Shown: piece by piece, positions 1 to 64,000 of the stretch | Layout of the letters: the number at the start of each line of letters is the position of its first letter | Numbering within the stretch: position 1 is the stretch's first letter | Assembly (NCBI GenBank): GCA_965219685.1 | Contig: CBDCOH010000002.1 | Location: 480,001-544,000, forward strand | DNA length: 64,000 nucleotides | Origin: Candidatus Spongiisociaceae bacterium | Lineage (GTDB): Bacteria; Actinomycetota; Acidimicrobiia; Spongiisociales; Spongiisociaceae | Reading direction: 5' to 3' | Translations under genes and position numbers: made by a program | Notes under the pieces: generated by a model | Seen by the model: the letters and a program-made list of their open reading frames with translations, nothing else | The model's database searches: none | Told to the model about the DNA's origin: nothing

Positions 1-421
<421 letters not shown>

Positions 422-436
422 GACTCGCGGGATGCG

Positions 437-925
437 GTGCATCTCCTCGTGAAACCGGTAGAGGTGACGGTCACCTGCGGAACCGCCGACGAGGCGCACC
501 GGATAATGACGGCGATCGTGGAGCGACGCCTGGCGGCCTGCGGTCATACCTGGCCCATCCGGAGTTGCTACCGGTGGGAGGGAAGGGTGGTGAACGACGA
601 GGAGCATGTGCTACTCCTCAAGTCCGTGGATGCGCACTTCGGCGCGGTGTGCGACGTGATCCGATCGATGCACAGTTACGACCTGCCGTCGATAGTGATG
701 ATCCCGCTGGTGGGGCACGGACCGGGTTACGTGGAGTGGCTGTTCGAGGCGACGGACTGCCGGGCACCCGAGCCGGCCCCTGAAGCCGACCCCCGGAGGA
801 GGGACTCGATATCGGCCGATTCCGGCCGGTTGAGCGACGGCGGCGCCCGCGCGGGCCCCGTCCGCCGCACCTCCGATCACGATGATGCCCCGAAATGGCG
901 CGGGGCCAGAGAGAAATCCGAGTAG
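437..925 (+). CDS. cutA: Divalent-cation tolerance protein CutA with low-complexity C-terminal tail
   Basis: VERRLAAC...IRSCYRWEG...EE..LLLKS...HSYDLP motif. Confidence 0.9.
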   Translation: MHLLVKPVEVTVTCGTADEAHRIMTAIVERRLAACGHTWPIRSCYRWEGRVVNDEEHVLLLKSVDAHFGAVCDVIRSMHSYDLPSIVMIPLVGHGPGYVEWLFEATDCRAPEPAPEADPRRRDSISADSGRLSDGGARAGPVRRTSDHDDAPKWRGAREKSE

Positions 926-936
926 CCTCTCAGACG

Positions 937-1929
937 ATGGCACGGGTAAGACTGTTCGCGAACCTGCGGGAGATCGCAGGAGTTTCCCAACTCGACATAG
1001 CGGGCGATACCGTCGGCGAGGTCGTCTCCGCCCTCGTGGCGCGCTACGGGCGGGAGTTCGAGCGCCGTCTGGACACGGCGCGTATCTGGAAGAACGGAAG
1101 CGAGGGGGCCGACGACGACCCCGTAACCGACGGCGACGAGTTGGCGCTCATCCCCCCGGTGTCCGGAGGTGCAGAGCGGGGTATCGCAGGTGGGGGGCTC
1201 GAGAGCCTGCTTCTGGCCGGACTGACGCTGTTGCTGCTGGGTGCGAACGTAATGGGCATAGCCTTCCTCGTGGCGCTGTGGGTGGGTGTGGCGGCGCTAT
1301 GGGTCATAGACCTGGCGTCAGCGTCCTCCGACGCTGATTTCAAGATCGATTACCAACCCTTGCTGGCGGCGATCGTGGTGTCCATGGCGACCAGCAACAC
1401 GTTCGGGCTCTCAGGTCTTGGGATAGGCGTGGCACTCACGGTCGTCATAGTCATGGGATGGACGATCGTCAGTCCCGGGGCAAGGGACCTAACCACTATC
1501 GCGGCTTCCGGTCTGTGCGCCCTCATCGCGTCCCTGTCCGTCTCCTCGATTCTTCTCGCCAGGGCATCGGTTTCGGGCGCAGGCGAAGGGAATATTGCCG
1601 GCCTGCTGATTGTCGCCATCCTCGGGGCGATAGCGGGGCGACTGGCCGAACGCAGCCGTTCCCGGATGGCGGATCCCTACATGATGGCCTCTATCGTGAT
1701 GGTCCTCGCAGCCCTGGCGGTGGCCTATCTGGCGGACTTCTCCCGCCTCGGTTGGTTCTTCATCGGATTGGTGATGGCGGGCGCGGTGATCGCCGGCCGG
1801 GGGATCGGCTCGGCCTTCCGGACCGGAAGCATCCAGCTGACGGTGCGTCCTGACGGAATGCTGACCGCCCTGGACGGCCCCATGCTGGCCGTGGCCGTCT
1901 TCGTCCCGGTGATGTGGTTGATCCTCTGA
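937..1929 (+). CDS. MoaD/ThiS ubiquitin-like domain fused to a multi-pass membrane domain
   Basis: N-terminus MARVRLFANLREIAG...GDELALIPPVSGG followed in frame by ~250 hydrophobic residues; start placed at ATG 937. Confidence 0.75.
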   Translation: MARVRLFANLREIAGVSQLDIAGDTVGEVVSALVARYGREFERRLDTARIWKNGSEGADDDPVTDGDELALIPPVSGGAERGIAGGGLESLLLAGLTLLLLGANVMGIAFLVALWVGVAALWVIDLASASSDADFKIDYQPLLAAIVVSMATSNTFGLSGLGIGVALTVVIVMGWTIVSPGARDLTTIAASGLCALIASLSVSSILLARASVSGAGEGNIAGLLIVAILGAIAGRLAERSRSRMADPYMMASIVMVLAALAVAYLADFSRLGWFFIGLVMAGAVIAGRGIGSAFRTGSIQLTVRPDGMLTALDGPMLAVAVFVPVMWLIL

Positions 1930-2013
1930 AACCTCTGCCTGCGGCGGCTGCGGTTCCGGCGGTGGGCGGCGCTGATGGCTCGTTGAAGTGCGACACGGCT
2001 AGCCTCCGCATCG

Positions 2014-3123
2014 ATGTTGAGGCAACTTCCCCGCGCCCTGCTGCCGTTCGTCCTGATCGCCTCGGTGGCGCTCGTCCCGCCCGCTCCCTCCTCCGCGGTT
2101 ACCAAGGCGCAGGTGGACGCGGCGTGCGCGGATTACCGAGACGCCAAGGCGCGCCTCGATGAAGCGATCGAGAGACGGGATACCGCCCAGGAGCGTTATG
2201 CCGAGCTCTACGCGGACCGCCTGGTCATGTCCGACCGGACTGACCGCTTGGCTGAGCAGATCGCCGAGCGGGAGCAGGAGGTCGAGGCGTTGCGCGACCA
2301 GGTTGTGGAGTGGGCTGTAGAGGCATACATGGCAGCCGACACGGAGATCAGCGGGATCGTGCTCAGGACCCGCTCGCTCGATCAATTGATCACGGGCCAG
2401 GAGTTCCTCAAGGTGATCACGAATGAACGCGTCGCGGCGGTGGACCGCTTGGTGGTCATCGTTGCCGAGACCGAGGTCATGCGGGAGGACCTGGAAGACG
2501 AGGCCACCGAACTGCTCCTCTTGGAGGCCGAGGCATTCGGCGTGGCGCAGGTACTGGCAGGCGCTACCGACGAGGCGCTTGGTGCGGCCAGGGAACTGAA
2601 GGGCGAGTGCAGGCGGCTGTACCAGCAGCGTCAGCAAGAACTGGCCCTGGCGGCGGCTCGCGAAGCAGCGCGCCGTTCGGGCGGCGCCGGGGGAGCTCCC
2701 GCATCGCTGACTCCCGGATTCCTGTGCCCGTTGGACCCCGGGGCGACGTCGTTCATCAACGATTGGGGCTTCCCTCGCTCCGGCGGGCGCAAGCACAGAG
2801 GCAATGACATGTTCGCCCCCATGCGCCAACCGGTCAGAGCCGTGGCGGACGGCTCGGTGCTGCTGAAGAGCGGGGGGTTGGGAGGTAGGGCGCTCTGGCT
2901 CTCGGCGGCCAACGGGGTCGACTACTACTATGCCCACCTCGACGGTTACGCCCGAGGGATCGTCACCGGCGCCAACGTGAGGAGGGGCCAGGTGATCGCG
3001 TACAACGGCAACACCGGAAATGCCCGCGGCGGGGCCCCGCACGTTCACTTTCAGCTCCATCCGAACGGCAGGACCAGCCGTCCGGTCAACCCTTACCCGA
3101 CCCTCGTCCGGGCGTGCCGTTGA
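2014..3123 (+). CDS. Secreted M23 family peptidase with coiled-coil domain
   Basis: Signal peptide, coiled coil, HRGND (HxxxD), YYYAHL and PHVHF (HxH) motifs. Confidence 0.9.
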   Translation: MLRQLPRALLPFVLIASVALVPPAPSSAVTKAQVDAACADYRDAKARLDEAIERRDTAQERYAELYADRLVMSDRTDRLAEQIAEREQEVEALRDQVVEWAVEAYMAADTEISGIVLRTRSLDQLITGQEFLKVITNERVAAVDRLVVIVAETEVMREDLEDEATELLLLEAEAFGVAQVLAGATDEALGAARELKGECRRLYQQRQQELALAAAREAARRSGGAGGAPASLTPGFLCPLDPGATSFINDWGFPRSGGRKHRGNDMFAPMRQPVRAVADGSVLLKSGGLGGRALWLSAANGVDYYYAHLDGYARGIVTGANVRRGQVIAYNGNTGNARGGAPHVHFQLHPNGRTSRPVNPYPTLVRACR

Positions 3124-4091
3124 CTGGAGACGCGATTCTCGCGGATGGCGGTTCCCATCCGGACGGAGGGGCCGGGCGGGTCGGCATCCATCCGCTGACC
3201 TTCACGACGCCTGATCGCCATCAGCCGGTCTCCCCGAAGGTCGGGCCGTTCGCGAAGCGGCACTTCCTCGACACCGTTTGGCGGCACACCGCGCTTCCCG
3301 GCCAAGTACCTGTGGTATTGGCCGGCGACGAGGGGGAGGTGGTCCTGGTCGAGGAACCCGGTGCGATCGGGTTGCTCGGACATGAGGACCTCGTCGACTA
3401 CCGGTCGCCCCTCGGGGACACCGTCGATCTGCTGGCCGACCGGTTCAGCCGGCTGGAACCGGGCCTCAGGTTCCGCTTCGACTCTCTCCCGGAAGGGTCG
3501 GCCCGAGTATTCGCTGCGGCGTTGGACCGGGCAGGGGTGATCCATCGTTCGGTCCGCCATACCGCAACCGCCCTCCTCGAATTACCCGGCTCCTTCGACG
3601 ACTACCTGATGTCCATCGGGAAGAAGGAACGGCACGAGACCCGGCGGAAGCGGCGGCGTTTCGAGGCAGCCCTGGGGCCGCCCCGGATCGTCACCTTCGA
3701 AGATTCCGGACCCGTCCTCGAAGACTTCTTCCGGCTACATCGGCGCTCGAGGGGAAGCAAGGGTTCGTTCATGACGGAACGGATGGCGGGTATGTTCGCC
3801 GACCTGCTGGGTGGCGCCGGATGGCGGCTCGACGCCCTGTACGGCGCCGAGCCCCGTCTCGTCGCCGCAGTGATCGGATACTCCGACGGCTCGGGTTACT
3901 ACCTATACAACTCCGCCTACGATCCCGAACTGTCTCATGCGTCCCCGGGAGTGGTCCTGCTGAGCGAGTTGATCCGGATGGCAATCGGTGGAGGCTTGGA
4001 GGTCTTCGACTTCCTGAAGGGTGAGGAGACCTACAAGTTACGGATGGGAGCTCGCCGCCGACCCCTCTTTGTGGTGGAGGGTCCGGGATGA
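3120..4091 (+). CDS. GNAT-family acetyltransferase (CelD/BcsL-like)
   Basis: LPGSFDDYL..IGKKERHETRRKRRR; YLYNSAYDP..SPGVVLL; FDFLKGEETYK; exact start uncertain. Confidence 0.85.
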   Translation: MTGDAILADGGSHPDGGAGRVGIHPLTFTTPDRHQPVSPKVGPFAKRHFLDTVWRHTALPGQVPVVLAGDEGEVVLVEEPGAIGLLGHEDLVDYRSPLGDTVDLLADRFSRLEPGLRFRFDSLPEGSARVFAAALDRAGVIHRSVRHTATALLELPGSFDDYLMSIGKKERHETRRKRRRFEAALGPPRIVTFEDSGPVLEDFFRLHRRSRGSKGSFMTERMAGMFADLLGGAGWRLDALYGAEPRLVAAVIGYSDGSGYYLYNSAYDPELSHASPGVVLLSELIRMAIGGGLEVFDFLKGEETYKLRMGARRRPLFVVEGPG

Positions 4092-5317
4092 TCCGCCGCG
4101 TGGCCTTCCTCTCGATGCACACGTCCCCGCTCGACCTCCCCGGATCGGGCGAGGCCGGGGGAATGAACGTCTATATCGACGAGTTGGCTGCCAGCCTCGT
4201 AGGCAGGGGAGTGGAGGTGACGGTCTTCACGAGGCGCACCGATCCGGGGCAACCCCGCGTGCTGACCACCCCGAGCGGGTACAGGGTGGCGCATGTGACC
4301 GCTGGGCCGGCAAGACCCATCCCGATCTCGGGGTTGGGGGTATGGGTGGGCGAATTCGCCAAGCGGGTCACCGACGCCATCGCCGGCCGTCGATCGGGTG
4401 CCACCGATCTGGTTCACAGCCACTACTGGCTGTCCGGCTGGGCGGGCCTGGCCGTCAAGCAAGCCGTCGGGCTCCCGCTGGCCAACTCGTTCCATACCCT
4501 GGGGAGGGTCAAGGATGCCACCAGACGCCCCGGGCAGCCACCTGAGCCCTTGCTGCGGATAGCGGCGGAGACCGAGGTCATCACTCTCTCGGATTGTGTT
4601 ATCGCATCCACCGAGTACGAGGCGATGGAGCTGATCGAGCAGTACGGCGCCGACCCGAGCCGGGTATGTGTCAACCCGCCAGGCGTTGATCTGGAACGGT
4701 TCAGGCCGGGAGATCGGATGGAGGCGCGCCGGCAGATCGGCATCGACCGCGCCCCCACGGTTCTGTTCGTGGGACGCATACAGGCGCTCAAGGGGCTCGA
4801 CGTGGCGGTCGAGGCCCTCTGCACGGTTAGGGACCGGCTCCCGGAAGCCCGCATGATGGTGGTCGGGGGACCGAGCGGTCCGTCGGGGGAGGAGGAGCAC
4901 CGATCGATCCAGAAGATGGCGGACCGTCTCGGACTGGGGGATGCGGTGACATGGTGCGGGGTGCAACCTCACGGACGGCTCCCGATCTTCTATCGCGCGG
5001 CCGATGTCCTCGTCGTGCCGTCGCGGAGCGAGTCATTCGGACTCGTGGCGGCCGAGGCGCAGGCGAGTGGACTTCCGGTGGTCGCTGCAAACGTCGGCGG
5101 TCTCCGGTACGTGATTCGCGACGGGACATCGGGCGTGCTGGTGGACGGCTGGGACCCCGCAGACTACGGGAAGGCGCTCCTGCGGGTCCTCGAGTCGCCG
5201 GCGGAGCGTCTCCACCTCGCCGCCGGGGCGCTGGAGGCGGGTCGCCGCTTCGGCTGGGACAGAGCAACCGAGCGGTTGCTGGAACTCTATCGTGGCGTGA
5301 CGGATGGAACGCGCTGA
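4088..5317 (+). CDS. mshA: D-inositol-3-phosphate glycosyltransferase (mycothiol synthesis)
   Basis: SMHTSPL..PG.GEAGGMNVY, HSHYWLSG, VGRIQALKG, SESFGLVAAEAQA. Confidence 0.9.
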   Translation: MIRRVAFLSMHTSPLDLPGSGEAGGMNVYIDELAASLVGRGVEVTVFTRRTDPGQPRVLTTPSGYRVAHVTAGPARPIPISGLGVWVGEFAKRVTDAIAGRRSGATDLVHSHYWLSGWAGLAVKQAVGLPLANSFHTLGRVKDATRRPGQPPEPLLRIAAETEVITLSDCVIASTEYEAMELIEQYGADPSRVCVNPPGVDLERFRPGDRMEARRQIGIDRAPTVLFVGRIQALKGLDVAVEALCTVRDRLPEARMMVVGGPSGPSGEEEHRSIQKMADRLGLGDAVTWCGVQPHGRLPIFYRAADVLVVPSRSESFGLVAAEAQASGLPVVAANVGGLRYVIRDGTSGVLVDGWDPADYGKALLRVLESPAERLHLAAGALEAGRRFGWDRATERLLELYRGVTDGTR

Positions 5318-5726
5318 ACTGGCGCGACGCCTGGGAGACCTGTTCGCGGGGTGGGTGGACGATCCGGACTCCGACGTCGTGGCGGCCGAACTCGTCGAGG
5401 GCCGGTGGGCGGTGCGTATGGCGCAGCAGACCCGCGACTTCACCACGGTCTGGGTCACGCCAGGGGACCGGACCGTCGCCTTCGAGGTCTATGTCCTGCC
5501 TCCGCCACCCCGACGGTTGGCGGAGGTCTACCGGCAACTGCTGTTTCGCAACCGTGGGGCGTGGCGGGTCCACTTCGCGATCGATGGGGACGGCGAGATA
5601 TATCTCGTCGGCCGCGTCGATGTTGCGCAGGCTACCGAGGAGACCATTCAATACGTTTTCGCGGAGATCTACGGGCTCGTCGATCTGTCCTTCCGGCCGC
5701 TGCTCCGGGCCGGATTCATCAGGTGA
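5304..5726 (+). CDS. YbjN-domain protein
   Basis: Directly follows mshA as in other actinobacteria; FEVYVLP...EVYRQLLFRN...FAIDGDGEIYLVGR. Confidence 0.75.
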   Translation: MERAELARRLGDLFAGWVDDPDSDVVAAELVEGRWAVRMAQQTRDFTTVWVTPGDRTVAFEVYVLPPPPRRLAEVYRQLLFRNRGAWRVHFAIDGDGEIYLVGRVDVAQATEETIQYVFAEIYGLVDLSFRPLLRAGFIR

Positions 5727-5776
5727 CGCTCCATCCGACTCCGTCAAAAAAACTCTTGGACTCTTTTCGACAGTGC

Positions 5777-5809
5777 TTGTGCACAACCCCTTGGGGATTG
5801 TGTGGAAAA
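5777..5809. promoter_or_regulatory. Pair of DnaA-box-like 9-mers in a lower-GC intergenic region
   Basis: TTGTGCACA (5777-5785) and TGTGGAAAA (5801-5809, reverse complement TTTTCCACA), each one mismatch from TT(A/G)TCCACA. Confidence 0.4.
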
Positions 5810-5895
5810 CCAGCCTTTGAGGGATTCAGACACCATACATAATCGCTAACAACAAGTGTTAGTCATGTGGTAAAGGATGGTTGATGCAGGACGAG

Positions 5896-5995
5896 CTACG
5901 TCGTAACGTAGATCCCCGAAGGCCCGAGGTGCTGGAGCCGAGCGAATCCGTCAGGGGAAGTGCGGTGGAATTCGGCGAAGGTTCCTCGGGCTTTT
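5896..5995 (+). ncRNA. Candidate structured RNA or leader upstream of pyc (family not recognised)
   Basis: Hairpin CTACGT-CGTA-ACGTAG, then long stem AAGGCCCGAGG...CCTCGGGCTTT with inner pairing, ending in a T run. Confidence 0.35.
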
Positions 5996-6120
5996 CTCCG
6001 TCCGCAGTCCCGTGCTCAGTGGCCTCGTCCAGCCAGTGGTCGCGAGGACGGGAGAACATCGAGCGGCACTCCGGTGCCCGCTGCCCACCGATCTCCCGCT
6101 GCTGATATCCTTCGCGTTTT

Positions 6121-9100
6121 ATGAAGAAGATCATGGCTGCAAACCGGGGCGAGATAGCCATCCGGATCATGAGGGCCGCGACCGAACTCGGCCTGCGGAC
6201 CGCCACCATCTACTCCAACGAGGACCGCCTCAGCCTGCACCGCTTCAAGGCCGACGAGGCCTACGAGATCGGCGGCGACAAGGGGCCCGTGGCGGCCTAC
6301 CTCGACATCGATGGCATCGTCGCCCTGGCCAAGGAGCGGGCGGTCGACGCCATCCATCCCGGCTACGGGTTCCTATCCGAGAACAGCACGTTCTCCAGAG
6401 CCTGCGCGGAGGCCGGTATCACCTTCGTCGGTCCGTCCCCTGAGTTGCTGGAGTCGCTGGGGGACAAGACAGCTGCACGCCGCCTGGCCGAACAGGCCGG
6501 GGTACCCACCGTTCCGGGTACCGGTCTGGCCCCGGATGAGCCCGGGGAGATCGTGGCCGTTGCGGAATCGGTGGGCTACCCGCTGATAGTCAAAGCGTCG
6601 TTCGGCGGCGGCGGCCGGGGCATGCGGGTGGTCAACAGTCCCGACGAGTTGCTGGGAAAGCTGGAGGAGGCCCGAGGTGAGGCCCAGCGCACGTTCGGGG
6701 ACGGCTCCGTCTTCTTGGAGCGTTACATTGCACGGGCCCGCCACGTCGAGGTACAGATCCTGGCCGACTCGCACGGTTCCGTGGTCCACCTCTGGGAGCG
6801 GGACTGCTCGGTCCAGCGGCGCCACCAGAAGGTGGTCGAGTTGGCGCCGGCGCCGAACCTGGCCGACGACCTGAGAGACGAGATCTGCGCGGCGGCAATC
6901 CGGGTGGCCCGGACGACCGGCTACGTCAACGCGGGCACCGTCGAGTTCCTGCTCGACGCACGTACGGGCGAGTGGTTCTTCATCGAGGTGAACCCTCGTA
7001 TCCAGGTCGAGCACACGGTGACGGAACTGATCACCGGCATCGACCTGGTCCGGTCCCAGATCCTGGTGGCACAGGGACACCGGCTCCATGAGGCGCCCAT
7101 CTCGATCCCCCCGCAGACCGAGATCTCCCGCCGGGGTACCGCTATCCAATGCCGCATTACCACCGAGGACCCGGAGAACGAGTTCTCACCTGACTACGGG
7201 CGACTCCAGACCTACAGGAGTCCCGGCGGGCTGGGGATACGACTCGACGGAACCGCCTACGGCGGAGCGGTCCTCAGTCCCTTCTACGACTCCTTGCTGG
7301 TGAAGCTCACCTCCTGGGACACGAACCTTCCCGATGCTTGTACACGGGCCGATCGGGCTCTGCAGGAGTTCCGGATCCGTGGTGTCCAGACCAACATCCA
7401 GTTCCTGCGCAATGTGATCAACCATCCCGACTTCCGCAACGGGGTGGCCACCACCCACTTCCTGGACGAGACGCCGGAACTCTTCAAGATCAAACCGTCC
7501 CGTGATCGGGCCAACCGGCTGCTCCGTTACATCGGCGACACGATTCTCAACGGCAATCCCACCGTGGCGGGTAAGGAACACCCCAAGAACCTGAAGGCCC
7601 CTCCGATGGTTCCGGTCGACATGAGTGTCCAACCACCGCCCGGCACGCGCGATCTGCTGCTGGAAATGGGACCCGACCGGTTCTCCGACTGGGTGTTCGA
7701 CCAGAGGCGACTCCTGGTAACCGACACCACCTTCCGGGATGCCCACCAGTCGCTGCTGGCGACCCGGGTACGGACGTACGACCTGTTGGGGACGGCCGGA
7801 GCGGTGGCGAGGCGTCTCCCGAACCTCTTCAGCCTCGAGATGTGGGGCGGCGCCACCTTCGACGCCGCGCTCCGCTTCCTGTACGAGGATCCGTGGGAGC
7901 GATTGCGGCTGATGCGCGAGGCGATCCCAAACATCTGTTTCCAGATGCTGCTGAGGGCTTCGAACGCGGTCGGTTACACCAGCTACCCGGACAACGTGGT
8001 GCGCGAGTTCACCATCGAGGCCGCCCGGCAGGGAATCGATATCTTCCGGGTCTTCGATTCCCTCAACGACGTGCGCAACATGGAGGTGGCCATCGAAGCC
8101 GTGCGCAGCACGCACGCCATCTGTGAGGCCGCCATCTGCTACACCGGCGACCTCCTGGATCCGGGGCGTCCCAAGTACAGCCTCGAGTACTACGTCGAAC
8201 TGGCGCGGCGTCTCAAGGAGATGGGAGCGCACCTGCTGTGCATCAAGGACATGGCCGGGCTGTGTCGCCCTTACGCCGCGGATCAACTGGTGAGGGTTCT
8301 GCGCGAGGAGGTGGGCATGCCCATCCACTTCCACACCCACGATGCCAGCGGGGTACAGGCGGCGACCCTGATCAAGGGCGGTGAAGCAGGAATCGATGTG
8401 ATCGACGCGGCCGTCGCTGCCGTGTCGGGCTCCACCAGCCAGCCCAACCTCAACACGATGGTCGGTTCCCTCAAGGGCACGGAGCGCGACACCGAACTCG
8501 ACTCGGAGGCACTGGGGGACTGCTCGCTGTACTGGGAGACGGTCCGGACCTATTACCAGCCTTTCGACAACTCGCCCAAGTCCGGGAGCGCCCGGCTCTA
8601 CGACCACGAGATCCCTGGGGGTCAGTTCACGAACCTCCAGCAGCAGGCGGAGGCGCTGGGCCTCGGCCGGCGTTGGCGGGAAGTCGAGGAGATGTACGCG
8701 GATGTCAACCAGATGCTGGGAGACATAGTGAAGGTCACGCCTTCGAGCAAGGTGGTGGGTGACCTGGCTCTGTTCCTCCTGTCCAAGGGGATGACATGTG
8801 ACGAGGTCCGGAGGCTTCCAGCCGATCACAACGTGGGCTTCCCCGAGTCGGTGGTCGACATGATGAGAGGGTCCCTCGGGGAACCACCCGGTGGTTGGCC
8901 CGAGGACATCCGGCGGATCCTGCTGTGCCGCAACGAACCGATCGAGGGCAGGGCGGGCGCCGAGTTGCCGAGTGCGGACATCGACGCAGCGGTCGATGCC
9001 GCGACGGAGTTGCTCGAGCGGGAGGCAGAGTGGGCCGACGGCCTCAGTTACCTGCTCTATCCGGTGGAGTTCACAAACTTCGCCGAGACCCGGCACAAGT

Positions 9101-9561
9101 ACGCCGATGTTGGTTTGCTACCCACCCCGGTCTTCTTCTACGGGCTTGAGGAGGGCGAGGAGTGCGTGTTCGACATCGAACCGGGGAAGCGCCTCATAGT
9201 GAAGTACCACACCATTGGCGAACCGCAGCCGGACGGTACTCGAGCCATCTTCTTCGAACTGAACGGGGCGCCCCGCGAGGTGCGCGTGCGCGACAGGTCC
9301 CTACAGACCGACCGACCGGTGGCCCGGAAAGCCGACAGCGGCAACTCTGGTCATGTCGGCGCTCCAACTCCTGGTGTGGTGACGGGTCTGTTCGTCGCGG
9401 TCGGCGACGAGGTGACGGCGAACAGCAAGCTGCTCACCCTCGAGGCGATGAAGATGCAGAGCACCATATACGCCCCGGACACCGGGCGGGTCAAGGAACT
9501 GCTGGTGCGAGCCGGAAGCCAGGTGGAGGCCAAGGACCTGCTGGTGATTGGTGATTGGTGA
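6121..9561 (+). CDS. pyc: Pyruvate carboxylase
   Basis: ANRGEIAIR biotin carboxylase, DTTFRDAHQSLLATR carboxyltransferase, EAMKM biotinyl motif; 1146 aa. Confidence 0.98.
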   Translation: MKKIMAANRGEIAIRIMRAATELGLRTATIYSNEDRLSLHRFKADEAYEIGGDKGPVAAYLDIDGIVALAKERAVDAIHPGYGFLSENSTFSRACAEAGITFVGPSPELLESLGDKTAARRLAEQAGVPTVPGTGLAPDEPGEIVAVAESVGYPLIVKASFGGGGRGMRVVNSPDELLGKLEEARGEAQRTFGDGSVFLERYIARARHVEVQILADSHGSVVHLWERDCSVQRRHQKVVELAPAPNLADDLRDEICAAAIRVARTTGYVNAGTVEFLLDARTGEWFFIEVNPRIQVEHTVTELITGIDLVRSQILVAQGHRLHEAPISIPPQTEISRRGTAIQCRITTEDPENEFSPDYGRLQTYRSPGGLGIRLDGTAYGGAVLSPFYDSLLVKLTSWDTNLPDACTRADRALQEFRIRGVQTNIQFLRNVINHPDFRNGVATTHFLDETPELFKIKPSRDRANRLLRYIGDTILNGNPTVAGKEHPKNLKAPPMVPVDMSVQPPPGTRDLLLEMGPDRFSDWVFDQRRLLVTDTTFRDAHQSLLATRVRTYDLLGTAGAVARRLPNLFSLEMWGGATFDAALRFLYEDPWERLRLMREAIPNICFQMLLRASNAVGYTSYPDNVVREFTIEAARQGIDIFRVFDSLNDVRNMEVAIEAVRSTHAICEAAICYTGDLLDPGRPKYSLEYYVELARRLKEMGAHLLCIKDMAGLCRPYAADQLVRVLREEVGMPIHFHTHDASGVQAATLIKGGEAGIDVIDAAVAAVSGSTSQPNLNTMVGSLKGTERDTELDSEALGDCSLYWETVRTYYQPFDNSPKSGSARLYDHEIPGGQFTNLQQQAEALGLGRRWREVEEMYADVNQMLGDIVKVTPSSKVVGDLALFLLSKGMTCDEVRRLPADHNVGFPESVVDMMRGSLGEPPGGWPEDIRRILLCRNEPIEGRAGAELPSADIDAAVDAATELLEREAEWADGLSYLLYPVEFTNFAETRHKYADVGLLPTPVFFYGLEEGEECVFDIEPGKRLIVKYHTIGEPQPDGTRAIFFELNGAPREVRVRDRSLQTDRPVARKADSGNSGHVGAPTPGVVTGLFVAVGDEVTANSKLLTLEAMKMQSTIYAPDTGRVKELLVRAGSQVEAKDLLVIGDW

Positions 9562-9597
9562 TTGGTGACGTGTAAGCCATTCACCATTCACCATTCA
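9543..9597. repeat. Paired 7-bp arrays (GGTGATT)x3.7 and (CCATTCA)x3
   Basis: Seen directly at the convergent pyc/Clp1 junction. Confidence 0.95.
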
Positions 9598-10485
9598 CTA
9601 CTCCAGGCCGAACATGACCTCGCGCAGGTTGACCGTGGTGGTGTGGAACCGTTGCGGATCGAGCCTCGCCGAGCCTATGCGGAGGCCCGCCATCCCGTCC
9701 GCGAAGGAGGTGCGTACCCGGAGACCGCTCTCCTCGAACTCGAGGACCCCCAGACCCAGGCATCGGCCACTCCGGTCGTGAATCCCCACGATCAACCGAT
9801 CGAGTCGCGATAGGTCGAAACCGGCCGGAAGGCTGGGGGCGAATACGGTGGGGCGGACCCTCCACCGCTGCAAGGGCTCACTCAGGGCTGCTACGAACCT
9901 CGACGCCCGCAGTTCCATGCGTTCCTCCGGGTTCATGGGAATCAGACCCGCGGGAGCGGCGACCGTCAGGACCTGGGCGGAGAGGAAGCGACGCAGGAGT
10001 CCCACCAGTGGCTCCATCTCGGACCCCCTCTGGAATGCCACCACCACGTCGGGTCGCGTGAGTTCCACCTTGTGGTACTTAAGGGTCTGGCCGGTCACGC
10101 CGGAGATCGTCCCGCTGGTGTCCACGACGATGAGGTCGGCTTCGGCCCGGGCCGACTCCACGAGAGAGGCGACGGCCGCGACCTGAGGCAGCCGGAAGCG
10201 GTCCGGGGCGATTTCCCCTACGAACCGGAGATCGTCGGCTTGAGCAAGCGTCTCCAGGTCGTTGCCGGACCGGAGCCACTTAAGACCCACGCAGGTAGGG
10301 GGTCCCACCGTCGGGTGGGCGAGATCGCTGTCGACGTACGCGACGGTCTGCTCCAGCGAGAGAGCTCTCTCGATGAGTAGCCGGGAGAAGGTCGTCTTCC
10401 CGGTGTCAGGCGCGCCGATCATCATCACCACCCCACCGGTTTCGGCGAGGCGCGCGGCGAGGTCGCTGTGAATCAGATCGCCCAT
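9598..10485 (-). CDS. Clp1/Grc3-family polynucleotide 5'-hydroxyl kinase
   Basis: Walker A GAPDTGKTT, VDSDLAHPTVGPPTCVGL, IVVDTSG, ERMELR lid-like motif. Confidence 0.8.
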   Translation of the reverse strand: MGDLIHSDLAARLAETGGVVMMIGAPDTGKTTFSRLLIERALSLEQTVAYVDSDLAHPTVGPPTCVGLKWLRSGNDLETLAQADDLRFVGEIAPDRFRLPQVAAVASLVESARAEADLIVVDTSGTISGVTGQTLKYHKVELTRPDVVVAFQRGSEMEPLVGLLRRFLSAQVLTVAAPAGLIPMNPEERMELRASRFVAALSEPLQRWRVRPTVFAPSLPAGFDLSRLDRLIVGIHDRSGRCLGLGVLEFEESGLRVRTSFADGMAGLRIGSARLDPQRFHTTTVNLREVMFGLE

Positions 10486-10697
10486 GGTCCAATGGTAAAC
10501 AAGACCGCGGGTGACCGGGTGGATGGGCGTCACCGTGAGAGCGTGTTGGTACGCATCGATAGCTGGTGTGCCCCTGTTTCTGGACTCGGACCCCGGGGCT
10601 GCCAATTCGTGACGAGCCACTCGCGTCGCAAGCGCGAGACCCGAACAGTGCCATGGAGGATGGCAAAGTGACTCGATCTAACGTTAGCCGTCGAGCA

Positions 10698-10742
10698 CCA
10701 ACTAGAAACTACAGACTACCGACTAGGAACTATTCATCTAGG
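10698..10742. repeat. Degenerate (NNNACTA)n heptamer array containing copy 1 of a 22-bp direct repeat
   Basis: ccaacta gaaacta cagacta ccgacta ggaacta; GACTAGGAACTATTCATCTAGG at 10721-10742. Confidence 0.85.
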
Positions 10743-10777
10743 CTGGGGTCGGTCAGTCACCGGAGCGAGTGGGGACG

Positions 10778-11032
10778 ATGGAAGCAGAGATACTCATAAC
10801 CAATCCCGCGGGTCTTCACGCCCGACCAGCCGCCGAGTTCGTGAAACGCGCCAAAGCGTCTCCATCGACGATAAGGGTCACCGCCAACGGTAAGACTGTC
10901 AACGCCAAGAGCATGCTCGGGATACTCAAGCTCGGGGCCACCAAGGGCACTCTCGTCGTCGTCGAGGTGGACGGGGATGACGCTTCCGATCTCATCGCCG
11001 ACTTCACGGCCCTCCTGTCGGTAGAGGGCTGA
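10778..11032 (+). CDS. ptsH: Phosphocarrier protein HPr
   Basis: NPAGLHARPAA (His15) and NAKSMLGI (Ser46) motifs. Confidence 0.97.
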   Translation: MEAEILITNPAGLHARPAAEFVKRAKASPSTIRVTANGKTVNAKSMLGILKLGATKGTLVVVEVDGDDASDLIADFTALLSVEG

Positions 11033-11037
11033 TCCTT

Positions 11038-11122
11038 GTGGTGAGTGGTGAGTGGTGAGTGGTGAATGGTGAACTTAGGTTACTTAACTAACACTTAACA
11101 CCTAACGCCAAACACCTAAACC
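11038..11122. repeat. Paired 7-bp arrays (GTGAGTG/GTGAATG)n and degenerate (CTAACAC)n
   Basis: Seen directly between convergent ptsH and ptsI. Confidence 0.9.
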
Positions 11123-11123
11123 T

Positions 11124-12818
11124 TCAGACTTCGCTCACGATCCGTCTTACCTCGGTCGCGTCGGCGGCGGCCAGGGACAGGTCGGCGAGCCGGCGGCACG
11201 TGCCAAGGTCAAGGGAGCGGACCCTGTCCTTGATGGTGGGAACGGCCGGAATCGCTACCGAGAGTTCCGTCACGCCCAAGCCGATCAGTATCGGGACGGC
11301 GAGGGGGTCACCGGCCATCGCTCCGCACACACCCACCCAGCAACCGGAGGAACGGGCCGCGGAAGTGGTCTCAGCGATGAGTCGGAGCACAGCCGGGTCG
11401 AATGAGTCGGCCCGATGGGCGACCTCCCGGTTGGTGCGGTCCACTGCCAGGGTGTATTGGGTGAGATCGTTCGTTCCGATCGAGAAGAAGTCGACGTCGG
11501 TCGCCAGCCGGGAGGCCACTAGGGCCGCCGAGGGAACCTCGATCATTATCCCCACCTGGTAGTCGGTGGCATACTCCAGGCCGTCGCGATCCAGCGACTC
11601 CTCGGCCTCCGCCAGGGCTGCACGGAAGTCCAACACATCGGCCCTTCCCGCCACCATGGGCGCCATGATCGCGAGCCGTCCCTCTGTGCCTGCCCTCAGC
11701 AGGGCCCTCAGCTGGTCTTGCATCAGGTGCGGGCGGGCCAAGGCCAGCCGGATGCCTCGCAGGCCTAGGAAGGGATTGAGTTCCTCTCCGATCTCGATAC
11801 CGGGAACCTGCTTGTCCCCGCCTACGTCGAGGGTGCGAACCACCACCAGCTCATTCCCGAAGGTGGAGAGAACCGTACGGTACGCCTCGTACTGCTCGTC
11901 CTCGTCGACCGGGCGGCTCCTGTCGAGGAACAGGAACTCGGTCCGGAACAGGCCGACACCCTCCGCGCCCAGGGAGATTGCACGCGCCGCGTCCTGATCG
12001 GATCCGATGTTGGCCGCGACCTCGATCCTGGTCCCGTCCGATGTCACCGCCGCTTCGCCTGCTCGGAGGGCAGCGCCCGCCTGCGCTTTCCGCTCCTTGG
12101 ACTGCCGCTTCCTCAACGACTCCAGCGCCTCGTCGGAGGGATCTATGTAGACCTTGCCGGTGGTCCCGTCGAAGGCCATCGTGGTACCCGGCTCGAGGTC
12201 CGGAAGATCGACTCCCACCACTGCGGGGAGGTCCATTCCCCGGGCGAACACGGCTATGTGGGAAGTGGCGCTTCCCTCCGCTGTGCACAGGCCGATCGCC
12301 ATGCCGGGAGGGATGGTGGCTGTCTCGGAAGGGAAGAAGTCCGATGCCACCAGTACCGATGGGACATCCAGGTTGTCCCAGGTGTCCAGAGGCAGCCCCA
12401 GCACCGATCTCAGCAGCTGGTTCCCGACATCGCGAACGTCTGCGGCTCGGGCGGCCAGGTACTCGTCGTCCAGGGACTCCAGCATCCCTGCTGACTCCTC
12501 GGTCACCTGGAGAACGGCCGCTTCGACGCACAAGGACTCGAACTCGATGCGCTCCCGGATCTCACCGGTGAACTCGGGATCCTCAAGAAGCAGGAGGTGA
12601 GCGCCGATGACAGCGGCCTCCTCAGACTCGTCGCCGTGTGCCTCCTGAAGCCCCTCAAGCCTGGTTCGGACGAGCGCCTCGCTGCTGGTCAGGGTATTCA
12701 CTTCGGCCTCCGGATCGTCTACCCGGCGCGGGGTGACATCGGGGAGGCTGGAGGTGTGCAGGTAGACGGGTCCGATCGCGATGCCGGGCGAGGCGCCGAT
12801 CCCGGTTCTCTCGATCAA
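11124..12818 (-). CDS. ptsI: PTS enzyme I (PEP-protein phosphotransferase)
   Basis: GSATSHIAV phospho-His, GVGLFRTEFLF, VRTLDVGGDK, FFSIGTNDLTQY. Confidence 0.97.
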   Translation of the reverse strand: MIERTGIGASPGIAIGPVYLHTSSLPDVTPRRVDDPEAEVNTLTSSEALVRTRLEGLQEAHGDESEEAAVIGAHLLLLEDPEFTGEIRERIEFESLCVEAAVLQVTEESAGMLESLDDEYLAARAADVRDVGNQLLRSVLGLPLDTWDNLDVPSVLVASDFFPSETATIPPGMAIGLCTAEGSATSHIAVFARGMDLPAVVGVDLPDLEPGTTMAFDGTTGKVYIDPSDEALESLRKRQSKERKAQAGAALRAGEAAVTSDGTRIEVAANIGSDQDAARAISLGAEGVGLFRTEFLFLDRSRPVDEDEQYEAYRTVLSTFGNELVVVRTLDVGGDKQVPGIEIGEELNPFLGLRGIRLALARPHLMQDQLRALLRAGTEGRLAIMAPMVAGRADVLDFRAALAEAEESLDRDGLEYATDYQVGIMIEVPSAALVASRLATDVDFFSIGTNDLTQYTLAVDRTNREVAHRADSFDPAVLRLIAETTSAARSSGCWVGVCGAMAGDPLAVPILIGLGVTELSVAIPAVPTIKDRVRSLDLGTCRRLADLSLAAADATEVRRIVSEV

Positions 12819-12912
12819 CGTGACCGCCCGGCGAGCGCTTCGGTAGTAGCGGCGAGCCGCTCGCTGGGCGCCTCATGGCGTTCGTCTCTCACTCCCGTTA
12901 GACGGTAGCGCA

Positions 12913-13755
12913 TCACGAGGCTCCGTTGTCGCGCAGTGTCTCGATGAAGCTGTGGTGGATGGACCCGTTGCTGGCCACCACGAACGGATCGGAGGGCCCG
13001 ACGGGATCGCCGAGCTGATTGGTGACCGTCCCGCCCGCCTCCATGACGAGGAGCGTGCCTGCGCCCATGTCCCAGGGGGAGAGGTCCTCCTCCCAATAGC
13101 CATCCATCTTTCCGCAGGCCACCATGCACATATCGAGGGATGCCGCACCCAGCCGCCGGATTCCCTGAGCTGCCGCCAGGACCCTGCGGAAGCGGGTATC
13201 GCAGATCTCGACCCGTTGCCCTCTGTCATACGGGAAGCCGGTGGTGACCAGCGCCTCGTCGAAGTTCTTGACGGTGCTGACCACGATGGGTGTGCCGTTC
13301 ACCCGGGCGCCGGCCCCGGCCACCGCCGTGTACTCGTCCCCGTTCATCGCGTCCACCACGACTCCCACGGTCGGGGCGTCATCGATCCAGAGAGCCACCG
13401 ACACACCCATCCAGGGGAACCCGTGGATGAAGTTGGTGGTGCCGTCCAAAGGGTCGACCAGCCATACCCTTCCCGAACCGGGTAGGCTGCCGCCCCACTC
13501 CTCGCTGACCACCGGGTCCCGCTCCCGATGCAGGGTCAGCAGGTCGAGGATGGCTCGCTCCGATCGGTGGTCCACTTCCGTGACCGGATCGGCGTCCGCC
13601 TTGAAGGCGACCTCGGTCGGTTGTTTCAATCCCGAAGCTACCGCGGCGGCGCCGGCGCGGGCCGCGATCAGCGCGACCTGCAGATCGGACGCAGCGCTCC
13701 GCGAAGACGTGTGATCGGCGCCGGGTCCCGAGCTGTCACCCGGCCGGCTAGGCAT
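12913..13755 (-). CDS. Inositol monophosphatase (SuhB-like) family phosphatase
   Basis: DPVTEVD, SEE, WLVDPLDGTTNF, WDMGAG..LVMEAGG. Confidence 0.92.
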   Translation of the reverse strand: MPSRPGDSSGPGADHTSSRSAASDLQVALIAARAGAAAVASGLKQPTEVAFKADADPVTEVDHRSERAILDLLTLHRERDPVVSEEWGGSLPGSGRVWLVDPLDGTTNFIHGFPWMGVSVALWIDDAPTVGVVVDAMNGDEYTAVAGAGARVNGTPIVVSTVKNFDEALVTTGFPYDRGQRVEICDTRFRRVLAAAQGIRRLGAASLDMCMVACGKMDGYWEEDLSPWDMGAGTLLVMEAGGTVTNQLGDPVGPSDPFVVASNGSIHHSFIETLRDNGAS

Positions 13756-14054
13756 CAGCGCCGGCGGGGCAGGTCGGCCGCTTTCAGGAGGGAGCCGTTG
13801 GCGTCGAGAATGCCGATCTTGGTTCCGATGGTGGCGGGGCTGGCCGCGAACAGGTCGGCGCGGTTGATGATCAGGTATCGATAGCCTTCAAGCGGGCGGA
13901 GTCTCTTGACGGTCTTCTTGATCTGCTTGTGGTCGGCCGCGATACCGAGGGAACCTCTCGAGCAGATCAGATCGGCGTGCCCGCTCGGGTCCGGCTCGGC
14001 TGACAGCTTGTTCACCATGGCCTGGCGCAACTGGTCGTGGGTCATTCGGGACAT
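13755..14054 (-). CDS. Hypothetical protein (99 aa)
   Basis: Plausible codon usage; stop overlaps the IMPase start; no family recognised. Confidence 0.6.
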   Translation of the reverse strand: MSRMTHDQLRQAMVNKLSAEPDPSGHADLICSRGSLGIAADHKQIKKTVKRLRPLEGYRYLIINRADLFAASPATIGTKIGILDANGSLLKAADLPRRR

Positions 14055-14115
14055 TTTTTCACCTGGGAGACTGGGATTGCGTGCCCATCATATCGGGGGA
14101 AGGTCAGGGCGCAGG

Positions 14116-15222
14116 CTAGGGCATCCGCGATCGGAGCATCTCCGTCAGCTGTCCGTTCGGATCCGGTCCGAGGACAGACTCCCACCCTCCTGCGTCCAGG
14201 GCAAGCACCAGATCGTCCACACCGTCCACCCGGTCGTCGCTCAAGGTCAGGCCGGCCGCGATGGCGTCGCACAGGGCGTCGACAGGCAAACCCCTCCGAG
14301 CCGCTTCGCGTGCCGGGCCGACCAGGCGTTCGCCTGGCCCCAGCTTGATCAACGGGTTACGCGCCACCCGCCGGACGGGATCCACCAGGGCGGTGTTGGC
14401 GAATCTCTCCAGGTTGGAACGGCCGTAGTCCACGAGATCACCCGCGTTCCACTCTCCGGACCGGCCGGCGAGGACCGCGGCCATCGCCTCGAGCATCTCC
14501 TCCAGGCGGGTGCGGATGCCAGGATCGGAGACCGCTTGGGCGATCGTCTCATGACCTGCCTGCAAACCGAGAAAGGCCGACGCGGCGTGCAGTCCGTTGA
14601 CCAGCCACAGCTTTCTCGTCCGGTACACGCCCAGGTTGTGCACCAACTCCAGGCCGGCTACCCGGGGCGGGCGCCCGATCCATGCATCTGCGGCCACCTT
14701 GAACTCGAAGCTGGACTCCACCTCGACCGACAGGTCTGGGCCGGCCGAGCCCGGCACCACCCGGTCGACGAGGGTCTCCGGGAAACCCACCTCCGGCACC
14801 TGACCGATGAGGCTCTCCACGTGGTGCCGTAGCAGCGCCGTGTTGGGGTCGGCGTTCTCGCAGGCCAGAACGTTGCGGATCCGGCTGTCTCCCCTGCGGA
14901 GGGCTGCTGCGATGGTCGGGGCCACCCTTTCGAGTATCCGGGGTCCCACCGCGGTACACACCAGTTCTGCCGAGGCAGTGGCGGCCGCGGCCCTGTCGGT
15001 GTCAGTCCCGTCGACTCCGCTGACCCTCTCGATCAACTCCGAGGACCGGCCGCCGTGCTCCACCACGATCACCCGGTAGGACCTCCGGCGGTTCAGAAGA
15101 CCCACGAGTCCGGGCGCGACGTCCACGAATACCACTTCCCAACCGGCCCGGCCGAACAGCCATCCCAGCAGGCCCCTTCCTATGTTGCCGGCGCCGAAGA
15201 CGACGACACGTCGCCCGGTCAC
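14116..15222 (-). CDS. mtlD: Mannitol-1-phosphate 5-dehydrogenase
   Basis: VFGAGNIGRGLLG, CTAVG, ACEN, VDRVVP, RKLWLVNGLH, RVARNPLIKLGPGERLVGP; GTG start overlaps the EIIA stop. Confidence 0.92.
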   Translation of the reverse strand: MTGRRVVVFGAGNIGRGLLGWLFGRAGWEVVFVDVAPGLVGLLNRRRSYRVIVVEHGGRSSELIERVSGVDGTDTDRAAAATASAELVCTAVGPRILERVAPTIAAALRRGDSRIRNVLACENADPNTALLRHHVESLIGQVPEVGFPETLVDRVVPGSAGPDLSVEVESSFEFKVAADAWIGRPPRVAGLELVHNLGVYRTRKLWLVNGLHAASAFLGLQAGHETIAQAVSDPGIRTRLEEMLEAMAAVLAGRSGEWNAGDLVDYGRSNLERFANTALVDPVRRVARNPLIKLGPGERLVGPAREAARRGLPVDALCDAIAAGLTLSDDRVDGVDDLVLALDAGGWESVLGPDPNGQLTEMLRSRMP

Positions 15223-15665
15223 TCCGCGGGGGAGGAGAGGACCTCCCGGACGTACCCGGCGTCGGTTGTGGCGGCCAGGCGGGCGCACAACTCCTCGTCG
15301 TCCAGGACGTCGGCCAGATGGGACATCACCGCCAGGTGTTCCTCGCCGATGGCAGCCAGCCCGAACACAAGGAATGCGACGTCGTCCTCGTCGCCCCATG
15401 GGACTCCGGCCGGATACTGGGCTAGGACCAGGGCTGTGCGCCTGATCAGGCCACGATCCTCGTATGTGCAGTGGGGGAGGGCGATCCCGTTGCCCAGATA
15501 GGTCGAGATAACCGCCTCCCTGGCAAGCATCGACTCCCCGTAGCCATCCTCCACGGCCCCCAGGTCGGACAACATTCCCGACACCCGAGCCACGGCCTCT
15601 TCCAGGGTCGAACCCTCCTCGCCCAGGGTGATGGCCTCGACCGCGGTAACGGATTCTGCAGTCAT
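15219..15665 (-). CDS. mtlF: PTS EIIA component, mannitol/fructose family
   Basis: REAVISTYLGNGIALPH, GVPWG, AAIGEEHL. Confidence 0.9.
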   Translation of the reverse strand: MTAESVTAVEAITLGEEGSTLEEAVARVSGMLSDLGAVEDGYGESMLAREAVISTYLGNGIALPHCTYEDRGLIRRTALVLAQYPAGVPWGDEDDVAFLVFGLAAIGEEHLAVMSHLADVLDDEELCARLAATTDAGYVREVLSSPAE

Positions 15666-15678
15666 GTCCCGTTACCTC

Positions 15679-16002
15679 TCAGATTCCCTCGACGTCGGCG
15701 CCTGCGGACAGGTCGGCGACCAGTTTGACCAGGGACGGGTCGTTGAAGAAGATCTTGAACGGGACCACCGCCGCCTCGGGTGCGACCTGTTTCACCCGGG
15801 AAGCCAACCCTGCATGGGTGACCACCACATCGGCGCCTGCCGGTATGTCGTGAACCGGCGCGTGGCTGACCTTGATCTTGAGTTTGGCCTTCTTGAGCTT
15901 CTTCTTGAGGAAGTTCGTGACCATGAGGCTCGAGCCCATCCCTGCCTCGCACGCCAGGACGATCCAGCTGACATCCGAGGCCGCCTTCGTTACTGAACTC
16001 AT
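15679..16002 (-). CDS. Standalone PTS EIIB component, mannitol family
   Basis: IVLACEAGMGSS phospho-Cys motif. Confidence 0.9.
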   Translation of the reverse strand: MSSVTKAASDVSWIVLACEAGMGSSLMVTNFLKKKLKKAKLKIKVSHAPVHDIPAGADVVVTHAGLASRVKQVAPEAAVVPFKIFFNDPSLVKLVADLSAGADVEGI

Positions 16003-16023
16003 GTTGATGATCCTTCTGTTCGC

Positions 16024-16062
16024 AAAGTGGAAGAGCCTCCCCGAGGGAGGCTCTTCCACTTT
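16024..16062. terminator. Perfect 18-bp inverted repeat between the EIIC and EIIB genes (terminator or mRNA stabiliser)
   Basis: AAAGTGGAAGAGCCTCCC-CGA-GGGAGGCTCTTCCACTTT. Confidence 0.7.
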
Positions 16063-16081
16063 AGAGAGTTGCTTGTGGTGT

Positions 16082-17176
16082 TCAGCCCGTGGGGATGCTG
16101 GGCATGGTACCGATCATCTCGTCGGTTCCCTCCTGCTCCTTGACGGGAGATATCCGCAGCAACAGCGTTCCTACCACGAAGGCAGCGGCTGCTGCGGCCA
16201 GAACCCCTAAGAGGACCCCGAAGTGTTGTCCTCTCGGTATCACCGCGAGGTAGGCGAAGATCGAACCCGGTGAAGGCGTTGCGGTCAGCCCCGCATCGAA
16301 TATCACGAAGATGATGTCGGCGAGGATACCTCCGGCCCACACGGACAGGATCATGATGGGGTGCATGAGGATGTACGGGAAGTAGACCTCATGGATTCCA
16401 CCGAAGAAGTGGATCACGATCGCGCCGGGTGCCGACAGCTTGGCCAGGCCCTTGCCGGCGAACCAGTAGGCCAGCAGCAATCCCAGTCCGGGTCCCGGGT
16501 TGGTCTCGAGCAGGAAGTAGATCGAGCGCCCGGTCTCCGCGGTATCGGCGACGCCCAGCGGACCGAGCACCCCGTGATTGATGGCGTTGTTCAGGAACAA
16601 CACCTTCCCCACTTCGATCGGGATGTCCGCCAGCGGTAGCAGCCCGGCGTCGGTGATCCCCTCGACCAGGTTCCCGAAGAAGGTTGCGATCGCGGCCATG
16701 ATCGGACCGATGATCCACTTGCCGAGAATGGCCAGGATGAAGCCGAGGATTCCGGCCGAGAAGTTGTTGTACAGCATCTCGAACCCGACTGCGACCTTGT
16801 CCTCGAAGGCCTCGTCGATCTTCATGAGGATCCAGGCGGCCAGGGGACCGACCAGCATCGCGCCGAGGAACTGGGGCGGATCGCCCGTGGCGCCGCTTGC
16901 AAGTTCGAAATCGGCGCCCACGATGATTCCCATCGTGGCAATGGCGCCCATCACCCCTCCACGGTGCCCGTACACCATCTTGCCTCCTGTGAACCCGATC
17001 AGTACGGGCAGCAGGTATACGATGATCGGGCCGACCAACTCGGAGAGACTCTCGTTGGGTGTCCATCCGGTGGGAATGAAAAAGGCGGTGATCAGTCCCC
17101 AGGCGAGAATCGCGCCGATGTTGGGGATGACCATGCCCGCCATATACCCTCCGAACTTCTGCAGACGTGCAAGCAT
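16082..17176 (-). CDS. mtlA: PTS mannitol transporter EIIC
   Basis: QKFGGYMAGMVIPNIGA..AWGLITAFFIPTGW, KVLFLNNAINHG, ETNPGPGLG, GGIHEVYFPY. Confidence 0.95.
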   Translation of the reverse strand: MLARLQKFGGYMAGMVIPNIGAILAWGLITAFFIPTGWTPNESLSELVGPIIVYLLPVLIGFTGGKMVYGHRGGVMGAIATMGIIVGADFELASGATGDPPQFLGAMLVGPLAAWILMKIDEAFEDKVAVGFEMLYNNFSAGILGFILAILGKWIIGPIMAAIATFFGNLVEGITDAGLLPLADIPIEVGKVLFLNNAINHGVLGPLGVADTAETGRSIYFLLETNPGPGLGLLLAYWFAGKGLAKLSAPGAIVIHFFGGIHEVYFPYILMHPIMILSVWAGGILADIIFVIFDAGLTATPSPGSIFAYLAVIPRGQHFGVLLGVLAAAAAAFVVGTLLLRISPVKEQEGTDEMIGTMPSIPTG

Positions 17177-17277
17177 CCGACCTCCCTGATTGAGAATGCT
17201 TAATCCGATAAACACTAGGTGAGATCCGGCGGGGCTTGCAACTCTTTTCGCGACCTCCGATAGGTGGCTTCGGTCCT

Positions 17278-17934
17278 TCAGGTGCGTGTGATCGTCCGGT
17301 AGGCGGCGGCCCAGGTGGTCGATGCCAGGGCGAGCGCCGGTGTGCCCAGCACCAGCATGCCGATGACGCCCATCGGGGTCCTGCTCGACACGTAGAGCGC
17401 CGCTCCGGCCGGACCGAAGAGAAGCAAACAGATGAGGACGAGCCGAAGGAGCCGGACCCGGTTGCCGCGGGTCAGTTCGGAACTGAGCGCCAGCGCCTCG
17501 AATCCTGCTGCCTTGCGCTCGACTATGAGGAAGGCGTAGAGGCTGTAGATCATCAGCACCATGATCCCGGGCACGACCAGGAAAACGGTTCCGACCGCCA
17601 CCGTGAAGAGGAAAGCCACCGAGGCTCTGACGAACCCGTCGCGAGCCCACCAGTCATCCCCTGAGACCCCGGCCTGCCGGCCGGGCGAGACGGTGGACAG
17701 GGCGGTCCTCGCCAGCGGCCAGGCCGCGTAGCCGCCTAGAGCCAGTCCCAGAAGCCACACCACCAGGTGAGTCCAAAAGTTGTCCGTCGCCTGCCGGATC
17801 AGGAGAACCGCGGTCGGGACGGCCATCACAGAGGCGGAGCGCACCAGAAGGGAGAAGGGACTCCGGCCGAACCCGGCCAAGCCGTCGCCGAAAACGGTAC
17901 CGACGCGGAAAACCGGGGGTTCTCTTCTGGGCAT
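17278..17934 (-). CDS. Hypothetical membrane protein
   Basis: Several hydrophobic segments; LVVPGI and FEALALSSELTRGN pattern common in uncharacterised membrane proteins. Confidence 0.7.
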   Translation of the reverse strand: MPRREPPVFRVGTVFGDGLAGFGRSPFSLLVRSASVMAVPTAVLLIRQATDNFWTHLVVWLLGLALGGYAAWPLARTALSTVSPGRQAGVSGDDWWARDGFVRASVAFLFTVAVGTVFLVVPGIMVLMIYSLYAFLIVERKAAGFEALALSSELTRGNRVRLLRLVLICLLLFGPAGAALYVSSRTPMGVIGMLVLGTPALALASTTWAAAYRTITRT

Positions 17935-18232
17935 GTTGGACCTTCGAAGCGTGCAACCTAGGCTAGTTCGGCCGGGGCTAGGACCCGGCAGGCGCCTTGG
18001 AGCCTTGTGTCTATACGACTAGCTCCAGGGGATCCGACCGGGCGTCACCATACTCTGCGATCGCTACACAACGCTGTGTAACACATCTGTAGCTTGTGTG
18101 CATCTGTTCCTGGACTCAAACCCCTGACTGCCAGTTTTCGTGAAGAGCCGCCTCGGCGTAACCGCGTGACCGAACAGCGCTATAGAGAGCGGCAGATAAG
18201 TCGAGCTAACGCTAACTACCGACAACTATATA

Positions 18233-18270
18233 TCAACTAACGACTATAGACTAGGAACTAATCATCTAGG
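18233..18270. repeat. Degenerate (NNNACTA)n heptamer array containing copy 2 of the 22-bp direct repeat
   Basis: tcaacta acgacta tagacta ggaacta; GACTAGGAACTAATCATCTAGG at 18249-18270. Confidence 0.85.
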
Positions 18271-18278
18271 AGGGTGGC

Positions 18279-19094
18279 ATGACCGGGAGACTTCCCCGAC
18301 CCATCACCTTCATGTCCGATTTCGGTTGGGATGACGAATTCGTCGGCGTGGTACACGGAGTGATCGCGACGCTGGCGCCGCCGTGCCGGGTGATCGACCT
18401 CAACCACCGGATCCCCAGGGGAGATGTCCGATCGGGTGCGCTGGCGTTGCTCCGGGCGGTCCAGTACATGCCGACCGGAGTGATCCTGGCGGTGGTGGAT
18501 CCCGGTGTGGGGACGGGACGGAGGGCCGTGGCGTTGGATACCCCCTGGGGGTACCTGGTCGGTCCTGACAACGGGCTCCTGTCGCCCGCCGCGGCTCTCT
18601 TGGGCGGGGTCACGTCGGCTTTCTCGATCGAGAACCCCGACGTGCTGCTCCCGTCGACCGGTCGGACCTTCGAAGGCCGGGACCGCTTCGCACCGGCCGC
18701 GGCGGTGCTGGCGTCGGGTGAGGCATCCCTCGCCGACCTGGGCCCGCAGGTCGATCCCCACACACTCACCCCTCTGTTGCTGCCGCTGTCCGAGGTGTCG
18801 GACGGGCAGGTCGCCGGCCAGGCCTGGTGGGTGGACACGTATGGCAACGTCCAGACCAACATCTCCCCCGAGGACCTGGGGGAAGCCGGGATGTCGCCGG
18901 GGGAGCGCCTGGTCGTGAGGGTGGGCCTGATGCGCTACAACGTTCCCTGGGCCCGGACCTACTCCGACGTCGGGGAGGGTCGACCGCTGCTATACGTCGA
19001 CTCGGCGGGCCTGATGGCGCTCGCCGTCCGTGGCGGCCGCGCCAGCGAGCATTTCACCCTGGGATTGGATACATCCTTAGTTATTAGCTGTTAG
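18279..19094 (+). CDS. SAM hydroxide adenosyltransferase (DUF62; chlorinase/fluorinase superfamily)
   Basis: ITFMSDFG, AVVDPGVGT.RR, VGPDNGLL, TFEGRDRFAP, VDTYGNVQTN. Confidence 0.9.
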   Translation: MTGRLPRPITFMSDFGWDDEFVGVVHGVIATLAPPCRVIDLNHRIPRGDVRSGALALLRAVQYMPTGVILAVVDPGVGTGRRAVALDTPWGYLVGPDNGLLSPAAALLGGVTSAFSIENPDVLLPSTGRTFEGRDRFAPAAAVLASGEASLADLGPQVDPHTLTPLLLPLSEVSDGQVAGQAWWVDTYGNVQTNISPEDLGEAGMSPGERLVVRVGLMRYNVPWARTYSDVGEGRPLLYVDSAGLMALAVRGGRASEHFTLGLDTSLVISC

Positions 19095-19104
19095 ATGTTG
19101 GGGA
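19077..19104. repeat. Degenerate (TTAGNNN)n heptamer array
   Basis: ttagtta ttagctg ttagatg ttgggga overlapping the end of the DUF62 gene. Confidence 0.7.
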
Positions 19105-19107
19105 GCG

Positions 19108-19206
19108 TTATCCGGCGATCCCCCACAGTTGGATCAGGAAGACGATTCCCGCTAGGCCGATCACAGCCAGCAGAGCGAGTAGGGCGAAGGCTGTTCCCGG
19201 TCTCAA
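19108..19206 (-). CDS. Putative 32-aa single-TM small protein (not in the ORF track)
   Basis: TTG-start ORF MRPGTAFALLALLAVIGLAGIVFLIQLWGIAG*, co-oriented just downstream of the cytochrome c gene. Confidence 0.55.
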   Translation of the reverse strand: MRPGTAFALLALLAVIGLAGIVFLIQLWGIAG

Positions 19207-19212
19207 CTCCTT

Positions 19213-19268
19213 TCACCACTCACCATTCACCATTCACCATTCACCATTCACTACTCACCATCCACTAC
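19213..19268. repeat. (TCACCAT)n heptamer array, ~8 units
   Basis: Seen directly at the stop of the 19265-20269 gene. Confidence 0.95.
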
Positions 19269-20269
19269 TCGCCTTGGGCGAGCGAGTCGTCCCCCTGCCC
19301 GCCTTCCTCTTCCTCCGGTTCGGCGAAGCCGCAGTCGAACACGGCTTCCTCGACATCCTGGCCTCCGAGCACCACCCGCTCGTAGAAGACCACCGCGGCG
19401 ATCTCGTCGGGGCTGAGGGTGTCCTGGAAGGAAGGCATCTGCCCCCCGCTCCCGACCGCCTTTGCGGTATCCCCGTACGTAGCGCGGCCCTCGGACTGGA
19501 ATCCGGTGGTACCCAGTGCTACCCATTCGATGTGGTCGGTGCACATCGCGAAGGTTGAGAGAACCTCTCCCGCCAGAGCGGGTCCGGAGCCGCCCTCCCC
19601 GCCCGCGCCGTGGCATGAACTGCAACTGGAAGGCGCCGCGTACACCACGCTGGCTTCTCCGATGAGTGCCCGCACGTCCACTCCGCCCGCACCGCCGCCG
19701 GCGGCGAACTCCGACCCGTCGCAGTTCTCGACGGCTCCGGACAGGCGATCGACTGCGAGTTGGCCTCCCACCCCGCAGGTGGGGCCGTTGGCAAAGGTGA
19801 CCAGGTAGGTGAGGCCGATGAGGGGCACGGCGAAGAACAGCACCATGAGCCAGCGAGGTATCGCCGCGGCGATCCTCTCGGTGATCCCGGCGGTGGGGCC
19901 GGTGACGACAGCTTCGAAATCAAGGGCCTCCGCCACGCTGACCCGTTCGGGCGGCGGTGGGGCGCCGGTGAGCGTCGCGGCTTCGGTCACCGGCGCGGTC
20001 GGCACGGCGGCGGTCGGTTGAGCAACCGGTCCGGGAGCCGCCGGCGGTTCCGGCGGAGCCGGCTCAGGGGCCACCGGCGCGGGCGCGGCGGCAGGTGCCG
20101 CCTGGCGAGTTGCGCCTGCATCCGTGGGGGTGGGCGCGCCGCCGGCCCACGCGGCCAGCACATCCTCCACCGGGACACCGTCCGCGGCGGCTCGGGCTTC
20201 TGCCGACCGCTCGATCAGGTGCTCGGGGCTACCGAGCTTGGCCGCCGCCGCCGAGAGGAGGTCGCTCAT
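19265..20269 (-). CDS. Membrane-anchored monoheme cytochrome c with N-terminal PEHL module and Pro/Ala linker
   Basis: CSSCH heme motif, QMPSF axial Met, one TM helix. Confidence 0.9.
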   Translation of the reverse strand: MSDLLSAAAAKLGSPEHLIERSAEARAAADGVPVEDVLAAWAGGAPTPTDAGATRQAAPAAAPAPVAPEPAPPEPPAAPGPVAQPTAAVPTAPVTEAATLTGAPPPPERVSVAEALDFEAVVTGPTAGITERIAAAIPRWLMVLFFAVPLIGLTYLVTFANGPTCGVGGQLAVDRLSGAVENCDGSEFAAGGGAGGVDVRALIGEASVVYAAPSSCSSCHGAGGEGGSGPALAGEVLSTFAMCTDHIEWVALGTTGFQSEGRATYGDTAKAVGSGGQMPSFQDTLSPDEIAAVVFYERVVLGGQDVEEAVFDCGFAEPEEEEGGQGDDSLAQGE

Positions 20270-20384
20270 GCGGTCGCCTCGCTCTGCTCAGGTGTCGGGT
20301 GCCTGGTGCCTGGTGCGGTTGCGTGCAGGTTGCTCAGGTCGGACATCGGAAGTCGGGCATGGGACAAGAGCGCCACCGTCATCG

Positions 20385-21200
20385 TCACCTTGATTCCGCC
20401 AGGTAGGTGGCCAACGCCGTCAGGTCGGTGTCCGAAAGGTGGCTGTAAGAAGGATGCATGCCCTCAGGCAAGACCTGCCCTGGATGCGTCAAGAACGCGA
20501 TGAACTCGTCGGCCGTGGCCGGTCCATCCTCACCTCCGTAGGAGGGACGAGCGCCGACGTGGGCCAGGTCGGGGCCGATCCGCTGCACGCCGAACGTGGA
20601 GGTGCTCAGCGCGTCGGCGAAGGTCTCGGTGGCCGGGCCCAGTCCCACATCGGCCAAAACAGGTCGCACGAGTTGCGTATGGCAGTAGCCGCAGCCGTGG
20701 TTCAGGTAGACAGCCCGTCCCCGCTCGCCAAGATCGGTCAGTTGGGCGTCGGGAACCAGATGGCGGTAGTCGCCGCCGGCGTTGAACGGTCCGATCAATG
20801 TGATCAGCAGTCCGAGCAGGAAGAGACCCGCCATCATCAGCCAGGTGCGTGCCGGGTGGAAGCGTCGCCCTTCCAGGATGGGCGTGGCCTTGCTGCGCGC
20901 GGGGGCGACCGTCACCGCAGGGGCCGCCACCTCCGGCACGATCGTGGCGACGGCGGCAGGGGTGGGCGCGGTGGTCGCGGCCTGCGCGACGGGAGCGGGG
21001 GCCGGAGCCGCCGGCTCGGGTTGGGGCGGAGCGGTCTGTGTGGTGGGAGCGGGCGTCGGAGGGGGTGCTCCGCCCCCCCAGGCGCTGAGAACGGCCTCGT
21101 AGGTCGTGCCGTCGGCCTCGGCTCGCGCTTGGGCTGCACGCTCCACGAGGTGCTCGGGTGCTCCGAGGGCCGCCGCGGCCGCCGCTAGCAGGTCACTCAT
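20385..21200 (-). CDS. ccoO: cbb3-type oxidase subunit II (CcoO/FixO)-like cytochrome c with N-terminal PEHL module
   Basis: GRAVY...GCGYCHTQLVRP and QRIGPDLAHVG CcoO signatures. Confidence 0.85.
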   Translation of the reverse strand: MSDLLAAAAAALGAPEHLVERAAQARAEADGTTYEAVLSAWGGGAPPPTPAPTTQTAPPQPEPAAPAPAPVAQAATTAPTPAAVATIVPEVAAPAVTVAPARSKATPILEGRRFHPARTWLMMAGLFLLGLLITLIGPFNAGGDYRHLVPDAQLTDLGERGRAVYLNHGCGYCHTQLVRPVLADVGLGPATETFADALSTSTFGVQRIGPDLAHVGARPSYGGEDGPATADEFIAFLTHPGQVLPEGMHPSYSHLSDTDLTALATYLAESR

Positions 21201-22653
21201 CGCCGGATCCCGGTCGCTCGGCGGCGCTAACCGGCATCAGCATCTCGACCGCGCGGGCCGGTCCCGCCACGTAGGTTCCTATGGCTGCCCAAGCCAGCAG
21301 GGCGATCCCGACCACGGCCATCACTGAGGCGAGGGCGGCCAGCGTGAACAGGACATCTACCGTGGCGAGCGTCTCGGAGAACCCGCTCCCGCTGTTGGCA
21401 CGGGCGCCCGAGGCGGTAGCCCAGTTCCAGGTGAGACCTGCAACCAGGCCGGCCAGTGCCATCGCGCCGGCGGCAACGCCGCCGCCCCAAAGCACCAGCC
21501 GGAGCCCGCGATTCACCGTTTCGATGCCGGAGAACTCCCGTCCGGTGGTGCGGGGGAACGCGTAGTAGACGAATCCCAGGCCGAGAACCGGTATCGCCAC
21601 CAGCATGAGGCCGGTGGCCAACCCGTCGTGCCAAGTGGTGAGACCCACCACTGCCGCTACAGAGCGAAAGCCGGATGCACCGATCAGGAAGGTGATCAGG
21701 CTGTACGCGATCGTTCCGACCAGCACCATGCGCGTGACCACGCTCTGGCGGGCGGTCTCCCACTCACCCGAAAGCGTCAGCCCGATGTTGGCCGCCACGG
21801 TCAGTGCCGACAGGGCCAGCCCCATGGAAGCGGCAACGGCGACCGTCTCGGTCCAGTCGGGGGCGGGACCGCCCAGGTACCGGGCGGGGGTGGCCAGCAG
21901 AGCGGTACCGGCGAGAGTCCAGAATCCTGCCCGGGCCAGCGGGCCGGAGAAGAGGGGCCGGCCACTTTCCTTGACGACGATGTAGTAGGCGCCCCCGATA
22001 GCAGCCGCCGGGAAGGCCAGCGTCAGCATCCCCCCCGCCACCACGCTTGTCTGGAGGAACGGGCCGATCCCTCCCAGGCCGGGGATGCTCCCCGTCACGT
22101 AGAGCGCCGGATACCACCACACCGCTCCTACGACGTACAGAAGGGAGACGTAGGTTCCCTGTTCGGTCCGCTCCCGAATCATCGAGGTCACGATCAGGGC
22201 GGGAACGAGCGAAGCCGCCGCGAGCGGCCAGTCCAGCAGCGGGGGGAACTCGGCCAGTTCCGATCCCGCCGGACCGCGGAACAGGACGACCAGCACTCCG
22301 ACCACGACCAGGCCGGCATGGGCGGTTCCCGACAGCAGAGCCACCGTCTGGCGGCGCAGGGGGACACCCACAAGCCGCGGCGTCAGGTAGTACACGACGG
22401 CATGGGTGAGGGTTCCGCCGAATCCGTAGACGAGCATGGACCACGCCGCCGGGCGGAGGCGCCCGAAGGAAAGGAAGGCCGTGTCCGCGAACAGGGTCGG
22501 TACGGCCAGCTTGATGAACATCACTGACAGCAGGCCTGCACCCGCCAGCGCCAGGAGGCAGGCGAGAAGCATGAGGCCGGACGCAGCGACCTCGCGCCTG
22601 TCCTCCCAGGTTCCGGTATCCGGAGAACCACCGTCGGTCTGCTCGTGCTCCAA
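21193..22653 (-). CDS. cbb3-type oxidase subunit I (CcoN)-like membrane protein lacking the canonical His ligands
   Basis: LSFGRLRP, ELAEFP, YVSL, YYIV.K.SGRPLFS..L...GFW, YYAFPRTTGRE CcoN landmarks; ~12 TM; His ligand motifs absent. Confidence 0.8.
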   Translation of the reverse strand: MEHEQTDGGSPDTGTWEDRREVAASGLMLLACLLALAGAGLLSVMFIKLAVPTLFADTAFLSFGRLRPAAWSMLVYGFGGTLTHAVVYYLTPRLVGVPLRRQTVALLSGTAHAGLVVVGVLVVLFRGPAGSELAEFPPLLDWPLAAASLVPALIVTSMIRERTEQGTYVSLLYVVGAVWWYPALYVTGSIPGLGGIGPFLQTSVVAGGMLTLAFPAAAIGGAYYIVVKESGRPLFSGPLARAGFWTLAGTALLATPARYLGGPAPDWTETVAVAASMGLALSALTVAANIGLTLSGEWETARQSVVTRMVLVGTIAYSLITFLIGASGFRSVAAVVGLTTWHDGLATGLMLVAIPVLGLGFVYYAFPRTTGREFSGIETVNRGLRLVLWGGGVAAGAMALAGLVAGLTWNWATASGARANSGSGFSETLATVDVLFTLAALASVMAVVGIALLAWAAIGTYVAGPARAVEMLMPVSAAERPGSGDE

Positions 22654-22984
22654 GCCCGATTACTCCTCGTGTCCCGTTGCTTGCCTCAGCGTAGATTAAC
22701 GTCGTGACGACGCCCGTCATCCGGCCCCGGAGGCCCACGTTCGTGGCGGTCCGCTCGGCTCACCCGTTCCCGCCCACCGGGCGGGACCCCTGGGCTTCCG
22801 AGGATACGCCGCCGACGGATGGGTTTAGCGAGCGACCACCTTTCTGCTTCAATGGGTTGGACTGATCGGAATGATTCCGAGCCCGTAGACGGTGGGTCCG
22901 CGCGGTCTCCGATGAGGGAGAGAAACCGGGCGGTCGGCAGGGCCGGGCGACCCGAGTCGAGGCGACACGGAGGCTAACTACCAG

Positions 22985-23758
22985 ATGGTGCAACGCAGGC
23001 TTCGGCAGATGAGCGGCAAGGAGCGAGCGCTCGTCGGCTGGGCGTTGTTTGTTCTGGGCCTGGGAGCCTTGGTCGTGGGCATCTGGTTCAACCACTACTC
23101 GAACTTCCCGTCGTTCGAGACCGTCACCATCGCCGTGGACGAGGCGTCGGGAGTCCGCGCCGGCGATCGCATCATGTACGAGCGCGAGATGCGGACAGTG
23201 GCCAGGACGCCGTCGGTGGACCCGTCCCTTCCGCAGGTTCCGGTGGACATGATGGTCGAAGTCGACAACTTCGGCTGGTTGCCGCGCGACTGCCTGATCC
23301 GGGGCGGCGACTGGTGCCTTCCGTGGTCCACCCTGGGCCACCTGGTCGCCTTCGGCGGAAGCCAGTTGATGCTCCTCGGAGTTGCCATCGCGGTGATTCT
23401 CGGCAGGCGAATGACCTGGTCGGTGGCTTCCCTGGCCGCTTTCCTCGCGATGCTCGAGCTGGTAATCCTGCTGGGAACGGTGGCGTCGGAGTGGCTCAAC
23501 CTGGCCCAAGGGCCCCTCAACTGGACCGAGCAGAACGACGCCTTCGGCATCTGGGCTCCACTCGTGCTCGGCAACCAGGTGGGGGTCAGTTGGGGCGCCA
23601 TCAAGGACTTCGTGTCGATCAACTACAACATGGGCGCCCTCACCTTTATCATTCTCTTCGCCCGTTGGATCCAGGGCTTCGGTGGTCCGATGCCCGAGGA
23701 GAAGCAGTCGCAGACGGTCTCGCCGTACGGGCGCCCGCTGGTCAAAGGAGCCGAGTAG
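22985..23758 (+). CDS. Membrane protein heading the Rieske/cytochrome b operon
   Basis: Multi-TM; C-terminal SPYGRPLVKG; stop abuts the ferredoxin ATG. Confidence 0.75.
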   Translation: MVQRRLRQMSGKERALVGWALFVLGLGALVVGIWFNHYSNFPSFETVTIAVDEASGVRAGDRIMYEREMRTVARTPSVDPSLPQVPVDMMVEVDNFGWLPRDCLIRGGDWCLPWSTLGHLVAFGGSQLMLLGVAIAVILGRRMTWSVASLAAFLAMLELVILLGTVASEWLNLAQGPLNWTEQNDAFGIWAPLVLGNQVGVSWGAIKDFVSINYNMGALTFIILFARWIQGFGGPMPEEKQSQTVSPYGRPLVKGAE

Positions 23759-24214
23759 ATGGCCAAGTCCGAGGTCTGGTTCGAGACGCCGCCGTTCCGT
23801 GATGACTACCAATTGGCGATGGTGGATAGCGATTACGTCCAGAGCCAGGTCCGGCCCAAGCAGTTCCTCCACATCAACCAGGCCGAGTGCATCCTGTGTG
23901 AGGGCTGTGTCGACATTTGCCCGTGGAAGTGCATCCACTACCTATCCCTCGACGCCATCGACGAGGCGCACGGTGTCGACCACCCGACTGACAGCTCGGA
24001 CAACCTGGGGTTCTTCGTAGTCGACGAGTACGAGTGCACCAGGTGCCAGCTCTGCATCGACCGGTGCCCCACGAACGTGATTTCGATCGGTAAGTTCGCG
24101 GGGTCGGTCACCGATACGGCGATGAACGCGGGGTTGATAGATCAGGCGCCCTGGGACCAGGACACCGGTGCCCGTGACTTCAAGAACGGCTACACCTACG
24201 GCATGCGCTGGTAG
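23759..24214 (+). CDS. 2x[4Fe-4S] ferredoxin
   Basis: CILCEGCVDICP and CTRCQLCIDRCP. Confidence 0.93.
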   Translation: MAKSEVWFETPPFRDDYQLAMVDSDYVQSQVRPKQFLHINQAECILCEGCVDICPWKCIHYLSLDAIDEAHGVDHPTDSSDNLGFFVVDEYECTRCQLCIDRCPTNVISIGKFAGSVTDTAMNAGLIDQAPWDQDTGARDFKNGYTYGMRW

Positions 24215-24229
24215 ACGGAGGCTCGAGTA

Positions 24230-25003
24230 ATGGTGCTGGGAGATGGTATGAAGCTAAAGGAGCGGGTGTCGGACGCCGCCGACTCCTTCCGTCGCAGCGC
24301 CTTCTGGGAGTCGATGTTCCGTCCGGGGTCTCCCTTCAAGCGAGGGTACAGCGACAGCCCACGTAACCGTTCTTACGTAATCATGAACAACGTCCTGTAT
24401 CACCTGCACCCGGTCAAGGTCAAACGGCACGCGGTCCGACTCTCCTACACGCTGTGCCTCGGTGGTACGAGCTTCTTCCTGTTCATCCTGCTCACGATCA
24501 CCGGCATCTTCCTCATGTTCTACTACCGACCCACCTCCCCTGCCGCATATATCGATGTCGAGGCGCTCTCGACCTCGGTCGCCTTCGGATCGCTGGTCCG
24601 CAACCTCCACCGGTGGGGCGCCCACCTGATGGTCCTGACGGTCTTCCTGCACATGTCGAGGGTGTTCTACCACGGCGCGTACAAGCCCCCGCGCGAGTTC
24701 AACTGGGTGGTGGGCGTGGTCCTCCTGCTGCTGACCCTTCTGCTCTCCTTCACCGGTTACCTGCTGCCGTGGGACCAGTTGGCGCTGTGGGCGGTGACGG
24801 TGGGCACCAACATGGCCGGCTTCACGCCCGTCTTCGGCAACCAGGTGAAGTTCGCCCTGCTGGGCGGGATCGAAGTGACCGGGAATACGCTGCTGCGTTT
24901 CTACGTCCTCCACGTCCTGTTCCTGCCTTTCGTGATCGTCATCTTCATGGCGGTTCACTTCTGGCGGGTGCGCAAGGACGGTGGGATATCAGGGCCGCTA
25001 TAG
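24230..25003 (+). CDS. petB: Cytochrome b, b6-type split N-terminal subunit
   Basis: TLCLGG (heme ci Cys), [33 protein letters not shown]....[13 protein letters not shown]. Confidence 0.92.
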
Positions 25004-25020
25004 GAGACGTCTGAGAACCG

Positions 25021-25926
25021 ATGGTGGAGATACCCGAACACCTGCTACGACGCTCAGCGGAGGCGAAGGCGAAGGCTCTCGGCGTTCCGGTGGACCAGGT
25101 GCTGGCCGAGATGCGAGGTGAGACCGCCCCGCAAGCAGCGGAGGCACCGGCCGCACCGCCGGTTCCACCACCCCTGTCGACCCCGGATCCCGCGGCTCCG
25201 GTCGTCCCGGCGCCGCCCGCTCCCGTTCCACCGGCGCCGGCGCCCCCGCCGGATCCGGTAGCCGAGACGCCTGCGCCGGTGGCGGTCGTCGAGGAGGCAC
25301 CTGTGGCGGCGGCCACCACGGTCACGCCGCCCGTGTCGGGCAACGGCGCCGCGACCACGGTCTCCCCACGTCCGGTGGCGCCACCGGAGGAGATACCGGA
25401 GGGAGTGAGACCCCAGCGCCTGCTCACGGTGGTGAAGGCGCGGGCCATCCAGCAGGTCAAGGCCACGCCCACCGACAAGGTCAACACCTGGCCTCACCTG
25501 ATGATCGCCGAGTTCACGGCGTTGATGGTGGTCACCGCGGCTCTGATCGTCCTGTCGGTGATCCTCCAGGCGCCACTACTGGAGTTGGCCAACTTCAACG
25601 AGACGCCGAACCCGTCGAAGGCGCCGTGGTACTTCCTCGGCTTGCAGGAACTGCTCTCCTACTACGACCCCCAGGTCGCAGGCGTGATCATCCCGACCAT
25701 CACCGGGCTGCTGGGTTTCATGGCAATTCCCTACGTGGACCGCAACCCCTCCACCAAGCCCTCGGACCGCAAGTTCGCAATCATGCTGTTCACGCTCTTC
25801 CTCGCCGGATCCGCGACGCTCACGCTGCTGGGGACCCTGTTCAGGGGTCCCGGCTTCAACTTCACGTACCCGTGGGCCGACGGGATCTGGTTCGATGACC
25901 TCAAGGACTGGGTGCACTTCGAATGA
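25021..25926 (+). CDS. petD: Cytochrome b subunit IV (PetD/QcrC-like) with N-terminal PEHL module and Pro-rich linker
   Basis: [31 protein letters not shown] (PEWY equivalent), IPYVDRNP. Confidence 0.88.
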
Positions 25927-26834
25927 CCACCCTCCAGTTGCTGATCGTGGCGATCTCCGGAGTCGTGGTGGTAGGTGTGCTGGGGGCATTCGTGATCGCC
26001 TACCGCCGCACCGCCGGCCCGACCCGACCGTCGCGATCCTGGAGGTCGGAGGTGTCGCGCGAGACGCGTAAGGCGGATCGGTCGGCAATGCCGTCGAGAC
26101 TGGTCGTCCGGCGCCCGGAGCCCGCTCCCGAGCCAGAGCCCGAGGCCGACCCGACCGTCAGCGGCGTTCCCGACGAACCGGAGGTGTCACCGGCCCCGGT
26201 GGCTGTGCAGACGGTGGAAGTGCTGCGCGTCGAGGAACTCTCGCCCCAGGAGGCCGGCGTCAACCGCCGCCAGTTCTTCACCCGGGCGCTCGGCATCACG
26301 TTCGGTGCCTTCCTGGGCCTCAACGGCATCTCCTACCTGGCGTTCCTCTGGCCCCGCCTGTCCGGCGGGTTCGGGTCGGACATCGATGTCGGCGCCCTCG
26401 CCGATCTGCAGTCCGAGGTGATCCAGGACGATGGGTCGATACTCCCCAAGTTCGTGCCCGAGGCCCGGGCCTACATCATCCCCTTCGCCGAGTCCGACAT
26501 GTCCCGATCGCAGTTCGGGGGGATGCCGGTCGTGGCCGGCGGGCTCTCCGCTCTGTTCCAGCGGTGCGTCCACCTCGGTTGCCGGGTTCCGTGGTGCGAG
26601 ACCTCGCAGGGCTTCGAATGCCCCTGCCACGGCTCGAAGTACAACTACGCCGGGGAGTACGAGGCGGGTCCGGCGCCCCGCAACCTGGACAGGTTCGAAG
26701 TGTTAGACGTCAACGGCCGCATGATCGTCAAGACCGGCACGATCTTCCAGACTGCCCGGGCCATCGCCAAGACCGTGTCTTACCCCCAGGGCCCCTCGTG
26801 CATCGCCCTGACGACCACTGACGAGGAGGCCTAG
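25923..26834 (+). CDS. petC: Rieske 2Fe-2S subunit
   Basis: NRRQF Tat-like motif, CVHLGC and CPCHGSKY boxes, GPAPRNLD. Confidence 0.95.
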
Positions 26835-26838
26835 GCCG

Positions 26839-28305
26839 GTGGCAACCCTGGTCGTGACCATCGTCGCCCTGGGCGCGATCGGTTGGTTCGCCTATCTCGT
26901 GGGCTCCGGTTCGCGGCGGGACCGCAAGGATCCTGTGCCGGCCAACCTGTCCGCCTCCCAGACCGACGACGAGATGGAGACCAGGCGTCTCGACCGGACG
27001 CTGGTCGGCGCGGTGCTCAGCGCGGCCTTCCTCACCCTGGCCATGCCCATCTACTACCTCGGGGAACTCGACCGGCAAGAGGGCTTCGTGGAGGAATTCG
27101 GCGATGCGTCCCTGGAGCGGGGGCACCATGTCTGGGAGGAGTTCGGTTGCGGCGACTGCCACGGGGTGGCGGCCGGAGGCGGCGTGGCGGCGTTCCTCGA
27201 GGAACGTTCCCAGGTCAACGTGGCGGGCTGGGCCGCTCCGGCACTCGACGACATCTTCTACCGGTACGACCGGGACGAGGTCGCGTTCTGGATCGTCTAC
27301 GGCCGGGCAAACTCTCCGATGCCTCCATGGGGCCTGGACGGCGGGGGCCCTCTGAACAGCCAGCAGATCGACGACTTGCTCAACTACATCCAGTCGATCC
27401 AGATCGACCAACCGGGCGCTCTGCTCAAGATCGAAGGCTCCGTGAACGGAGCGGTCAGCCGCCTGGACGGAGCGGCCGACGCGGTCGACGCCCAGATCTC
27501 CGAGCAACTGCGACTCATCGAGACCATAGAGACAGCCGGGCCGACCTCCGTGGTGATCTCCGATCTCGCGGAACGCGCCCGTGATCTGCTGGACGGGGCC
27601 GGATCCGGCATCGACACCGATGGCGACGGCCTCTCCGACGTGACCGAGATCGGCCTCACAGCTGTCCTGCAGGAGGCTCTCGCGGGTGGATTCGTCGCCA
27701 CCGAACTCACTTTCGACCCCCGCAACGCCGAGACGTTGATCGGTATCCGGGACGGCTCGTCGGCTGCCAGGGCCGTTGGAGACCTCGAGTCGAGCGCCAC
27801 CTCGCTCACCATAACCCTCCAGAACCAGGAGGTCCTCCTGGAGCAGGCCCGGTTCGGGCTGGGATTCCTGGAGGCTGCCGCTCGCAACGAACGCTGGACG
27901 GTGGACATGGACGCGGTGGCCCGGGCGACCTTCGACGGTGACGGAGAAGTGGCGGCCCGGGCAGTGAGTCTCTACAACGCCTACTGCGCCAGATGCCACA
28001 CCGCCGGGTACTCGGCCGGGCCCTCCTTCCAGCAGGCCCAGGCGTCCGGAGCTCTGGGTCCCTCCCTGCGCGACGGACGGGCGCTCACCCAGTTCCTCAC
28101 CCATGAGGACATGTACGACTTCATCTCGGTCGGTTCCGTGTCGGGACAGGGTTACGGCGTAAACGGGGTGGGCTCGGGACGGATGCCCGGATTCGGTATG
28201 GTGCTGTCCGCAGAGGATCTCGATCTGATCGTCCAGTACCTCCGCGGGGTGACCCTGGACGGCAATGACTACGTGGACGGAAGCGACCCGGGAGGAGGGG
28301 AGTAG
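26839..28305 (+). CDS. Membrane-anchored diheme cytochrome c
   Basis: CGDCH and CARCH, each with a downstream MP axial Met; long helical inter-heme insert. Confidence 0.9.
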   Translation: MATLVVTIVALGAIGWFAYLVGSGSRRDRKDPVPANLSASQTDDEMETRRLDRTLVGAVLSAAFLTLAMPIYYLGELDRQEGFVEEFGDASLERGHHVWEEFGCGDCHGVAAGGGVAAFLEERSQVNVAGWAAPALDDIFYRYDRDEVAFWIVYGRANSPMPPWGLDGGGPLNSQQIDDLLNYIQSIQIDQPGALLKIEGSVNGAVSRLDGAADAVDAQISEQLRLIETIETAGPTSVVISDLAERARDLLDGAGSGIDTDGDGLSDVTEIGLTAVLQEALAGGFVATELTFDPRNAETLIGIRDGSSAARAVGDLESSATSLTITLQNQEVLLEQARFGLGFLEAAARNERWTVDMDAVARATFDGDGEVAARAVSLYNAYCARCHTAGYSAGPSFQQAQASGALGPSLRDGRALTQFLTHEDMYDFISVGSVSGQGYGVNGVGSGRMPGFGMVLSAEDLDLIVQYLRGVTLDGNDYVDGSDPGGGE

Positions 28306-28658
28306 TGCGCGAGCTGTTCCGGGCCCTGCTGTCGCAGAATCTCCTGTTCACGGGGATCGTGCTCACCCTCGCCGCCGTCCTGGTGTTCTTCGGCAGCGTC
28401 TACCTGCTGCAGTACACCAACCTCGGCAAGCGGCTGGCGATCCTCGTATCCGGGGCAGGCATCTTCGGATGGACCACGATCAACTCGATCCTGTTCGTCC
28501 TCTACGCACCCCGAGGACCCCGCCCGGTGGATTTCGAAGGCTTGAACGCATTCGAGATCAGGATCATCCCGGGCGCCTTCACGGCCGCCTCGGCGATCCT
28601 CTTCACGATGTTCCTGGTAGCACTCCACCGCTACGAGAGGGACCAGGAACGCGAATAG
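28305..28658 (+). CDS. Small 3-TM membrane protein, last gene of the bc operon
   Basis: Start overlaps the previous stop; hydrophobic. Confidence 0.75.
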   Translation: MRELFRALLSQNLLFTGIVLTLAAVLVFFGSVYLLQYTNLGKRLAILVSGAGIFGWTTINSILFVLYAPRGPRPVDFEGLNAFEIRIIPGAFTAASAILFTMFLVALHRYERDQERE

Positions 28659-28718
28659 TGGCTGGTGGCTGGCCTGTATTGCGCTAGCGAACCACTAACT
28701 ATCAATAACTAGCCACCA
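28656..28718. repeat. Paired degenerate heptamer arrays (TAGTGGC/TGGTGGC) and (ACCACTA/ACTATCA/ATAACTA/GCCACCA)
   Basis: Convergent junction with rex; both stops lie in the arms. Confidence 0.7.
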
Positions 28719-29329
28719 GATAAGTAGAAGCTGAGGATCTGGAGTTCGGTGGCGAGGTCGACCTGCCTGAGGTGGGTTCCGTCGGGAACGGTGAGGACGG
28801 CCGGAGCGAAGTTCAGGATCGAGGGTACGCCGGCTTCCGCTAGGAGGGTGGCCACTCCTTGGGCGACGCTGGCGGGGGTTGCGATGATGGCAACCGCGAT
28901 CTCGGTGGATTTGGCATCCTCGGAGAGGGCGGAGATGCACCGGACGCCGATCCCGCCCACCCGTCTCCCGATCTTGGCAGGGTCGGCGTCGTAGAGGCCG
29001 ACGATCCGGAAGCCCCGCTGGCCGAACCCGCCGTAGTTGGCCAGGGCCGAACCGAGGTTTCCCACGCCGACCACCACCACCGCCCGGTCTTCAGTGAGTC
29101 CGAGGGCCCGGCGGATGCGGGCGGACAGTTCGTCGACCTGATATCCGACGCCCCTGATCCCGAAGGACCCGAGGAACGAGAGGTCCTTCCTCACCCCGGC
29201 AGCGTTGAGGTTGCTGATGCGGGCCAGCTGCTTGGAGGAGATGGTCGTCTGGGACGGCGCGAGTTGTTCGAGGCACCGTAGGTAGCGGGGCAAACGCTCG
29301 ACGGTCGCAGCTGGCAGCGCCGGTTTCAT
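28709..29329 (-). CDS. rex: Redox-sensing transcriptional repressor Rex
   Basis: PAATVERLPRYLR, VRKDLSFLGSFGIRGVGY, VGVGNLG.AL..Y, ILNFAP. Confidence 0.96.
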   Translation of the reverse strand: MKPALPAATVERLPRYLRCLEQLAPSQTTISSKQLARISNLNAAGVRKDLSFLGSFGIRGVGYQVDELSARIRRALGLTEDRAVVVVGVGNLGSALANYGGFGQRGFRIVGLYDADPAKIGRRVGGIGVRCISALSEDAKSTEIAVAIIATPASVAQGVATLLAEAGVPSILNFAPAVLTVPDGTHLRQVDLATELQILSFYLSGG

Positions 29330-29453
29330 CCGCGGGAGGTTAACGTTCCCGCGGAGGCCCCGAATCACACGTACGGGGCCACCCGGGCTACGGCCGTCGT
29401 CAGGCATCGGCCGTTGGATTCAGCGATGTTCCGATCTTCTATTATCGCTTCTT

Positions 29454-30734
29454 GTGACGGCACCACAGGGCCCTCGTTCCGGGGAGACTGCAGACATCGA
29501 CGCCGGAGAGGTCGCTCCCTGGCATAGGGAGTCGGGCAGAGTCGTTCCGGACGTCGACTTTCCGGGCGGGTTCGGTTCTCACACCGGCAACATCGGGATC
29601 AAGGACCGGACCAGGGACGTGATGATCCTCTCCGCTCCAGAAGGCACCACCGCGGCCGGGGTCTTCACCAAGAGCCGGTTCTCGGGACCCAGCGTCACCA
29701 TCAGCCGCGACCATCTGGCCGACGGCAGGGCGCGGTCCGTGGTGATCCTCTCGAAGAACTCGAACGTGGCCACCGGCGCGGTGGGCGCGGCGAACGCCGA
29801 GGAGTTGGCGCGTCTGACCGCACAGGTGGTCGGTTGCGATCCGAGCGAGGTGATAGTGGCGTCGACCGGGGTCATCGGAGTGCGTTACCCGATGGACCGG
29901 ATCCGCCGCTACATGACCCGTCTCGCAGCCGACGGGGAGGCCTTCGGCGTGCCGGGGTCGGCCACCGGGGCGGCCACGGCGATCATGACCACCGACACTC
30001 ATGCCAAGGTGGCTGCGGCGAGTGCCGGTCCGGCGCGGGTGGTGGGGATCGCCAAGGGAGTGGGGATGATCGAGCCCGATATGGCGACCATGCTGGCGGT
30101 GGTCACGACCGACGCGGCAGTGGCCGCGGATGTGCTGGACGAGATGTTCCGCAGGGTGGTCGATCACACCTTCAACGCCCTCAGCATCGACACCGACACG
30201 TCCACGAGCGACATGGCGGTGATCCTGGCCTCCGCGGCGGCCGGCCCGGTCGACGAGGCGGAACTGGAGGAGGCGATCGGCGAGGTCTGCCTTGACCTGA
30301 CCCGGCAACTGGCTGCGGACGGGGAGGGCGCCGAGACCCTGATCGTGGTCACCGTGGAGGGCGCCCGCGACGACGCGCAGGCCAAGCGGGTGGCCAAGTC
30401 GATCGTGAACTCCCCGCTGGTCAAGACCGCCGTTCACGGCCGCGACCCCAACTGGGGCCGGGTGGCCATGGCGGTGGGCAAGTGCAACGACTCCGATATC
30501 GACCAGGACCGGGTGGTGATTCGCTTCGGCCCCACCGAGGTGTACCCGACGCCGGCGACTCCGGAGATGCTCCGCGAACTGGAGCGTTACCTGGCCGAGC
30601 CGGAGATCCTCATCCACGTGAGCCTCGGAATCACGCCAGGGGGCTCGGGCGCCGACGGTGGCGGCAGTTTCACGGTTTACGGCTGCGACCTGACCGACGG
30701 CTACGTCCGCATCAACGCCGACTACACGACGTAG
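29454..30734 (+). CDS. argJ: Glutamate N-acetyltransferase/ornithine acetyltransferase
   Basis: AIMTTDT, AKGVGMIEPDMATML, DTDTSTSD, DGEGA, DPNWGR, YVRINADYTT. Confidence 0.96.
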   Translation: MTAPQGPRSGETADIDAGEVAPWHRESGRVVPDVDFPGGFGSHTGNIGIKDRTRDVMILSAPEGTTAAGVFTKSRFSGPSVTISRDHLADGRARSVVILSKNSNVATGAVGAANAEELARLTAQVVGCDPSEVIVASTGVIGVRYPMDRIRRYMTRLAADGEAFGVPGSATGAATAIMTTDTHAKVAAASAGPARVVGIAKGVGMIEPDMATMLAVVTTDAAVAADVLDEMFRRVVDHTFNALSIDTDTSTSDMAVILASAAAGPVDEAELEEAIGEVCLDLTRQLAADGEGAETLIVVTVEGARDDAQAKRVAKSIVNSPLVKTAVHGRDPNWGRVAMAVGKCNDSDIDQDRVVIRFGPTEVYPTPATPEMLRELERYLAEPEILIHVSLGITPGGSGADGGGSFTVYGCDLTDGYVRINADYTT

Positions 30735-30773
30735 TTGGTAGTTGGTAGTTGGTAGTTGGTAGTTGGTAGTTGG
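30732..30773 (+). repeat. (TAGTTGG)x6 perfect heptamer array starting at the argJ stop
   Basis: Seen directly. Confidence 0.97.
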
Positions 30774-30913
30774 TCTCTGATAGTTGTAATAGATAGGTAG
30801 CGTTAGATTCAGGTCGTAAGCCGGTCTTGATAGCGCTGTGCAAGGGCAGCGTCGCGCCGGGGCTCGAGTGGGTTGCCGACCTGCGGAGGTCGATTGGTGC
30901 GGGCTGGCCCGGT

Positions 30914-32269
30914 TCAGGGTGGGGCGCGGTTGGTGGGTGTGTGTATCGCTTTGAGTACGGCGTGGATGTGGGGGTCGGGTTCGGGTGGCTGGTGGCTGCA
31001 GGTTCGTGTTCTTGGTGGGATGAGCCGTCGGCGTCGGGGTGGGGATTGGGGGTCTATGCGCATGCCGCGGCGGTGTACGGCGACGTGGTGGTGCCACCAG
31101 CACAGCGTGGTGAGGTTTTCGGCTGTGTTGGTGCCGCCTTGGGATCGGGGGGTGATGTGGTGTGCTTCGAGGCGGTAGGTGGAGGTGCATCCGTCGATGG
31201 TGCATCCGTCGTCGCGGGCGAGGACGGCTCGGCGCAGGGATGGGCGCATCGAGGTGGTGGTTCCGTGGTGGAGGATGTTCTGCCCGGCGACGGTGATGAT
31301 CTCGGTGGTGCCGACGCATTGGATGAGGTCTACGCTGTCGGGTCCTACCCTGGCTCCGGCAAGGATGGCTGCTCCTTGTTCGTTGCCGGACGTCTCGGAG
31401 AGGGGCTGGTTCGCGACGATCATGAGCGCGGGTTCGCGTCTGCGGCGGGCCGCCCGGAAGCGTTCCGCGGTGGTGGCGGGTTGGGGGGTGCGGTCTAGTT
31501 CGTCTTGGCATAGAGTGGTTAGAGCGAGGGCTCGTCTCTGTGCAGCGTTGGGACGGGTTTCGCCTGCGGGTACCAGATTCTCGCCTCTTCGGTCCAAGCC
31601 TTGGCGGCATATGTCTGCTTCGAGGGCGCCGAGCCGCCCGTTCACCTGCACGTGGCTGCCGTCCAAGGAAGGCTGCAACATCAGGTATTGGCCTTCGAAC
31701 ACTGCCCGTTCGTCGTGGCGGCTCATCTTGCGATGGGACTGGAGTACCCGTTTGACGGCTTCGAGGTCCAGGTCCCGGCTGGCTTCGATCACCTCCATCG
31801 AGGCGCCCGCCTCGGCCAGGCGCTCCTCGGCCAGTGCACGCTCGTAGGAGACAGCACCTGCGCGGATCGCCTCGATCTGGTGATCCGCCAACCGCCCGGC
31901 CAGATAGACCAGGTCGCGGGCTGTGGAGCGGCGCACATCGAGGCGGGAGGCGACCATCTCTGTGGGGTTGCGGTACCCCAACCGGGCCGCCGCGCCCCGC
32001 CGCAGCATGTGCCGCACCCAGCCGAGTTGGTCACCGCGGGCCCGGCTGACCTTGGCTTGCGCGCGGACGAGGGCGGCTTCTGCTTTGGCGTCCTCCACAT
32101 CGGCGTGGGTGTAGCCACCATCGGCTGCCATGTGCCGGGCCCGGTCGTAGACCCGCTGCCGTTCCCGCTGGTAGGGGCTCGCGAACAGGTCTGCGTCCGG
32201 TCCTCCACTGTTGGCAGTGGTGGGCTGGACGGTTTCTTGGTCCGGATAGTCGAGTAGGTAATCGAACAT
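30914..32269 (-). CDS. DUF222-like/HNH endonuclease protein (13E12-repeat-like), possibly mobile
   Basis: RRAVLARDDGC..DGC...LEAHHI.P.SQGG....NLTTLCWWHH...H HNH domain; helical N-terminal region. Confidence 0.85.
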   Translation of the reverse strand: MFDYLLDYPDQETVQPTTANSGGPDADLFASPYQRERQRVYDRARHMAADGGYTHADVEDAKAEAALVRAQAKVSRARGDQLGWVRHMLRRGAAARLGYRNPTEMVASRLDVRRSTARDLVYLAGRLADHQIEAIRAGAVSYERALAEERLAEAGASMEVIEASRDLDLEAVKRVLQSHRKMSRHDERAVFEGQYLMLQPSLDGSHVQVNGRLGALEADICRQGLDRRGENLVPAGETRPNAAQRRALALTTLCQDELDRTPQPATTAERFRAARRRREPALMIVANQPLSETSGNEQGAAILAGARVGPDSVDLIQCVGTTEIITVAGQNILHHGTTTSMRPSLRRAVLARDDGCTIDGCTSTYRLEAHHITPRSQGGTNTAENLTTLCWWHHHVAVHRRGMRIDPQSPPRRRRLIPPRTRTCSHQPPEPDPHIHAVLKAIHTPTNRAPP

Positions 32270-32299
32270 ATGTTCTTATCATACGATACCGGTGTGACA
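32262..32299 (-). promoter_or_regulatory. LexA-box-like site over the HNH start codon plus a PafBC/RecA-NDp-like promoter
   Basis: TCGAACATATGTTC at 32262-32275; minus strand TGTCAC-N10-TATGAT ending 8 nt before the ATG. Confidence 0.7.
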
Positions 32300-32829
32300 T
32301 AAACACCCGGGAACCATCCCAAACAGGTGCACACTCAAGGAAACGTTCCGCCTTCTCAGACCACACAGACCCAACGACCGGGGAGTGTCCAGCCGCGGCA
32401 CATCCGAGAGAGACCGCCCGCGGAACACCGCCAACCCACCCAAGACCGCGAAAAACCGCCGACAACCACCACCCCTCCGGGCCCACCCCCACCCTGCCAA
32501 GGACCCGAACACACCTCTCCTCACCCCTTCGGGCATGGGGGCCGGTGCCGGCGATCTGACCCTCGGGCGACCGAATGACGTCCCGTCCGGAACCACCCAG
32601 GCGATTGATACCCCAATCATGCAGAACAGGTATGACACCTTCAACCCCCATGTGACCCGCCAGGCCCAGAGTGGCAAGAATCTCACAGCCACGCAGGTCC
32701 TAGCCGATGTCAGCGCGGAAGGGCGATCGAGTACACCGGCGTACCGGGCAGAGAACGCCTCCGCGACGACGGTGTGGGAGCTAGTGCCTCCACCGGTATA
32801 AGATCACGATCCAGAATCGTCTCGAACCG

Positions 32830-33372
32830 GTGGTCGATCCCATGGTCCTGCTCTTCTCGCTGCTCAGCCTGCTGGCGCTGGCGGCTGCCGTCGGCTTGGG
32901 CGTATCGCTGGTCGGTCGCCGCTCTCGAGCGACCGCCTCCCTGGAACTGGGTCCGTATGCGTTGCCGGTGGCGGCGACGGTTGCCGCGGTCGCCACTCTC
33001 GGGTCGCTCTACCTGTCCGAAGTGGAGGGCTTCGTACCGTGCCTGCTGTGCTGGGTTCAGAGGGGCTTCATGTATCCGCTCGCCATCCTGCTCATAGCGG
33101 CCGCGTGGAGGCCCTTCCGCTGGGCGGCGCAGATCGCCCTGGCGCTGTCGACACTGGGTGGCCTGGTAGCTGTCTATCACTACGCGGAGCAGAGGGGATG
33201 GGTCGGCGGCTCCGAGCAGTTCTGCGACGCGGCGGCGCCCTGCACCTACGTGTGGGTTGAGCAATTCGGGTTCATGTCGATACCCTTCATGGCGTTCACC
33301 GGGTTCCTGCTCATCGCCCTGCTCGCGGGGCTCAAGATGCTCGGGCGCCCAGCACACGCAGATGGAACATAG
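32830..33372 (+). CDS. Disulfide bond formation protein (DsbB/BdbC family)
   Basis: GSLYLSE...PCLLCWVQR.FMYP; second Cys pair; FGFMSIPFMA. Confidence 0.92.
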   Translation: MVDPMVLLFSLLSLLALAAAVGLGVSLVGRRSRATASLELGPYALPVAATVAAVATLGSLYLSEVEGFVPCLLCWVQRGFMYPLAILLIAAAWRPFRWAAQIALALSTLGGLVAVYHYAEQRGWVGGSEQFCDAAAPCTYVWVEQFGFMSIPFMAFTGFLLIALLAGLKMLGRPAHADGT

Positions 33373-33382
33373 GAGCTAGTTC

Positions 33383-34105
33383 ATGGCAAGGACCGGCGGC
33401 AAACGTACCCAACCGCGGGCCCGCCCGTCGGCCCAACCCGCGCCCCAGAGGCCAACCCTCCCTACCGTGACGGAGGAGCCCTCCGGTCTCGGGAAGAGGA
33501 TCCTCCTGGTCGGCGCCGGATTGATCGCCTTGGCGGTGGTGGCGGTGGTCGGATTCACACTGGCGACCGAGGATCAGACCGCCACCGAGGAGGAGGCGTT
33601 CCTGCTCCCCGACGTCACGGTGAGCGGATCCATCCTCCCGCCCTACACCGGCACGGCCGAGGACGCGGGCGTCGGACTCACCATGCCGGAGATCCTCTCC
33701 ACCGACTTCTCGGGACTGCCTGCTTCCATAGAGAGGGACGGGATCCCGAAGATGATCCTTTTCCTTGCCCACTGGTGTCCGGCCTGTCAGCGAGAGGTAC
33801 CGGAGGTGCAAGCGTGGATCGACCAGAATGGCGTGCCCGCAGGCGTCGACTTCGTATCCGTCGCGACTTCCATCGACGAGATCCGGTCCAACTACCCGCC
33901 GGACGCTTGGCTCCGCCGGGAGGGGTGGACACCGCGGGTCGTCGTCGACAGTGCCACGAGCAGGATCGCCAACGCATACGGACTGAATGCTTTCCCGTAC
34001 TATGTCCTGGTAGACGGCTCCGGTACGGTGGTGCGGAGGATCGCCGGGGGGGTCGCCCCCGCGGTGGTCGGCTCCATGCTCGATGCCTTGGCCGCGGGCG
34101 GTTAG
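33383..34105 (+). CDS. Membrane-anchored TlpA/thioredoxin-like oxidoreductase
   Basis: FLAHWCPACQRE, cis-Pro AFPY, N-terminal TM. Confidence 0.9.
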   Translation: MARTGGKRTQPRARPSAQPAPQRPTLPTVTEEPSGLGKRILLVGAGLIALAVVAVVGFTLATEDQTATEEEAFLLPDVTVSGSILPPYTGTAEDAGVGLTMPEILSTDFSGLPASIERDGIPKMILFLAHWCPACQREVPEVQAWIDQNGVPAGVDFVSVATSIDEIRSNYPPDAWLRREGWTPRVVVDSATSRIANAYGLNAFPYYVLVDGSGTVVRRIAGGVAPAVVGSMLDALAAGG

Positions 34106-34107
34106 AG

Positions 34108-36081
34108 GTGCCCTCCCTGCCTCGCATCGATCAGGACGGGCACCGCCTGGCTGCCCACACCATCAGCGCTTTGGCGATGGATGCGGTCCAGAGGGCCAAC
34201 TCGGGCCATCCCGGAATGCCGATGGGTATGGCCGATCTGGCCACCGTTCTCTGGACCCGCCACCTGGTCGTGGATCCCGACCACCCCACCTGGCCGGACC
34301 GGGACCGTTTCGTCCTGTCCAACGGGCACGGCTCCATGCTCCTGTACGCGGTGCTGCATCTGTGCGGTTTCCCGATCACGATGGAGGATCTGATCAACTT
34401 CCGGCAGTGGGGGTCGCCGACCGCCGGCCATCCTGAGTACGAGCCCCACCTGGGCATCGAGATGACCACCGGACCGCTCGGGCAGGGGTTCGGAACCGCG
34501 GTCGGGATGGCGGTCGCCGAGGCCCATCTCAACTCGGTGTTCGGCGACGACCTGGTGAACCACCGGACCTGGGCCTTCGTCTCCGACGGAGACGTGATGG
34601 AGGGTATCTCGGCGGAGGCGGCGTCGCTGGCCGGCCATCTCGGTCTCGGAAAGCTCAACTACGTATACGACGACAACCGGATCTCGATCGACGGCCCGAC
34701 CGACCTCACCTTCAGCGAGAACGTGGCGGCCCGCTTCGAAGCGGTCGGCTGGCACACGGTCGCGATCGACGGGCACGATCCCGAGGCCATCGACGAGGCG
34801 TTCGACGAGGCGTGCACGGAGACAGAACGACCGTCCCTGATCATCGCCCGCACCCACATCGGCAAGGGTGCTCCCAGCAAGCAGGACACCTCCGCCGCGC
34901 ATGGCGCACCCCTAGGGACCGAGGAGATCGCCGGATGGCGACGGGGTGTCGGATGGCCCGGCGACGACTTCCACGTTCCCGACGGCGTCCGGGAGTTCTT
35001 CGCGAACGGGATGGAACGGGGGCGCCGCGCACACTCCGCCTGGAAGGAGAGATTCGGGTCTGCGACCGCGGAGAATCCTGAGACAGCCGGGCGCTGGTCT
35101 GCCTACCACGACCCCGGCCCGGTCGAGTTGGAGGGTCCCGGATTCGAGGTCGGTGCGGGGCTGGCCACCCGGCGGGCGATGGGCGCCATCTTCGACGAGA
35201 TCGGCCGGAAGGTGCCCGGCTTGATCGGCGGTTCGGCGGACCTCGTCGGGTCGACCAAGACGATCCTCTCGACGGGTGGGAGCTTCTCCAGGGAGAACCC
35301 TGCCGGGCGTAACATGTACTTCGGCGTGCGCGAGCACGCAATGGGGACGCTTGTCAACGGTATGGCCCTTCATGGGGGACTCCGCCCTTACGGGGCATCG
35401 TTCTTCGTCTTCAGTGACTACATGCGGCCCGCGATACGCCTCTCTGCGCTGATGGATATTCCCGCGATATGGGTCTTCACCCACGAGTCGGTCTTCCTCG
35501 GGGAGGACGGTCCCACGCACCAGCCCATCGAGCACCTGGCCTCGATGCGCGCGATGCCCAACATGTCCGTGTTCAGACCCGCAGATGCGGGTGAGATGGT
35601 CGAGGCGTGGCAGACGGTGCTGAACCAACGTTCGCCGGCCATCATCCTGGGTACCCGCCAGGGAATCCCCGTACTCGATCGATCAGGACGGGAGGGTGGT
35701 GTCGCTCGCGGCGCCTACGTTCTGCGGGACGGAACGGATGCGGTGGTGATAGCGACCGGGTCGGAGGTCTCCGTTGCCCTGGCGGCTGCCGCGGCGCTGG
35801 TGGACACCTATTCCGTCCGGGTGGTGAGCATGCCCTGCGTGGAGTTGTTCCTGGAGCAACCGGAGGACTACCGCCGGGAGGTCTTGGGAGAAGGCCTGCC
35901 GACCGCCACAGTCGAGGCCGCCGCAACCTACGGATGGTCACGTTTCGCCGGCCCCGACGGCCTCACCATCGGCATCGACCGCTTCGGGGCCTCGGCCCCG
36001 GCCGGCCGGATCGCCGAGGAGTTGGGTTTCACCGGTCCGGCGGTGGCCGAGCGCCTCGCCAACTGGCTCGAAGGCCCCTAG
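34108..36081 (+). CDS. tkt: Transketolase
   Basis: [52 protein letters not shown]. Confidence 0.97.
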
Positions 36082-36105
36082 GTGTCAGGTAGTTCGTAGT
36101 ACCGG

Positions 36106-36126
36106 CACCATTCACCATTCACCACC
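36106..36126. repeat. Short (CACCATT)n heptamer array
   Basis: caccatt caccatt caccacc. Confidence 0.7.
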
Positions 36127-36215
36127 AGTCGGCCGGCACTCGCCGAGACTGTTGAACCTGCCGGGTACCGGTTGAATGCCGCTCAGCAGGCAGGTGCGCC
36201 GTAGAATCGGGCGAA

Positions 36216-37049
36216 GTGTCCACCGTAACCGCCAACCAAGCCCCCAGCCTGTCCGGATGGCGTACCTACCTGCGCAACCTGTGGCGCTGGCGCGAGTTCG
36301 GGTGGTTCCTGGCCATGGGGAACCTGGCAGCCCGCAACGCGTCGACCTCTCTAGGATTGTTCTGGTGGGTTTTGAACCCGTTGATCATGGCCGCCGTCTA
36401 CTTCCTCGTCTTCGGGGTCATCTTCGAAGGCAGGAGAGGCGACACCGACTTCGTCGCGTGGTTGCTGGCCGGCGTGTTCGTGTTCAACTACACGGCAACC
36501 GCCATGACCTCGGGAGCCAACAGCATCCTTGCCAACCGGCGGCTCCTGGTGAACATCCGCTTCCCCCGGCTGGTGCTCCCGATCTCGGCCATAATCGAGA
36601 CGGGCATCGGATTCGGTCTGTCGATGGTCGTCTATTACGTCATAGTCTGGCCCGCCAACGGGATCCTGCCGGGAGTCACGATCATCTGGCTGCCCTTCGC
36701 CATCGCGCTCCACACCGTCTTCAACCTCGGGCTGGCCGGCTGGACCGCCCGGCTGGCCATCCCCTTCAGGGACATCAACAACCTGATACCGCACCTGAAC
36801 AGGCTCTGGCTGTACCTGTCGCCGATCATCTGGCCGCTGAGCTTTCTGGATGACCAGGGGGAGTTGATCGGGCAACTTGCCCGGCTCAACCCGATGTTCG
36901 GGATACTCTCCTTCTACCGCTTGGCGTTGATGGGTCGGGAACTCGACGTGTTCGCGTTCGTCGTGGCCCTGGCGTGGGTGCTGCTGATCGGGGGAGGAGG
37001 GATCGTCAGCTTCGTGCGCCACGAGGGCAACATGGTGCGGCATCTATGA
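36216..37049 (+). CDS. wzm: ABC-2 polysaccharide export permease (Wzm/TagG-like)
   Basis: LGLFWWVLNPL, IRFPR.VLP, FRDI, YLSPIIW, LNPM. Confidence 0.9.
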   Translation: MSTVTANQAPSLSGWRTYLRNLWRWREFGWFLAMGNLAARNASTSLGLFWWVLNPLIMAAVYFLVFGVIFEGRRGDTDFVAWLLAGVFVFNYTATAMTSGANSILANRRLLVNIRFPRLVLPISAIIETGIGFGLSMVVYYVIVWPANGILPGVTIIWLPFAIALHTVFNLGLAGWTARLAIPFRDINNLIPHLNRLWLYLSPIIWPLSFLDDQGELIGQLARLNPMFGILSFYRLALMGRELDVFAFVVALAWVLLIGGGGIVSFVRHEGNMVRHL

Positions 37050-37789
37050 GTTCCTCGGCGGTCTCGGTCAGGGGAGTCGGCGTCATCTACCGGGCCTACG
37101 TGGACCGGGACTCGACCCTGCGCAGGGTGGTCGCCCGCCGGAGGCTGCGACACGTCACCGAGGTCGTCGCGCTCGACGATGTCTCGTTCGAGGTGCAGAG
37201 AGGCGAGACACTCGGGCTGGTGGGCGACAACGGAGCGGGCAAGAGCACATTGCTGCGGGTGGTGGCCCGCACCATGCGGCCGGACACGGGCACCGTCGAG
37301 ATCCGGGGGAAGACCTCCACCCTCCTTCAGCTCGGCGCCGGATTCAACAAGGAACTGTCGGGGCGGCGCAACGTATACCTGAGCGGCCTGGCGCACGGTC
37401 TGAGAAGGGCGGAGATCGAGCGGCTCTTCGCCGACATCGTCGACTACGCGGACCTGGGCGAGGCTATCGGCCGGCCGCTCAAGTCCTACTCATCGGGGAT
37501 GGTCTCCCGGTTGGCGTTCTCGATATCCATGCACCTGCTGCCGGACATCCTGCTTCTCGACGAGGTACTGGCGGTGGGGGACGCAGGCTTCAGGCAGAAA
37601 AGTCGGGAAGCGATGCGGGAGATGCTCGGCAGGGGAGGCACGGTCCTGGTCGCCAGCCACATCCTCGGCATGATGACCGAGACCTGCGACCGTGTGTTGT
37701 GGCTCGAGAAGGGGCGGGTCAGGGACCTGGGACCGGCAGGACCGGTAATCGAGACCTACAAGCGGGCTCTCCCGTCCCGGGCCGGCTGA
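37046..37789 (+). CDS. wzt: ABC polysaccharide export ATPase (Wzt/TagH-like) without a C-terminal binding domain
   Basis: GDNGAGKST, YSSGM signature, LLLDEVLAVGD. Confidence 0.92.
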   Translation: MSSSAVSVRGVGVIYRAYVDRDSTLRRVVARRRLRHVTEVVALDDVSFEVQRGETLGLVGDNGAGKSTLLRVVARTMRPDTGTVEIRGKTSTLLQLGAGFNKELSGRRNVYLSGLAHGLRRAEIERLFADIVDYADLGEAIGRPLKSYSSGMVSRLAFSISMHLLPDILLLDEVLAVGDAGFRQKSREAMREMLGRGGTVLVASHILGMMTETCDRVLWLEKGRVRDLGPAGPVIETYKRALPSRAG

Positions 37790-37862
37790 GTGTCGACCGG
37801 CCGGACGGGCTCGGTGAGAACGTGGTCCTCAGCTGCTACGACCGGTCGACCATCCGCGACCG

Positions 37863-38837
37863 TCAGCGATCCGGACCGCTCCCGGCAGCCGGTCCGGGTT
37901 CCTGATGTGTCTCCTTCCGGGCGGATCCTCGAAGCGCTTTGCGGGTGGCGATGACCTCGGCTGTTGAGGTGGCGATCAGGTCCCTGGCGAGCAGCACCAG
38001 CCGGTAGCCGCCCAGCACCACCGCAGTACCCACCACCCCTTCCGCCTGGAGCACGGTGGCCATGCTGACCTCGAACACGCCGATCCCCTGGGGGGCGAAC
38101 GGGGCCAGGAAGCCGATTCCCCAGGTGAGCAGGAACCCACCGAGGACCAGGATCGTCCGGTAGGAGTCCGTGGCCGGGAACGCCCTGAGGTAGAGCAGGA
38201 AGGTCACGGCCGACCAACCCCAGAAGACCACGTTGACACCGAGAAGCCTCAGGTATCCCCTCCAGGTCAGGGAGAACTCGACGCCGCGGCGAGCCGCCAG
38301 CCAGGCCACCACCCTGCCTCCGATGGTGGGGGAGGTGGCCGCGATCAGTCCCACGGCCAGCAGGACCATCCAGGTCGCCCCTCCGGGTACTCCTCCGGAG
38401 AGGCCGAGGACGACGAGGCCGCAGATGAGCACGACGGTGAGGCTGGTGGCCATCTCGAGCACGGCTGTGGCGCTGAGCGGGCCGAGGGGCACCCCGGCTG
38501 AACGCAGCAAGCCCACCCGGCCCACCGCGAACCACACCGAACCCGGGACGTATCTGGCCAGCAGGGAACGGGACGTGGCGAGGGTGGCCTTCGCGAACAC
38601 CTGCGGGCGGGGAGCGCAGTATCCCTGCGTGCGGAGACCGACGACCCAGAACCAGCCGCCCACGAGGATCAGTCCGAAGCTGGCCACCAGCGCGGCGACT
38701 ATGAGGAGCGGTCGGGCGCCGTTCACGAGTTCGACCACCTCGGGCCATTCGGATCGGGCCACCCATGCGATCAGGATCACCAGCCCGACCAGGTAACCGA
38801 TCCGTATCACCTTCAGAAGTGGTTTGAGCCGCGTCAT
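37863..38837 (-). CDS. Lysylphosphatidylglycerol-synthase-TM/flippase-like membrane protein
   Basis: LARYVPGSVW...GR, APQGIGVFE, YRL motifs; multi-TM. Confidence 0.8.
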   Translation of the reverse strand: MTRLKPLLKVIRIGYLVGLVILIAWVARSEWPEVVELVNGARPLLIVAALVASFGLILVGGWFWVVGLRTQGYCAPRPQVFAKATLATSRSLLARYVPGSVWFAVGRVGLLRSAGVPLGPLSATAVLEMATSLTVVLICGLVVLGLSGGVPGGATWMVLLAVGLIAATSPTIGGRVVAWLAARRGVEFSLTWRGYLRLLGVNVVFWGWSAVTFLLYLRAFPATDSYRTILVLGGFLLTWGIGFLAPFAPQGIGVFEVSMATVLQAEGVVGTAVVLGGYRLVLLARDLIATSTAEVIATRKALRGSARKETHQEPGPAAGSGPDR

Positions 38838-39907
38838 GGACCGGCTCCGGCGATGGCGTCCAAAACCCGGTCGTTCTCGGCCAGGCGATCGCGGAGCGAG
38901 CCCCGCACCTCGGTGGCTCGCGACGTCACCCCGAGGGCGGCCTCGGCGGCCCTCACCATGCGGTCCGGTTCGGGTTCGAGCGGGTTCAGCAGCGGCGCCC
39001 AGCGGCCTCCCTCCGCGGCCAGCGAAGCCATCTTGGGGGAGTAGTCGAGCAGCACGGCCGGTCGCCCGTGCAGGAGGGCGGCGATGGCGCCGTGGTAACG
39101 CATGGTGATCACCAGCCGGCTCCGACCCACCTCCTCGATCACACTGTCGAGACCGGGCCTCACCAGTTCCACCTCGCAGCCGAGACGATCCGCAATCGAC
39201 CGGTGAACCGGCATGTCGCGGCTTGCCTGGAAGGTCACCATCCGTATGGACAACCCGGTCGCGTCCGCGACTGCCTCGAGCCCGCCCGCGAGGGCGGACG
39301 ACGTGGCCGGCGATGGCCGAGCGGCCTTGGACGCGGCGGTTCCGATCCCGCGGCGGTCGGGCGGCCTGAGGATCACGCACATCGTGTCCTCCGGAGCGAG
39401 GCCGTCCACCCGATCACCGATCACCGGGTCACTCCCGACGCCGACGTTCTCCAGGCCCCAGCCTCGAAGCCGGTCGGCCGAGTCGTGGTCACGCACCACG
39501 ATGAACCGCAAGCGGCGGAGGCTTCCCCGGGCGGTCGGGACCGCGAGCGGACCGCCGACCCTGCCCACCCCCAGACCGACCGCACATCCGGCCAGGTGGC
39601 GGGCCGAATGCAGCCTGGAAGCGTGGAAGGGTAGGTTCCATACCGATGTCTCGGTCTGGATCAACCCGCCGGTCACCACCACCCCGTGGGTCTCCCGCAG
39701 GGCGCGCCGTAGCTTCAGGTAGTCCAGGAGGGAGCGATGCGGAACCGCATCGACACCGTGGAGACGGGTGGTCTCGTCCGGATCGATCGAGATGGCGACC
39801 GGCTCAGCGCCCCGAGAGCGCAGGGAGCCAACCAGTGACCGGAGGATCAACTCGTCACCTAGGTTGTCCGAGCCGAACCAGCCGGCGATGGCTATGCGAG
39901 AGGCCAT
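38834..39907 (-). CDS. csaB: Polysaccharide pyruvyl transferase (CsaB-like)
   Basis: IAGWFGSDNLGDELIL, GGLIQ..TS, VRD..S, MRYHG, YSPK. Confidence 0.85.
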   Translation of the reverse strand: MASRIAIAGWFGSDNLGDELILRSLVGSLRSRGAEPVAISIDPDETTRLHGVDAVPHRSLLDYLKLRRALRETHGVVVTGGLIQTETSVWNLPFHASRLHSARHLAGCAVGLGVGRVGGPLAVPTARGSLRRLRFIVVRDHDSADRLRGWGLENVGVGSDPVIGDRVDGLAPEDTMCVILRPPDRRGIGTAASKAARPSPATSSALAGGLEAVADATGLSIRMVTFQASRDMPVHRSIADRLGCEVELVRPGLDSVIEEVGRSRLVITMRYHGAIAALLHGRPAVLLDYSPKMASLAAEGGRWAPLLNPLEPEPDRMVRAAEAALGVTSRATEVRGSLRDRLAENDRVLDAIAGAGP

Positions 39908-39915
39908 CGGGACGG

Positions 39916-40071
39916 CTACGTACTTTTCGGACGGGCTCGAAGCGATGATGCGGGGTGGAGCGCGGACGTCAACCGATCTCCCGGGAGTCCGAATCGAGCG
40001 CCTGCCAGGTGCCCAGCCTCGATGAACACGGGCAGGACGATGCTCACGTCTACCGCTGCGTTATGTGCCAC
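39916..40071 (-). pseudogene. N-terminal remnant of a GT2 glycosyltransferase
   Basis: VDVSIVLPVFIEAGHL resembles the GT2 start VSIVLPVYNE; the rest does not continue as GT2. Confidence 0.5.
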
Positions 40072-40171
40072 GCCTGCGAGTTTGACCGCCCGAACGCTTC
40101 GCGGCAAGCCCGGAGCCGCGACAATGGGTAAGACTCGGTGATCATGGGTCGGGGGTCTCAGGGGAGATGTC

Positions 40172-40202
40172 TTGACCTTCGACCGGATCGAAGGGGTAAC
40201 TT
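40172..40202 (+). promoter_or_regulatory. MerR-type promoter/operator
   Basis: -35 TTGACC, 19-bp spacer with dyad CCTTCGA-CCGGA-TCGAAGG, -10 TAACTT. Confidence 0.85.
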
Positions 40203-40230
40203 CCGGGTGACGACTGTTGGGAGGCGGAAC

Positions 40231-40977
40231 GTGCTGATCGGCGAAGTTGCCCGCTCGACAGGCCTGACGGCGTCTGCGATCCGTTTCTACGAGCAGCACG
40301 GGATCGTCCCTCGAGCCCAGCGCAACGCGGAGGGATACCGGCGCTATCGCGAGAAGGATGTCGAGTTGCTGCGGTTCGTCCGCCGGCTGCGTGCCCTGAA
40401 CATTCCACTGGACGACGTTCGCGAGGTTGTAACGTTGCGCTCAGGCGGTCTTTCGCCCTGTCGCCCGATGAGGGACGCGATCACCAGGGAGGTCTCCCGT
40501 CTAAACCGGGAGATTCAGGAACTGGCACGTGTTCGAGACCAGCTCACGAACCTGCAGATCGCCGCCGACGGGATGGAGGACCACTGGCCCGATCACTGTG
40601 TATGCAGCCTCGTCGACTCCGACAGCCCGGAACATGCCACCGGATCCGCGGTCAGGATCACGCTCCAGTATTTCGAGGGTTGCCCCAACTGGGAGGTGAC
40701 CGATCGTCGACTGGCCGCCCTCGGAGTACCCGTCACGTACCAGCGGATCAAGACGCCCTCCGAGGCGTTGCAGCACGGCTTCCGGGGCTCGCCGACGGTC
40801 CTCGTGAACGGATCGGACCCCTTCGAAGCGCCCGGCGCGCCCATCGGTCTGACATGCCGCGTCTACCGGGGTCCATCCGGACCATCCGGAGCACCTTCGA
40901 TCGAGGACTTGGCAGAGGCGATCGACACGGCCAGGAAGGAGGCCCTGCGCAGGCCAACCGCCTCGCAATTCCGGTAG
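40231..40977 (+). CDS. Metal-responsive MerR regulator fused to a thioredoxin-like domain
   Basis: IGEVARSTG...IRFYE..G..P...R...GYRRY HTH; SPC and HCVC Cys; C-terminal YFEGCPNW...FRGSPTVLVNG.DPF...CRVY. Confidence 0.85.
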   Translation: MLIGEVARSTGLTASAIRFYEQHGIVPRAQRNAEGYRRYREKDVELLRFVRRLRALNIPLDDVREVVTLRSGGLSPCRPMRDAITREVSRLNREIQELARVRDQLTNLQIAADGMEDHWPDHCVCSLVDSDSPEHATGSAVRITLQYFEGCPNWEVTDRRLAALGVPVTYQRIKTPSEALQHGFRGSPTVLVNGSDPFEAPGAPIGLTCRVYRGPSGPSGAPSIEDLAEAIDTARKEALRRPTASQFR

Positions 40978-40993
40978 CGATAGGCTCCGGCCG

Positions 40994-42403
40994 GTGAGGG
41001 AAGGCGGTATTCGAGGCCGACTTCGACAGGACATGCCGGTCCGGGTCGCCGGAGGCGCGGCGGTCGCGGCTCTTCTGGCCGGCTCGTGGTGGGAACTGCT
41101 GTTCCTCCCCTTGGGCGCCAGTCACGATGGTCGGATCAACGCACGGTTCGGTCTGCACGTCCGGAACTTCCTGGAGCACGGGTTGGCGAACTCCGACTAC
41201 CTGGCGTCCATGGAGCCGTTCGCGACGACTCCGTACACCCATCACCCTCCCCTTCTCAACGTGCTCCACGCGGTGGTCGGATCGACGCTCGGGCAGGGCG
41301 AATGGCAATTGCACACCATCGGCTACCTGGCCGGCCTGGGAACCGTGGGCGGGCTCTTCTGGCTGGCTCGCGAACTCGACCTGGGGCCGTGGTCCTCGGT
41401 GGCGGCCGTGGCATTCGTGGCGTCGACTCCGATGTTCTGGATCTACGGGCGTCTGGGGCTCGGCATATCGATCGTGCTGCCGCTCCTGGCCCTCTGGCAG
41501 CGGTATCACAGGCTGGGTCGGGGATACCGGGCGCTTCTGATCGCCTCGGGTCTGGCAGCCTTCTCATCCTGGGTCGGGGCCGCCCTCGCTGTCCTCCTCT
41601 CCGGTATGAGCATGAGGGAAGGCGGGCGCCGGAAGGCAGGTGCGGCGGTGGGTGCGGTAGGTGTCTCCACCGCCCTGGCTGTTCTGGTCTGGGTGGCGTG
41701 GGCGGGCGATGTGACCGAGGTGGCGCAGCACACCCTGTCCCGGCTCCGATGGCCCTCGCTGTCGGCCCTATCGGACAACTATCTGTGGTTCTACCGGACG
41801 CTGTTTCCCTGGTGGTTCCGCTGGCTGATTCTCCCGGCGATCGCGATGGCCCTCATCGATCGCCGGACCCGGCCAGCCGCCGGCTCGATCACCGCGGCTC
41901 TCACGGTGTGGACGCTTATCACCCCCGACGCCGCCTATATTCACGACTTCTGGACGTATCCGCTCCTCCTTCCCGTATTCCTCGGCCTGGCGGTGATAGC
42001 GGATCACATGGAACGAAGGTTGGAGGGCAGGCGGATCGCGGTCGGGGCGGGCGTCGCCCTGGTGTTGCTGGTTGCGGTGGGCTTCGCCCGTCTTCCGCCT
42101 TACCGCGACGCCTACTTCCGGGCGCCGTCGGATGCCGGTGCTCTCGTCCGGGAGACGGGTCCGCCGCCCTGGCAGAGAACCGCCTGGTTGGCGGAGGGAG
42201 TGGACCCGATTCCGTACTGGGTGAGCTACTACTGGAATCTCCCCACCACCGAGGTAACCGTGGCTGACCTGGGCGTCATGGGAGAACACGACCTGGTCAT
42301 GGTCCGTCTCGACCGGTTGCCGTCCTGGGTGGGGTCGGTCCCGGATCCGGTGGCATCGAGGGGACGCTATGGCCTGGTGAGGGTCGCCGCACTGCCGCCG
42401 TAG
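40994..42403 (+). CDS. GT-C fold membrane glycosyltransferase (ArnT/PMT-like)
   Basis: HDG acidic loop, PYTHHPPL, many TM helices. Confidence 0.7.
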   Translation: MREGGIRGRLRQDMPVRVAGGAAVAALLAGSWWELLFLPLGASHDGRINARFGLHVRNFLEHGLANSDYLASMEPFATTPYTHHPPLLNVLHAVVGSTLGQGEWQLHTIGYLAGLGTVGGLFWLARELDLGPWSSVAAVAFVASTPMFWIYGRLGLGISIVLPLLALWQRYHRLGRGYRALLIASGLAAFSSWVGAALAVLLSGMSMREGGRRKAGAAVGAVGVSTALAVLVWVAWAGDVTEVAQHTLSRLRWPSLSALSDNYLWFYRTLFPWWFRWLILPAIAMALIDRRTRPAAGSITAALTVWTLITPDAAYIHDFWTYPLLLPVFLGLAVIADHMERRLEGRRIAVGAGVALVLLVAVGFARLPPYRDAYFRAPSDAGALVRETGPPPWQRTAWLAEGVDPIPYWVSYYWNLPTTEVTVADLGVMGEHDLVMVRLDRLPSWVGSVPDPVASRGRYGLVRVAALPP

Positions 42404-42599
42404 GAGTGAGGCTTATATGAAGATACTGTTATCATTCGGCGGATAGTGTAACGTATTGCATACAATGCTAGTGACTTCCCGGTGACGAGCCCCGCCGCCG
42501 TACGAACCGCGACGGCCCTGCGGCCCCATCGGTCCGCCCCCGATCTGCGCCACGGGCACGGTAGGTCGGAGCGTCCCCCGGTGAGACGCCGTCCTACCG

Positions 42600-45500
42600 C
42601 TGGGAACTGGGCGCCAACGACACCTGGGTGGCCTTCGGGACCGATCCCACCTTCTCCTACCTCCCGCAGCAGCCTGAGACGACATCATTCCGAGTGACGG
42701 TGAGCTACCCGTCTGGGTCGTCCACCTCCGCCCCGCTGACCATCACATGGAAGCCGTTCGTCCCGCGGCCGGTGCCCGACTCCGACCCGACCCCCGACTC
42801 GGAAGAGAACTCCGAGCGTGCTCCCCTCACGGTGGAGGAGAAGGCGTCCCCGGGATGGCGGGTGGCGATCTCGACCGGCAGCAGCGAGCCCGAGGTCGGG
42901 GAATGGGTCACCCTGACGGCCGAGGTGACGAACGCGCCTGAAGGCCGCGACCCCGGCTACCGCTGGGAGATGCGGGGGGTCGGCCCCTGGCGGGCGGTCG
43001 GCACGGCCCGCAGTTTTCGCTATGCCGCCGATGCGCCCTCTTCGGCAACCTTCCGCGTCTCGGTCAGCTACGCGACGCCGGCTACGTCACCTCGGACCCG
43101 CTCACCCTGAGCTGGGACGAGGGTTCCGGAGCGCGGGCCGCGCAGTCGACGCTCACGGCGGACGCCGGGCCGGACCAGTCGGTCGTGTGGGCGCAAGGGG
43201 TGAGGCTGGACGGCACCGGCTCGACAGGAGCGGTGAGCTACGCCTGGATCCAGACCAGCGGCCCGAACGTGACGCTGACCGGAGCGGACACGGCGACTCC
43301 CAGCTTCACTGCGCCCTCGGCGCGCGGTGTAATCTGTATCGCTGCTGGACCAATGGGCAGGTACAGGACCACGGCGCCCGCGGCAACAGAGGAACGTTGA
43401 CCGTCGGCGACATGGACAGCGCCACCCGCTACTGGGTCGTCGGTTGGGTGGTGGGTAGTGCGGGTACTTGGTCGTGGTGGATCCCGGCCACGACCACCGG
43501 CTCGGCGACGATCCGGCACGTCACGCTGACATCCTCGCCCGCCTCCGGGGACACCTACCGGACCGGCGAGAAGATCCGAGCCGAGCTGACCTGGAGCCAG
43601 GTGGTGACGGTCGACAACGGCGGCTCGGACGATAACGTGGCCGTGCGCCTCGACCTGGGCTCGGACGACGGCGCCTATTCCAACAGCCGCCGGGCGATGA
43701 GCTACGTCTCGGGTACGGGATCGGACACCCTGACCTTCGAGTACACGGTCCAACGCGACGACATCGACGCAGACGGGGTCTGGGTCCAGCACAAATCTGC
43801 CACCGAGAACGAGGTGGTGTTCCTGGCGAACGGGGCGACGCTGGAGGGCGGCAATCCGGACACGAACAACGCCGGCCTGACAAGGCGCCACCGCCTGGGT
43901 ACGACCGGCGACCCGAGTCAGAAGGTGGACGGGACGACCACGGCGACGGCGGATGCGGGCGCGGACCGGACCGTGTTGTTCGGGACGGAGGTGACGCTGA
44001 ACGGGGGCGGCTCGTCGTCGGAAAACGAGGGAGCTTCGCTGACCTACGCCTGGAACCAACTCAGCGGCGAGCCTGTGACGCTGAGCGGCGCGAACACGGC
44101 CAAGCCCAGTTTCACCGCGCCCACGGTGCGGACCGACCTGGTCTTCCAGTTGGTGGTCAACGACGGAGCCTACGACAGCGGGCCCGACACGGTGACCATC
44201 GTGGTGCGCGCGCCGCTCAACCCGAGCTCACCGCCCTGCGCCCATCCCGCAGGCGGCGGGAAGGCTCAATACAACGTGAGTCTCCTAGTCGATGAGAAGG
44301 GCGATACCTCCATCAAGGTCTACTTCACCACGGCCAATGAAACCACGTTTTCGCTCTGCCGACCGGACGGGAGTCGGATCAGTCTCTTAGGGGCCGCTAA
44401 CGAGGGGCGGGTGACCTTCAGCGATCTGTCCAGCGGCACCCGCTACTGGATCGCCAGCGGCACCCGGCACAACGCTGAAGTGTTTTCGCAGTGGGTCCCG
44501 GTCACGGTCGTTCTTGCCGAGGATGGCTCGAACCGCGATGTGGGCGATGTGGCTCGACCTGGGCCCTGACGACGCCGACCGCGCCAACAGCCGCAAGCTG
44601 ATGAGTCATGTCTCGGGCACGGACAAGACCTCCGGGTTGAACGACAAGATCAGCGTCCGGCTCACCTTCAACGAAGCGGTGAACGTCGATACGGCGGGCG
44701 GCACGCCCTCGCTGAAGATCAAGATCGGCCCCTCGCTCAACGAGTTGGCGACGGCCTATGCCACCGGCAACGGCACGAAGTCGCTCGTGTTCCGCTACAC
44801 CGTGGTCTCGCCGAACAAGTCCACCACCGGCGTCGCGGTGATCGAGAACACGCTCGCTCTGAACAGCGGAACGATCAGATCGGTGGAGACCGGCGAGGAC
44901 GCGAAGCTTGGCCACACCGGTGTGGTACACGACTCGAACCACCTGGTCGACAGCAGCCCGCCGGCGCCGACCGGTCTGAGCGCGGAGGTCGGCAACACCC
45001 GGATCACGCTGCGCTGGACCGATCCCGGCGACGCGTCGATCACCAAGTACCAGGACCGAGCGCGGGCAAGCGGAGGGCAATGGTCACCGGACTGGACGGA
45101 CATCACCGGCAGCGGCGCCGCAACGACCTCCTACACCGTGCCCGGCCTGACCAACGACACGACCTACACGGTCCAGCTGCGCGCCGTGCGCGGCGAGGAC
45201 AAACCTGGGCCGGTCGTCCAGCCAGACCGCCACGCCCAAGCCGGCCAAGCCTCCGGCGCCGTCTGGCGGCGGCTATGGCCGGCAGCGGGCAGATCGCTCT
45301 CAGTTGGACCGATCCGGGCGATGCGACGATCAGCAAGTACCAGTTCCGCCGCCGGGCCGGTAGCGGGAACTTCACGGGCTGGATGGACATCCCGGACAGC
45401 GGCGCGGCCACCTTCACCTATACGGTGACCGGCCTGAGCAACGGCACGACCTACACGTTCGAGTTGCGGGCGATCCGGGGCGTGGACACCGAGGGTCTGG

Positions 45501-46231
45501 CCGCCGGCATCGAGCCCACACCCACCGCTACCGGCCCTGCCGCCCCGGCCGGCCTCACCGCGACCCCGGGAGTCGGACGGATCACGCAGCGCTGGACCGA
45601 TCCGGAAAACGATCAGATCAGCAGGTACCAGTACCGCCAGCGCGAGTCCGGCGGGACCTGGTCGGACTGGGCTGACATCGAGGGCAGCGGAGCGAATACC
45701 ACGACGTACACGGTGACCGGGTTGACCTACGGGATCGATCTGCGCTGTGACAAGCGCTCTCGCCACGCCGACGAGACCCCGGACATCCGGCCGCCCCTCC
45801 TCCGGCGGTGGGAGCGGGGGAGTTCCGCCTCCGCCGGAAGCCGCTCCCCCCGACGAGGACTTCGTATGGAATGCGACCCGTGACGTCCCGGCGCTGGCCG
45901 CCGGCAACCCCAATCCCACGGGCCTCTGGTCGGACGGCCAGACTCTTCTGGTCATCGAGAACTCCCGATCGGGTCCTGACATTCTCTACGCCTACTCGCT
46001 CGCCGGGGGCGCGGAACTGACCCAGCACCGGATCGAGCTGGACCGGCGCAACGCTTCGCGCACGGCATCTGGTCAGACGGTACGACCATGCTGGTGCTCG
46101 GTTCGCTCTACGCGTACGACCTGGAAACCGGCGAGTTGGTGGCCGGATACCGTTTGGACGCCTCGAACCGGAGCCCCCGCGGGATCTGGTCGGACGGCGT
46201 CACGATCTGGGTCTCCTCGTCGGAGCCCTAG
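42600..46231 (+). pseudogene. Frameshifted large surface protein with Ig/PKD-like, FN3 and GIWSDG propeller-like repeats
   Basis: TADAG.D..V...V.L.G.GS...YAW.Q.SG..VTL.GA.TA.PSFTAP twice; three FN3 units (ITLRWTDP....ITKYQ...W.DI.GSGA.TT.YTV.GL.N); GLWSDG/GIWSDG repeats; frame changes repeatedly. Confidence 0.8.
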
Positions 46232-46253
46232 ACCTCCCCGCCCCCTGAACCAT

Positions 46254-46316
46254 ATTCACCATTCACCATTCACCATTCACCATTCACCAATCCCCATTCA
46301 CCAATCACCAATCCCC
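46254..46316. repeat. (ATTCACC/AATCACC/AATCCCC)n heptamer array overlapping the GT2 stop
   Basis: Seen directly; encodes the terminal GIGDW*. Confidence 0.93.
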
Positions 46317-49228
46317 GCGAAGGCGAGATCACATCCGGGGCGCCTGTCCTGTGCCTGGCTCAGGAAGTAGGAGTCCGGCGCGTTCCACGTATGCCCTTCT
46401 CCGTGGCGGACGAGAACGTAGCCGTGGCCGTGGGTCCGGTACACGCGGCCCCCGATGCGAGCCACGTCTCGCGCCAGGGCCTGGTCCACCGCGGTGTCGA
46501 CGCGCCTCCATCCGCCCGCCTCCTCCAGGTCGTACCGGGCGATGAGCATGGCTCCGCCGGCGATCGTGAAGGCACTGGCGAAGGTCTCCCCACCACCGGC
46601 GTAGCGGTGGATGGTCGTGTCGGAGTTGACCAGATGGACGAACTCGGCGCCCTTGGCCACGAGGTTCGCCTTCGAGAACTGGCGGGCCAGTACCAGGTCC
46701 CAGACGTGTTCGGCGCCGTAATGGTCGTCGTCGTCCATCTTGGTCAATAGCCTCCCCCCGGCCACCTCCGTGGCCCGGTTCAGCACCGTCCCGAATGGGG
46801 CTTCGGCGGGCGCCCTCACCACCTCGACGTTGAAGGGGAGTGCGGAGAGGTCGATCGTGTCCTGGAAACCGGACCCGTGCAGGGCCAGCACCAGTTCGAG
46901 TCGCGGGTATGTCTGGGATGCCGCCGTCTCCAGCGTGCGGTCCAGCACCTGCGGGCGCTTGGTGGGGAGGATGATCGAGACTTCGGGAAGGCCCGGATGG
47001 CTTTCGAGACCGGCTGCGTATGCCACCTGGCGGGCCCTGGCCACCAGCGAGTGGCCGAGGAGGGCGGTCCGGCGCATCGCGATGCTCGCCCGCTCCCGTT
47101 GCGCCGCATCGGCGCCGGGAATCTGCTCGTTTCGCATCTGCCGGTAGAGGTCCGTTCCGAGGTGGGCCTCCAGGTTGGCGTCGGTGTCGGCCAGATGTAC
47201 GACGACTCCGGTGGCGGCCAGCGCGGCGAGCGTCGCCGCTCTCAGCGTCGCGTCTGCGTGGAAACCGCCTACGTCCTCCACGTGGTGGAGCTTGGACAGC
47301 GCCTCGCGGTCGGAACTCTCCACCACCCTGTCGACCCTGGTCGCCGGCGGGAGCAAGTCTTCCCGACCCAGCGCTCCGATGTCGCTGCCGGTGTGCCTCA
47401 CCCAGTTCACGGGGTTGACCTGTTCGGGGTCGAAGGCCGGCACGGCGATCCGGGATGCACGATCCGCTAGGACAACCACAGGAATGCCATGCGCCCGACC
47501 CGTATCCGGTATCGGATCACTCGTATCCGCCAGTACGAGATCGCTGTGTTCGCCGGTGGTGGAGTAGTGAACGCGATCCGTTGCCGCGAATACCGACCGT
47601 GCCTGGGCTCCCACGACGGCGATGTCGATACCGAGCGGGTACTGGGCCCGTTGGACCGATCGGGCCCTCCGTCCGCTCCTGAAGGGCGGTCGCCCCGCCG
47701 ATGCCGACCGGCCGCGGCGCCGCATGGCCGGCATCCGGAGCCGGACCGCCGAAGTGATCCAGCGCAGGAGGGCCCAGGCTTTTCGAGGGCTACGGACTCC
47801 GGCCACTTCGCGAAGCACTCGGGCCGCCTTGGAACGATGCAGTGACCGGGCTACGAGCGGATCGGTCACTCCCGTGCCGCCGCGAACCGTGAACTCCCGG
47901 GTGTCGGCCGCTACCACATCGCCTACCTCTTCCACCGGGCGGCCGGTTCGCATCGATCTGTGCAACGCCCAAGCCCGAACGATGGAGAGTTGCGAACCAT
48001 CGGAGAGCCGGCCGACCGCGGCGGCAGAGGACCCGATCTGGTCCCTGAGCCGGTTGACCGTCCCGGTTCCGCATTCCATCCCGGCCGGCACCGTTACGTG
48101 GAAGGGGGAGTGGGGGAATCGCTCGAGCGCGCCGTCGAGCGGGCCGAAGAACACCCTGGGATCCGGGCCGAGGCTGCGACGCAGCCACTCGGATGCGGGG
48201 TCGCCGGAGCGGTCGCCCACCCAGACGACGAGATCGTGAACCGTCCCGCCGAGGAGTTCCTCGGTGGTCAGGTGAATCACCTCCGGAGAGCGGTCGAGCG
48301 GGTCGACGGCCACGACGAACTTCGGGACGGAGAAGCTCCGTCCGGGACTTTCGATACGGAAGTCCGGATGGGCGATGAGATGGGAGACCTTGGCTCGCTG
48401 GAAGTTGAGACTCTCCTTCCTGGCCGGGTCGGGCGTCGCGCTCCCGCCCTGGTGCCAGCAGAAAGCGTCCCTGACGGGCACGAGAAGCCCGCCGCGTGTG
48501 TGGGCGCGGTATCCGAACTCGGTGTCCTCCATTCCCCACCGGTCGAACGACTCGTCGAATCCGCCGGTGTCCTCGAAGAACCGGCGGCTGACCCCCAGGT
48601 TGCCACTGGTCACCACGCGAAATATGTCGTCGGCCGCGGAGGTCAGTTCCCTGGTCCGGACCATGTAGAACTCGATCCACTCCGGGCGGTCGATGACCCT
48701 GCCCTCGAGCAGCTCATCGAGAGATCCGATGCGGTCGCGGACAGCCGCCGGCGTCAATCCCTCCACGTCGACATGTGCGCGGAATCCCAGGGTGAGAACG
48801 TCGGAGGCCGTGTGATGCCAACGTGCGTGAGAGGCCAACCACGAGGTCTCCGGCAGCATGTCGGAGTCGAGGAAGACAAGTATGGGATGGTTCGCCGCGC
48901 GTGCTCCGCAGTTACGCGCGCGAGCCGCTCCGAACCCCCGGTCCTCCTGGCGGAAGATCCGGACCTGCAGCGGGCTGGAGGGCGCCGCCCGGAGGGGCGC
49001 AGCGGACCCGTCGTCGACGATCACCACCTCGAAGAGGCTGCGCGGGTAGGTCTGGTTCTCGAGCGCCGCCAGCGTCAGGCGGAGTGCCTCCGGTGTCTCG
49101 TAGTACGGGATCACCACCGTGACCGGAATCGTGGGATGGAAGTCGTCGGGCGGCGGTGGATCCAGCGACCGCCAGTCGTTGCCCCGGACGGCTACGGGGG
49201 GCACCGGAGCGGCCATCCCGGGTTTCAC
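46298..49228 (-). CDS. Large glycosyltransferase with two GT2-like domains (paralog A)
   Basis: VTVVIPYYE...VDDGS...FLDSD...GGFDESF..WG.ED; C-terminal VSIILPTKRP...KMDDDD.Y. Confidence 0.9.
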   Translation of the reverse strand: MKPGMAAPVPPVAVRGNDWRSLDPPPPDDFHPTIPVTVVIPYYETPEALRLTLAALENQTYPRSLFEVVIVDDGSAAPLRAAPSSPLQVRIFRQEDRGFGAARARNCGARAANHPILVFLDSDMLPETSWLASHARWHHTASDVLTLGFRAHVDVEGLTPAAVRDRIGSLDELLEGRVIDRPEWIEFYMVRTRELTSAADDIFRVVTSGNLGVSRRFFEDTGGFDESFDRWGMEDTEFGYRAHTRGGLLVPVRDAFCWHQGGSATPDPARKESLNFQRAKVSHLIAHPDFRIESPGRSFSVPKFVVAVDPLDRSPEVIHLTTEELLGGTVHDLVVWVGDRSGDPASEWLRRSLGPDPRVFFGPLDGALERFPHSPFHVTVPAGMECGTGTVNRLRDQIGSSAAAVGRLSDGSQLSIVRAWALHRSMRTGRPVEEVGDVVAADTREFTVRGGTGVTDPLVARSLHRSKAARVLREVAGVRSPRKAWALLRWITSAVRLRMPAMRRRGRSASAGRPPFRSGRRARSVQRAQYPLGIDIAVVGAQARSVFAATDRVHYSTTGEHSDLVLADTSDPIPDTGRAHGIPVVVLADRASRIAVPAFDPEQVNPVNWVRHTGSDIGALGREDLLPPATRVDRVVESSDREALSKLHHVEDVGGFHADATLRAATLAALAATGVVVHLADTDANLEAHLGTDLYRQMRNEQIPGADAAQRERASIAMRRTALLGHSLVARARQVAYAAGLESHPGLPEVSIILPTKRPQVLDRTLETAASQTYPRLELVLALHGSGFQDTIDLSALPFNVEVVRAPAEAPFGTVLNRATEVAGGRLLTKMDDDDHYGAEHVWDLVLARQFSKANLVAKGAEFVHLVNSDTTIHRYAGGGETFASAFTIAGGAMLIARYDLEEAGGWRRVDTAVDQALARDVARIGGRVYRTHGHGYVLVRHGEGHTWNAPDSYFLSQAQDRRPGCDLAFAGIGDW

Positions 49229-52200
49229 GGGAGGGGGCGGTCGTCGACGCCGGGATCATCCTCCACGGACGGCACGGGGGTGCGCCTCCCCGTCTCGGGC
49301 TCATGGACTCCGGCGAACTCCGGGTCGAAACCGTCTCGTGAGTCGGCGGCTCGCTGGAGGAAGAACGAGTCATCCATCTTCCAGGTGTGCTGGCCGCCGT
49401 GGCGGATCCGGGCGTAGCCCGAGCCGTGGGTCCAGTAGATCCTGCCACCCGCCTGCAAGACATCCTCGGCGAGGGCCAGGTCAACCTGCCGGGGTAGGCG
49501 CCGCCAGCCTCCCGCGTAGTCGAGGTCGTGACGGGAGATCATGAGGACGCCGCCCGACACGGACCGTTTCTCGACGTACCGCTCGCCCTGGCGGCCTTTG
49601 AGGCGGACGGTCCTGTCGCTGCCGGAGAGGTAGACGTACTCGGAGGCCTTGGCGACGAGTTCGGCGCGGGAGAACTCGTGCGCCAGGACAAGGTCCCAGA
49701 TGTGCTCGTCCCCGTAGGCGTCGTCATCGTCCATCTTGGCGAGCAGGGTGCCGCTGGACGCTTCCGCGGCTGCCTTGAGAACCCCTCCGAGCGGCTGGTC
49801 CGCGGAGACCCGCACGGTCACCACCGGACGGTCGAGTCCTTCCATTGCCGTCTCCAGGGATCGCCGGTCGAAACCCTCACCGTGAAGCCCGAGCACCAGT
49901 TCTAGTCGGGGATAGGTCTGGCGGCCGATCATCCGCACCGTGGCGGAGAGCCGGTCAGGGCGCCGGGTCGGTACCAGGATCGAGACCTGGGGAAGGCGGG
50001 CCCCGTCCACCCCACCCTCCGACAGGGTCTGGCGTGCCCGGCTGCGCAGGGAGTGGGTACGCAATGCCGCTCGCCGCATCGCGATGCTGACCCCCTCGCG
50101 CGTGTGGCTGTCGTCCAAGGGCGACACATCGCCCGCCATCAGAGCGTGCAGCTCTCCTCCCAGGAACCGTTCCAACTCCGGGTCCTGGTCGGCGATGTGC
50201 ACCAGCACCCCGGAGGCGGCGAGTTCAGCCAGGGTTCCGGCCCGCTGGGCGAGGCTCTCGTGGTACCCGGCGATGTCCTCGACATGATGGAAGTAGCGAA
50301 GGGTCTCCGGATCCCGGCTGCCGGCCGCTCGCTTGACCGAGACGCCCTCCGGGAGGTCGGCGACCGGGCCCAGCGACACCGCCTCGGGGACATGGTGAGG
50401 GCTCCAGCCGATGGGGTTCACCTGCTCCGGGTCGAACGCAGGCACCGAGAGGATGGATGGTCCGCCGGACAGTTCCACCACCCGGACCGATTGGGGTATG
50501 TCGCCTGTGATGTCATCCGTGAGGAGAAGCGACGAGTCGACCACCAGCAGGTCCACGTGGCGTCCACCGAGGAACGGGAAGCTCGGGTTGCCCATGTCGC
50601 CGATGATGGAGTTGCGGACGCGTGTGGAGGCTGCGAAAACGCTCCCGGCGCGCGGGCCGATGGCCACTATGTCTGCTCCGAATGGGTACGAGGCTCGGCT
50701 CCGGTGGGCGGGTGTGAGTTCGGGCGCCGGGGTCGGCTCGGGCGCCGGGAGCGGTTCGGGTCTGCTCACACGCCTGCGGGCGGCATCGAGGAACCAGCCC
50801 GCGAACTGCCTGGCGTCGGAAGGGCTCCGGACCGAGGACGCCTCTGAGAGAACCTTGCGAAGGATGCCCCGCAGCCTGCGGTAACGCTGCAGGATCCGGT
50901 AGCCCAGCCTGTCCTTGATCAGCCTCTCCACGCTGTTGAACCGGCGGTTCACCTTGTTGAAACGCCGGTCGATCCTGTTCTCCAGCCGGACGAAACGACC
51001 CTTGACCTGGTTGAACCGCCCGTTGACCTGGTTGAGGCGACCGTGCACCTGGTTGAAGCGGGACTCGTTGGCGCGATCCGACCTGGCCATGCGGGACTCG
51101 ACCCTGCCCTCGAGGTCTCCGAGTGCGGCGAGGACGACTTCCTCCAGCCTGTCGAACTCCTCGGGTACGTGGTTGCTCATGGCGAACTCGACCGTGTCCC
51201 CCACCGTGGAGATCTCGACGGCGGCGCGCAGTGCCCTGTGCAGGGCCCAGGAGCGGGCGATCGTCACGGGGGAGCCCTCGTCGAACAGAGCTGTCCCGCA
51301 TGCGGCCTCGCCGAGAGCGGTACGCAGCCGGCCGATCATCCAGGGGTCGTAGCTAGCCCCGCAGTCCATGGTGATGTGGAATGCCGCGACCGGGAACCGC
51401 TCGATCGCGCCTCCGGGCGGGCCGAAGAACACTCGCGGGTCCGGCTCGGTGAGACGCCTCAACCACTCGAAGGAGTCGTCGGTGCGACGTTGCTCGACCC
51501 ACACGACGAGGTCGCTGGTCTTGCCGGCCAGGAGTTCCTCCACATTGGCGAGGATTGCTTCGGCGGGCGCGTCGGCAGTCCGGAGGGTTACGACGAATTG
51601 TGGGACCGTAAAGCTCTTACCGCTGCCTTCCCGCCGGTAGACCCGATGGGGAACCAGCTGCGACATCTTTGCGAACTGGAGCCCGAGGCTGCGCCGCTCG
51701 TCGTCGGAGAGGGTTGCTCCCGCACCCTGATGCCAGCAGAGGGCATCGCGCTCGGGTACCAGCAATGATCCACGTGCATAAGCACGGTAGGCAAACTCCC
51801 TGTCCTCGGCGCCCCACTGGGTGAAGGTCTCGTCGAAGCCGCCCACGGTCTCGAAGAAGCTCCGAGAGATGCCGAAGTTCCCCCCGGTTATCACCCTGAA
51901 GATGTCGTCGTCGCCGGAGGTGAGCTCGCGGGTGCGGGCCAGGTGAACCTCGATCCATTCGGGACGGGTGACCTCGCGGCCTTCGAACAACTCGGAGAGG
52001 CTGCCGCGCCTCTCACGCACGTCCGACGCGCTGAATCCGTCAACGTCCACGTGGAAGCGGAAGCCCATTGTCACGGCATCGCTGGCGGCGTGGTGCCACC
52101 GGGTATGGGCGGCAAGCCAGTTCTCCTCGGGGATCATGTCGCAGTCGAGGAAGAGGACGATGTCGCCGTCGGCGGCGCGAGCTCCCGTGTTGCGTGCCCG

Positions 52201-52539
52201 CGCCAGGCCGAATCCCAGGTCCTCCTGGTATTCGACCCGCAGGTCCAGCGGCGTCTCGGGCTTGACCAGGGGAGGATCGGAGCCGTCGTCCACCACCACC
52301 ACCTCGAACAGGTCCCTCGGGTAGGTCTGGCGTTCCAATCCCGCGAGGGTCAACTCCAGAGCATCGGGTCTCTCGTAGTAGGGGATCACCACGGTGACGA
52401 AGTGGGCAGGCGAGAACGAGTCGAGGTCGGCGACATCCAGAGACTGCCAGTCGTTGCTGCGCACCCCGGCAGGGGACACCCGGTATGCTCGCCCGCCCGA
52501 GCCGGTCCCGTTCTCCATGCCGGTCCCTTCGTTCCTCAT
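49225..52539 (-). CDS. Large glycosyltransferase with two GT2-like domains and a coiled-coil insert (paralog B)
   Basis: Same architecture as paralog A (FLDCD; KMDDDD) plus RFNQV heptad repeats. Confidence 0.9.
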   Translation of the reverse strand: MRNEGTGMENGTGSGGRAYRVSPAGVRSNDWQSLDVADLDSFSPAHFVTVVIPYYERPDALELTLAGLERQTYPRDLFEVVVVDDGSDPPLVKPETPLDLRVEYQEDLGFGLARARNTGARAADGDIVLFLDCDMIPEENWLAAHTRWHHAASDAVTMGFRFHVDVDGFSASDVRERRGSLSELFEGREVTRPEWIEVHLARTRELTSGDDDIFRVITGGNFGISRSFFETVGGFDETFTQWGAEDREFAYRAYARGSLLVPERDALCWHQGAGATLSDDERRSLGLQFAKMSQLVPHRVYRREGSGKSFTVPQFVVTLRTADAPAEAILANVEELLAGKTSDLVVWVEQRRTDDSFEWLRRLTEPDPRVFFGPPGGAIERFPVAAFHITMDCGASYDPWMIGRLRTALGEAACGTALFDEGSPVTIARSWALHRALRAAVEISTVGDTVEFAMSNHVPEEFDRLEEVVLAALGDLEGRVESRMARSDRANESRFNQVHGRLNQVNGRFNQVKGRFVRLENRIDRRFNKVNRRFNSVERLIKDRLGYRILQRYRRLRGILRKVLSEASSVRSPSDARQFAGWFLDAARRRVSRPEPLPAPEPTPAPELTPAHRSRASYPFGADIVAIGPRAGSVFAASTRVRNSIIGDMGNPSFPFLGGRHVDLLVVDSSLLLTDDITGDIPQSVRVVELSGGPSILSVPAFDPEQVNPIGWSPHHVPEAVSLGPVADLPEGVSVKRAAGSRDPETLRYFHHVEDIAGYHESLAQRAGTLAELAASGVLVHIADQDPELERFLGGELHALMAGDVSPLDDSHTREGVSIAMRRAALRTHSLRSRARQTLSEGGVDGARLPQVSILVPTRRPDRLSATVRMIGRQTYPRLELVLGLHGEGFDRRSLETAMEGLDRPVVTVRVSADQPLGGVLKAAAEASSGTLLAKMDDDDAYGDEHIWDLVLAHEFSRAELVAKASEYVYLSGSDRTVRLKGRQGERYVEKRSVSGGVLMISRHDLDYAGGWRRLPRQVDLALAEDVLQAGGRIYWTHGSGYARIRHGGQHTWKMDDSFFLQRAADSRDGFDPEFAGVHEPETGRRTPVPSVEDDPGVDDRPLP

Positions 52540-52751
52540 CGACGCCGGATCCCCGAGCCGGCGGGCAGCCGGTAGCGGTCGTCCTCGAGCATCCGGGCGT
52601 CATCGCTGTTGCCCGGCGGGAGATCGAGGTCGGTCAGCCGGAGTGCGAGAACCGTCAAAGTGATCGCAAACACGATCATCAAAGCGGCCCGGCTACGAGC
52701 ATCCTGGGTAGCGGGGTCGGTGGCCCGCGAGGCGGTGTTGCGGCCCGTCAT
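52536..52751 (-). pseudogene. Short ORF resembling the first TM and loop of a GT-C transferase
   Basis: TM followed by LALRLTDLDLPPGNSDDA; only 71 aa; stop overlaps the GT2 ATG. Confidence 0.4.
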
Positions 52752-52867
52752 GCGTCCGTCACGATAATCGGTTACCGCCTGCCGGTTGCGGTTGCGCCCG
52801 CGGGTCGCGGTCCACGGGAGTCGACAGGTCCGCAGTTTACGGACAGATCGTTCCTACACTTCTCCGG

Positions 52868-54931
52868 GTGCTCCGAAGATCGCTGCTCGTAGTGCTGCTG
52901 GTGGGGCTGATTCCCGCGATAGTTGCCGATGCCCACCATACCCCCGGGTTCGTTTTCGAGGGCGCGGGATGGGGTCACGGCGTCGGAATGAGCCAGTGGG
53001 GCGCCTACGGGCAGGCGGTCGCCGACCCGGCCAAGCCGGGTGAGGACATCGCCGCCTATTACTACCCGGGCTCCGAACCGGCGACGATGGGCGATCTCTC
53101 CCTTCCCAACGGCCTGCTGTACACGCTGGACAACCCGCTGTGGGTGAATCTGGGTTCTCAGATCACCCTCTTGGAGTTCACCGCCGTAGGAGGCCCGCTG
53201 GACCTGTGCCTGGAGGGTGACGGCGAGGGCCCCTGCCCGAAGCCGGAGCATCCGGGGGCGGGTGAGCGGTGGGAGTTCCGCCGCGTCGCCCGGGGCGAGT
53301 GCGGCTTCTTCCGGGACGGTGAACTCCAGGGTACCTCCGGGAATTGTCGAGCTGCCATCTCGTGGCCTGATGCCGACGGGGTGCGGTTACGTCACGGCGA
53401 GGACAGAAGCAAGCTGTGCGCATCTCGTACCAGCGAGGATTGCGAGTACCGGCACGGGGAACTGAAGATACGGGACGACCCCGTGGAGTTGGGCTTCCAC
53501 GTGGTCCTGGCGGTCGGGCTAGAGGACTACCTCCGAGGCATTGCCGAGGTCCTGGATCACTGGGAGGCGCCAGGGGTGAACGAGGCCCAAGCGATTACCG
53601 CCCGCTCGTATGCCGCTTTCAAGTTCTTCCAGCGGGAAACCGAAACCCGTCCGGCGAATCCCGACGTCGATCCTGGAATCAGCGCCTCCCGCAAGGACAG
53701 GTGCTGGTGCCATCTCTACGACGACACCAGGGACATGAACTACATCGGTTGGGCGAAGGAGACCCGATCTGACGGACAGCCCTGGATCGATGGGGTGGAG
53801 GCGACCAGGGATCGGGTTCTCACCTACTTCGGCGACGGATGGGAGAGGTTCACGAAGGGGGGGATCGTGCAGGCCTTCTTCTCCGCTTCGTCCGGTGGGA
53901 TCACCCAGAGCAACGTGTACGGCTTCTTCACGGAGTGGAACGGCAAAGCGCCCGCGGCACACGAGTGGCCTTACCTGACGCCTGTCGAGGACCCGTGGGA
54001 CGTCGACCCGGTGGTGGGCAACCCGCACCGCTCCTGGGAACGACGGGTGAGTGCCTCCGACATCGCACGCTGGTTGGGCTGGGAGGAGGTCACCGAGGCG
54101 AGCCTGGTGGCGGGGTCGACCGTCGCCGGACCTGCCCACGTGCGGTTCAGCGGTGTCCTCGACTCCGAACCCCGGTCGGTGACTGTCGCCGGCGCACGAT
54201 TGCGGACGGCGCTGGGTCTGAGATCCTCCAACATCACGGCGATCGACGGGGCCCTCCCGGCTCCCGCCGATACCGTCGATCACGAGCAGGCTCCCCCCGT
54301 CCCCGATGATGAGGATCCCACGCTGGACGTCGGCAATGACGGTGAGAACCTCGGAATAGCCTTCGACATACTCCCGAACTTCCCGGATGCCGTGGGCTCG
54401 GTACATGCCGACGCCATCCAGGCCATCCGCCAGCACAGCATCACCGAGGGCTGCGGGGACGGTTTCTACTTCTGCCCCGAGGATGTGGTGACGAGAGCCG
54501 CGACGGCGACCTTCCTGCGGAGGGCCCTGGAACTCGAGGAGGTGGAGGGCAGCCGGTTCTCGGACGTCCCCCCCGGGCATACCCATCGCGGATCCATCTA
54601 TGCCATTGCGGAGTTGGGAATCACTTCCGGCTGCGGTGATGGAAGCCGTTACTGCCCCGACGATCCCACCTCGAGGGGGGCGATGGCCGTCTTCCTGGCC
54701 CGTGCCCTGGAGCTCGAGGCGGATGACGTTGAGACCGGGAGGTTCGCCGATGTTCCCGAGACGCATCCGTTCAGGTCTGAAATACACGCGATTGCGGAGC
54801 GGGGGATCACGGTCGGATGCAGGGAAGGGTTCTTCTGCCCGGAGGCCCCCGTCACGAGGGGGGCGATGGCAACGTTCCTCGCCCGCGCCTTCATCTGGAA
54901 TGGGACTTCAACCCCGGGTTCGAACCAGTAG
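52868..54931 (+). CDS. SpoIID/LytB-domain protein with C-terminal SLH repeats
   Basis: GAGWGHGVGMSQWGA, LEDYLRGIAE, AQAITARSY, LGLRSS; three F.DV...H...I.AIA..GIT.GC...FCP...VTR..MA.FL.RAL repeats. Confidence 0.9.
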   Translation: MLRRSLLVVLLVGLIPAIVADAHHTPGFVFEGAGWGHGVGMSQWGAYGQAVADPAKPGEDIAAYYYPGSEPATMGDLSLPNGLLYTLDNPLWVNLGSQITLLEFTAVGGPLDLCLEGDGEGPCPKPEHPGAGERWEFRRVARGECGFFRDGELQGTSGNCRAAISWPDADGVRLRHGEDRSKLCASRTSEDCEYRHGELKIRDDPVELGFHVVLAVGLEDYLRGIAEVLDHWEAPGVNEAQAITARSYAAFKFFQRETETRPANPDVDPGISASRKDRCWCHLYDDTRDMNYIGWAKETRSDGQPWIDGVEATRDRVLTYFGDGWERFTKGGIVQAFFSASSGGITQSNVYGFFTEWNGKAPAAHEWPYLTPVEDPWDVDPVVGNPHRSWERRVSASDIARWLGWEEVTEASLVAGSTVAGPAHVRFSGVLDSEPRSVTVAGARLRTALGLRSSNITAIDGALPAPADTVDHEQAPPVPDDEDPTLDVGNDGENLGIAFDILPNFPDAVGSVHADAIQAIRQHSITEGCGDGFYFCPEDVVTRAATATFLRRALELEEVEGSRFSDVPPGHTHRGSIYAIAELGITSGCGDGSRYCPDDPTSRGAMAVFLARALELEADDVETGRFADVPETHPFRSEIHAIAERGITVGCREGFFCPEAPVTRGAMATFLARAFIWNGTSTPGSNQ

Positions 54932-55873
54932 GAACCCGGTCCCCCACGCCAGGTGCATGGTCGGCATCACCACCGGCAGCAGCGCCGCAGCCCGGTCACC
55001 ACGACGTATCGATTCGGTGATGGCGGCCACCGCGAGAAATGCCGCGTAGACGGCTGGAACCAGCCACCACAGGGGGACTCCGATCAAGCCCAGTAGCGCC
55101 GACAGCAACAAGCCGACAACCAGGAGGGGAGGAGCCGTCTGGCGGACCGCCAGCGAGCCCGGATTCCGCACCAGCATCACCCGTTTCCACCTGCCGTAGT
55201 CGAGGTACTGTCGCCACAGCGTGCCTAGCGACGAGCGGGGTCGGTAGGTGACCCGGAGCCGGGGGTCGAACCAGACGAGCTTCCCGGCGCGCCGGATGCG
55301 GTAGTTGAGCTCGTAGTCCTGGTTCCGCTTCAGACTCGGATCGAATCTCCCTATCTCCTCCAGTACCTCCCGGGGGAAGGCACCCAGGTACACGGTATCG
55401 GTCGGTCCCGCTGCCTTCGAATACCGGAATCGGGCGTTGCCCACCGCGAAGGGGGAGGTCATCGCAATAGCAACGGCGCGCTGAAGGAATGTGGCGCCCA
55501 CGGCCCTCTGGTGGCCGCCCACGGTGGCCGCGCCGGTTTGATCCAGCAGTTCGACGGCCAGACGCACGTAGTCGGGCGCCGGCTCGGCGTGTCCGTCGCA
55601 TCGCACCAGGATCTCTCCCCGGGAGGCTTCGATGGCGCGGTTCAGACCCGAAGCGACCCACGAATCGGGATTGTCGACCAACCGGAGCCGGGGTTCGGAG
55701 GCAGCCCGGCCGGCGAGGATGGCCGGGGTCTCGTCGGTGCTTCCACCGTCGGCGACCACGACCTCGAGAGGGCCGGGATAGTCCTGGCCGAGGACCGCGT
55801 CCAGAGTCGCCCCGATGTGGGCGGCTTCGTTCCGGACTGCCATTACCACAGACACGAGAGGGAGTTCGGGCAT
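54908..55873 (-). CDS. GT2 glycosyltransferase (ExoA-like)
   Basis: VSVVMAVRNE, ADGGSTD, RCDGH, DTVYLG, RNQDYELNYRI, QY..YG.WK. Confidence 0.9.
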   Translation of the reverse strand: MPELPLVSVVMAVRNEAAHIGATLDAVLGQDYPGPLEVVVADGGSTDETPAILAGRAASEPRLRLVDNPDSWVASGLNRAIEASRGEILVRCDGHAEPAPDYVRLAVELLDQTGAATVGGHQRAVGATFLQRAVAIAMTSPFAVGNARFRYSKAAGPTDTVYLGAFPREVLEEIGRFDPSLKRNQDYELNYRIRRAGKLVWFDPRLRVTYRPRSSLGTLWRQYLDYGRWKRVMLVRNPGSLAVRQTAPPLLVVGLLLSALLGLIGVPLWWLVPAVYAAFLAVAAITESIRRGDRAAALLPVVMPTMHLAWGTGFLLVRTRG

Positions 55874-55893
55874 GGGCTTCAGTTTATGGTTCG

Positions 55894-56019
55894 TAGTCTA
55901 TAGTCTGTAGTCTTTAGTTTGTAGTATGTTATGCTTTTTCTTTGATTGATAGTGGTATTCCATTTAAGAGACCGGCTACCGGCTACCGGCTACCGGCTAC
56001 CGGCTACCGGCTACCGACT
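55894..56019. repeat. Paired arrays (TAGTCTN)x5 and (ACCGGCT)x6 around an AT-rich spacer
   Basis: Seen directly in a divergent intergenic region. Confidence 0.95.
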
Positions 56020-56033
56020 AGTGTCTAGCGACC

Positions 56034-56726
56034 ATGCTCGGGCCCGAAGCGGTGTTCAATCCCGGATCGTTGCTGGCGATGTGGGCCGCGGGGATCGCCG
56101 GATCGGCGGCGGTGGTGGCCCGATGGAGGATCGTGGGACCGGGCTACATCTGGCTGTCCGTTGGTGTGGCGGGTCTCGTAGGGGGAGGCGCCTGGTTCTT
56201 CGAGCCCGGCCCGGTTGTGGCCGCGGCTTGGTTGGCGGGGTTCGGGGCCGGGCTCGCCGCGAGACGCAACACCACGGGAGTCGTCCTCCTGGCGCTCTCC
56301 GCCGTGCTGTACCTGGTCTCGGCCTCCTCGTCGGGTCTTCCGGCGCCGGCGTTGACCGGGAGCGTTGCACTGGGGGGAATAACGGGCGAGATGCTGCTCG
56401 GGCACTGGTACCTGGTGGACCCGCGCATACCCCGCCGCCCGCTCCGGAGACTGGCGGCAGCGGGTGCTTTGGGGGTGGTGATCGACGCGGCGGTCGTCCT
56501 CATGCGGGCTCTTCCACTGGCCGGCTCGACGACCGGGCTGGTCATCTCGATCGGGCTCGCCGCTATGAGCTTCCTGTTGATGGTGGCGGTCTGGTTTGCC
56601 CTGCGGTACCCCTCGTATCCCGGAGTGATGGCAGCCACCGGCCTCAGCTACCTTGCGGTGCTCACGTCGCTCGGGGCGGTCAGCGCCCTGAGGGTCCTGG
56701 TCGTGGGGGAGGTGACGCTTCGGTAG
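56034..56726 (+). CDS. Conserved-type hypothetical membrane protein
   Basis: Multi-TM; EMLLGHWYLV.P and VMAATGLSYLA motifs; translationally plausible, upstream of pepA. Confidence 0.75.
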   Translation: MLGPEAVFNPGSLLAMWAAGIAGSAAVVARWRIVGPGYIWLSVGVAGLVGGGAWFFEPGPVVAAAWLAGFGAGLAARRNTTGVVLLALSAVLYLVSASSSGLPAPALTGSVALGGITGEMLLGHWYLVDPRIPRRPLRRLAAAGALGVVIDAAVVLMRALPLAGSTTGLVISIGLAAMSFLLMVAVWFALRYPSYPGVMAATGLSYLAVLTSLGAVSALRVLVVGEVTLR

Positions 56727-56781
56727 GATCAACCGGGGCGGTCCGCCGGCCGCCCCGGTCCCAGCCGTCGAACAGGGAGCA

Positions 56782-58233
56782 ATGCACGTGGATATCAAGT
56801 TCGTTCCGGGCTTGGCCGATGCCCGGGCCGAAGCCGGAGTGTTGGGGCTCTCGGCCCGTCCCGGACCCGTATGGTCGGGAGAGGTGGATGACTACGTGGA
56901 CTCCCTGGGAGCGGGATTCCACCAGGCCCTCGAAAGCGGCCGGTTCGAAGCCAAGGCCGGCCAGAGCGCAGTGTTCCACACGGGTTCGGACCGCCCCCAC
57001 ACCGTCGTGGCACTCGGTCTGGGGGATGACCCGGATGCCGACACGGTGAGGAGGGCGGCGGGAGTCCTGGGTCGCAGGTCATCAAGGGATTCGGTGGTCG
57101 CCACCACGCTCGTGGACGCCGGTCCGACCCGAGCGGTGATCGAGGGCTTCATCATGTCCCAGTACTCGTACGACCGGTACCTGAGCTCACCGGATCCGGC
57201 GGTCACCGAGTCGCTCGTGCTCGTAGGTGACGGAGACCGGACGGAGAGCCGGGCGGGCATCGCCGTGGCCGAAGCGGTGTGCTGGGCACGGGATCTGGTG
57301 AACGCCCCGCCCCAGGACAAGGCGCCCACCGCCATCGAGGGCCAGGTCGCGGAGTTGGCCGATGATCTCGATCTGAGGTTGGAGGTCTACGACGAGGCTG
57401 CGCTGGCCGAAGGTGGTTTCGGGGGAGTGCTCGGTGTGGCAGCCGGCTCGGATCGCCCGCCCCGCCTGCTGGAGTTGTGGTACGAGCCGGACGACGCCGC
57501 TGCCTTCGTCGCCTTCGTGGGCAAGGGCATCACCTTCGATTCCGGCGGCTTGAGCCTCAAGCCGGCCAAGGCGATGGAGACCATGAAGACCGACATGTCG
57601 GGGGCGGCGGCCGTGATCGGCGCCATCCAGGCGATCGCCCGGTTGGGTCTACCGGTGAGAGTGCTCGGCCTGACCCCGTTCACCGACAACATGCCCGGCC
57701 CGCTGGCCACCAAGCCGGGCGACGTACTGACCACCCGTAACGGCAAGACCATCGAGGTGCTCAACACCGATGCCGAGGGCAGGTTGGTGCTGGCCGACGC
57801 TCTGGCTCTGGGCGTCGAGTACGGACCCGATCTCATGGTCGACCTCGCCACCCTGACCGGTGCCTGCAAGGTGGCGCTGGGAGAGAAGATTGCGGGGTTG
57901 ATGGGCAACGACGAGAGACTGGTGCGCATGGTCGCACAGGCGGGGAAGGATGCCGGTGAACGCCTCTGGCACCTGCCGCTGCCCGGCGACTATCGCTCAC
58001 AGATAGATACGCCGATGGCCGACATGAAGAACATCGGCGGGAGGTGGGGAGGCGCCCTGACCGCGGCCCTGCTGCTGCAGGAGTTCGTCGGCGACGTTCC
58101 CTGGGTACATCTGGACATCGCCGGCCCGGCGCGCTGGCCGAAGAACGAGGCGTACCAGACACAGGGCGGATCCGGCTTCGGCGTGAGGACTCTGGTGTCG
58201 TTGGCCGCACACGTAGCCGAGAATGAGTGGTGA
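56782..58233 (+). CDS. pepA: Leucyl aminopeptidase (M17)
   Basis: VGKGITFDSGG.SLK, MK.DMSGAA, NTDAEGRLVLAD, ATLTGA, HLDIAG. Confidence 0.97.
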   Translation: MHVDIKFVPGLADARAEAGVLGLSARPGPVWSGEVDDYVDSLGAGFHQALESGRFEAKAGQSAVFHTGSDRPHTVVALGLGDDPDADTVRRAAGVLGRRSSRDSVVATTLVDAGPTRAVIEGFIMSQYSYDRYLSSPDPAVTESLVLVGDGDRTESRAGIAVAEAVCWARDLVNAPPQDKAPTAIEGQVAELADDLDLRLEVYDEAALAEGGFGGVLGVAAGSDRPPRLLELWYEPDDAAAFVAFVGKGITFDSGGLSLKPAKAMETMKTDMSGAAAVIGAIQAIARLGLPVRVLGLTPFTDNMPGPLATKPGDVLTTRNGKTIEVLNTDAEGRLVLADALALGVEYGPDLMVDLATLTGACKVALGEKIAGLMGNDERLVRMVAQAGKDAGERLWHLPLPGDYRSQIDTPMADMKNIGGRWGGALTAALLLQEFVGDVPWVHLDIAGPARWPKNEAYQTQGGSGFGVRTLVSLAAHVAENEW

Positions 58234-58351
58234 GTGGTGAGTGGTGAGTGGTGAGTGGTGAGTGGTGAGTGTTGTGAAGTGATATACAATAGCAGTTCTC
58301 AGCATGCGTGGTATGCCCTCCACAGGCCACCAGCCACCAGCCACCAGCCAC
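58224..58351. repeat. Paired arrays (TGAGTGG)x6-7 and (GCCACCA)x3.7
   Basis: Seen directly; the first array encodes the PepA end EW*. Confidence 0.95.
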
Positions 58352-58389
58352 GCTAATCTCATCTTCGGTACCCGGCCGGCTGCGACGGG

Positions 58390-59670
58390 GTGATTGTGCG
58401 GCTCAGATTCTTGAGGACCCAGGTGTTGCTGGATGGAGTGACGCTGGCCCTGTCGATCCTGCTGGGGTCGCTGATCACCCTCGGTACCCCGTTTCCCTGG
58501 CTGTTCGAGCCGCAGGTGGTTTCCCTTCTCGCCATCATGTTCGGCGGCCTGGGCCTCGCCGAGTGGGGTGTCTCGAGGGTGCTGGTGGGGAGCGCCCCCC
58601 GTCCTTCGTACGGTCGGGCGTTCGCGGTGACGCTCATTGTTCTGGGGACGACCTCCCTGGCTCTCGTCGCCACCCGGGTCTACTTCTCGAGATCCCTGAT
58701 TGGCTGGTCGATGGCGTTGTTCCTGCTGGGGGCGGTGGGTCACCGCGCATTGCACCGTCGCCGGCCCTGGACGGAGTCGATGGTCCTCGTCACCGATGAG
58801 AAGGGGCTGGTCGACGACCTCCGTAATGCCCCGCACGCGAATGTGACCTCTGTCCTGGACCCGTCGACCACCGGGCAGATCGAGCCCCTATCGCCTGGGG
58901 TGGTGCTCGGGATAGACCTCAAGTCGGTGCTGTCCGACCGGATGGCTCAGTATGTGTCGTCGTGCACCCTGGCCGGGTTCGACGTACGTCCGCTCACCCA
59001 GGTGTACGAGATGCACACCGGCCGGATGCCGGTGGTTTCCCTGGCGGAGGGTTGGGAGCTCTCCGCACCGGTACTACGCACCGCTCCTTACCTGCCTGGC
59101 AAGCGCCTCTTCGACTTGCTGGCTGTACTGGTCACGGCTCCGCTCTCCCTCCTTCTAGCCGGGTGGGTAGCGGCCTCCATCCGTCTCAGTTCACCGGGGG
59201 CCGTGATCTTCCGCCAGACCCGGGTAGGCCGCAACGGAGTCCCGTTCGTGCAGTACAAGTTCCGCTCGATGTGGGAGGGCTCCGAACGTGCCGGGCCCTC
59301 GTTCACGCTGGAGAAGGACGACCGGGTAGTTCCCGTCGGGCGCTGGCTACGCCGTTTCCGGCTCGATGAACTCCCGCAGTTGTGGAACGTATTGAAGGGT
59401 GATCTGAGCTTGGTCGGTCCTCGCCCCGAGCAGGTGGAGTTCGTCGAGCGGTTCTCGCGCACCATCCCCTTCTACGAGCACCGCCACCTTGTCCGGCCCG
59501 GCCTCACCGGATGGGCACAGGTGAACTACGGATATGCCGACAGCGACGCCGACACGATAGACAAGCTCACCTACGATCTCTTCTACCTGAAGCACATGAG
59601 CCCATGGCTCGACCTGGAGATCCTCGGCCGCACCTGCTGGACCATCCTGAGCGGCTTCGGAGCGAGGTAG
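58390..59670 (+). CDS. Polyprenyl-phosphate sugar phosphotransferase (WbaP/WcaJ family priming transferase)
   Basis: KRLFD, FRQTRVG, YKFRSM, RFRLDELPQLWNVLKGDLSLVGPRPE, PGLTGWAQV. Confidence 0.95.
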   Translation: MIVRLRFLRTQVLLDGVTLALSILLGSLITLGTPFPWLFEPQVVSLLAIMFGGLGLAEWGVSRVLVGSAPRPSYGRAFAVTLIVLGTTSLALVATRVYFSRSLIGWSMALFLLGAVGHRALHRRRPWTESMVLVTDEKGLVDDLRNAPHANVTSVLDPSTTGQIEPLSPGVVLGIDLKSVLSDRMAQYVSSCTLAGFDVRPLTQVYEMHTGRMPVVSLAEGWELSAPVLRTAPYLPGKRLFDLLAVLVTAPLSLLLAGWVAASIRLSSPGAVIFRQTRVGRNGVPFVQYKFRSMWEGSERAGPSFTLEKDDRVVPVGRWLRRFRLDELPQLWNVLKGDLSLVGPRPEQVEFVERFSRTIPFYEHRHLVRPGLTGWAQVNYGYADSDADTIDKLTYDLFYLKHMSPWLDLEILGRTCWTILSGFGAR

Positions 59671-59802
59671 TGGCTGGTGGCTTGTGGTCGGTGATTAGTG
59701 ATGGTCGGCAACGTCAGTAGGTGCTTCACCATTCACGATTCACCACTCACGACTCACGATTCACCACTCACGATTCACCATTCACCATTCACCATTCACC
59801 AG
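59668..59802. repeat. Paired arrays, degenerate (TAGTGGC..) and (TCACSAY)x11
   Basis: Convergent junction; the second array encodes the MoeB end GEW*. Confidence 0.93.
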
Positions 59803-60964
59803 CCCGGCAGGTCTGGTCGTAGTCGACCAGGGCCGGAGGTGTCTGCGGGTCGCCGCATGCGGGGCACCCGGGCGTCTTCCCGAACGTGAGGGTGCGGAAC
59901 TCCTGCGAGAGAGCGTCGTAGAGGAGTAGGCGTCCCACCAGCGACTCCCCGATGCCGAGTAGCCACTTGAGGGCCTCTGTCGCCTGGAGCAGCCCGATGA
60001 CTCCCGGCAGCACCCCGAGGACGCCGGCCTCTGCGCAGTTCGGCGCCAGTTCGGGGGGAGGAGGCTCCGGAAACAGACACCGGTAGCAAGGACCCGAACC
60101 CGGGTCGAACATGCTCACCTGGCCCTCGAACCGGAAGACCGACCCGTGGACGACCGGGATCCCGAGATGAATGGAGGCATCGTTGAGCAGGTAACGGGTG
60201 GGGAAGTTGTCGGTCCCGTCAACTACCAGGTCGTATCCGGCCAGGAGTTCCAGGACCCCGGCAGCATCGAGCCGCGAGTCGTACGTCTCCACCGAGACGT
60301 CGGGGTTGAGCCCTCTGATTGTGTCACGGGCGGACAGGACCTTCCGATCGCCGACCGACCGGACCGTGTGGAGAACCTGCCGCTGGAGGTTGGTGATGTC
60401 CACCCGATCATGGTCCACCATCCCGAGGGTTCCCACGCCGGCTGCCGCAAGGTAGAGGGCGACGGGTGAGCCCAACCCGCCGGCGCCGACGATCAGCACG
60501 CGGGAATCCAGCAGCTTACCCTGGCCGCTCTGGCCCACCTCGGGGAGCCGGATATGGCGGTCGTACCGTTGCTGCTGGGTCACCGAGAGCCCATCGGGGA
60601 GGTCCCATGCCCCTCCGCTCAGCTTCCAGGCCTGGAAGCCACCCGCCAGAGAGTGGATCCCGTCGTATCCCATCGTCTCGAGAGTCTGAGCAGCGAGCGC
60701 GGAGCGCGCGCCCGAGCCGCAGTAGAGAACGACCGCCAGGCCGCCGGGCAGGCCGGGCGGACCGACCAACTGGCCCACGGTCCCCTCCAGCACGCCGCGT
60801 GGGATGTGGAAGGCTCCCGGGATCTTTCCCTGCTCCCACTCGACGCCTTCCCGGACATCGACGAGTGCTACCTCCCTCGGGTCCATTTCGGCGAGTTCGG
60901 ATACAGAAATCTCGCGTATCCGGCGCCGTGCCTCCAGGACCAGTTCCAGGTACGAGGTTGCCAT
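59789..60964 (-). CDS. moeB: Rhodanese-MoeB (molybdopterin-synthase adenylyltransferase, MoeZ-like)
   Basis: N-terminal DVRE...YCGSGARS rhodanese; RYDRHI.LPEVG, GAGGLGSP, NLQRQ, CYRC, CPAC. Confidence 0.95.
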   Translation of the reverse strand: MATSYLELVLEARRRIREISVSELAEMDPREVALVDVREGVEWEQGKIPGAFHIPRGVLEGTVGQLVGPPGLPGGLAVVLYCGSGARSALAAQTLETMGYDGIHSLAGGFQAWKLSGGAWDLPDGLSVTQQQRYDRHIRLPEVGQSGQGKLLDSRVLIVGAGGLGSPVALYLAAAGVGTLGMVDHDRVDITNLQRQVLHTVRSVGDRKVLSARDTIRGLNPDVSVETYDSRLDAAGVLELLAGYDLVVDGTDNFPTRYLLNDASIHLGIPVVHGSVFRFEGQVSMFDPGSGPCYRCLFPEPPPPELAPNCAEAGVLGVLPGVIGLLQATEALKWLLGIGESLVGRLLLYDALSQEFRTLTFGKTPGCPACGDPQTPPALVDYDQTCRAGEW

Positions 60965-61050
60965 GGGCCTAGCGTAACCAGAGCGACGCGGAACCGAAGG
61001 ACCGTCCGATGGCTCCGGCCCGGACCGGCGACGCACGGCCCGGGAACCTC

Positions 61051-61809
61051 TCATGAATCCGCGAGCAGGGCGACGAGCCTGGTCAGGGCTTCTCCGGCCG
61101 CGTGTTCCACCTTGACATCGGCGCGGTCGTCGAAGTCGGTCGGGCCCATATTCACGATCACGAACGGGATGCCGCGGCTCGCGGCCACCAGCGGGATCTC
61201 GGCAGCCGGCCAGACGGAGAGCGTGGTGCCGACGGCCATCACCGCGTCCGCTCGGCGCGCCATGGTGTGAGCTCGGCTCATCTCCCCGGCGGGCATGGCT
61301 TGACCGAACGAGATCACGGTCAGCTTGATTATCCCCCTGCAGCGCGGGCAGTGAGGATCCTCGTCGCCATCCTCGACCCAGCCGAACACCTCCTGGGTGG
61401 GCCATTCGGCGGAGCACATCAGGCACCGGACCTTCCAGACGTTTCCGTGCACCTCGACGACCAGCCGGCGCGGTAGGCCGGCCGCTTGGTGGAGGCCGTC
61501 GATATTCTGGGTCACGCACCCTTCCAAGCGGCCCATCCGCGCCAGTTCCGCAACCGCCAAATGCGCCGCATTGGGCCGGGCGTCCCTGATCGGAGAGTTC
61601 GACCACCTGTCCCAGCTTCGCTTTCGGGCGGCGGACGAGGCCAGGTAACGGGTGATGGTGAAGTCGTCCGGGTCCACCTTGGTCCACAGACCGTCGGGAC
61701 CGCGGAAGTCAGGGATTCCCGACTCGGTGGAGACGCCGGCTCCCGTAAAGACCAGCACACGTTGGGAGCCGGAGAGCAGCGAACCGGCGCGTTCGATCGT
61801 ATCGGGCAT
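61051..61809 (-). CDS. cobB: Sir2-family NAD-dependent deacylase
   Basis: TGAGVSTESGIPDFRG, TQNIDGLH, EVHG, CLMC/CPRC zinc site. Confidence 0.93.
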   Translation of the reverse strand: MPDTIERAGSLLSGSQRVLVFTGAGVSTESGIPDFRGPDGLWTKVDPDDFTITRYLASSAARKRSWDRWSNSPIRDARPNAAHLAVAELARMGRLEGCVTQNIDGLHQAAGLPRRLVVEVHGNVWKVRCLMCSAEWPTQEVFGWVEDGDEDPHCPRCRGIIKLTVISFGQAMPAGEMSRAHTMARRADAVMAVGTTLSVWPAAEIPLVAASRGIPFVIVNMGPTDFDDRADVKVEHAAGEALTRLVALLADS

Positions 61810-61916
61810 GGTGGTCCCGATGGTAGGGGACCGTCGGTAGGGAAACCGGAGCGTATCGTCGCGGTTACGTATGCGTCACGCGCAAGTCGTAGTGCGCAAC
61901 TCGTCCAGCCCCCCGA

Positions 61917-62363
61917 TCAGAGCGAGGAGGGCAGGCCGGCAGCCTCGAGGTCCTGGGTGTGGCGTCGTCTGAGGTCCGGCGACAGCCGCGCCACATGGTG
62001 GCGACCGAGAGGGGGGATCCTGTCGCTGACCCAGACCGCCCGCTGTGCGTGGTGGACCAATCCTTCGCGGCACAGGACCGGCAGGTACAGAGGATGGGGG
62101 ATGGTCCGTTGGCGCTTGGCGGCGCATATCACCCGCAGCAACTCTTCCACCGCGCCGGGGCCGAGGATCGCGGTCCAGTACGTGCGGACGTACGGGTGGG
62201 ACGGCTCGAAGCCGGCGCCGGATCGACGCTGCCAGAGCCGGGGAGCAATCCGGTACCGTTTCTGGCCGGGGATGCGGACCGCGGCGCCCGGTGACGGCGC
62301 GATGTCCGTGGCGACGGGAGGACGATCGTCCAGACGGACTGTACCGGGCGCTGCGAACCGCAT
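61917..62363 (-). CDS. Hypothetical protein
   Basis: GFEPSHPYVRTYWTAILGP segment looks protein-like; AT-rich promoter-like region upstream. Confidence 0.55.
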   Translation of the reverse strand: MRFAAPGTVRLDDRPPVATDIAPSPGAAVRIPGQKRYRIAPRLWQRRSGAGFEPSHPYVRTYWTAILGPGAVEELLRVICAAKRQRTIPHPLYLPVLCREGLVHHAQRAVWVSDRIPPLGRHHVARLSPDLRRRHTQDLEAAGLPSSL

Positions 62364-62449
62364 GTCCAGTACATTACCCTATTAACGATAGTTAACAAGA
62401 GTGTATTCTAAACAATATTTCGCGGTCGTCGCCTCTATGTGTGCGGTCG

Positions 62450-64000
62450 CTAGGCCTCGGTATCGTCCGGATCGGCCGGCGCTCCGACCACGAGAGTGAG
62501 GGTTCCGCCGGACGGGATGGTGGCGGCTGCCTCCGGTTCGGTACGCAATACCCGGTCCACCATCTCGGCGTCCGCCACCGGCTCGTAGGTCACCTCTACC
62601 GCCAGGTCGGCTCCGGTTCCCTCTCGAGCGGCCTCTATCCGGTCGAGGGCGTCCTCGACGCTCGATCCCGTCACGTCGGGCACCACGAGACCGGTCATAC
62701 CGGCGGACACCCTGACCAGCACCGTGGCGCCCTCATCGGCCTCCTCTCCTACCGGGGGTTCGGTACCGAGCACGGTGCCCTCCGCTTCCGACGACTCCAC
62801 CTCCTCCACTTCGGGAACCAGGTGTGCGTCGAAGACAGCATCCCGGGCATCTTCGAGAGGCAGGCCGACGACCTCCGGGATCCTGGTGAACGGCACCTGG
62901 TTGTAGAGGCCGATTCCCAGGCTGCTCGGGAATTCTCCCGCCGGGTACTTATCGAGCACGATCTCCATGAACTCCTTCCAGATCGGCGCCGGAACGGAAC
63001 CGCCGAAGACACGGGTGTAGTTCTCACCGTTGATCATCACATCCCGCAGGGCTACCTGCTCGTCGGGATAACCCACCCAGACCGCGGTCGTGAAGTTGGG
63101 GACGTAACCCACGAACCAGGCATCGCGGTAGGCCTGGTGCGTACCGGTTTTCCCGGCCTGCGGCACATCTTCGATGACTGCCCGGCGTGCAGTGCCGCAG
63201 CACACCACCCTCTCCATCGGTCGGCGGATGGCGGCGGCCAGAACAGGATCGACCGCCTGGAACGGACTCACGCGCTTCTCGTATACCACCGTCCCGTCGG
63301 CCGTCGTTATCCGGGAGACCAGGTATGGCACGGCGTGGATTCCGTTGGTGGCGAAGGTGCTGTAGGCGGAAGCCATCTCGAGCGGGCTCACGGCGCCTGC
63401 GCCGAGCGCGAGGGAGTACACCTCCTCCAACTCCGACGTTATGCCCATCGCGTTCGCGGTACGGATGATGGCCTGCGGTCCCACCAGCACCGCGAGCTGG
63501 GCGTAGACGGTGTTGACCGAAGACTCCGTCGCCTTGGCGACCGTGATCATCTCGTCCACCCGTCCGGCGTTGCGCACGGTCCATACGTATCCGCCGTCCG
63601 GACCGCACGGATCCTCGCACTCGATCTCGATGGGGCTCCGGGCATCCCAGTGGGACTGGAGGCTTCCCCCGCTCTCGAGATAGGCGGCCAGGACGAACGG
63701 TTTGAACGCCGAACCGGGATTCCGCCGCCCCTGGATGGCAAGGTCGAACTGCTCCTGCTCGAAGGGGAGGCCCGAGGACATGGCGAGGACCGCCCCGGTG
63801 TGGTTCTCCACCATGGCGATGGCCCCGGTGGGAGCCCCCCGGGGATCGTTGAACGAACCGTCTGGAACCGGCAGCCATGACTGGAGAATCCGGTTGGCGG
63901 CCTCCTGCATGTCCAGGTCCACAGTGACGAATATCTGCAGACCGCCCCCTCCCACACAGTCCACCTCGTGGGCCGGGCAACCGAAGATGGCCTGCCGGCG
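62450..64000 (-). CDS. Class A penicillin-binding protein, transpeptidase plus two PASTA domains (5' truncated by window)
   Basis: GSAFK (SxxK), SVN (SxN), GKTGT; C-terminal IPEVVG and VPDVTG PASTA repeats. Confidence 0.93.
   Translation of the reverse strand, partial: RRQAIFGCPAHEVDCVGGGGLQIFVTVDLDMQEAANRILQSWLPVPDGSFNDPRGAPTGAIAMVENHTGAVLAMSSGLPFEQEQFDLAIQGRRNPGSAFKPFVLAAYLESGGSLQSHWDARSPIEIECEDPCGPDGGYVWTVRNAGRVDEMITVAKATESSVNTVYAQLAVLVGPQAIIRTANAMGITSELEEVYSLALGAGAVSPLEMASAYSTFATNGIHAVPYLVSRITTADGTVVYEKRVSPFQAVDPVLAAAIRRPMERVVCCGTARRAVIEDVPQAGKTGTHQAYRDAWFVGYVPNFTTAVWVGYPDEQVALRDVMINGENYTRVFGGSVPAPIWKEFMEIVLDKYPAGEFPSSLGIGLYNQVPFTRIPEVVGLPLEDARDAVFDAHLVPEVEEVESSEAEGTVLGTEPPVGEEADEGATVLVRVSAGMTGLVVPDVTGSSVEDALDRIEAAREGTGADLAVEVTYEPVADAEMVDRVLRTEPEAAATIPSGGTLTLVVGAPADPDDTEA

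Follow-up and report, generated by a model that had tools for sequence, protein, structure and literature searches.

Four respiratory membrane proteins of the source genome carry a common N-terminal module, which is a new, class-specific and, by topology rules, cytoplasmic domain of about 45 residues. Three of the carriers (a membrane-anchored cytochrome c, a CcoO-like protein and a PetD-like subunit IV) are encoded in two divergent operons within the window, the whole stretch of 64,000 nucleotides that was analysed. The fourth carrier, here called fam4, is a seven-helix membrane protein of 391 aa encoded 2 Mb away beside a caa3 oxidase operon. The module is a putative tether or recruitment domain that might link the b6c complex, the CcoN-like/CcoO/cytochrome c unit and the caa3 oxidase, a role that we put forward tentatively and hold to be nearly an even call.

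Identification of the module

The three N-terminal sequences quoted in the sequence-only reading, a first description made from the letters of the window, were present in the ORF translations. Its statement that subunits of two divergent operons share one homologous module at their N-termini, on the cytoplasmic side, was supported. In the alignment of the three copies (cytochrome c, CcoO-like, subunit IV), identity to the first copy was 70% and 50%. The check proposed at the time, an HMM built from the three copies, searched 60,331 ORFs from a six-frame translation of the complete genome and returned the three inputs (103.7 bits for cytochrome c, 98.1 for CcoO-like and 69 for subunit IV) and one extra copy. 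This fourth copy had an E-value of 3.5e-13 and the next match one of 1.2; the fourth match is far beyond chance. The genome total is four copies, every one on a respiratory membrane protein, and cytochrome b6, the Rieske protein, the di-haem cytochrome c and the CcoN-like protein had none in the same search.

The Pfam and NCBIfam profiles covered none of the three N-termini when the whole proteins were searched, which agrees with the earlier statement that canonical CcoO and PetD lack this domain. With 29 isolated modules as queries and E-values of up to 5 allowed, Pfam produced three single-member matches only (best E 0.067), Xre-like-HTH and HTH_23 matches on a six-copy protein (P0125) held no significant single stretch, and the best E-value of a PDB sequence search was 0.33. 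The module thus matches no characterised domain in Pfam, NCBIfam or the PDB. In the literature covered by a full-text search, including passages of PMC12008989, neither the module nor a ligand-less CcoN was described in Acidimicrobiia.

The module had been named after a PEHL motif. The shared module stood, but the conservation of its His did not, as relatives have PEAL, PESL, PEIL and others. Co-variation of this His across the four copies was considered and rejected; of the 12 genomes, 6 have His and 6 have Ser at this site of subunit IV, irrespective of the long forms. The conserved core consists of P15, R21, S22, A23, A25, R26, A27, G31, W41 and G43, and the surface-type residues R21, S22 and R26 are invariant. 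Two forms were distinguished. The long forms have a net charge of -3 to -4, and of the four carriers three have an acidic module. The short form of subunit IV lacks helix 1, would have helices 2 and 3 only and carries Met in place of Trp41; it is nearly constant, with an orthologue identity of 0.82. Just 3 codons precede the ATG in the stop-to-stop ORF of subunit IV.

Carrier proteins and operons

The membrane-anchored cytochrome c (19265-20269, minus strand, 334 aa) begins with a long-form module at residues 1-44 (20138..20269), delimited by alignment, HMM and AF2. A Pro/Ala-rich cytoplasmic arm of 96 residues follows (residues 45-140, 19850..20137; P 23%, A 28%), and 19265..19849 encodes the anchor (residues 141-159, by hydropathy) and a periplasmic mono-haem domain with a CSSCH site (PF13442 at residues 208-296, 34.8 bits against a cut-off of 27). 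The CcoO-like protein (20385-21200, minus strand, 271 aa) has the same plan, with a long-form module at residues 1-44 (21069..21200; alignment, HMM), an arm of 76 residues (45-120, 20841..21068; P 25%, A 28%), an anchor (121-139) and a mono-haem FixO domain (20385..20840; Pfam, NCBIfam, hydropathy). It belongs to the CcoO/FixO family by a profile score over the cut-off (PF02433, 44 bits against 29.6, match from residue 153), a CGYCH haem site and one N-terminal membrane helix. However, it is a divergent member because its score to the equivalog TIGR00781 was only 50.2 bits against 200.65.

Subunit IV is encoded on the plus strand (25021-25926, 301 aa). Its short-form module (residues 1-33, 25021..25119; alignment, HMM) is followed by an arm of 126 residues (34-159, 25120..25497; P 27%, A 20%) and a membrane core (25498..25926) with three helices placed by hydropathy at residues 160-178, 219-237 and 252-270. 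The core matched PF00032 from residue 190 (31.8 bits against 20.7) and an ExtQ-type NCBIfam profile, and the Pfam score, the three helices and the adjacent cytochrome b6 and Rieske genes assign the protein to PetD. The ExtP/ExtQ names of the NCBIfam matches of b6 and subunit IV stem from a Geobacter gene cluster (PMC5877670).

The order of module, long Pro/Ala linker and first membrane helix that had been read from the sequence was found in all three proteins, with arms of 76-126 residues. Arg or Lys stands just ahead of the first membrane helix in each of these three carriers. The modules are assigned to the cytoplasmic side because the haem domains must be periplasmic, a placement that follows from topology rules and is accordingly given here as a prediction.

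Upstream of the CcoO-like gene, whose start codon overlaps the end of the preceding gene, lies a CcoN-like protein of 12 helices (21193..22653, minus strand). It scored 68.5 bits to COX1 and 113.7 bits to TIGR00780 against a cut-off of 583. Alignment to the CcoN chain 9g6b_A placed Ala, Arg, Gly or a gap at the six canonical His positions, which we take to be metal ligands from the P. stutzeri structure. The six His ligands of haem b, haem b3 and CuB that define CcoN are lost, and the protein is therefore no oxidase; judged from this alignment it is most probably a cofactor-less homologue of subunit I.

The divergent b6c operon on the plus strand starts with a 257-aa membrane protein without family and a 2x[4Fe-4S] ferredoxin (22985..24214; ORFs, Pfam, NCBIfam). 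Cytochrome b6 (24230..25003; PF00033, 162 bits; NF040969, 306.8 bits against a cut-off of 290) precedes subunit IV, and three genes without the module follow it, for the Rieske protein, a di-haem cytochrome c and a membrane protein of 117 aa (25923..28658; ORFs, Pfam, NCBIfam, HMM). This divergent arrangement was kept in 11 of 11 other genomes with the four-protein set.

The fourth carrier and the caa3 oxidase

The fam4 gene was located 0.1-3 kb from COX2c-COX1-COX3-CtaG in the source genome and in 6 of 6 other genomes examined, and in two of the genomes with a size of about 1 Mb it comes directly after CtaG and shares its strand. It lies hundreds of kb from the other carriers. The presence of a fourth carrier next to the caa3 operon widens the link of the module to the respiratory chain.

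The AF2 model of fam4 (pLDDT 75.6) contained seven membrane helices. No fold relative was identified with Foldseek (best E 0.5) or VIA (best Z 7.5 at an rmsd of 34.8), and the clusters of its homologue P0067 in the ESM Atlas were named only 'hypothetical protein' and 'MedDCM-OCT-S29-C46-cds2 family'. The membrane part of fam4 was absent from the matches in five genomes (G013, G018, G038, G110 and G016) in a search with a single query and without positive control. In the source genome an FtsH gene lies about 1.1 kb from fam4.

Distribution and copy number

The module is retained in orthologues, being present in 47 of 49 genomes of the same order, with exactly four matches in 30 of the 49. It was also found in 47/47 genomes of a family whose genome size is about 1 Mb and so outlasts genome streamlining. 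Among the genomes sampled it was limited to the class Acidimicrobiia, and the usual count was four per genome, also where the genome is as small as about 1 Mb.

A protein search yielded 457 representatives out of 1.84 billion proteins. The best 150 of these were sorted into 26 cytochrome c, 14 CcoO, 13 PetD, 9 fam4, 80 truncated fragments and 8 unclassified proteins. The carrier families among them were membrane-anchored cytochrome c, CcoO-like, subunit IV (PetD-like) and fam4, all proteins of the respiratory chain. A match to a characterised domain, absence from orthologues or a wide occurrence on unrelated proteins would have spoken against the sequence-only reading; none of these was observed, and no unrelated family appeared among these best 150 of 457.

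The cytochrome c and PetD of relatives carry 1 to 7 modules in tandem, and cytochrome c with 2-4 modules was found in 4 genomes where a module-bearing CcoO or fam4 was not found. In other Acidimicrobiia families, PetD and cytochrome c begin with just one helix (MxEIPEHLLKRS...ARAKA). The families that have the CcoN-like protein are the ones in which the module occurs (78/201 genomes; f2 20/20, f5 6/6, f4 8/9, f12 33/47), and among these 201 genomes none was found in families f9, f14, f15 and f17.

Proposed role as a cytoplasmic tether

To our knowledge, respiratory contact in bacteria without soluble cytochrome c is known solely for a few rigid supercomplexes. Here, four membrane proteins of what would be one electron path (subunit IV, the CcoO-like protein, the anchored cytochrome c and fam4) are tagged. 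Their flexible Pro/Ala arms would span the cytoplasmic face of the membrane, where the modules could bind each other or one common multivalent partner. The quinol oxidase (b6c), the membrane-bound cytochrome c acceptors and the terminal oxidase might thereby be held close. Protein binding by the module, its partner and its effect on respiration are proposed here from sequence. The variable tandem copy number was counted for the tether reading, since binding modules that depend on valency typically vary in this way. Also counted for it were the confinement of the four copies to respiratory membrane proteins, the place of fam4 beside the caa3 operon, the retention in small genomes, the conserved divergent operons, the concerted evolution of the long forms, the multiple modules on cytochrome c where CcoO and fam4 copies were not found, and the compact fold with its invariant residues. 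The acidity of the module on three carriers and the negative search for a fold relative weigh against it. A predicted complex between the long form and the short form of subunit IV, run without controls, gave an ipSAE of 0.00 twice and speaks neither way.

A functional analogue would be the peripheral subunit-binding domain (PSBD) in E2 of the 2-oxo acid dehydrogenases, a helical domain of about 35-45 residues with long Ala/Pro-rich linkers and conserved Arg residues that recruits partners to the core; E2 chains also vary in the number of tethered domains. The likeness to the module in size, linkers, Arg and number of tethered domains is one of function only. The PSBD belongs to a soluble enzyme and has two helices, whereas the module is N-terminal on membrane respiratory subunits and has three. 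The 29 modules had no PSBD match in Pfam at E up to 5 and the PSBD was not among the 50 structural matches listed for the module, although it may still be related.

Membrane-anchored cytochrome cy and CcoP/CcoH anchors are elements of the bc1-cbb3 supercomplex. This system and the actinobacterial bcc-aa3 supercomplex address the same problem, which is to bring quinol oxidase, membrane-bound cytochrome c and terminal oxidase together without soluble cytochrome c (PMC4505504, PMC10556555). However, the known supercomplexes are joined by transmembrane and periplasmic contacts, whereas the shared element here is a domain carried on a flexible arm in the cytoplasm, and here, unlike in those systems, the cbb3-like subunit I has no metal ligands.

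One undescribed domain is common to subunits of three genetically separate respiratory units. A tether would imply a flexible organisation of the electron-transport chain from the cytoplasmic side, and a role would be gained for the uncharacterised fam4 and for the cofactor-less relative of the cbb3 oxidase. Function aside, the new domain family is a marker for the respiratory chain of a class that is widespread in sea and soil and mostly uncultured. A further extension, which we regard as unlikely, is that the modules serve as docking tags by which a megacomplex peculiar to the class is put together from the cytoplasm. Three-helix modules that bind each other or a hub, on their flexible Pro/Ala arms, would join b6c, a cofactor-less cbb3-derived cytochrome c scaffold and caa3, with valency set by tandem duplication and tags matched by concerted evolution. 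If true, this would be a supercomplex principle not seen in any solved respiratory chain.

The foremost alternative, also unlikely, is that the N-terminal helix or module is a signal for biogenesis or quality control. It would be read by targeting, insertion, cofactor-assembly or protease machinery such as FtsH and would play no role in the mature complexes. The module always stands at the extreme N-terminus or close to it, where a protein first emerges from the ribosome, all carriers require N-in insertion, and the one-helix MxEIPEHLLKRS form with which PetD and cytochrome c of other families start resembles a linear recognition motif. The FtsH gene beside fam4 would fit as well, but this adjacency is known from the source genome alone. 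A targeting signal would not be expected in arrays of up to 7 internal tandem copies and would not need arms of 76-126 residues, and cytochrome b6, Rieske, di-haem c and CcoN-like, which belong to the same complexes, do without it. Furthermore, the carriers are not all c-type cytochromes, which rules out a haem-attachment signal. The essential element may be a short helix and not a folded domain because other Acidimicrobiia families keep a single N-terminal helix only; this would fit a recognition signal as well as the tether.

Evolution of the module copies

In 5 of 12 genomes, CcoO and cytochrome c had an identity of 98% or more in their module DNA. The identical tracts begin at the ATG and span about 226-295 nt; in these 5 genomes the two adjacent genes have undergone recent gene conversion. 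Identity within genomes exceeded that between genomes for cytochrome c/CcoO (0.82 vs 0.58), cytochrome c/fam4 (0.62 vs 0.52) and CcoO/fam4 (0.63 vs 0.52), by permutation tests that ignore phylogeny. Drift of amino-acid composition in small genomes could raise the likeness within genomes. For the two fam4 pairs, synonymous codons were alike at 128/307 sites (121 expected from codon usage) and 114/314 sites (124 expected). The likeness of the fam4 pairs is therefore kept at the protein level, since synonymous codons match no more than codon usage predicts. Overall, the three long forms are interchangeable and evolve in concert.

Subunit IV compared with the long forms had an identity of 0.39-0.42 within genomes and 0.40-0.43 between them, and co-variation was absent. 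A co-evolving direct contact between short and long forms is thus without sequence support. The near-constant short form that does not co-vary would be expected if the module were bound to a conserved surface of its own complex, and a regulatory arm that docks on the cytoplasmic face there (for example near the Qi/haem ci side of b6c, or on CcoN-like) for stabilisation or gating, and not as a bridge to other complexes, would also fit the co-occurrence of CcoN-like protein and module. Nevertheless, such an arm could touch a nearby surface without its great length and without tandem copies, one interchangeable module is shared by proteins from three or more genetic units, and the minimal motif is present in families where the CcoN-like gene was not found. 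We consider this explanation improbable, slightly more so than a biogenesis signal.

Gene conversion alone can yield concerted evolution without selection for binding, and the recent CcoO/cytochrome c tracts would suit a neutral N-terminal extension that is spread by conversion and tolerated on a disordered arm. This explanation without specific function is already disfavoured and very improbable, as the module is retained in every one of the streamlined genomes, its core residues do not vary from order to order whereas the arms cannot be aligned, the protein-level likeness persists where synonymous sites are randomised, and fam4 lies far from the other carriers.

Fold of the module

The AF2 model of the long form (cytochrome c module, pLDDT 88.5) had helices at residues 3-12, 16-30 and 34-42 and no strand. 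A second independent model, inside full-length fam4, again had three helices and zero strands. The long form is thus confidently predicted as a compact three-helix fold.

These models, which cover the long form only, do not support the earlier suggestion of a ribbon-helix-helix (RHH) type dimerising domain, to which nucleic-acid binding might be added. The small size and PExL...G...helix pattern are common to both, the 30-letter pattern of the short form presumably recalls a strand, helix A, a Gly turn and helix B, and RHH entries were present in the VIA-align fold list (Z 2.7-2.9, about 32 residues). However, those alignments span helices 1-2 of the module and not the helices predicted by the sequence pattern, 0 of 29 module sequences matched an RHH family of Pfam even with E-values of up to 5 allowed, the whole carrier proteins matched none at E up to 0.01, and the acidic surface of the long forms is poor for DNA binding, so that this idea is the least credible of all.

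Foldseek of the module against the PDB gave nothing at E ≤ 0.001 and its top rows were designed helical toroids; likewise, the best match of a wide VIA-align search (Z 5.3) was a designed protein. The best natural structural matches were the three-helix domains of ANTAR and Rpa1 AROD, with 43-48 residues aligned at Z 4.1-5.1 (4.1-4.8 in the wide search), far under the level that marks kinship for helical bundles, and an identity of 2-15%. Their context, RNA-binding regulators and replication protein A, is unlike that of the module.

Gene sets bearing the module in the window

The module carriers in the window belonged to two divergently transcribed gene sets, one on each strand, whose identities agreed with Pfam and NCBIfam; no family of either database covered the N-termini of the carriers. 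The minus-strand set encoded a CcoN-like protein (21193-22653, 486 aa), a CcoO-like mono-haem protein (20385-21200, 271 aa) with a start overlapping the CcoN-like stop, and a membrane-anchored mono-haem cytochrome c (19265-20269, 334 aa). The plus-strand set comprised a 257-aa membrane protein without family, a 2x[4Fe-4S] ferredoxin (23759-24214, 151 aa), cytochrome b6 (24230-25003), the subunit IV/PetD-like protein (25021-25926, 301 aa) and, in order 3' of subunit IV, a Rieske protein, a di-haem cytochrome c and a 117-aa membrane protein. Cytochrome b6 had the TLCLGG motif, whose Cys occupies the haem ci-binding position of b6f-type complexes. The ferredoxin gene was found inside the Rieske/b6c operon directly 5' of cytochrome b6, which suggests an additional cytoplasmic iron-sulfur subunit on the b6c complex. 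In addition, translation alone showed an HNH-type motif (HHITPRSQGG...CWWHHHVAVH) close to the C-terminus of a 451-aa ORF (30914-32269, minus strand).

Alignment of the CcoN-like protein with solved CcoN chains showed that all six canonical His, presumably the ligands of haem b, haem b3 and CuB, were replaced, and the protein had four His altogether. With the NCBIfam CcoN equivalog its score was 113.7 bits, where the cut-off is 583. The CcoN-like/CcoO/cytochrome c unit was therefore rejected as a terminal oxidase; by its sequence the CcoN-like protein is a relative of cbb3 oxidase without cofactors, and the unit more probably serves as a scaffold that carries two c-type cytochromes. In 78 of 201 Acidimicrobiia genomes, homologues of the CcoN-like protein lay beside CcoO and cytochrome c. 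Among families with the full module they occurred in 20/20 (f2), 6/6 (f5), 8/9 (f4) and 33/47 (f12) genomes, and none was found in the sampled f9, f14, f15 and f17 genomes.

A fourth carrier

The three N-terminal sequences quoted by the sequence-only reading were exact; when aligned with the first copy, the other two were 70% and 50% identical to it. The 4.42-Mb genome has 60,331 six-frame ORFs of 40 aa or more, and an HMM of the three copies searched against all of these recovered the three inputs and one further copy (E = 3.5e-13), the next match being at E = 1.2. This fourth carrier, fam4 (G000:C2:2556251-2557519, minus strand, 391 aa; L001:8249-9424), was located about 2.06 Mb from the window, 2.4 kb past the end of a caa3-type oxidase operon in the order COX2 with fused cytochrome c, COX1, COX3 and CtaG. 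The fam4 proteins, uncharacterised and about 390 aa long, bear the module and have seven membrane helices; they belong to no Pfam family, and structural comparison gave no relative (Foldseek best E 0.5; structural scan best Z 7.5). The gene was 0.1-3 kb from the caa3 operon in all six other genomes tested (7/7 with the window's own), and came immediately after CtaG, on the same strand, in two genomes of about 1 Mb.

Structure and anatomy of the module

The AlphaFold2 model of the long form, built with a 29-row alignment, had a pLDDT of 88.5 and a pTM of 0.66, with helices at 3-12, 16-30 and 34-42 and no strand; an independent full-length fam4 model began with the identical three helices. A PDB sequence search gave a best E of 0.33, Foldseek gave no match at E ≤ 0.001, the top hit of the exhaustive structural scan was a designed toroid (Z 5.3), with ANTAR and AROD domains at Z 4.1-4.8, and none of the 29 isolated modules had a meaningful Pfam match. 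On account of these results, the module as modelled is an undescribed small helical domain. The ribbon-helix-helix (RHH) fold proposed from the sequence was not supported for the long form, as both models had three helices without a strand and RHH entries reached only Z 2.7-2.9 over about 32 residues.

All four carriers shared one layout, in which the module was followed by a Pro/Ala-rich arm and then by the first membrane helix, immediately preceded by Arg/Lys. The arm spanned residues 45-140 (96 residues) in cytochrome c, 45-120 (76) in the CcoO-like protein, 34-159 (126) in subunit IV and 49-127 (79) in fam4, with first membrane helices at 141-159, 121-139, 160-178 and 128-146, respectively. 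Since the haem domains of c-type cytochromes lie in the periplasm and the start of subunit IV is on the n-side, all four modules should be cytoplasmic. The long form was acidic (3+/7- in cytochrome c, 2+/6- in CcoO, 3+/6- in fam4) and the subunit IV form neutral (5+/5-). The latter was without helix 1, had just three in-frame codons before its ATG and had Met at the site of the Trp41 that is invariant in the other carriers.

Distribution across proteins and genomes

A word-indexed search with module residues 1-45 returned 132 proteins (candidates of 183-585 aa), and among the matches listed, all those of at least 300 aa were within the four carrier families. Wherever these matches had names, they were those of Acidimicrobiia or Actinomycetota metagenome bins. 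At E ≤ 1e-3, a profile search run exhaustively over 1.84 billion representatives gave 457 proteins, of which 315 reached E ≤ 1e-10. The best 150 of the 457 were 26 cytochrome c, 14 CcoO, 13 PetD and 9 fam4 proteins, 80 fragments with fewer than 120 residues beyond the module and 8 unclassified; metagenome matches were often incomplete proteins. Pfam searches covered the longer or multi-copy proteins, 75 of the 150, and showed only cytochrome c, FixO and PetD domains, with two weak exceptions (P0125 and P0136). Up to 5-7 tandem modules with arms between them were found on cytochrome c and PetD relatives.

Matches were present in 109 of 201 genomes of the class: 47/49 in the window's own order (its own genome counted), with exactly four in 30/49, 47/47 in a family of genomes of about 1 Mb, and 15/105, single or weak, in the others. 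In a phylum-wide sample (n = 301), the short form matched 14 genomes, all within the class, and 0/279 outside it; absence here means not found among the genomes sampled.

Gene context was inspected in 16 genomes, the window's own included. Twelve had a single module on each of cytochrome c, CcoO, PetD and fam4. In the 11 beyond the window's genome CcoO adjoined cytochrome c, and PetD was encoded on the other strand at a distance of about 3.4-4 kb, the arrangement seen in the window. The other four genomes, which represent two families of the order, had 2-4 tandem modules on cytochrome c and 0-2 on PetD, and searches of them gave neither a CcoO nor a fam4 with the module. Modules per genome were near four in these families also. 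Their CcoN-like open frames were 620-810 aa long and are possibly CcoN-CcoO fusions; the loci concerned were L011/L015/L020 in G013, L046/L051/L054/L061 in G110 and L026/L031/L041 in G038.

Concerted evolution of the long forms

In 5 of 12 genomes the module DNA of CcoO and that of cytochrome c shared at least 98% identity; in the other seven the value was 59-71% (67% in the window). In the five genomes, from at least three genera (G005, G089, G141, G023 and G186; loci L042-L050, L030/L035 and L044/L048), these gene-conversion tracts extended from the start codon for about 226-295 nt across the module into the arm, and upstream of the start codon the two genes showed no likeness.

Mean amino-acid identity within and between genomes was 0.82 and 0.58 for cytochrome c/CcoO, 0.62 and 0.52 for cytochrome c/fam4 and 0.63 and 0.52 for CcoO/fam4. 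Label permutation gave p = 2e-4 for each of these pairs; the test was not corrected for phylogeny, and kinship among the genomes inflates its significance. The subunit IV form had no such excess with any long form (0.39-0.42 within, 0.40-0.43 between), and its orthologues were 0.82 identical versus 0.49-0.60 for the long forms. Where residues were identical in fam4 pairs, codons were not more alike than usage predicts (128/307 versus 121 expected; 114/314 versus 124), a rough estimate with usage taken from short stretches. It is thus the protein sequence that keeps the long forms alike to fam4, through either old conversion with later purifying selection or co-evolution.

Functional interpretation

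The repeat of the module is beyond chance. The sequence-based outcomes that would have refuted the docking tag proposed by the sequence-only reading were not seen, the module being neither a domain known to Pfam, NCBIfam, PDB or structural searches, nor lost in orthologues (47 of 49 same-order genomes), nor placed on unrelated proteins, its carriers being four families linked to the respiratory chain. Restriction to subunits of one electron path, long flexible arms, interchangeability among carriers and variable valency all argue for a binding module that recruits or tethers. The reading we tentatively favour is a putative tether that would hold three things close to one another: b6c, the membrane-bound cytochrome c acceptors of b6c, and the caa3 oxidase. 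Its function would then be like that of the peripheral subunit-binding domains of E2 chains and of dockerin-type tags, with membership of neither claimed. Direct docking of module to module, as first proposed, is a sub-case of the tether and is unlikely.

A biogenesis or quality-control signal is also rather improbable, and docking of each arm onto its own complex somewhat more so. The module is strongly selected: it is kept in streamlined genomes and has an invariant core, and its arms are unalignable. A neutral extension is very improbable. Least probable of all is an RHH-type domain, given the strandless long-form models.

Shorter versions of the module

Weak matches from the remaining families of the class were a shorter version with one N-terminal helix (MxEIPEHLLKRS..ARAKA), or two helices in one case. 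This minimal helix, which may be an ancestral or reduced form of the module, was borne by PetD and anchored cytochrome c, sometimes twice, and was followed by acidic or Gly-rich arms (L069 and L070-L077 in G016, G167, G006, G012 and G003).
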